This document shows positions 1 to 64,000 of a stretch of DNA of 64,000 bases, piece by piece. The notes below the pieces were generated by a model, which searched no databases, was not told where the DNA came from, and worked only from the letters and a program-made list of their open reading frames with translations. Every line of letters begins with the position of its first letter. Within the stretch, counting starts at the first letter, position 1. This stretch comes from Salpingoeca rosetta (Eukaryota > Protista > Choanoflagellata): positions 852,335 through 916,334 of the forward strand of contig JAWQFM010000015.1 of assembly GCA_033442325.1 (NCBI GenBank), in the 5' to 3' direction. Made by a program: the position numbers and the translations under genes.

Positions 1-1568
1 CGTGTACCCGTCAGACACAATCACGGGGATGCAGCCCACGAGGACAGCCTCGAATATGCGCCGCGTGCCAGCTGTGAGGCCACGCGGGCACAGGCAGAAC
101 TCCGACGTGGCCATCTCCGCAAGCGTGTCGCGCACAACCTGACGCACCAGCAGTGAGTGGGAGGAGCGGGGATTCTTGTCCTGCATCATCTTCACCTGCG
201 CATCGTGAATCACGCAGTGCGGGTGGCCCTCCACCGCCTTCTTCAGCACCGTTCGCACGCGGTTGTTGGACAGCGTCCCTGCGAAGAAGAGAAACGTGTC
301 TCGGGCACGCGCTGACGTCTGCGGTGCACGCACACCATTTCCCATGCGATTGCTGTTCGTGCTGCTACGGGTGTTGCTGCTGCTGGTGCTACTGGTGTTG
401 GGGTTGGAGTGTTGAGCGCTCCGTGCTTGCCCCTTCCTGCTGATCACTCGCGGGTTGCTCATGGCCCACGTGGTGCTGTACTGCTGTTGTTGCTGCTGCT
501 GCTCTTGTTGCCCTTGTTCATACGTTTGCTGCTGTTGTTGTTGTTGTTGTTTTTGTTGTTGTTGTTGCTGTTGTTGCAGGGTGACGTTTTCTGCCAGCGC
601 GGCCACGGCCGCCGGCACATATGGCGGGATCTTGATGTCGCGACCGCGGATGAATCGGAGGACGCCCGGCCGCGGGTCGTCGTCCTCAACAGCGAGGAAG
701 CGCACGCGGCTGTTGGCGCGCAGGAGGCGCAGCAGCGTGGGGCCCAGCAGCCGCTCAAGTGGCCGCTGCGACGACCACACCAGGATATGGTCGCTCCCGC
801 GAGACCGCTGAAACCACGGGCTCGATGCCAGCTCAGACAGCAGCGCGTCCTGCAGCCGCGGCAGCAGGTCGCCCTCGTACATGCCAATGCGCCCATAGAA
901 CCTGAGGGTGTGTGTGGGGGGGGGGAGGGTTAGGTGGTGGTGGTGAAGATGGTGGTGGTGGTGAGTGTGCTGGGGGACAAGCGGGGAGGGGGACAGAGCG
1001 ATGGCATTCTTAACACAAACAAACACGCACGCAGACACACACAGACGCACGCACGCAGACACACACTGCCCGTGACGTACGGGAGGAGAAAATGGGTGGC
1101 ATTTGCCGGATCCGTGGTGAAGAGAGGGCTGTGTGCGGCATGCAGCAAGTTCTCATGAAACACGTGCTCGGGGATGTACTGGTTGTGCTGGTTCCATTCG
1201 TTGTACACCCACCCTCGGTTGCGGTCCAAGATCTCCGCATTGATGGCGGCAAGCTTCGACGTGTTGCGAAGCGGGTACACGAAGAACCGCACGCCACCGT
1301 GCATGGACGGTGCCGCTACAGCAGGCCCTCCCCTGCTCCTTGTCGACGCTGGCCATCCAGCGTCCGACTCCACAGCCGCTGCCGCCACCGCCACCGCCAC
1401 AGCATCATCAACATCGCCGTGCCCTTGCTCTTGCGCCCTCGCGCTGCCACTGGCAACCAGCAACCCACACCCTACCACACCCACCACAACAGCCCACAAC
1501 AAGCGACCGTTGCTGGTGTTCGTGTTGTTGTTTTTCATCGCTGGTTGCTGAAAAGTGGTTGAAACCAT
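1..1568 (-). CDS. Exostosin-family (GT47) glycosyltransferase, type II membrane/secreted; 3' end runs off the window
   Basis: N-terminal hydrophobic segment (LLWAVVVGVVGCGLLVA), then VRFFVYPL...FTTDPANATHFLLP. Intron 902-1080 (GTACGT...CAG) joins to FYGR...PWFQRSRGSDHILVW. Near position 1 it reads EMATSEFCLCPRGLTAGTRRIFEAVLVGCIPVIVSD, the typical GT47 C-terminal motif. Start is ATG 1568 or 1538. Confidence 0.85.
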
Positions 1569-1725
1569 TCACCAATCCTCCACAACCACCACAAGAAAGC
1601 GCCACCCAACAACAACAAACGCCTGTCACTCTCCTCCTCTAGCACACACCCCTGTCCTCCTCACACCCTTCCTCCTTGTCTCCTTGTCCTGCTTGCTTTG
1701 CTTGTCCGTCTGTCATTCTGGGGGC

Positions 1726-4700
1726 ATGCGAGGGCTGCTGGCGATTGCGCTGGTGCTGGCGATAGCATCTGCGCTTGGCTGTGCCCATGCGCAAGCCTCA
1801 CGCACGCTTGGCAGCGTTGCGTCAATGACACAACCACCAAAACGCCTCGCCTCCGCCGAAGAAGAAGAAGCTGAAGCGTTGTGCTCACCCGATTCTTCTG
1901 CGGACAGCGACGCGATCGCATCATCTGCTGCATCAATCTTGCACGTTGGCTGTTCTGCGCACAGCACGCTGTGCCGGGAGGCCAAGGCTGAGCTGCAACA
2001 ACTGCTGCAACTCGTTCACCGTGCACCCCACGTTCACAACACGACTGGTACTGACGTCGACGACAAGAGCGGCAACAGGACAGGCGACGGGGCGTCTGAC
2101 CCACCCCAACCGCAAGCAACTGCCACCGCGCTGCAACGTGCACTCACCTTCTTCTGTGACAGCGGCAGTGGAGGAGTTGACTCAGATCGGCTTCATCCTG
2201 TGAAAACACAGCCAGCGCACCAAGGAACGCCGCTTGCTGCGGACGTGCCAACGCTAAGAACGCCAAGCAACGGTGACTTCTTCGGTGAATCCGCAGCAGA
2301 TCCTCCGCTGTCACGGCCACCACCTGGCGTCCAGAAACACCAGCGATCAGCTGCTCCGCGTGGACGGTTGCAGTCCAGGACCCGCCGGAACGAAGAGGAT
2401 GTGGACCACGCCGTGTGCACGTTGTCCAGCCTGCTTGCTCTCAACTGCAGCTCGCCTCCCACCGCTGTTCCCACGAGTACGTTGGAAGTTATTGTGGATG
2501 CTGTTGAGGAGCTGGGCGCCCTCATAACACAGCCTGACCCCGACTTCGACAGGGCTGTCGCCGCAGAGTATGTACTACAACAGACGGACACTTGGAAGCC
2601 ACGAACTCTCGTTGTAAGCGGGCTGGTGTACTTGGAGGATTTGGTGTGGCTGCTCGACAGCGGCACTTGGGGCAATGCGGTCAACTTCAGGCTGACTGGT
2701 CTCAACACGCCCACGCTATGTCTCAACATCTTCAACCCCTTGCGGAATGTTCGTAACATTCGCATCTCGGATGGCCATGTAATTCACCTCGCCCAAACGT
2801 GCAGCGATGTTGAACCAACGTTCCGACCGGGAGTGTTTCTGCAAGAACTGCGCCTGCAGCGCATGAACATTCGCAACATCGCAGATAACACGTTTCGTAA
2901 CATGCACATCGTCCACACATTTGATTTTCGAGACAACCAGTTAACGGCCGTCACAAACAGCACTCTGTTTGGGCTGAATCATCTAGTCCTTCTGCAGCTG
3001 CGCGACAACCACATCAGCGCGATTGAAGATGGTGCATTTGCTGGAAAGACACGGCTTACAACTCTGAACTTGATCGAGAACGATCTTACGCAACTGTCGG
3101 AGCGTGTGCTATCGCCACTTACGACGCTGCGAATCTTGCATCTGAATACCAACCCCCTCAACGCACTTGCAGAGAAAACATTTGCGTCCCAAAGGAGCCT
3201 GCGTTCGCTGTTCATGAACAACTGCAATCTACAAAGATTGCCACCCAGTGTGTTTCAGAACACAACTGCGCTTGCTGACATCCGCATCAGCAACAACAAG
3301 CTGACCCACCTCCCAGAGGGCATATTCTCCAACTCGTACCAGTTGAAACGGTTTGATTTCGATAACAATGCCCTGCGTCGGGTTGATCGCCTCTGGACTG
3401 GAACACGCCATCAGTTGTTCCGTATCCAGCTGACCCACAACCGCCTGACGCTCATCCATCCATCCATTATTCCATCTGCCCCGAATTTGATCATTTTCCT
3501 CGTTGGGCACAACGTCCTGACTTCAACTGTTTTGTCTTCGCTGCATGACCATGCGCAGCTGGCTATTGTGGATGCCAGCTTCAACAGTATCTTGTCCATT
3601 CCGGACGATGCGCTGCGCAATATGACGCGACTACGGCAGCTATCCCTAACTGACAATCTTCTCACAAAGTTCCCAGCAAGGAAACTTCCGTCCCTCCTCT
3701 CCCTGCGCCTGAGCAACAACCCCCTCAGGGTTCAGCCAGATGTATCTCTTTATTCTCAACTTGACGAACTGGACTGGACCAACCACCGCATTCCACACCT
3801 GGACGCCACGCCCTTCCTCCAACTGCCTCGTTTGCACCGGCTGGAAATTGCAGCCGCCAAAGATGCGCCCCCGGCCACTTTGAGCCTGAGCAGCATCAGC
3901 AACCTTCAGGACTTGAATCGACTGAGTGCTGTGGACGTGCGAAATATCGATGCTGGCCCATTGTTCAGCATACTTAAAGGCAGGGTTGGATTTGCGCTGC
4001 GGGAGCTGTCCCTTGGCTGGAGCGGCATGGACGAGACCACCTTGTCTTTGACTGACATCTGTTTCTTTCTCTCGGACACCGTCACCCGCTTTGAGTTGTT
4101 TGACACCGGTTTCACGCACGTGCGCCTGTGCGATGGCGTCGCCTACGACGCCGTCTTCCTCCAAGACAACCTGCACCTGCAGAGCGTGAGCAGTGTCGGC
4201 GGTGTGCAGCAGCTCAACGTGTCCGGGTGTCCACGTCTGCAGCAGCTGCAGGTGCCGTCAGCAGAGGTGCTGGACATCAGTGGCACACGGGTGCCGCTGT
4301 TCCGTGGACTGTGCACGTCGCTGGGAACACGCACGGTTGTTGCACGCAACTGGCATACCCGAGATTTAAGCGACGAAGCGCGCTTGCAACAACTGCTGTC
4401 GCAGTGTTTGTTAACCAGTCGTGTGGATGTGCTGGACCTGAGCGACAATGCACAGCTTGACCAGCCAGGTGTGGTTGAGGATGTGGTTTCGAGCGTTGTG
4501 GTGCTGGGAGGAGACGGACAACAGATAAATGATGACTTTGCCCGCTTGGTTGGCCGAACATCGGTTGGCTTGCTGCAACTCGCGAATGCACCCATCACTT
4601 GCCAACTTCAGTTCCTTGACCTTCGCATTCGGCAATCAGGGCAAATTCGGCACATTCGCTTCCAAGAGCTGGGCTACTTCTACATGTGCCAGTGCTCGCA

Positions 4701-6509
4701 AGGGTATGAGCATCGCGGTGGACGCTGCCGTGTGATCGAGCGTGACAACACAGCAGCGGTGCTGGGCACGCTGGCAGGCGTAATTGCGCTTCAAGTGATT
4801 TTGCTCGTCATTTACCGGACATACAAGCGGCAGCGACGCCTGCAGACGGACAACGCGCTGAAGGAGAAACTGCTGGTGGAGCGAGACGCGGAGGTGATGG
4901 CGCTGAAGAAGGGGTGGGAGATCGAGTACGGCGAGCTGGAGATGCGGCGCCACATCTGCACGGGCGCGTTTGGCGACGTGTGGGAGGGGCGCTGGGACAC
5001 GGTGAGGGTGGCGGTCAAGGTGATGAAGCAAGAGGTGCTGCTGTTTGACGAGACGACGATGCAGGAGTTTGAAAAGGAGGTGGAATTCCTGCAGCGGACA
5101 CGGCACCCGCACCTGGTTCGCTTTTTTGGTGCTGGCAAGGACCCCAGCAACTCGCCCTTCCTGGTGCTGGAGTTTGTCGCCCTCGGATCGCTGACCGACC
5201 TGCTTGAAAGGGACTTGGACGAGTGGCTGGACCAGCGCCGTCAGCAACAGCAGCAGCAGCAGATGCAGCATGGCGGTGGCGTAGGCGGACTGCAAGATGA
5301 CGATGCTGGCGGAGGCTGGGTCGATGTGCACCGGGTAGATGACGACGTTGCCGTGCATGCGGATGGTGCTTTGACGGCGTGGGACCTGAAGCAGCGGCTG
5401 GCAGGCGACATTGCCTGCGGCATGGCGTTTATCCACTCCCTCTACCAAGTCCACAGGTGTGTGAGAATGTGCGTGCGTGCTTGCGTGCGTGCGTGCGTGT
5501 ATGCGTCTTTGTGTGTTTGTGTTTGCGTGTATGTGTATGTGTGTATGTGTGTGAATGTATGTACGTGAGTGTGCATGTATGTACGTGAGTGTGCATGTAT
5601 GTACGTGAATGTGTATGTACGCGTGCGTGCGTGCGTGTATGTGTGCACGTCCAAACTTTGTGCTCACAACCTGTGGTTCTTGAGTCTCCCACAAGTGAAA
5701 TACTCTTGCTCTTGTTCACTCGTGACATCATCCTTTCATTTCAACTCACGACTGATCGCTATCAACTCCTCTCCTTCCCTCCTCGTTTACAATGACACTT
5801 CCTTGCATGCGCCTTTTGAATGTTCCCTCCTATGCCCCCCCCCCTTATTTCCACGTGCAGAGACTTGAAGAGCGGCAACGTGCTGGTGTCGAGCGCGCTG
5901 CGTGGAAAGATTACGGACTTCGGGTCCATCCGCCAACGCCTGAAGCGCCACGACAGGCACGGAGGCAGCCAGCGGAGCTCCAAGGGCAAGTCTGGTCGCA
6001 GCACGAAGCGCCAGCAGTCCCTGTGGAGGAAGAAGAAGAAGAAGCAGCGTCCAATGCCTGCAGGCACCCTGCTCCGCTCCAACACCAACACCAACGACTT
6101 TGACAACCATGACGACTACGACGATGATGGTGCGGATGATGTGGCCGGCAGCGATCGCGGCGACACGAGCGAGACGCGGTGGCCGACGGATCGCGAGGGA
6201 CACGAGCTCCGGTACTCGTGGGCCGTTGGCTCAAAGACGATGCACCTGAGCATGACGGCTGGCGTGGGCACGCCCATGTACATGGCACCTGAGGCCCTGT
6301 ATGGGCGCGAATATGGGCAGAAGGCGGACGTGTTCAGCTTTGGCGTTGTGCTGTGGGAGATTGTGACGCAGCAGCAGCCGGACATTATTGCCCAAGAGTA
6401 CGGCGACACCTTTGACGGTCCTTTGTTCCCCACCATCAAGCAGCTGCTCGAGGATGGCAAGCGCCTTCGCTTCCCAGGTGTGTGGTTGGGGGGTGTGTTG
6501 GTTTGGGTG

Positions 6510-6567
<58 letters not shown>

Positions 6568-6598
6568 GTGTGTGTGCGTGTGTGTGTGTGTGTGCGTG

Positions 6599-6635
<37 letters not shown>

Positions 6636-6872
6636 CTCTGTGTGCGCTCATCCACCCCTCTACCTTGTTTTCACCACACAACGACGTGCACACGCGCCAC
6701 AGACGATTCAGAGGCCTCGCCAGGATCGTCGTCGGCGCCAGCATGGTTCCGTGACATGGCCGCGGCGTGCATGGCGCAGACACCAAAGGACCGTCCCACA
6801 TTCCAGGAGCTGGAAAAGAAGCTCCGCAGCACACAACCTCCTTCTTCTGCTTCTTCTGCTTCTGCTGTTTGA
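1726..6872 (+). CDS. LRR receptor-like protein kinase (signal peptide, LRRs, EGF-like Cys motif, TM, TKL-type kinase); exons about 1726-5456, 5861-6477, 6703-6872
   Basis: Signal peptide [22 protein letters not shown]; many LxxLxLxxNxL repeats (about 2750-3950); [14 protein letters not shown]; [21 protein letters not shown]; kinase motifs GAFGDVW, VAVK, HR|DLKSGN (split by a GT-AG intron), [22 protein letters not shown]. Confidence 0.9.
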
Positions 6873-7367
6873 AGTGCTTACTTTTGTTCGTGTGTGGCGG
6901 TGGGATGATGTGTGACGTTGCGCTTCTTTGTTTCAGGTCTTGTTTTTTCGTTCGTTGTTGTTGGGCCCCTTTTTCTTTTTCGGGTTCTTTGTGCTCCGTT
7001 CACGCACAAGCACACGCACCAGCAACATCCACCATGATCTTGCTCCGCTTGCTTCTCATGCGCACGCTTGCGCCTGGTTATGTGATGTGACCTTGTTGCT
7101 GCTCTACGTTACTCTTCTTCTGTCTTGCTCGGGGGCGTGTCGCGAACATCGCTGCTCACAACACCAATGCAAATTCCATCACCAAATGGTTCCGAAGAGA
7201 GCCATCTGTCCTTTCTTAAAACCCTCACGCCACTACACCACTGCAAACCGGAAGAGAGCAACCAAGAGGTCATACAAACACCCTCAAACAGCAGCTGAAC
7301 GCGCAGTCCGGCTACAGCCACGCTGATTTTTTGTGGTGTCGCTAACCGTTTGTTTGTTTTGCCCTTT

Positions 7368-8119
7368 ATGATGGAGGCTTGTGACAACAGCGATCGCCGC
7401 CGTGATCGCCGCCGTGAGGAGGACAGGGCCGAGCGCGGCGAAGGTGGTGGTAGTGACAGTGGTGGTGGCGAGGGAAGATACAATGCTGCCTCGGACGAGC
7501 AGCAGCCTTTGCTGTCCTCTTCCTCGGCGAGCAGTACGAGCGGTAGCCCACGCACACCGTCGCAGGTGTATGCGGTGAGCCTGGCCTTCTTCGTGCTGTT
7601 TCTGGCATACAACTCGCTGCAGAACTACACCACGTCGCTGCTGCCAAACGGCCTCGGTAACCAGTCCCTGGCGATCCTGTACATCAGCGTGCCGTTCTTC
7701 TGTTTCACGGGACCCCCAATAGTGCAACGGCTGGGCGAGAAGTGGACCATGGTCCTTGGTTCATCCACATACATTCTCTTCATGGGGTCTCTCATCAAGG
7801 TGCGTGCATGTTGATGTGCCATGGTGTTGTTGGTGTTGGTGTTGGTGTTTGTGTTGGTGCATGCGTGCATCATTTGCTGCTGGAGTTGCACAGCTGCAAA
7901 CGGCAATCGCCTCATTCCATGCTCGTGTGTTGATGTGCAGGTCATCCCCGCGTTGGTGAAGGCGGCATCTGTGGTGATTGGTGCGCCTTGACATCTTTTG
8001 TTTTCTCGTCGTTTGTGGTGACGTCTGCCACCATTCGAATCCGATTCTTCTTGGCCACCTGTCTGCTTGCCTGGTTGCTTATTACGCATGTGCTTCGCGT
8101 GAAGTAGGTGTAATGTAAT

Positions 8120-8156
<37 letters not shown>

Positions 8157-8357
8157 ACACACACACACATACACACACACACACATGTGCTTGCAGGGTT
8201 TGGAGCTGCGATCTTGTGGATTGCGGTGGGCCCATACATTACAAAGGCGAGCACAACGGACACCGTGGGTCGGAACAACGGCATATTCTGGGGCATCTTC
8301 CAGTTTTCCAATGTCATCGGCAACATTGGCGCCTACTTTATCTTCGATGTGAGTGGC

Positions 8358-8413
<56 letters not shown>

Positions 8414-9174
8414 TATTTGATGGTATTTGATGGTGTTTGATGGTGTGTGATGGCGTGTGGCGCTTCGAGACAAGTTTTTTGTGCATGTGTGTGCGTGGTG
8501 ACTCCTCTCGCCTCACCATTCGCTGTCACATGCACCTGTTCGCCCGTGCAAACACGTGTCGCGTTTGTCTCAATTATGGCGCCACGTGCTGTCCATGCTG
8601 CCCATGCTTTTTCCACCTCAACCTCCCCACGACCGCACTCTGACCCATCCCATCCGACCTCTCCTTTCCCAACCCGCACCTGCTTCCTGTTGTTCGCCAA
8701 CACTTGACATCAGAACCTTGGTGGGTCTACAGCGCTGTTTCTTGCCCTGACGGCGATTGGTGGGCTGGCCGTCATCATCTTCTGCTTCATCAAGCCAACC
8801 TCCAAATTCAGCACCCAATACCACCATCAAAACTCCGAAGGTACAGCCTGTATATGTGCCTGTGTATGCGTGCGTGTGCACGCTTGTGTGTGATTGTATG
8901 TGTGTGTGTGTGCGTGTGTGTGATTGTGTTTGAAGGGATTGCTGCTGTACCTCACGCACAATGTGCACACACACACACACACACACACGCACACACACAC
9001 TGACATGTGCAGCGCTTCTCGAAGAAAAGAGGACTGTATGGGAGGATGTGAAGGCCACGCTCGTCATATTGCAAACGAATGAGGTTCGCACACAATCGCA
9101 TGCTTGTGGCGTTCTGTGCTTGCACCCACCATGCGCCGCTCGCTCCCTACACATGCAACATGGGCAAACACATC

Positions 9175-9255
<81 letters not shown>

Positions 9256-9299
9256 GCACGCACGCACATACACATACACATACGCACGCACACACACAC

Positions 9300-9330
<31 letters not shown>

Positions 9331-9643
9331 TACGCACGCACGCACGTCCCCACGTGCTTTGCAGATGCTGCTGCTGCTGTACATGTTTCTCTTCACGGGG
9401 CTCGAGCTTGCGTTCTGGAGTGGCGAATTCCCGCAGCTGCTGGATGCATCTGTCATCGGGCTTGTGCTGTGCTTTGCCGGCGTTGGCGAGATTGCGGGCA
9501 GCCTGTTCACCAACCGCCTGTCTGATCGCCTCGGCTGCTCCCTCATGCTCGGCGTTGGCGCTGTCGTCTACGCAGCGGGCCTCACCCTCGTCTCATTCAT
9601 CCACGTGTGTGTTTGTTGTGTGTACATGAGTTGTGTGTGTGTG

Positions 9644-9692
<49 letters not shown>

Positions 9693-10550
9693 TATGGTTG
9701 TGCGTGTTATTGTGTGCTTGTGAGCAGCTACATGCGTGTCCTTTGTTCTTGCACGTGAGCAACCAAGCGTAACGCACATCACATCAATCACGTCACTGCC
9801 AACCGTTTTCACGTTTCCATAACCTGAATCTCCCTCGCTCCTGCTTCCTCCCGCTGCAGCTCGATCCACCGGGAACCCGCCCACTCTGGAAGGGCGCATC
9901 ATGGATGGCTTACGTCTCTGCCTTTGCCTTTGGCGTGGGTGACAGCTGTCTCAACACACAGGCAAGTGTGGTTGTGCGTGTGTGCATGAACGTGCGCGTG
10001 CGCATGTGGACTTTCTTGTGCATGTGCGTGTTGTTTGGTTACGTGTTTGCTCGACCTCTGGCACAACCTCACATACGGGCCCTCCTCTGTCCCTCTCTCC
10101 TTCCCTGAACCACCACCCCCCAACACACACGCATACACCCGTGCCCTTTGCACCCACGCACAATAGGTGTACGCCCTGTTGGGCAAGTTGACCAAAGGAG
10201 CGACAGCTGTCAAGGCGTTTACGGTGTTCCAGATTTTCCAAAACCTGGGGTCTGCCCTTGGGTTCTTTTTGGGCACGCAGCTGCCCATGCACGGCCACAA
10301 CGCGTCACTGGCGCAGGTGTATATCCAGGCGCTGATCCTGTTGATCGGCACCGTGTTCTTCATTCGCGTTGACGTGCAGCATTCCCGCAAGACGAAGCGC
10401 AGACAACAGCAGGAGCAACAGGAGCAGGCAGCGCGTGAGGCAAAGTCAACCGACAGTCATCACCACGGTCATCACCACCACCACCATCACCACGACCACG
10501 ACCACCACCACCATGTGGGTGTCAACAGGGCCAATGGCATGCATGCATGA
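7368..10550 (+). CDS. UNC-93-like MFS transporter (MFSD11-like), about 9 exons including a 40-nt exon at 7941-7980
   Basis: Spliced peptides SLAFFVLFLAYNSLQN, GFGAAILWIAVGPYIT...GRNNGIFWGIFQFSNVIGN, YMFLFTGLELAFWSGEFPQL, AFAFGVGDSCLNTQ|VYALLG, AFTVFQIFQNLGSALGF match the UNC-93 family; His-rich C-terminal tail. Confidence 0.85.
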
Positions 10551-10773
10551 GTCGTGATAGGATTCGATGACGCCATGTTCTTGTGGCGTCGTTGATTGAT
10601 AGTGATAGTGAATCCACATCGGTTCTTTCTTTCTTTCTTTTTTGTTACTTTTTCTTCGACATGCTCGCGTTACATTAGCTTGTCTCAACAGGCCAGCCTG
10701 TGTGTGTTTGCGCTTGTGTGTGTATGTGTGTGTTTGCGCTTGTGCGTGTATGTGTGTGTGTGTGTGTTCGTGC

Positions 10774-10831
<58 letters not shown>

Positions 10832-11432
10832 TGTCTAACAGCACCTGTCCACACCATGCATGCAGCACAGCAGCAAACCACCACATTAGTGAACACCATA
10901 AACGATAGTTTGCCTGAATTACATCCTGATTTTAGGGTGTCAAAATTGACGGCTGACCACTTGTTCTTGCGGCACCACAGAACCAGCACCACAGAACCAA
11001 CCAACCAACCCATTCTTGATTGCTGCACCGTCTCTTCTCCCAACACAACACTGCTCACACCTGCAGCGGAGACAAACAGAGGTCAGGCGCAAGTTGTTGT
11101 TGGTGGAGGTGGCTGGGCTCGGCACCGTTGGGCTTGTGCGTTGGGTCGTGAGGAGGGACTGGATGGTTGGTGATACGTGTTGCCTGTTCATCGCATATCA
11201 CCACACACGACAACAATACGTATCGCTTTTTTGTTGCTGTTGCTGTTGCGACAGCCATCATCCTATCACGCTCACACCCACGGCTAACACTCACATCCAC
11301 GGCTAACACTCACACTCACACTCATATGTCTTCATTTTTTTTTCCTTGTTGTCCGCGCTCTTGTTGTCTGCATTTGCTTGATTGTTACGTGCCCTGCCAC
11401 ACCCATCTGCTCTGCCATCTACCCCCTCGCAG

Positions 11433-14284
11433 ATGCTGTCATTGCACTCCACACGGCGGGCCGCAGCCCAGGCAACACGGCTGGCGGCATGCGTGAGCAC
11501 AGCAGCCCGCAGCTCGTCCACCCTGCAGGACTCCGACCGCATCTTCCAGAACCTGTATGGCAAGCACGACTGGGGCCTCAAGGGCGCCATGAAGCGGGTA
11601 AGTGTGTAAACGCAAGGGAGGAGAGAAGGCAAGCCGTGTGGTGATGGGGGGCATTGTCAGCGACACTAGCACCGAGCTTTATGCATGCGTGCACGTGTAC
11701 AATTCCGTGGTTGGCTCCACGGGTGTGTTGACAGCAGACCGGTGCTCACGCTACACGGGTGCTGCTGTTGCCTGGTTGTTGTGCAGGGCACATGGTACAA
11801 GACGAAGGACATTGTGCTCAAGGGTGATGACTTCATCCTTGAGGAAGTGAAGAAGTCCGGCCTGCGCGGTCGCGGCGGTGCTGGATTCCCCTCTGGCCTC
11901 AAGTGGTCTTTCATGAAGGGTGCCACAGATGACCGACCAAAGTACCTCGTCGTCAACGCAGATGAGGGCGAGCCTGGCACATGCAAGGTCTGTCGTGTGT
12001 GTGTGTGTGTGTGTGTGTTTTGGGGCGGGGGGTTGCGTGCGTGTGTGTGCGTTTCCGGTGCAGGGGTGCGTTTGGTTTTTGAGGTGATTGTCGTGTGTTG
12101 TTGGTTGTGTTTGTGTTGATTCTTGCGCATTCGTTAGCGCTATTTCTCCATGTGCTCAATGTGAGCGCTCATCCCTCCACACACACATACATACACACAC
12201 ACATACACACACACATGCAGGATCGCGAGATTATGCGCCATGATCCACACATGCTGATTGAGGGCTGCCTGGTGGCCGGCCGCGCCATGAACGCGCGTGC
12301 GGCATACATCTACATCCGTGGCGAGTTCTTCCAGGAGGCAAGCAACCTGCAGGTCGCCATCAACGAGGTATGCAGCCCTGTGTATGGCTTGCGTATGTAT
12401 CCAACAGCCCGACATTGCCCCTTCCATGCGCGACCCCACACGTAAAATCTCTGCATCTCATCACGCTCATCATCATGCACTGCACTCACTCTTCCTTCTC
12501 CTTTGTGCGTGCTTCGCTCTCTTCCGTTCTTCGCCGCACGACTGCAGGCGTACGATGCGGGTCTGATTGGCAAGAACGCGTGCGGCAGCGGCTATGACTT
12601 TGACGTCTACCTCTTCCGCGGTGCTGGCGCATACATTTGCGGCGAGGAGACGGTGCGTGCTTGTTGTGTGCTCTATCGGGGACTCTGTTGGCCACATGGG
12701 GGCATGACGTGGCAGTTGCCGTGGCAGTGAGGTCTGGGTCGTCGCTGTGAATTACTTTAACGAGTGAATATATGCGCGCGCGCGCGTGTGTGTGCGTGTG
12801 TGTGCGCGCGTTGGGAAGCACTGTTTCAACGACTTACCCAATTCTTCCACATTCACACCACCTGCGCATTCCCATACGTTCATGATCATGTCCTTTTTAC
12901 CTTTCTAACGTACTCGCATGCACCTATGTCTCACCCCCCCCCCCAACTACAGGCGCTGATTGAGAGTCTTGAGGGCAAGACGGGCAAGCCACGCCTGAAG
13001 CCGCCATTCCCTGCAAACGTTGGTCTCTTTGGCTGCCCGACCACCGTTGCCAACGTGGAGACGGTTGCCGTCGCCCCCACCATCCTGCGCCGCGGCGGTG
13101 ACTGGTTTGCAGGCTTTGGTCGCAAGCGCAACGAGGGAACAAAGGTGCGCGTGGTTGTGTATGTTTGTGGTTGTGTGCGTGGTTGTGGATGTTTGTGGTT
13201 GTGCATGTGTGTGTGGGTGTGTGCGTGGTTGTTTGTGTGTGTGCGTGTGTGTGTGGTTGTGTGCGTGTGTGCGTGTGTGTGTGTGTGGTTGTGGCGAGTA
13301 ATTCATGGTAATCATTGAGGACGAGATGGTGTGGGGCTGAGTTGGATGTGACACTGTCTTTGTTGTGCGTTGTTCCTTGACCACCAATCTCACGGCATCC
13401 CTCCTGCGCTTTCACCATGCCACGACTGCAGCTGTTTGCCATCTCTGGAAACGTGAACAACCCGTGCGTGGTTGAGGAGTCCATGTCCATCACGCTTCGC
13501 GAGCTCATTGACAAGCACTGCGGCGGCGTGACTGGCGGCTGGGACAACCTGCTTGGTGTCATCCCTGGTGGCTCGTCCGTGCCCGTGCTGCCCAAGCACA
13601 TTTGCGACGACGTGCTGATGGACTTTGATGCGCTTGCAGCGGAGAAGTCTGGCTTGGGCACGGCTGCCGTCATTGTGATGGACAAGAGCCAGGACATTAT
13701 TGACTGCATCGCCCGCCTCAGCGACTTCTACGTCCACGAGAGCTGCGGACAGGTGTGTATTTGTGTGTGTGCGCGTGTGTCTGTATGTGTGCGCATGTAT
13801 CTGTGTGTGTGCGCATGTATCTGTGTGTCTGTGTGTCTGTGTGTGTCGGTGTGTGTCGGTGTGTTTCTGTGTGTCTGTGTCTGCGAGTGGAAGTTATTTC
13901 ATGTGCATTTCTTCACCTGCTTATTCTATACGCATGTCACATGACGTCCCAACACCTGCCCATCTCACCTTCTCCCCACCACCCCACTTCAACTTCCCGC
14001 AATAATACCACGTGTGCGTGCAGTGCACCCCCTGCCGTGAGGGCACGACGTGGCTGGCGAAGGTGATGCACCGGTTTGTGCGCGGCGACGCCGACAAGGA
14101 GGAGATTGACATGCTGTACGAGCTGACGCGGCAGATTGAGGGCCACACCATCTGTGCGCTGGGCGATGCTGCTGCGTGGCCGGTGCAGGGCCTCATCCGC
14201 CACTTCCGCCCGGAGATTGAGGCGCGCATTGACGCGTACAACAAGTCCAAGGCCGACGCCATCCTCGACGCCGCCACCGCCTGA
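11433..14284 (+). CDS. NDUFV1: NADH dehydrogenase (ubiquinone) flavoprotein 1, 51 kDa subunit of complex I; 7 exons
   Basis: Mitochondrial presequence-like N-terminus, [41 protein letters not shown]|[27 protein letters not shown]|[26 protein letters not shown]. Confidence 0.98.
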
Positions 14285-15331
14285 GCTCCGTGATCGTAGT
14301 CGTGGTCGTGGTGGTGGTGGTGGTGGCTGGTGAATGATGGCGGTGCTGATTCGGGTTGGTGGGTGCGATGGTGACAATTTGGGTGCACACGCATGGGTGC
14401 GGATGTCATGGTTTGGTGTGCTTTGAGGGACTGATTGTGGTGATGCATGCACGTGGTGCGGGTTGAAGTCAGTTTTTCACTGCTCCTTTGCTTTCGCAAT
14501 TCGACTTGTGTCCCTTCCTCCAATCGCCCCATTTGTGTGTCTTGCCGAGTTTGAAAGCGTGTGTGAGGATCGCCAGGTTTTATGTGTGTGTGTGCGTGCG
14601 TGCGTATGCGTGTGCATTTGTTGTTGTGCTGTGGTTGTTGTTTCATCGAACGTCCTTCATAATGCGGTGCAGTCATTTCGTGATGGCGGTGTTGCGTGTA
14701 TGTGTGTCTCGTGTATGGCGTAGCTTTCCTGCTTGTGTGGCGGGGTGCGTGTGTGTTTTATGCACAAAAGAAAAGACCACATTCCAGTACTTTGACACCA
14801 AACGAGCAAGCTAAGGGAGAAGGGGGTGGGGTGGAAGCAAGAGCGAATACGGTCCAAACACAAACAAACAAACAAACAAGTAAGCAAGAAGAAGGGGGGG
14901 GGGAGGGGGAAAGCACATTCACAAGACTAAGAAGAGTGTGCAACAATGTAAAAGTGGCATGTACATGACAGCCTACAGGAATGGTATGAACAACCAAATC
15001 AACAAGGGGGGGGGGCGATTATGTGTGTGTGTGTGGTTTGGGGGGGGGGATTGTCGAAGCGTTGAACAGAAGCTTGGTCACTACTGGTCGGCCCACGTCT
15101 CGACACGAATGTTCCTGGGGTTGGTGGCAAGAGACGAAGAGAGGTGTTGACAAGAGGAGGAGGGAGGGGGGGGGGGACGGGGTTAGATCAAGGGGAAGAG
15201 GTGGCACGAATTCGGTTGTGGACAAGAGCGGCAACGTGCGCCTAACACACTCCTCAACCCATCAACCATATGCACCACTATCACCACCCATCAGCCACAT
15301 GCACCACCACCATCACCATCATCACCACGAA

Positions 15332-16629
15332 TCACCTGGTGCGTGCTGCTCGGCGGGGTTGGCGGGAGGACGACGACTGTGATCGCGGCGTTCGTGACAG
15401 CGCATCAATTCGCGCCCATCGCAGCATCTCCTGTTCCTGTCTGCAGGGAGCGAAATAGAGGGGGAGGGGAAGGGGAAGGCGGGTTAGTGGTGATGTGGGA
15501 GGTATGATGGGGAAGGGGGTGGGAAAGGGGGTGGAGAAGGACACGTACACAGGCAGACAAGCACGGAGGAATGGAGAGGTAGACACACACACACACACAC
15601 AAAAGCATACACAAGCGCACACACAAGAGCATACACAAGAGCATACACAAGAGCATACACAAGAGCACACATACACACACATAGAAGAGCATACACAACA
15701 CATCCTGCACCACCATCACCATCACCACCACCATCGCCGTCACCACTATAGACTCACTCGTCCTCCTGCGTTGATCGGACGAAGCGTTGGGAGAGGGATG
15801 CGAGGTTTCCCTCGAGCTGGTGCTTATCGCGCTCGGAGCGGCCGAGACGGCGTAGGAGCGCGGCGCGGTGGGCCACGTTGGTCACCACCTGCGCACGCAG
15901 CACACGCGTGTCCGTCTGGGAATCCTGCAGCGGCAAAGAGTGAAATGTGTGTGCGTGTGAGTGTGTGTGTGTGTGTGAGAGAGAGAAAGAGAGAGAGTGT
16001 GTGTGAGAGAGAGAAAGAGAGAGAGAGTGTGTGTGTACGTGGATAGGAGGGATTGTGTGTGAGGATGGTGGAGAGGCAGAACACGCCATATACACGAGAG
16101 TTCAGCGATATGTCAGCAACAGACCGACCGATAGACACATGCACACACACACACACACACACACACACGTCCACACCTTTGCAAAGAGGAGGAGGTCTGT
16201 GTTTTCCTGGCGGAGGCGGGCGACCTCCTGCCGCAGCTGCGTGTTCTCGGCCATGAGCGCATCGTTGCGCAGCGCCACATCATTCGCTTCCGTCTGGATG
16301 TATGTGTGCATGTGTGCATGTGTGCATGTGTGCATGTGTGTATGTCCGCATGCGTGAATGTGAGTGTGTGCGTGCAGCTACGCAAGCATGTGTAAATGTG
16401 TGAATGCAACTACGGGCATGCACACGCATGCAGAGGCACACATTGTTGTAAACGACATGAAACGAGTAGCAGCAGCATGCGTGTATCCCCCACCATTGCT
16501 CGGGTCAACTTCTGGTCAAGCGCTTCCTGCGCCCGGCGTCTGAAGCACGATGGTGATCAGGCACACGCGGATTCGGTTCGTACGTGAGCTTGTGCGTGCC
16601 ACGGCAACCAGGCAGACACACACAACCAC

Positions 16630-16668
<39 letters not shown>

Positions 16669-16972
16669 GACACACACAGACACACAGACACGTCGCCCTT
16701 ACGTCTTGAGGTACTCTGCGCGGGAGCTTCGAGAGGGCGGGCGCAGGGGCTCTTTGAGCTTGCTCCGTTCCAAAGGCTCGTGATGCAGCCCACTGCGATG
16801 CAGTCGTTGCAGCTCTTCACGCAACCGCTGCAGCTCAACCTCCACTGTGGGTGATGCGTGCAGGTGTACAAAGACGCAAAGATGTATGCAGTGTGAGGAT
16901 GAGTCGATGTCAAGGCATGTACGCCACGGCATCAGAGCCTGGGGGTGACACACACACAAACACACGCACACA

Positions 16973-17011
<39 letters not shown>

Positions 17012-17016
17012 GCACG

Positions 17017-17065
<49 letters not shown>

Positions 17066-17069
17066 CAAC

Positions 17070-17130
<61 letters not shown>

Positions 17131-17642
17131 GTTCAACTTCTCGTCGCTGGGCTTGCTTGTTGGCACGTCGCAGCTTCCGCTTGAGGATCTCGTTCTCTTC
17201 CAGGAGCGCCTGCACGTTGATTTGCTCCGTGTTGTCGGTTGTGTCGTCGTACTCGTACCCATCACCACCGTCATCGTCACCACCATCATCATCATCGGTG
17301 GTGTATCGTTGCTGCGATCTCCCCTGCTTGCACACACGCACATGTAATTGGTGAGCGAGACAGGCTGCTGTGATGGTGATGTGTGACACCATTCTCAATG
17401 GCAATGAACATCAACCAACGACATCCACACCTCTTGACTGATGTGAATGCACTCTAACTTCCACCACAATGCAAAGCAAGCACACACACACACACACACA
17501 CACACTGCAGCGACGACACCTTGGGTGATGAGAGCTGTGAGCGGAGGCGAGAGATGTGATCCTTGGTGTCTTGGATGTCGCCTTTCAGCGACAGGTGCAT
17601 TGAGTCCAGCGCCCTGCCAACCCCAGTGTCATACGTGCTCAT
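15332..17642 (-). CDS. Uncharacterised coiled-coil protein, about 7 short exons
   Basis: Short coding islands between (CA)n tracts with GT/AG boundaries on the minus strand: MSTYDTGVGRALDSMHLSLKGDIQDTKDHISRLRSQL, INVQALLEENEILKRKLRRANKQ, VEVELQRLREELQRLHR, TEANDVALRNDALMAENTQLRQEVARLRQEN, EQEMLRWARIDALSRTPR. Heptad-like pattern, no family recognised. Confidence 0.65.
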
Positions 17643-18188
17643 CGTCGTCGTTGTGGGCTTGCTTGCTTGCTTTGCTTGCTTGATTTGATAAGGGGGACGA
17701 GTTTGTTTGGATGCGTTGCGAGGCAGAAGAATGCGTCGTGAGCGACAGCATATAAAGTAGCAAGGCCCAAACTTGCAAGACGACGAACGAATGTGAGCGA
17801 GGAGAGGAGAGGACCTTTCGATTCGTTGCGAAGGTTGGTTTTGGTGCTGCCTCGCCTGCCAATGCACGAGCATCCATCATCATCGACCTCGACCTTGTCT
17901 GCCGTCCACCCATCCATCCATCTATCCATCCATCCACCTACCAATCCATATCCATCCACACTGCCCCATCTATCCATTCATTGGCGGTACTCTCTTGTTT
18001 TCTTCTTACGTTGGCTTGATTGCTTTGGGTTTGTTTGGCCACTCCTCCGACCTGCCACGGTTGCGGTCGTCGTCATCCCCGTCCCCTTTGCCAAATTGCA
18101 TCGCATGTGTGAAAGGAGACCAGGCAATCTCTGGGAGTGTCGAACACAACACCTCAGCTGATCTGTTGGGAAGGTTGGGAAGGATCCA

Positions 18189-26555
<8,367 letters not shown>

Positions 26556-27383
26556 ACAGTGCGGCGTGTTTGCTTGTGTGTGAGTTGTGAGAATGCAAGC
26601 GTTGTGTTCGTGTGAGTGTGTTTGTGACAGTTTGAGCGTGTTTGGTTGTGTAGCATGACCGGTTTTGAAGTGAACATGGTGTGCCTCAGGAACGTTGCAA
26701 GTTTTCGTTGAGTGATTTGTGTGTGTGCGTGTGTGTGTCTGTGTCTGTGTCTGTCTGTCTGTGTGTCTGTCTGTCTGTCTGTGTGTGTGTGTGTGTGTGT
26801 TCTTTGGCACGACATTCTATTCTGTCTTCCTACCTGTGTGTGGCGTTGTTCTTTGTGAGAAGGTGCGTGATCATGCATGCATGAATGGCTGACCGAGGCC
26901 AATGCGTATTGTTGGCTGTGTGTATGTGGCAGCTTTGCCTGGTGTCTCTCCCACTCTGTACACTCGCGAGCGCGTGGTAGTGATGCTGGTGAATGTGCTT
27001 GCTTTCTTGTGACCTGTCATGGGGTGCGTGTGCATGTGCATGTGCGTGTGTGTGAACGCGCTTGCACGTGTTTGCACTTTGGCAGTAAACCTTCAGATTC
27101 CTCATTGCTGAACAGTTTACTCGTTATTCCTTGAACACAGAGAGGGAGAGAGGGGGAGGGGGTGCGCGAATCAAAGCACGGGAATTGAGAGACAGTGAGT
27201 GAAGCGTGCATTACGAGAGTGGGGAGCAATGGTGACAGCAGCAGCGGGCGGCACACGACGTATTGACAGACAAACAGACAAGACAGGGAATACGTGAACA
27301 ACTTCGACAAGGACACGGCAGAGAGTGGCAACGTGAATGACAGACAAAACACGTGGACACGCACGCAAACAGCAGCAAGGGTA

Positions 27384-33597
<6,214 letters not shown>

Positions 33598-33770
33598 CAC
33601 GGCTCCTTCCTTCCTTGCTCTGCTTCTGATCATGCAAAACAAAGAAGGCACACAAACAAAGCAGTTGGGCCATGCAGAGTAGTGAGGCCGTGCACAGACA
33701 CAAGCGAGACAGACACGAACACGAGAGCAGACATCAGAGGCAAGGAAGCTGCGCTCGCCATCACCACACC

Positions 33771-33869
<99 letters not shown>

Positions 33870-33898
33870 TTGCTGCTGCTGTTGTGTGCGCCTCAGTG

Positions 33899-33907
33899 GT
33901 TGCCAAG
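33899..33907 (+). promoter_or_regulatory. Candidate RFX (X-box) half-site GTTGCCAAG in the DRC1/EFCAB2 divergent promoter
   Basis: Matches the GTTGCC(A) half of the X-box, about 90 bp upstream of the EFCAB2 ATG; second half-site is degenerate. Confidence 0.45.
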
Positions 33908-33989
33908 TCGCAGGTTGGGAAGAATTGCCGTGTTTTACGCCACTTTTCGGAAACTCAGCAACCTCAAAGACAACAGAACAACAACGACG

Positions 33990-35276
33990 ATGGCAGACGA
34001 GGAGAGGAAGGAGGATGGGGCCCTCAGCCCAACAACAGCAGCAACGAACGAAGGGAGCGGGCAAGGCGCATCCAAGGCGGGCTCCAAGGCGGGCTCCAAG
34101 GCTGGATCAAAAGCAGCTTCAAGGGCAGCATCAAAGCCCGCGTCTGCCAAACCCACGAGCGCCAAGGGCTCCAAACCGTCGAGCGCAAAGCCGGGCCCAG
34201 ATGTGCCTCAGGTGGCTGGCGTGGTGATGGGCGACCTGTCGCAGGCCCCACCGCAGCCAGTGGATCCCGCAACAGCCAAGCTACACTTGACCATCGCCAA
34301 CGCCTTCAAGGTCTTTGACAACGACAACACAAACAGCGTCGACGTCAAGTGCGTCTTTTCATGTCTGAGCGCTTGGTGTTTTGTGTGTGCGTTTGTTTGT
34401 TTGTTTGTTTGTTTGTTTGTTTGTTTGTTTGTTTGTTTGTTTGTGTGTGTGTGTGTGTGTGTTTGTGTTTGTGCGTGTGCGTGCATGTGTTTGTGTATGT
34501 ATGTGTGTGTGTGCGCGCGCGTGTGTGTTTGTGTGTGGTGATCATTTACGAGTGTACTTTGTGGGAATCAAGCTCATTACTTCATTGCACTCACCTCATT
34601 ACGCTCACCCCCCCCCCCCTTGTGTTTACATCATCGGTAGTGAGATTGGCACCATTGTAAGGTCGCTGGGCTGCTGTCCATCGGAGGAGGACTTGCAGGA
34701 GATTATCCTCGAGGTGCGATTGTTGTGAGCTTATGTGCATACATGTGTGCGTTGCGTGTGTGCGTTGCGTGTATGCGTTGCGTGCAGGTATGTGTGTGCG
34801 TGTGTGTTTGCATGTGTGTGTTCGTGTGTGTGTGTGTGTATGTGTGTGTGTGTGTGTGTGTCCGTGGTTTTACCCAATCGACAACCTTTGCTCAATTGCT
34901 GATGTATCCTCACATGCCGCTTTGGCTACTGCACAGTGCGAAGAGGAAGAGTCAACGGGGACCATCTCCTACGAGCGATTCGAGCCCGTCATGACCCGCG
35001 TCCTCAAAGAGAAGCGGTGCGGGCTGTGTAATATGGCTGCTGCCTGTCATGCTCCGTGCCCTTGTTGTTGTGGTTGTTGTCGCGTTGAAGGATGGGTGGT
35101 GCGTTTGCTGCCTTCATCTGATCACGTGCATCTCTGTGCTCACGGCTCTGTACCTGCTGCTTTCATTGCTCCCAGGTACATGTCGGCTACTGTGGATGAG
35201 TTGGTGGAAGCTTTCAAGGTTCGGGACCGCGCACTCCTCGCTCTTGCGCACACTCTTACTGCCTTTGTACTTGACC

Positions 35277-35340
<64 letters not shown>

Positions 35341-35831
35341 GCACATTCACACACACACACACAAGCACATTCACACACACGCGCACGCGCGCGCATCTGA
35401 CGCGTGATTTTGTTGCGGTTAACCCTCGCTTGAGTAGGTGATTGATGAGGAAGGCCAAGGTTATTTGGACCCAGAAGAGCTGGCAAAGCTCCTGACAGAG
35501 AAAGGTACACGGGTGTGCGTGTGTGCGTGTGTACGTGTGTAAGTGTGTGCGCGCGCGTGTGTGCGTGCGTGTGTGTGTGTCTGTTGACGCAGGTACGCTT
35601 TGTTTCTGTTGTCGGGCGTTCAGCATTCTCCACAACCACGCCGCCCTTGTTGTGCGCCTCGTACTCCCTCACGCCTCTTGCCACATCCTCGAAACAGGGG
35701 ATGCGTTTACAGAGGACGAGGTGACGGAGATGTTCAGAACGGCGGTGGACATCAACGACAACCGCCTTTACTACGAGGACCACGCCATGATCCTTGCCCT
35801 CGACAAAGAAGCCTATCCCTATCAAGATTAA
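33990..35831 (+). CDS. EFCAB2: EF-hand calcium-binding domain protein 2 (N-DRC subunit DRC8), 6 exons
   Basis: [16 protein letters not shown]|[24 protein letters not shown]|[27 protein letters not shown]|[14 protein letters not shown]|[22 protein letters not shown]|[18 protein letters not shown]; the EIGTIxRSLGCCP motif is characteristic of EFCAB2. Confidence 0.9.
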
Positions 35832-35870
35832 CGTGTGTGTGTGTTTGCATATGTGCGAGTGTGTTTGCAT

Positions 35871-35902
<32 letters not shown>

Positions 35903-35910
35903 CGAGTGTA

Positions 35911-35946
<36 letters not shown>

Positions 35947-36304
35947 TGTGTGTCTGCTTGCTTGTTGTGCTGGACGCGTGGTTACATTCGACGACTCTGG
36001 TCCCTCCGCGTCGCTGTTGCTTCCCTTCTCGTCTTCAAGCCTCCAGCCAGTGGCGATTTTGTGCAATTCCCATGAATTATACGAATGTTATGTAAAATTT
36101 CGGTAGCTTTTCCTCCTCCAACAAATGAGAAAAAAGCCGCATGCATCTACCCCTCCAACAACACCATCGCCATCATCACAAACAACACGGAAGCACCTTC
36201 ACATATCGCCCCCCCCCCCCAACTTGTTGGAGAGAGCTGTGCGTGTGCGTGCGAGTTGTTGAGTGCTGCAACCACTAGGGAGGCGGTAGAAGAATAGAGC
36301 AACC

Positions 36305-36501
36305 ATGGGAACGCTGTGGCGGTCGCAGGAGATGGGGAGGGCCAAGCTGTTTGTGCCCTCCGAGGTCTCGTACGAGGTCGTCAGCGCCCTCGGCGACATT
36401 GGCCTTGTCCAGTTCATCGACGTGCGTTGCTGAGTTTGTGGCTCTGTGTGTGTGTGCATGTGTGTGTGTGTGTGCGTGTTCGTGTGTTTGCATGTGTGTG
36501 T

Positions 36502-36554
<53 letters not shown>

Positions 36555-39500
36555 CGCTCGTGTGTGTGTGTGTGTGTTTGCATGTTTATGTGTGTGTGTG
36601 TGCGCGCGCGTGTGCTGCTCCGTCTCCCCGTCTCTATCTGTCTCTCCCTCCCTCCCTCTTCTATCCATCCATCTATGTATCTATCCATCTATCTATCCAT
36701 CCATCCATCTATCCATCTATCTGTCTCTCTGTCTCTCCTCTTGCCTTTGTTTCTTTATTGCATCCCATGTCTTGCGGGGACTGACGCATGCCCCCTCGTT
36801 CATGACGTGCAGGCCAACCCGGACCTGAACGCGTTCCAGCGCAAGTTTGTGAACGAGGTTCGCCGCTGCGATGAGATGGAGCGCAAGCTGCGCTTCTTCG
36901 AGTCCGAGATTGAGAAGCTGAAGCTGGAGATCAACGGTGCCGAGGAAGCTGCAAGCATGCCCGCTCCCGACATGAAGGGCATGCACAGCATGGAGGCAGA
37001 GTTTGACAGACTCGAGCGCGAGGTGTGTGTGTGTGTGTGTGATGGTGTGTCTGACTGCTTTTGATTATGTGGTTGCATGATGGTGTTGTGTTGTTGCTTG
37101 TTCACCATTGTGTGTACGTGCGTGCTGTGTGTTCTGTGTTGCGCGACTTTGAACTGTTGGGCTAGCGTGTTGTGAGCCCGTATCGTTGTGCAAGCCCTTG
37201 CTTCCCTCCATAGAACACACCTGCATTAACACATACCATCTCTTCCAACCCACCCACCACACCACCTCAATGCCAACAGATGAAGGAGATCAACAACAAC
37301 GAGCAGGTGCTCAAGAAGCAGAACCTGGAGCTCACGGAGCTGCACGAGATTCTCAACCGCACTGCCATGTTCTTCGACGAGGCAGAGAGCGCAACAGCCG
37401 CCCTGTCCGCGGACACTGCAGAGTGAGTTGTATTGGGAAGAAAAGAGATGAGGGGAGACGGGGAAGCAAGTAGGAAGGGTGGAGAGATGTTGGAGGAGGG
37501 GGGCCGGAAGAAAACGGGAGAGAGCGGCAAAAGTTGGGGGGGGGTTGTCGGTAGGCCTGACCGTGTGGCCCGTGTGTTGGATGAGCTGTGCTTGAAGCAG
37601 AACACACATACATTTGCCTTTGATTTTGTTGCTCCTCTCTCCTTGTCCCTTCGACCGTGCACCGTGCCCTCACCTCCTTGGCTGCTTGTCCTCATCATCC
37701 CGCCTCACCTGCACCAGCTCCTCCAACACGCCGCTGCTTGAGGCTGACGAGCGCTCCGGGCAGCTTGCGTTTGTGACGGGTGTGATTGCGCGCGAGCGTG
37801 TGCCCGGCTTTGAGCGCCTGCTGTGGCGCGCGTGCCGCGGTAACGTGTTCCTGCGTCGCGTGCCCATTGACGAACCCGTGCACGACCCGACAACTGGCGA
37901 CGAGATCCACAAGGAGGTCTTCATCGTCTTCTACCAGGGTGAACAGCTCGGCAACCGCGTCAAGAAGATCTGCGAGGGGTAAGCAGGCGGGGGGGGACGA
38001 TTAAGTGTGGCTATGCATGTGCAAGAGGTGTGGGTGTGTGTGAAGAGGTGTGTGGGTGTGTGTGAAGAGGTGTGTGCGCGCGCATGCATTGGTAAGTGAG
38101 TGTGCGGCACGTTGTGCCCTCTCTCCCTTTCCCCCAAACACACACACGCACGCACACAATGAACACATTTCTGCTCACACGCGCATTCCACATGTGCTGG
38201 GTGGCGATGCAGGTATGATGCGACCATCTACCCGTGCCCAAACCTTCCCTCCAAGCGCCGTGAGCTTCGCGAGGGCGTCAAGACCCGTATCCTCGACCTC
38301 CAGAACGTAAGCAGGTTTGCATGACACAGCGAGCCACACCATCCGCCTCCCTTGGCGCGCGTTTTCCTCCCCATTTCTTCGTTTCTGTTGCCATTTTTCT
38401 TTCTCTGGTGCCGTTTCTTTATCCCTTCGCCTTCCCCTCCTGGTCCATCCCCATCCTTTGTTGTCACCGCTCTCCACCTTCATGGCGCGGCCACACCGTA
38501 CCGTGTGCTGTGAATATGATTCCACTTCTGAGCGAACACCAAACGTTCTGCTGGTTCTACTGTACTGTGTGCACTTGATTGCTCTCTTCCCCACGTGCTT
38601 GCACAGCCCAAGTAACTCGCAACACCTCCTCCTCCTGCGTTATCTCAATGGCATTCTTTTCTTTCTTTTTTTTTTTTTTTGCACTTGTATTCCTTCCTTT
38701 TGCTCCCCCGTTGCCATCTCCAACGTCATGCCAATCCTCCCCTCTGTTCTCATTGCTATCACATCACCACCACCGTCGTCGCTGCTGTCGCCACCACTTT
38801 GACCCTCATCACCACCATCAACACCATCTGCGAACACATCAGGTGCTGCACCGCACGGAAGACCACCGCCGGCACGTGTTGTCCACCATTGCCTTCAAGC
38901 TCGGCGGCTGGATTGTCCAGGTCAAGAAGATCAAGGCAATCTTCCACACCATGAACAAGTTCAACGTCGATGGCACTCGCAAGGTACAGCTCGTGTGGTG
39001 ATGCACTGGGTGTGGTGTGTGTGCGCGCGCGCGTAGTTACGCATGCGCTGCTTGTTTTTCTGTTTTGCTGCTGTTGAATCCCATTTCATGTTACCAGCTC
39101 CCGTCCATCCATCGCTATGTTCCCATCCCCACCTTACACCATCCCCTCACTCCCACACCATCACACACCACCATATGCACACAGAGCCTGATTGCGGAGG
39201 TGTGGTATCCGCTTGCGCGCGTTGATGAGATTCAGCATGCGCTGCGCGTGGGCACGTCCCGCGCCGGCAGCGACATGCAGGCCATCCTTAACGACATTCC
39301 CCACGACAGCAAGCCCCCGACGGCCTACTTCACCACCAAGTTCACACGCGGGTTCCAGTCCATTGTCGATGCGTACGGTGTTGCAACATACCGCGAGGTC
39401 AACCCAGGTGCGTCCAAAGCAGGGTGTTACGTGAATAGTCGTGGTGTTGGTGGTGTTGGTGTGCGTATGTGTTTGGCGTGTGCGTGTGTGTTTGAGTTGC

Positions 39501-41024
39501 ATGATTGATGTGCGCGCGTTTTCTTTCTCATAAACTCTCTCTTTGTTATGTTGTTATGTTTCACGCCCTCATCCCATTTCCACATACAACACATGTTCAC
39601 GCGTCGTCGCATGTCGTGCGTGTTTGCATGTGCAGGTCCCTTTACCATCATCACCTTCCCGTTTCTGTTTGCGGTGATGTTTGGCGACCTCGGCCACGGC
39701 TTCCTGATGATGCTTGTCGCGCTTATGCTCGTCCTCAAGGAGAAGTCGCTCAAGAACTTTGACGGCGGCGAGATTTGGGACACCATGTTCAACGGCCGTT
39801 ACATCATCCTCCTCATGGGCCTCTTCTCCATGTACACCGGCTTTGTCTACAATGACATCTTCTCAAAGGCCCTCTCCTTTGGCAGCGGGTGCGTTGGTGC
39901 TTTCTGTGTTGTGTTGTGTGTTTGTGTGTGTGGTTGCGTGTGTGCGTGTCTGTGAAAGTTGGTGTGTGTGCAAGTGTGTGTGAGTGTGAGTGAGGATGTC
40001 ATTCACTCTTTCTTTTCTTTTTCTTTTTTTGCTGTTTTGTTGGCGTTGTTGCAAACCGTCCTCCCTCGTCATCTTGTCTTCACGCGAGTGTCATTCCATA
40101 CGTTACTCACCGTCCCTCAAACCTGCTGTTCCTGTAACGCTGCCGTTCCTGTAACCCCCCCCCCCCGGCCCTTCGTCCCATTGATTGGCAGGTGGTCCAT
40201 CTCTGAAGAGGAGATTCCCATGAACATCACTGGCAGCGCCACGCTTGAGCTTCGCGCTCCTTACCTTGATCTGAACGGCACGCTTCACAATGGCGACCTC
40301 AGGCACGCGTACGCCTTTGGCATCGACCCCGTACGTACCGCATCTTACTGCTTTGCGTGGGCGTGTGTGTGCGTGCGTGTGTGTGTGTGTGTGTTGTGCT
40401 GCTCGTGTGCGTGTGTATGAGTGTGTGTATGTGCTTTTGCAGGTTGTAGTCCAAGTTGTTGTGTTTCTGTGCACTCGCCCCATACATTGCCCTGCTCTGG
40501 CGTTTCAACTCACCGTGCATCGCATTCATGCCACCCTGCACCCCCGTGCTACAAACTCCTCAGATGTGGCAAGTCTCCGAGAACAAGCTGACGTTTACCA
40601 ACTCGTACAAGATGAAGCTCTCCGTCATCCTCGGCGTCCTTCAGATGCTCTTTGGTGTCGTCCTCAGCCTCTTCAACCACAGGTGCGCGTGTTTGCGCTG
40701 AGATGTCACTGGGGTGCCGAAGGTTGAGCGCACTATGTGGGCGCAGTATTTGCTGTCTTTTTTTTTTGGGGGGGGGGGGCTGCGTCTCTGTGAACCATTT
40801 TGTCCTGACCTCGAGCATGACCCTGTGTGGTGTTGATGCCGCTGCTGCCGCTGCTGCGGACAACAGGTTCTTCAAGAAGTCGCTTCGCATCTGGCACGAG
40901 TTCATCCCGCAAACGCTCTTCCTCAGCTGCATCTTCGGTGCGTTGCGTGTCTTTTGACTATTTCCTGGCGGGTTTTGTGACCTTGTCTCCTTAAACTGCC
41001 TTATTTTTATTTATTTTTATTTTT

Positions 41025-41065
<41 letters not shown>

Positions 41066-43326
41066 GCTTTGTTGCTCGCATCTTGCTTTATCGCACGTGT
41101 CATCCTCATTGCTCACACTTCCATGCCATCATCATTCATCGCTTCTTCTTCCCTCATCCTCGTCACCACCGCCACCGCTACCATCGTCATGACCATCGCC
41201 GCCGCGCAGGCTATCTTGTGATTTGCATTCTGTACAAGTGGTCGACGCCGCTGGACGATTTCCCCAACCAGAGCGCGCCCTCGCTGCTGATTATGCTCAT
41301 CAACATGTTCCTCCGCTTTGGTCTGCCCCCGCCCAAGGAGCAGGTCCTCTACGGCGACAAGGTGTGTGCGTGTGTGCGTGTGTGCGTGCGTGTGTGTGTG
41401 TATCTTTGCTTGCAGCACGTGTTTTTGTTGTTGCATCATGCATTGGTACACCTTCATCTCACTCGTCGCTGTCGTCCGCACTGCGTTGTTTCTTTCTGCT
41501 TCCATGTCTCTGTTTTGCAGGAGGGTAACCTGCAAGGCAAGGTGCAGATGGCGCTCGTTGTGATTGCGGTGGTGTGCGTCCCCTGGATGCTCCTTACCCG
41601 GCCCCTCATCCTCCGATCACGCCAGAAGCGCCGCGAACGCGAGGGTAAGACAAAATCACCACCTGCTGCCTTGCACGCCTGTTGGCTGCCACACTGTCCG
41701 AGAGCCTTCTCTTTTCCTTCTCTTGTTCCTTTTGCTTCTTCTTCTTCCTCTTCCACTTCTTCCACCCTCTCTTCATTGCTTTCCTTTCCTTGCTTCATTT
41801 CTTTCTTCCCCACATCTCTTTCTCTTTTCTCTTCGCCTTCCCCTCCTGGCCCATCCCCATCCTTTGTTGTCACCGCTCTCCACCTTCATGGCGCGGCCAC
41901 ACCGTGCCGTGTGCTGTGAATATGATTCCACTTCTGAGCGAACACCAAACGTTCTGCTGGTTCTACTGTACTGTGTGCACTTGATTGCTCTCTTCCCCAC
42001 GTGCTTGCACAGCCCAAGTAACTCGCAACACCTTCTTGTTGTTCTTGTCCTCAAACGCCCTTGTTCTTCTTCCCTCTCCGTTCTTCTTCCGTCTTCCCCT
42101 CTATTATCGTTTTCTTCTTTTGGACCTGTTGCTTGCATGTGCAAGTGCTTTTGGGTCTGCAAGCAGCCAAGCCAGGCGTCCTTGTTTTGTAGCGTTGCAT
42201 GTGTGTTAACTTGTTGCGCCCTTTTGTTTTGCATTCGATAGCTGAAGCCCGTGTGCGTGCAGGCATGCTGCAGGGAAGCGACGACGACCACGACGATGGC
42301 CATGGCGACGAAGAGGTGTGTGTGTGTGTGTGTGCGTGGGTGTGGGTGTGTGTGTGTGTGCGTGTGTACGCGGGTGATGACTGCCGCTTTGTCATTGCTC
42401 GTCTTGTTCAGCAACTCACTCTCGACGTGCCTCCCATTCTTGCATCAGCACTCGTTTGGCGAGATGATGGTGCACCAGGCCATCCACACGATTGAGTTTT
42501 GCCTTGGCTGCATCTCCAACACGGCGTCATACCTTCGCCTGTGGGCCCTGTCGCTTGCGCACGCCCAGCTGTCCGAGGTGCTGTGGGACATGGTGCTGCA
42601 CAACGGCTTTACCAGCTGGTACCTCCTCTTTTGCGCATTTGCCGTCTGGGCCGTCCTCACCATTGGCGTTCTCCTCATCATGGAGGTGCGTGCGTGTGGA
42701 TGATATGTGTGTGTGCGCATGTGTGCGTGTGCGTGCTTGTGTGTGCGTGTGAATGATATGTGTGTGCGTGTGTGTTCGTGTGGGTGGGTGTGCGTGCGTG
42801 CTTGTGGGTTCGGATAATGACGTTTTCGTGTGTATGCTGAACCCATTTGACTGCTCTGTTGACGCTGCTTGGTGGGAACGGGGACAACCAACCCCCCCCC
42901 CCCCTTCCCCCCAAACCTCCATCCATACGACATTCACACATGCACATTGTTTCTGTATCCATCTCCTCCTCCTCCCCCCCCCTCCTCTTCCTCCTCCTTC
43001 CCTCCACCAAACAGGGCTTGTCTGCGTTCCTGCACGCGTTGCGTCTGCACTGGGTCGAGTTCCAGAACAAGTTCTACGATGGCAACGGCTATCTCTTCAC
43101 CCCCTTCCACTTTGAGTGCGTTGTCTCGCGTGTGCAGCGAGTTGCGTGCTGTTTGGGAAGCTTCTCTCTGCGTCCCCCCCCCCTGCCCCATGTTCCACTG
43201 CCACATGCTCGCACTCCTCTCACCTCATGTTTTCTGTTCGTGTCGTGAATTGATTGAAATGCCACCATTTTTTGTTTATTTTTTTGCAGGCGCGTGCTCA
43301 AGGGCCAGGATGATGACGCAGCGTAG
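36305..43326 (+). CDS. ATP6V0A: V-type proton ATPase V0 subunit a (Vph1/ATP6V0A family), many exons
   Basis: [125 protein letters not shown] (essential Arg present), [21 protein letters not shown]. Confidence 0.98.
38425..38627 (+). repeat. Intronic 203-bp element, copy 1 (candidate structured ncRNA or short mobile element)
   Basis: Identical to 41831-42033 except for 2 substitutions; lies inside V-ATPase intron 38307-38842. Confidence 0.9.
41831..42033 (+). repeat. Intronic 203-bp element, copy 2
   Basis: Direct repeat of 38425-38627; lies inside V-ATPase intron about 41645-42241. Confidence 0.9.
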
Positions 43327-43561
43327 ACGAGTGGCCCTCTTTTAGTTTCTCTTTTGTCTTGCCTCCCCAGCACACACCTCCACACACTTTCGCCTCGGCG
43401 CTGTTGGCTACGTGCCATGCACACACACACATGCACACACATGCATACACTCATACGCCCACACATGATGTTCCCCTTTCCTTTGTGTTTATGTTTGTTC
43501 TGAGACTACGAAGACCTGAGACTCTCCCTCCCCACACCTGTGTCAACAACAACATGTTCGC

Positions 43562-43620
<59 letters not shown>

Positions 43621-43909
43621 CCAAACACTGTGCTCACTCAAGTAAACTACCCACACCTCGATCAGCGCGTCAAAAGACGTGAAGGGCCGGGGCTTGCCAC
43701 CGCCGACGCGACACGACAGACAGAAAAGTTTGACAAAGTTCTGAAGAGTGGGCATATCTTCAAGAAATAATCGCAATAATGACGACACCATTTATGCCTT
43801 TGTTCTTCACGGTGGCGGCGTTGTGCGAACACACCACACACCAACAATAACAACCCTCTCCCTCCTCCCCCTTCCCCCCCCCCCACACACACACGTCAAC
43901 CGGTGCAGG

Positions 43910-44302
43910 ATGATGCTGGGGCGGCGCATCACTGGGATGATTGGCGCAGTGCTGCTGGTGTCGCTGCTGGTGAATGGGCTCATGTATGCGCGGCACTGGC
44001 AGTCCACGACCGCGTCGCCAGTTCACGAGAGCGCCCTTGAGCATGCACGACGGCAAGCTGAGGAGCAGCAGGATCGTGCACAGGACGCGCTCCTGGCAAA
44101 AGCCGACCTGGAGAAGAAGCACGAGGACGCGCTCAAGGCGCTCGAGGCCGAACGCCAACGCCACGAGAACGAGATCCAGCAGCTCAAGGACAAAATTGAA
44201 CACATCCACGACAACCACGACCAACAACAGCAGCAACGCGACAATGATGAGCAGCAACACAACAACAACCAGCAGCAGCACCACAACAACAACAACTACC
44301 AA

Positions 44303-44346
<44 letters not shown>

Positions 44347-47300
44347 CCAGAGCAACGAGGAAAGGCACAGTGAGAACGAGAAAAGACACAGTGAGAACGA
44401 CAACTTGCCAGGCGCCGTGCGCAGGGTGTTTGACGATCGGGCGGGAACATGCAAAGCAGAGACCAAGATTGTGTACGTCAAGACACACAAGACCGGGTCC
44501 AGCACGCTCACCAACATCTTCCACCGCTTTGCGTATAAGCACAGCCTCAAGGTGGTGCTGCCCAAGAGCAACGTCTTCCTCGGGTGGCCACGCAGCGCGG
44601 GCATCCCCACCTCGTACGTGCCGCTGCCCGGCGCAGAGGGCAACTACGACATCTTCTGCTCCGCACACACGCGCTACAGCCGCAAGTACATTGAGCCCAT
44701 CGTGCCCAACGCCAAGTACATCACCATCTTTCGCGAGCCCACCTCACACTTCAAGTCGTCGTGGAGCTACTGGAACGTGCCCTCGCACATCAAGCGCGTC
44801 TCCGGCATGAGCGTGACGATGGAGGAGTTCCTGAAGGACCCGGAGACGTGGTTCCCGCGCGGGCTCAAGGGCGACAGGGACCTGCTGCACAACAGCTTTG
44901 CCTTTGACTTTGGGTTTGATCACACGTACACGCAGGCGGAGGTGGACAAGCTCATCGCGCACCTGGACACGTTCGCCCTCGTGCTCATCACGGAGTACAT
45001 GGACGAGAGCCTGGTGCTGATGAAGCGCAAACTGTGCTGGGAGCTGGAGGACGTGGTGTACTTTGCCCTCAAGGTGAACAAGCGCAAGCCGAAGAAGTCG
45101 CTGCCCGCAGACGTGCGTGAGCGCATCCTCAAGCTCAACTGGGTGGACGCGCAGCTGTACGACCACTTCAACAAGACGCTGTGGAGGGAGATTGCGCAGG
45201 AGAAGAACTTTGCGGAGGAGGTGGCGGCCTTCAAGCAGCTCAAGGAGCAGCTGTCCACGCAGTGCGAGCGCTGGGCCACGTGGAACGAGGACCAGCACCG
45301 CAAAGCGCTCTTGGAGGAGGAGGGGAAGCCGCTGCCGCCCAAGCAGAAGCAGTGCCACCTGGCGCAGATGGACAGCGTCGGCTTTGTCAAGTTTCTCAAG
45401 CAGATTGCGGGCGTCCCCGACAAGGAGTGCAGCACGCAGGGCCAGCCCAAGAAGAAGATTGTCTATGTCAAGACGCACAAAACTGGCTCGAGCACGCTTA
45501 CCAACCTGCTGCACCGCTACGTCCACAAGTACAACCTGCGGCCCGTCCTGCCCAAGAACGACATCTTCCTGGGCTACCCGAACAAGGAGGCCCTCATGTC
45601 CTCGTACGTCAAGCTGCCGCCCGTGCACGGCAAGGACGAGTACGACGTGCTGTGCAGCGCGCACTCCATCTACGACCGCCCGCGCATGGACAAGCTCGTG
45701 CCCAACGCCGCCTACATCACCGTGCTGCGCGACCCGGCCACCCAGTTTCTGTCGTCGTGGAAGTACTGGCACGTGACAGACCACATCAAGTCGCGCACGG
45801 GCAAGGACGTGACGCTGGAGGAGTTTGTGGACAACCCAAACGCGTACCGGCAGTACCTGTCCGAGGGCGACCATCGCCTCATCCACAACTCGATGGCGGT
45901 GGACCTGGGCCTGTCCAGCTCGCCGACGCGGGAGGAGGTGGAGACGCTCGTGCGCGACCTCAACTACCACTTTGACATGGTGATCATCACGGAGTACTTT
46001 GACGAGTCGCTCATCATGCTGCGGCGGCAGCTGTGCTGGGAGAAGGAGGACATCCTGTACCTCTCGCTCAAGGTCAGCAAGCAGTCGAAGAAGGGCGGAT
46101 ACGAGGTGCCGGCTGCCTTCCGCGCCAAGGTTGCGCAGTACAACTGGGCAGACGCGCGGCTGTACGACGCGCTGAACCAGACGCTGTGGTACCGCGTGCG
46201 CCACGCCATTGGCTTCCAGCAGGAGCTCGACTGGCTGCGGCAGGAGAAGGAGCGCATTGCGGACCTGTGCCAGCCGTTCACCACCATGGGCGACAACATG
46301 CACCGCAAGGCCGTCATGGAGCACCCGGACAGCGTGGACGAGGACGAGCAGCTGTGCCACCTCATGATGCTCGACTCGCCAGGCTTTGTCAAGATGCTCA
46401 AGGCAAAGTACGGCAAGGCGGACCAGGAGTGCCACAACCAGCCGCGCGATCCACGCTCCATCGTGCTCTCCTCCGTGCTGCGCACACCGCCGGGCCTGGC
46501 CATTGCACGCGTGGCGCAGCGCATGCAGCTCACGCGGCCAACGCGCACCGTCGTCGCTGCCGAGGGCGTGACCAGCATCGGGTGGCCCGAACACGCCACG
46601 ACGGAGGCCGACCTGAAGGCGCGCGTATGGAACAGCGGGTCGCGCGGGCCGGGCACGTTTGTCGGCGTGGATGTGCCGCTGAACAAGAAGCTGCTTGCCT
46701 CTGTTGTGCACAACCCGTACATTGTGATTGTGGTGGCCAACCCCACGGTGACGCTGGCGACGGTGTGGGACGAGCTGGGCGCGGGCGATGTGCTGCGCGA
46801 GGCGACTGGTGGTGATGTGTCGTTTGCCGACTACGTGCGCAGCCCATCGACATATGCCTCGCACCTCGACTCCACCACGGTGGCCCGGCTGAAGAACCCG
46901 CTGGCCCGTGCGCTCGGGTACAATGGCGACGGCAGGCGGTCGAGCGTGAACACGTTTCTGCGCGACCTGACCAAGGAGGTGGGCACGTTTCTGATTGGCG
47001 ACCACTTTTACGAGTCTGTAGTGCACTTCCGCCGCGTGTTCTGCCTGCCGAGCGACGCGTTTGTGGTGGAGGAGCCCGAATTGCCGCCACACGTGGAGGA
47101 GGACTGCAAGGACAGGACGGTGATGAAGGCCGTGGAGGCGCACAGCCCTGTTGACGCAACCATCTTCAGCACGCTCAACTCGACGTTCTTCCGACGGCTG
47201 CAACGGGAGGTGCTGCTGGAGAGCGAGATCAGTCAGGTGAAGAAGCACACCGCGTCTTTCGAGAAGGACTGCGCATACATGAAGCTTGACATTCACCAGC

Positions 47301-47458
47301 GACACGACGACGCCTTGAGCATGCTGACCGGTGCTGGTGCTGCTGGTGCTGCTGGTGCTGCTGGTGGAGGTTCGAAGCCGACGACGCAGCAGAAGCGGTG
47401 TGTTGCGATGGGGTTGAACATGCAGGAGCTTGACGAGGCAATCAGGAAACGGCACTAG
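43910..47458 (+). CDS. Galactose-3-O-sulfotransferase-like type II membrane protein with three tandem sulfotransferase domains (third degenerate); single coding exon
   Basis: N-terminal signal anchor (MIGAVLLVSLLVNGLMY), coiled-coil/polyQ stem, two copies of the 5'-PSB motif YVKTHKTGSSTLTN (about 44470 and 45460), 3'-PB motifs FREPTSHFKSSWSY and LRDPATQFLSSWKY, ITEYxDESL motifs; a third colinear but diverged copy from about 46455. Confidence 0.9.
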
Positions 47459-47956
47459 TAGTAGTGTGATGTGATCTGCTGTTGTGTTGTTATGTTTGTG
47501 GTTGAGTCTATGTGTTTGTGTTTGTGTTTGAGTTTATGTGTGTGTTTGTTGTTGTGTCTGTTGTGTGTGTGGGTGTGTGTGTTTGTTGTTGTGTCTGTTG
47601 TGTGTGTGTGTGTGGGTTTGTTGTTGTGTTTGTGTGTGTGTGTGTTTGTTTGTTTGTTTGTGCGTTTGCGTATGCAGCTGTAGTTACCGTGCTATCGTCC
47701 TGACAAGACAAGATTTGTTTGAATGCATTTCATGCGTGCGCTTGCTTTGGGCATTGTCCATGGGGTGTTCACCAGCACGTACATTCATAAACAACAACGG
47801 GAACGCTAACAGAGTGAAGTGGCACAGCCACAATCACAGTGAGGGCATCCAAGACGAGTTGACTACAGAATTGACAGGGGAGTGTGCATGTGCACGATCA
47901 CAACATCATGTGGATCTGCACGTTGCAATGGAAGCATTATGTGCTTGCAACGGTTG

Positions 47957-48213
47957 TCATGGTGGCACTTGTGCGCATAGCGAGCTGCTCTTGGCGGCAA
48001 TGTGCTCTCGGATGAGCTGGACAAGTTCACGAGCAGAGGGGACGGCGAAGGGTGTGACAGCACGGCGTTGGGTCACTTTCGATCTCTTGCGAGGTGATGA
48101 AGAAGTGGATGCCATTGATGCGGTGTTGTTGTTGTCGCCGCTGTCATCTGCACATGCTTTTCTCCTCTGTTCGCTGCCATGTTTGACACCCTCACGATTG
48201 TTGTCACCACGAC

Positions 48214-48268
<55 letters not shown>

Positions 48269-50000
48269 GTTGTCGCTGCTCTGTATCTCCTTCACAATCT
48301 CCTTCATGTCATCGATCCATGCATTCACCGCGCACTCGAACTCGGGTTCGTCCAAGCGCTGTACGTGTGTGTGTGTGTGTATGTGTGTGTGTGTATGTGT
48401 GTGTGTATGTGTGTATGTGTATGTGTGTGTGTGTGTGCCTGTTTGCGTCGATAGGAGGCCACTGCAGTGAGAACAAAACATCATATCACTGACATTTCCG
48501 CCGTCCGTCTCACACACCTGGAAGATGGCGGTGCAGGTGTTGAGAATTGCGCGTGCAATTGGCGTCGGTGCCCATGCGAGTGTTTCCCGCGCGTGTACAA
48601 CGGAGACGGGTGGGCCCGTTATCGAGGGAAAATACTGCACAGCCGACGCGTGCACAAGGACATCCTACTCAGCATGTGTGCCAGGGAGAGGGAGGTAAAA
48701 TGACATGTAAGACGAACGACATGGCGCAGACAAGACGCCACTGCACACGTGCACCTGTGGGGTATCCATCCACACACGCGCGCGCGCTCACGGAGCCGTA
48801 AGTACACACACACACACACACACACACACTCACTCACACACACACACACACACACACTCACTCACTCACACACATACACACACACACACACGCACGCGCA
48901 CGCACACACACACGCACGCGCATGCGAAAATTTACTCGTGTTCGTACCGGGTCAGCAGCGCACGCGTCTGCAATGTATTTGACAAACTGACGAACGGTGA
49001 TGGCGTCCTCACAGGCGAGATTTACGGCCGTGTGCTGAGTGATGACAGCGAAATGAAGGACAGGAAGCACATTGGAGTAGGGTGAGGGGGTGACGATTGT
49101 GGGGGGCACGATTTCGGGCATTGTATGAAACCCACGCGACATGTACGAGCAAACACACACACACTCACTCATATACACACACACACACACACTCACTCAC
49201 TCACTCACTCACTCACTCACTCACTCACTCACTCACTCACTCACTCACTCACTCACTCACTCACTCACTCACTCACTCACTCACTCACTCACTCACTCAC
49301 TCACTCACTCACTCACTCATTCACACACTCACTCACTCACTCGCTCATTCACACACACACACACACACACTCACTCACTCACTCACTCACACACTCACAC
49401 ACACGCAGCACAGGTTCCCACCGACAAAATCACACCTGTGGGTCGTGCCATGCGTGATCAGGGACGGTGTGTGGCTGTGTCACGAGCCGCGCAACGAGTA
49501 TGGCCACGTCGTGCGAATACACGAAGCGAACCCGCTTGTCTGCAACGTCACGCGGAAGCAGTAATGGCAGGCGCAGGTGGTGCGACGCGATGGCGTTGGC
49601 CGCAAATGCAATGAACCGGTCTGTGCTGTCACGAGGCCCAATCACATCTGCAAGCCTGCACGCACACGCACACACGCACATATGGGAGCAAAAGCGTTGA
49701 CGTTTTGTGCATGCGCGCGCAAGTGTGAGCTCGTACACGTGACTGTGAACGCAAGACGTGCAAGTCTTGCTGTGTTGCTCCCTCTTTCCCTCCCTCCCAA
49801 CACACGCACATATGCACACACACACACCTAAGGATGAGGTGGGGAATACGGCGGGCCGCGCACTGCTGTCGCACCGCCTTTTCCGCCTTCAACTTCGCAT
49901 GCCCATAGCTGTCCCTGTTGCGGTGATGTGCATCGTACACAATGCTGTCAAAGGGGATCATGCAAAAAGATACTTGCATGATGCTCCCACTTTATGCACC

Positions 50001-50090
<90 letters not shown>

Positions 50091-51044
50091 TACAACCACA
50101 CACACACGCACACATCACGCAAACACACACATAACGCAAACACAAAAACACACACACATCACGCAAACATGCACACATGCAAACCTGCACATACACGCAC
50201 AACTGCACACCTCCGTTTGAGTCGTTTCCTTGCTTTGGTATTGGCTGGGCGCGTCGCCATGTGCTCGTGAACTTCACGTTCTTCACCATGAGAGCGCGAG
50301 CGCTCCTCGGCTCCGGCGCAGACCTCATACACAGAGTCTGTGCTGATGAAGATATATCGCTCCACGGATATGTCGTCCACAAGCACGTGCTCAAACACGT
50401 CGTTGACCCAGGCGGGCTTGTAGCCACTGAAATCAAGAACGGTCCATCTACAACCAGCATCGCGTCTGCTGTACGTTTGCAACGCTTCACAGGGATCAAA
50501 CCAGAGAAGCTGTGAGAATTAAGGGGGGTGGGAGATCATCGTGGCTTGTGCCCACAAGAACAAGCGGACGCCGTGCATGAGCAGGTCTCACTTTTGCGCA
50601 GTCTATCCAGTCCCTTTTTCTTCTTGCGATCTAGTTTTACGTGGTGCTGGTTTGCCTCCACCTCAGGCGGCAACAACCAGTCATGCCTGTGGACGAGGGC
50701 TCAGTGGTGCGGAACACGATCACACACAACGAACAGCGGGAGCCAGTTGAGTAACATGCAACTCGCCATGCACGCTTGAACTGCGACCCACAACAGACAA
50801 CAAGAACGCTTGAACTGCAACACACACACACACACACACTCACACACACACACACACACACACACTCACGCACATCCACAAACATGTTGACCTACCGTCC
50901 TCGGTTTGCGGTGATGATGGGACCGATGGGGCGCTGCCGGCTTTCAACTGGCAGCAGCAGCAGTGCTTCCAGGGCTGCTGCACCCAAGCATCCGTTGCCG
51001 CCCAGCACAAGCAAAGAGCAGCTGGCACCCGTCTCCTCACTCAT
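47957..51044 (-). CDS. NAD(P)-binding Rossmann-fold epimerase/dehydratase-like protein (extended/atypical SDR) with acidic C-terminal tail
   Basis: LLVLGGNGCLG...ITANRG, VLDFSGY, RYIFISTDSVY, YGHAKLKAE (YxxxK), ILR|LADVIGPRD, FVYSHDVA, VNLACED; poly-Asp from (GAT)n at about 48213-48270. Exon structure between 50450 and 50890 is unresolved. Confidence 0.75.
49188..49400. repeat. (TCAC)n tetranucleotide array, (GTGA)n on the sense strand of the SDR gene
   Basis: More than 30 consecutive TCAC units in an intron. Confidence 0.95.
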
Positions 51045-51674
51045 CTTCTGTGTCCGGGAATCGATTTGCCAATTGCACCGGATTCGCAAATTGCACGACT
51101 GAATTCAGTTGTATCGCTTTCGTCAAGGAAGAAGAGGACAACAACCACACACAACGACAAGCAGCAGACTTGCGTTTGGGGATCGCAACAGAACGAACAG
51201 CAGCACACCGCAGCACACACACGACGCTGTTCCTGGTTGGTTGTCATGTCACATCACGTCGCCGCTTCCGCTGTGTGTGCTTGTACATTGCTTGATTGGT
51301 GCTCGTGGGGTGCTGTGGTGGCATGACATCCAACCGTGTGTGATCGTGTTGTTTGTGTTGTGTTGTGCATGTTGTGTGTTGAGGCTTTGTGCAGGCTATG
51401 CTTTGTTTGTCCATCCTTTGTGACTGTTGTTGTTGGCGTCTTTGTTGCCTTGTTCGGCGTGAACCAAGTATGCAAGCCACCATCTCACTCGTCTGCGATG
51501 CACTTCTTGCTCCTGCCGCGTATTGTTTGTGGTGCAGTGAACTGGCAAAGTGTGCTCGTGGACGGAGAGCGGGGTCGCTGTGCGAGTTGTGAGCATTTGA
51601 GGGCTTGTGTGTTGCATGGTGTTGCGGGTGTTACGCGTGCGTGAGAAGGTGGTGGTGGCACACAGCAGAGAGCC

Positions 51675-59630
<7,956 letters not shown>

Positions 59631-59964
59631 TCACGGGCGAGTGGAGAGCGTGGCATGGGGTGTGGTGTATGGTAGGATGTGTGTGGGATGTCGTGACAGT
59701 CGAAGTGGCTTCACTTTTTCTTTGGCTGACTATTGTGTATGAGATTCGATGTTGTATTAATAGAGGTTTTGTGTGCATGCTGTTTATTATCCATGCATGG
59801 AATCTATTTGTCTTTGGCGTGTTATTTTTTTCCGTTCAACGAACAAAAGCGAAAGCAACAACCAACCGACAAAGAAGAAGCAAAAGCTGCCGACACACAC
59901 ACACCGTCGCAAGAAGCAGTTAGGCACACAGACAGCGCGGAAGAGAGAGAACCAAGCACGCATC

Positions 59965-60364
59965 ATGGCTGAGGCATACATTGAGAAGCAGTTGGCAAAC
60001 GCCCGCGGAGATGATGAGGACGTGTGGAAGGAGGTGCAAACCTTGCACAACAGAAAGTGCGTAGGTTTGATCGAGCGTACCGATGGATGTGGTGGTTGGT
60101 GTGCAGTGTGTGTGTGTGTGTTTGTGTAGGTGTGTGCGCGTATGTTGTGTGTGTGGGTGTATGCGCGTGTGTTGTATGTGTGTGGGTGTGGAGGTGTGTG
60201 TGTGTGTGGGTGTGGATGTTTGCAGGCTTGCTTTGCTTGGTGAGGCGTGTGCTCACGGCCCTCCACTTCACTGCCTGTTGTTTGCCTTAGGCTGTGGCAT
60301 CAGCTTTCTGTCAAGATCACAGAGATGCTGTCCAGCGACTTGTTTGCGTCAGGCGGCATGGTCG

Positions 60365-60441
<77 letters not shown>

Positions 60442-61254
60442 CGCGTGTTTGTTGTGTGTGTGTATATTTGTCTCCCTGGTCTTCTGCCTACTTGTCTCCC
60501 TGTCTGTCTGTCTTTGTCTCCCTGCATCCCATTTCGTGCCAACCATCCTTTGCCTAACTTATCCTTGCTCATTTCATTCCCACTTGCTATGTGCCCACCG
60601 TTGTGGCAACTGCTTGCATTCAACAACAACACAGTTGCACGACAGCTTCATTGTCCACTTCTACGACAGGTTGGGGATTTCTGATCCATGATCGTCTTGC
60701 CGCCCTGTCAAACCTTGTTCCTTGCGCGCCTTCACACTGCCCTCTCCACATTCACTCGTTCACATCAACTCATTTTCGCCAACACATGCACTGTCGTGCA
60801 CACTCGCCCCGCAACGACCAGAATCAACCTGCAGACATATGCAAAGATGTGCCTGACCGTGGCCACCCAGTACGAGAGTGAGTTGCACACATGTATGTGT
60901 GTGTGCATGTGTGTGTGGGGGGGGGGGGTGTGAAGTTGCTCTCAGTGCTTGCTGTCGGTACTTGATTAAAACGTTGACACGATGCTGATCCCCCACTTCT
61001 TTTTTCCCATTCTCCTTCTCCCTTGTCCTCTTTTTCTGCTCCCCCTTCTCCTTCCTCTCCTCCGCCTCACATTTACATGTTCATTCGCCACCACACAGGC
61101 CCACACGATGCACTCGCGTTCTTCGAGCAGTGCCTTGAGCGGGTATGCATGCAATCACATGTTTGTTCGTGCTTGTGTGCGTGTGTGTGTGTGTGTGTGC
61201 GGGTATGCATGCAATCACATGTGTGTGTGTGTGCTTGTGCGTGTGTGTGTGTGC

Positions 61255-61297
<43 letters not shown>

Positions 61298-61409
61298 GTA
61301 CGGTTGTTANNNNNNNNNNNNNNNNNNNNNNNNNNNNNNNNNNNNNNNNNNNNNNNNNNNNNNNNNNNNNNNNNNNNNNNNNNNNNNNNNNNNNNNNNNN
61401 NNNNNNNNN

Positions 61410-61450
<41 letters not shown>

Positions 61451-62515
61451 AACGGGTGTTTGAAATGAAGCATGTGCCTTGTCAAGCGTTTTTTTTTTCA
61501 CTCTCACACTGGATGTTTGCTTTGCTTCGCTGTGATATCAGGTATCTGGGGACGCCCTTGCGCGCGTGTGCATCATCTCGGCCATGGCGGAGCTCCACCT
61601 CCTCCTCAACCAAACCGACGTTACAAAGGTCTGTCTGTGTGTCTGTGTGTCTGTGTCTGTCTGTCCATGTATGTCCATGTATGTCTGTGTGTGTCTGTGT
61701 GTCTGTGTGTCTGTGACTGTGTGTCTGTCTGTCTGCCCCTGTCTGTGTGTCAACATGGCTTCTCCTCCCTGTGCTCCCTCATACCCACCCCTACTCACTC
61801 ACCACACCACCACCCTGATCAGGCAAAGTTGAAGGAGGCAGAGGCGCTGCTCGAGGAGCAGGCCGGCGTCACGGAGATGCACGCAAACTTCTACCGCGTC
61901 GCCGCAGAGTACTACAAGGTTCGGCGACGAAGAGGAAAGGGGGGAGGAAAAAGTACCTGTGGTGCTTGCAGCGGTGGTGGTGGTGGTGGTGACATAAACG
62001 AGGCGAGTGGCTGCTTTCTTCTACAGCTTGGCACTTGTCCTCTGCCTACTCACACCACCTCCACTTGTAACTCTCCCCACATGCAACACTCACCACACGC
62101 ACCACTTTCACCACTCCCGATACCAACGAACAGAACCAGGGCGTGTACCACGAGTTTTACACGAATGCACTGCGCTATCTCGGCTGCATTGAGCTCGACA
62201 CGCTCGGACGTGAGATGACGCGAGCACGCGGGCGGGCGATGAGTCATAAAGAGGGAAGGGGGGGGAGGATAATTTGGAGGAGAAAGAGGGGAGGGAGACG
62301 ACAGTCTGTTCGCTGCGGTGTTGCCGCTGCGTGCATGTGCACTCACGTTGTACTCTTCACACTGCACACATATTGGCTCATGACCGCTGCCACGATCACC
62401 GTCACTGCCATCACCGCCACCACCAACAGCTGAGCAGCAGGTGCAGCGCGCGTTTGATCTCGCCCTCGCCGCCATTTTGGGCAAGGGTGTCTACAACTTT
62501 GGCGAGCTGGTACGC

Positions 62516-62586
<71 letters not shown>

Positions 62587-62718
62587 CTGCTGGTTTGCCG
62601 GTCTGAACACTTCTCCTCCTCATCCACCACCACATCATCGTCGTTATGACTGTTTCACTTCTCATGTGCCATGCATCACCTCCCTTTCATTGTGCATTCG
62701 TGTGCGTGTGTGTGTGTG

Positions 62719-62777
<59 letters not shown>

Positions 62778-62911
62778 ACAGCTTGCCCACCCGATCCTGG
62801 AGAGCCTGCGCTCGACATCGAAGGAGTGGCTCATCGACCTCCTTTACGCCTTCAACAGCGGTGCGCTGAACGTGAACACGCGTGCACGTGTCGGCGTGGA
62901 GGGGTTTGGAG

Positions 62912-62956
<45 letters not shown>

Positions 62957-63103
62957 GTACTACGACGAGAGAAGTAGGCGATGAGCACTGCTGACTTTGT
63001 GCGCTCCCTGTTCGAATACGGGGATTAGGGCAATCTAGCTAATGGTGGTTACGGCCCCTAAAAATGTTAAGCCCTTACCTAGAGAGTGTGGTGGTCATAC
63101 TTG

Positions 63104-63150
<47 letters not shown>

Positions 63151-63440
63151 TCTTCAAACCCGTGAAGGCGAAAGACACCGTTGTGATTGATGTGCCGTGT
63201 AGTTGAACGCTCCACCGCGTGTGCTGTGTGTCACTCATCTCTACCACATCATTGCACCACCACCCCCAGGTGACCTTGCCAAGTTTGAGTTTCTGCAGCC
63301 GCAGTGGGGCAGCGACCCAGACCTCAAGGCCAAGTAAGGAGGGGGGGGGGGGTGATGGCGGTGGTGGTGGTGAAAGTGGTTGTGGTGGCTGCTGTGCATT
63401 GCTTTGTTGATGAAATGCACGCATTTCGCTTTAGTCATCG

Positions 63441-63480
<40 letters not shown>

Positions 63481-63783
63481 CGCACGCACGCACACCCACG
63501 CCCACGCATGGCCGTGGTCGCAGTGAGAGCGTGATGCAAGAGAAGATCCGGCTGCTTGCGCTGATGGAGATGGTGTTCCGCGCGCCGGCGAACAACCGCC
63601 GTCTCGCCTTTGACGCCATTGGCGACGCCACCAAGACCCCTGTCGACCAGGTGCGGGCGCTGCGCGTGTGTTGCACGTGCGTTTGTGTTTGTGTTGAATT
63701 TGTGCTGTGTATCTGTAGCTCTGAGTGCGAGCCCTGTTTCGTTCAGTTCCTCACCCCAGCTCCCCCCCCCCCCACACACACAC

Positions 63784-63833
<50 letters not shown>

Positions 63834-64000
63834 GCACGCATGTCAGGTTGAGATGCTTGTGATGAAGGCGCTGTCGCTGGGGCTGGTCCGCGGCTCCCTC
63901 GATGAGGTGGACAGCGTCGCCGTGCTCACGTGGGTGCAGCCAAGAGTGCTGAGTCAGCAGCAGGTGGAGGCGATGGCCACCCGCTTCAACGCCTGGACGG
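59965..64000 (+). CDS. PSMD13: 26S proteasome non-ATPase regulatory subunit 13 (Rpn9); 3' end runs off the window
   Basis: LHNRK|[38 protein letters not shown]|LAHPILESL...[47 protein letters not shown]...TWVQPRVL. Confidence 0.95.
61310..61409. other. Assembly gap (100 N) within a (GT)n tract
   Basis: Run of N. Confidence 1.
62518..62582. repeat. (CT)n microsatellite in a PSMD13 intron
   Basis: Directly visible. Confidence 0.95.

What the first reader, a model, noticed from the sequence alone, without database searches (positions are those of the whole stretch)
38425..42033. 203-bp structured element duplicated in two different introns of the V-ATPase a gene (candidate intronic H/ACA-like RNA or new short mobile element)
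Seen: 38425-38627 and 41831-42033 differ at only 2 of 203 positions, while their flanks are unrelated. The exons on each side join in frame without it, so it is not needed as coding sequence. Both host introns are long, pyrimidine-rich and lack the (TG)n tracts found in most other introns. By eye it folds into an 11-bp stem with G-U pairs (TTCATGGCGCG/TGTGCTGTGAA; one of the two substitutions falls in its loop), followed by ATATGA (fits box H, ANANNA), two further stems (AGCGAAC/GTTCTGCT and CTGTGTGCAC/GTGCTTGCACAG), and identity ends at ACA+3 nt (ACACCT), which is where H/ACA RNAs end. Known: snoRNAs are often duplicated between introns of one housekeeping host gene. Inference: an unannotated intron-encoded RNA; alternatives are a young SINE/MITE or a local misassembly. 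Hairpin sizes are atypical for a canonical H/ACA RNA and I found no rRNA target.
Basis: partly seen in the sequence, partly recalled or inferred. Interest (0 to 1): 0.75.

Follow-up and report, generated by a model that had tools for sequence, protein, structure and literature searches.

The report
Twin intronic H/ACA snoRNA candidates
Two introns of the V-ATPase a-subunit gene of the choanoflagellate Salpingoeca rosetta each carry a near-identical 203-base block whose last 160 bases fold like a textbook box H/ACA small nucleolar RNA, so this is most likely an ordinary, recently duplicated and so far unannotated guide-RNA gene, not a mobile element.

Summary
Window 38425-38627 and 41831-42033 differ at 2 of 203 positions, and their flanks show no homology. 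Both blocks lie sense-strand in introns 5 and 13 of the S. rosetta V-ATPase a gene. They are the only two copies in the 55 Mb assembly, by BLAST and by covariance model.

The unconstrained minimum-energy fold of the last 160 nt is a canonical H/ACA layout:
- hairpin 1 with a 7/10-nt pocket;
- H box ACACCA (not ATATGA);
- hairpin 2, whose 9/8-nt pocket requires opening a 4-bp helix;
- ACA, then 3 nt, then the end of identity.

The upper stems lie 16 and 15 nt from the boxes (the rule is 14-16). A simple grammar for this layout hits about 5e-4 of ACA triplets in this genome. An anchored chance match is therefore about 1-4e-4.

Several things remain unshown. There are no expression data, no Rfam family match and no relative to compare. 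No rRNA or snRNA target beats shuffled guides; the best is LSU U1292, with 7+4 pairs. SINE/MITE, snoRNA-retroposon and C/D readings fail their defining tests.

Verdict: a probable new lineage-specific H/ACA snoRNA with a young duplication within one host gene. This is a known kind of event, and other notes of this scan report similar snoRNA pairs elsewhere in this genome.

The parts
36305..43326 (+). Host gene: V-ATPase subunit a (S. rosetta Atp6v0a1, 831 aa)
   Evidence: Exon-wise Pfam PF01496 hits are collinear along the profile. Public protein P0170 maps exon by exon. The NCBI gene span is at the same coordinates.
38306..38842 (+). Host intron 5 (537 nt), GTAAGC...CAG
   Evidence: Exon frames join as ...LQN|[10 protein letters not shown], as in P0170.
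38425..38627 (+). Duplicated block, copy 1 (203 nt)
38425..38467 (+). 43-nt leader, 82% pyrimidine, inside the duplicated block but outside the predicted RNA fold
   Evidence: Carries one of the two substitutions (38444).
38468..38534 (+). Copy 1 hairpin 1: lower stem 38468-38472/38530-38534, pocket 38473-38479 and 38520-38529, upper stem 38480-38519
   Evidence: Unconstrained MFE of the 160-nt core; grammar hit. The substitution at 38500 lies in the apical loop.
38536..38541 (+). Copy 1 H box ACACCA (ANANNA), 1 nt after hairpin 1 and 16 nt after the upper stem
38549..38621 (+). Copy 1 hairpin 2: lower stem 38549-38555/38615-38621, pocket 38556-38564 and 38607-38614 (a 4-bp TACT/AGTA helix can close part of it), upper stem 38565-38606
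38622..38624 (+). Copy 1 ACA box, directly after hairpin 2 and 15 nt after the upper stem. Identity between the copies ends 3 nt later (38627).
41645..42241 (+). Host intron 13 (597 nt), GTAAGA...TAG
   Evidence: Exon junction ...RERE|AEARV, as in P0170.
41831..42033 (+). Duplicated block, copy 2 (203 nt)
41874..42033 (+). Copy 2 predicted H/ACA RNA: hairpin 1 41874-41940, H box 41942-41947, hairpin 2 41955-42027, ACA 42028-42030
   Evidence: Same constrained fold energy as copy 1; grammar hit at 42028; CM R1 209.3 bits.

Best explanation
Each block contains a gene for a box H/ACA small nucleolar RNA of about 160 nt (window 38468-38627 and 41874-42033). The inferred pathway is as follows. The RNA is transcribed as part of the V-ATPase a pre-mRNA and released from introns 5 and 13 after splicing. 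It is then trimmed by exonucleases to the edges protected by the dyskerin/Nop10/Nhp2/Gar1 proteins, leaving ACA plus 3 nt at the 3' end. Its two internal-loop pockets would pair with a substrate RNA on both sides of a uridine and present that uridine to dyskerin for conversion to pseudouridine. The only target candidate that meets the natural minimal pairing rules in a conserved rRNA core is LSU rRNA U1292 (gaACUUGGG-U-A-UAGG) for the second pocket. The first pocket has no rRNA, U2 or U6 target and may be an orphan. The two copies arose by a very recent copying event, or by gene conversion, within the same host gene (1% divergence). Shown here: the sequence identity, copy number, intron location, sense orientation, fold and box geometry. 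Inferred: expression, processing, protein binding and target.
For: (1) The unconstrained MFE of the 160-nt core is hairpin (7/10-nt internal loop), hinge, hairpin, tail. Its energy is -42.8 kcal/mol, z = -2.1 against dinucleotide shuffles. The sense strand of the full block gives z = -2.2, the antisense strand z = -0.75.
(2) The H box ACACCA lies 1 nt after hairpin 1, and ACA directly follows hairpin 2. The upper stems end 16 and 15 nt before the boxes, within the conserved 14-16 nt rule quoted in PMC6800473.
(3) A generic H/ACA grammar finds only 4 sites on both strands of the 64-kb window, and two of them are the two copies. The background rate is 7.8 sites per 128 kb in shuffles. It is 9 sites per 400 kb, or 5.4e-4 per ACA, in 20 other pieces of this genome. 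A chance match anchored 3 nt from the end of an independently detected repeat is therefore about 1-4e-4.
(4) Identity between the copies ends exactly at ACA+3.
(5) Both copies are sense-strand in spliceosomal introns of a housekeeping gene.
(6) Both substitutions avoid stems, pockets and boxes: one is in the leader, one in the apical loop.
(7) A dyskerin gene is present in the genome.
(8) Duplication of snoRNAs between introns of one host gene ('cis-duplication') is a documented common process (PMC2653536).
Against: - No Rfam family matches the element, even at E<=10.
- No target is statistically convincing. The best bipartite pairings are reached by 62-85% of shuffled pockets. Hairpin 1 has no rRNA site that meets the minimal natural rules. 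Hairpin 2 has four such sites, while 52% of shuffled pockets have at least one. U2 and U6 give nothing.
- The pocket of hairpin 2 is partly closed by a 4-bp helix in the MFE.
- There is no evidence of expression, and no relative in which to test covariation. The covariance model finds nothing else in the genome or in the Monosiga brevicollis orthologue locus, whose gene is too compact to host such an RNA.
- With only 2 differences between the copies there is no information on selection.
- The 43-nt leader that was copied along is unexplained.
- I wrote the grammar after seeing the candidate, although its ranges are generic.
Confidence: 0.6

Rival explanations
1. Functionless young duplication. 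A 203-nt piece of one intron was copied into another intron 3.4 kb away, for example as templated filler DNA during break repair or by replication template switching. The H/ACA-like fold is a coincidence.
For: The copies are only 1% diverged, so nothing shows selection. There is no target above chance, no Rfam match, and no diverged older copies. The block includes 43 nt of plain pyrimidine-rich intron sequence that the RNA model does not need.
Against: The full double-hairpin, ANANNA, ACA layout with 14-16 nt spacing occurs at only about 2-6e-5 per position in this genome and in shuffles. Here it sits exactly 3 nt from the block's end, on the sense strand.
Confidence: 0.22
2. Another kind of structured intronic RNA or cis-element that merely resembles an H/ACA RNA. 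Examples would be a splicing-regulatory structure or a small-RNA precursor.
For: The sense-strand fold is moderately better than shuffles. The long, nearly perfect upper stems (15 and 12 bp) could serve other machineries. No guide target was found.
Against: No Rfam family of any type matches. The spacing of boxes and stems is specific to H/ACA RNAs. No CAB box (UGAG) occurs in the apical loops (direct reading of the sequence), and there is no C box.
Confidence: 0.1
3. Low-copy mobile element (SINE, MITE or snoRNA retroposon) that happened to land twice in one gene.
For: The boundaries are sharp with unrelated flanks. Short direct matches occur at the junctions (CC...CC at copy 1, TCT...TCT at copy 2).
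Against: There are exactly two copies in 55 Mb, by BLAST at E<=10 and by covariance model. There are no terminal inverted repeats, no tRNA-like part and no A-rich tail. The 2-3-nt junction matches are expected by chance in pyrimidine-rich sequence, whereas snoRNA retroposons carry an A-rich tail and a target-site duplication of about 14 bp (PMC1687206). Both copies lie 3.4 kb apart in the same gene and orientation.
Confidence: 0.04
4. Assembly artefact: only one copy exists in the real genome.
For: The only reachable public record is the same assembly (GL832969.1 of GCA_000188695.1, identical coordinates), so there is no independent confirmation.
Against: The copies differ at two positions. 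Each has unique sequence on both sides, and there are no gaps (N) within 8 kb. The exons of the host gene are complete and in order around both copies.
Confidence: 0.04

Closest known systems
Eukaryotic box H/ACA snoRNAs (pseudouridylation guides; no specific Rfam family)
   Same: Two hairpins with internal-loop pockets, an ANANNA hinge box and an ACA box directly after hairpin 2. The upper stems end 16 and 15 nt before the boxes. The element is intronic and on the sense strand in a housekeeping host gene.
   Different: It matches no curated family. No target is convincing. At 160 nt it is at the long end, because of its long upper stems. Expression has not been shown.
cis-duplicated snoRNA paralogues in different introns of one host gene (vertebrates, nematodes; PMC2653536)
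   Same: [quoted passage not shown]
   Different: The event here is very young (2/203 differences) and its limits are visible. It covers 43 nt of upstream intron plus the RNA, ends exactly at ACA+3, and involves no duplicated exon.
snoRNA retroposons (snoRTs) made by LINE-1 machinery (PMC1687206; PMC1802619)
   Same: The copied unit ends at the position expected for the mature 3' end of the RNA.
   Different: There is no A-rich tail and no target-site duplication of about 14 bp. The insertion is 3.4 kb away within the parental gene instead of at a distant locus.

Membership tests
Box H/ACA snoRNA | Two hairpins, each with an internal loop (pseudouridylation pocket) | tested here: met
   In the unconstrained MFE, hairpin 1 has a 7/10-nt loop. 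Hairpin 2 has a 3/4-nt loop that becomes 9/8 nt if a 4-bp TACT/AGTA helix opens. The constrained fold costs 4.2 kcal/mol.
Box H/ACA snoRNA | H box ANANNA in the hinge just after hairpin 1 | tested here: met
   ACACCA at 38536-38541 and 41942-41947, 1 nt after the lower stem.
Box H/ACA snoRNA | ACA box after hairpin 2, 3 nt from the mature 3' end | tested here: inconclusive
   ACA directly follows hairpin 2, and the inter-copy identity ends at ACA+3. The mature 3' end itself cannot be seen without RNA data.
Box H/ACA snoRNA | [quoted passage not shown] | tested here: met
   16 nt for hairpin 1 and 15 nt for hairpin 2.
Box H/ACA snoRNA | Bipartite guide complementarity (at least 8 bp, at least 3 per side) around a uridine of rRNA or snRNA | tested here: inconclusive
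   Hairpin 2 pairs with LSU U1292 by 7+4 pairs with 1 mismatch, which meets the minimal rules. However, 52% of shuffled pockets find such a site. Hairpin 1 has no site, and U2 and U6 give none.
Box H/ACA snoRNA | Stable RNA bound by dyskerin, Nop10, Nhp2 and Gar1 | not testable with these tools
   Only the presence of a dyskerin (DKCLD) gene in the genome was checked.
Box H/ACA snoRNA | Conservation or covariation in relatives | tested here: inconclusive
   No further match in the genome, in the M. brevicollis orthologue locus or in metagenome contigs. No close relative's genome was reachable.
Any curated Rfam family | Covariance-model score at or near the gathering threshold | tested here: not met
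   No relevant hit, even at E<=10 on a 201-nt query.
Box C/D snoRNA | C box RUGAUGA near the 5' end and D box CUGA near the 3' end | tested here: not met
   No RUGAUGA on either strand.
SINE / MITE | Many dispersed copies; terminal inverted repeats or a tRNA-like head with an A tail; target-site duplications | tested here: not met
   Two copies only. No inverted termini, no tRNA-like part, and only 2-3-nt junction matches.
snoRNA retroposon (snoRT) | A-rich tail and target-site duplication of about 14 bp (PMC1687206) | tested here: not met
   The flanks read ...tttatcc|block|cctcctcc... and ...cttttct|block|tcttgttg....

The most novel reading that the evidence does not exclude
The block may be a freshly caught copying event whose 3' limit is set by the RNA and not by the DNA. 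The copied unit ends exactly at the predicted mature 3' end (ACA+3). It carries a 43-nt untrimmed 5' extension, has no A tail and no target-site duplication, and landed in the same transcription unit. That pattern would fit a local, LINE-independent, RNA-templated mechanism, in which a 3'-matured, 5'-unprocessed snoRNP intermediate serves as repair template at its own gene. It could then be the route by which snoRNAs spread between introns of one host gene. The alternative for the same pattern is gene conversion between older paralogues, limited to their conserved part.
Probability: 0.1. Interest if true: 0.55.

Novelty: new member of a known kind. Interest (0 to 1): 0.3.

Why it matters
Choanoflagellates are the closest living relatives of animals, and I found no paper on their snoRNAs in the searchable library. 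Each well-supported candidate therefore helps to reconstruct the guide-RNA set and rRNA modification pattern at the root of animals. This one adds an unannotated, apparently lineage-specific H/ACA candidate. It also gives an unusually clean view of the limits of a very recent within-gene snoRNA duplication. The kind of gene and the kind of event are both well known, so the value is annotation and a small mechanistic hint, not a surprise.

Tried and rejected
- **Rfam.** I ran it at permissive thresholds on 9 kb and on 201 nt, and at gathering thresholds on the whole window. Nothing relevant was found.
- **More copies.** BLAST at E<=10 and covariance model R1 over the genome found none.
- **Orthologue.** The M. 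brevicollis V-ATPase a locus has no R1 match, and the gene spans only 2993 nt, leaving about 0.5 kb for all its introns together.
- **Metagenomes.** Two exact-pattern scans of metagenome contigs (guide plus box segments) gave 0 hits.
- **Targets.** Scans covered three rDNA copies, the ITS/5.8S region, U2 and U6, with fixed and flexible pockets. Nothing beat shuffled guides. U5 was not found by the genome search, so it was not scanned. U1 and U4 were not fetched.
- **Known pseudouridine at LSU U1292.** I tried to establish whether this uridine is a known pseudouridine elsewhere. A full-text search for the sequence context returned only papers that print it in DNA letters, apparently as primer sequences; I did not open them. 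My memory of yeast numbering was not reliable enough to use.
- **Residual flank homology** (old paralogues homogenised by conversion): none detectable.
- **Other classes.** tRNA-like SINE head: none. C/D boxes: none.
- **Independent assembly.** The public record is the same assembly.
- **Spliced protein.** Exons were searched one by one by reference, and the public protein P0170 returned by a tool was used for mapping.
Full report
**Observation.** The window holds two 203-nt blocks, 38425-38627 and 41831-42033, both on the + strand. They differ at two positions: 38444 T against 41850 C, and 38500 A against 41906 G. Identity stops abruptly on both sides. Local alignments of the remaining intron sequence score no better than dinucleotide shuffles: p = 0.11 upstream and 0.37 downstream, and 0.59 and 0.65 for the nearest 40 nt. 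There are no N within 36000-44000.

**Organism and host gene.** The window is scaffold GL832969.1 of the Salpingoeca rosetta assembly GCA_000188695.1. The public gene for 'Atp6v0a1 protein' (P0170, 831 aa) lies at exactly the window's genome coordinates.

Exon-sized open frames, searched one at a time by reference, hit Pfam V_ATPase_I (PF01496) collinearly from profile position 9 to 815. P0170 maps exon by exon.

- Copy 1 lies in intron 5 (38306-38842, GTAAGC...CAG). The exon junction reads ...LQN|[10 protein letters not shown].
- Copy 2 lies in intron 13 (41645-42241, GTAAGA...TAG). The exon junction reads ...RERE|AEARV.
- The blocks end 215 and 208 nt before the 3' splice sites.
- Frames that stay open through the blocks have no family match.

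**Copy number.** BLAST of the whole block and of its 3' 149 nt against the 55.4 Mb genome, at E up to 10, returns only the two copies. A covariance model of the predicted RNA (R1, 160 positions, 38 pairs) also returns only these two. ARAGORN finds no tRNA-like part, and no inverted repeat involves the block ends.

The junctions share only CC...CC (copy 1) and TCT...TCT (copy 2), with no A-rich tail. Mammalian snoRNA retroposons carry an A-rich tail and a target-site duplication of about 14 bp (PMC1687206). The mobile-element readings therefore fail their defining tests.

**Structure.** The unconstrained minimum-energy fold of the last 160 nt gives a different, canonical picture. Its energy is -42.8 kcal/mol, z = -2.1.

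| Feature | Element position |
|---|---|
| Hairpin 1 lower stem | 44-48 / 106-110 |
| Hairpin 1 internal loop | 49-55 and 96-105 |
| Hairpin 1 upper stem (15 bp) | 56-95 |
| Hinge, with ACACCA at 112-117 | 111-124 |
| Hairpin 2 lower stem | 125-131 / 191-197 |
| Hairpin 2 upper stem | 141-182 |
| ACA | 198-200 |
| Tail, then end of identity | 201-203 |

The pocket of hairpin 2 (132-140 and 183-190) is partly closed by a 4-bp helix in the free fold. Opening it, together with the other constraints, costs 4.2 kcal/mol.

The upper stems end 16 and 15 nt before the H and ACA boxes. The conserved distance is 14-16 nt (PMC6800473). The full block folds better than shuffles on the sense strand (z = -2.2, 1 of 200 shuffles) but not on the antisense strand (z = -0.75).

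**Is the architecture more than chance?** I wrote a generic H/ACA grammar with these requirements:
- an upper stem of at least 5 bp;
- pocket strands of 4-11 nt;
- a lower stem of at least 5 pairs with at most one mismatch;
- 14-16 nt to the box;
- ANANNA in the hinge, and ACA.

On both strands of the 64-kb window it hits four ACA sites. Two are the two copies; the others are at 30890 (+) and 26442 (-). Block-wise dinucleotide shuffles of the window give 7.8 sites per 128 kb. Twenty other 10-kb pieces of the genome give 9 sites in 400 kb of strand sequence, or 5.4e-4 per ACA.

The repeat was noticed for its duplication, not for its fold. The chance that such a site sits 2-4 nt from one of its ends is therefore about 1-4e-4. 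The grammar was written after I had seen the candidate, so this figure is somewhat optimistic, though the ranges used are broad and not tuned.

Both substitutions fall outside stems, pockets and boxes, one in the leader and one in an apical loop. By my own count about 41% of the block's positions are non-critical (derived from the fold, not computed by a tool). On that count, both substitutions would fall in such positions by chance with probability about 0.17, so this carries little weight.

**Targets.** I took rDNA copies, U2 and U6 from the same genome and scanned for bipartite pairing around a uridine.
- The best site for hairpin 2 is LSU U1292, in the conserved segment gaACUUGGG-U-A-UAGGggcgaaag. 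It forms 7 Watson-Crick pairs on the 3' side of the pocket. On the 5' side it forms 2 pairs, a mismatch, then 2 more pairs.
- This satisfies the minimal natural rules: at least 8 pairs, at least 3 per side, and the two pairs next to the uridine intact (PMC6800473).
- However, 62% of shuffled pockets reach the same score, and 52% find at least one rule-abiding site.
- Hairpin 1 has no such site in rRNA, and neither pocket fits U2 or U6.

The target therefore remains open. I could not establish whether LSU U1292 is pseudouridylated in any organism.

**Relatives.** The Monosiga brevicollis orthologue spans only 2993 nt for 834 codons and has no match to R1. Two exact scans of metagenome contigs found nothing. 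The other choanoflagellate homologues on record come from transcriptome collections or sit on contigs of 2.5-3.3 kb, about mRNA length for this protein, so I did not fetch them for intron comparison. No paper on choanoflagellate snoRNAs turned up. Covariation and conservation therefore could not be tested. A dyskerin gene is present in the genome.

**Interpretation.** The best reading (confidence about 0.6) is an unannotated, apparently lineage-specific intron-encoded box H/ACA snoRNA present as two gene copies. Copying between introns of one host gene is the commonest way snoRNA paralogues arise in vertebrates (PMC2653536). Other notes of this scan report similar snoRNA pairs and clusters in other S. 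rosetta host genes; I did not check those notes.

The main rival (about 0.22) is a functionless young duplication whose fold is a coincidence. Smaller rivals are another structured RNA (0.1), a low-copy mobile element (0.04) and an assembly artefact (0.04).

Two details stand out. The copied unit ends exactly at ACA+3, and it drags along 43 nt of pyrimidine-rich upstream intron. Two explanations fit. One is a copying mechanism whose 3' limit is set by the RNA. The other is gene conversion between older paralogues, confined to their conserved part. The absence of residual flank homology and of outgroup data leaves this undecided.

**Verdict.** This is a sound but ordinary new annotation: a new member of a known kind, of modest interest, pending RNA-level confirmation.

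Noticed in passing
window 30890 (+) and 26442 (-): Two further ACA sites satisfy my generic H/ACA grammar. This number is below the shuffle expectation (about 8 per 128 kb), and 30890 is antisense to the neighbouring DRC1-type gene. They are probably chance matches.
   Followed up: no
L005 (G000:C3:1880731-1888190), L006 (G000:C30:791402-798103), L007 (G000:C8:2017333-2024178): The LSU rRNA gene copies are not equivalent. The C30 copy matches the Rfam model over only 3702 nt. It stops aligning to the 4460-nt C3 copy after about 3.6 kb and lacks the sarcin-ricin motif there. The copies are 94-98% identical elsewhere. Possible causes are an insertion, a truncated unit or an assembly break.
   Followed up: partly
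window 43748-47458 (+): Immediately downstream of the V-ATPase a gene lies a single 1236-codon open frame with three repeats of a sulfotransferase-like module (IVYVKTHKTGSSTLTN... motif seen twice). It is also flagged by another first-stage note.
   Followed up: no
window 36400-36620, 37020-37050, 38020-38090, 39900-39990, 40350-40430, 41030-41065, 41365-41410, 42315-42370: Most introns of the host gene carry (TG)n / (GCGT)n-type microsatellites. The two introns that host the blocks are pyrimidine-rich instead and are the longest in the gene (537 and 597 nt, against about 125-370 nt for the others).
   Followed up: partly
L012 (M. brevicollis CH991549.1:792461-801453): The Monosiga brevicollis V-ATPase a gene spans 2993 nt, against 7022 nt in S. 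rosetta, for nearly the same protein length. Intron content of this gene therefore differs more than five-fold between the two choanoflagellates.
   Followed up: no
G000 whole genome: The Rfam U5 model (RF00020) gave no match in the genome search, although U2 (two copies on C13) and U6 (C9, partial model match 1-68) were found. This is most likely a sensitivity limit of the filtered search and not an absence.
   Followed up: no
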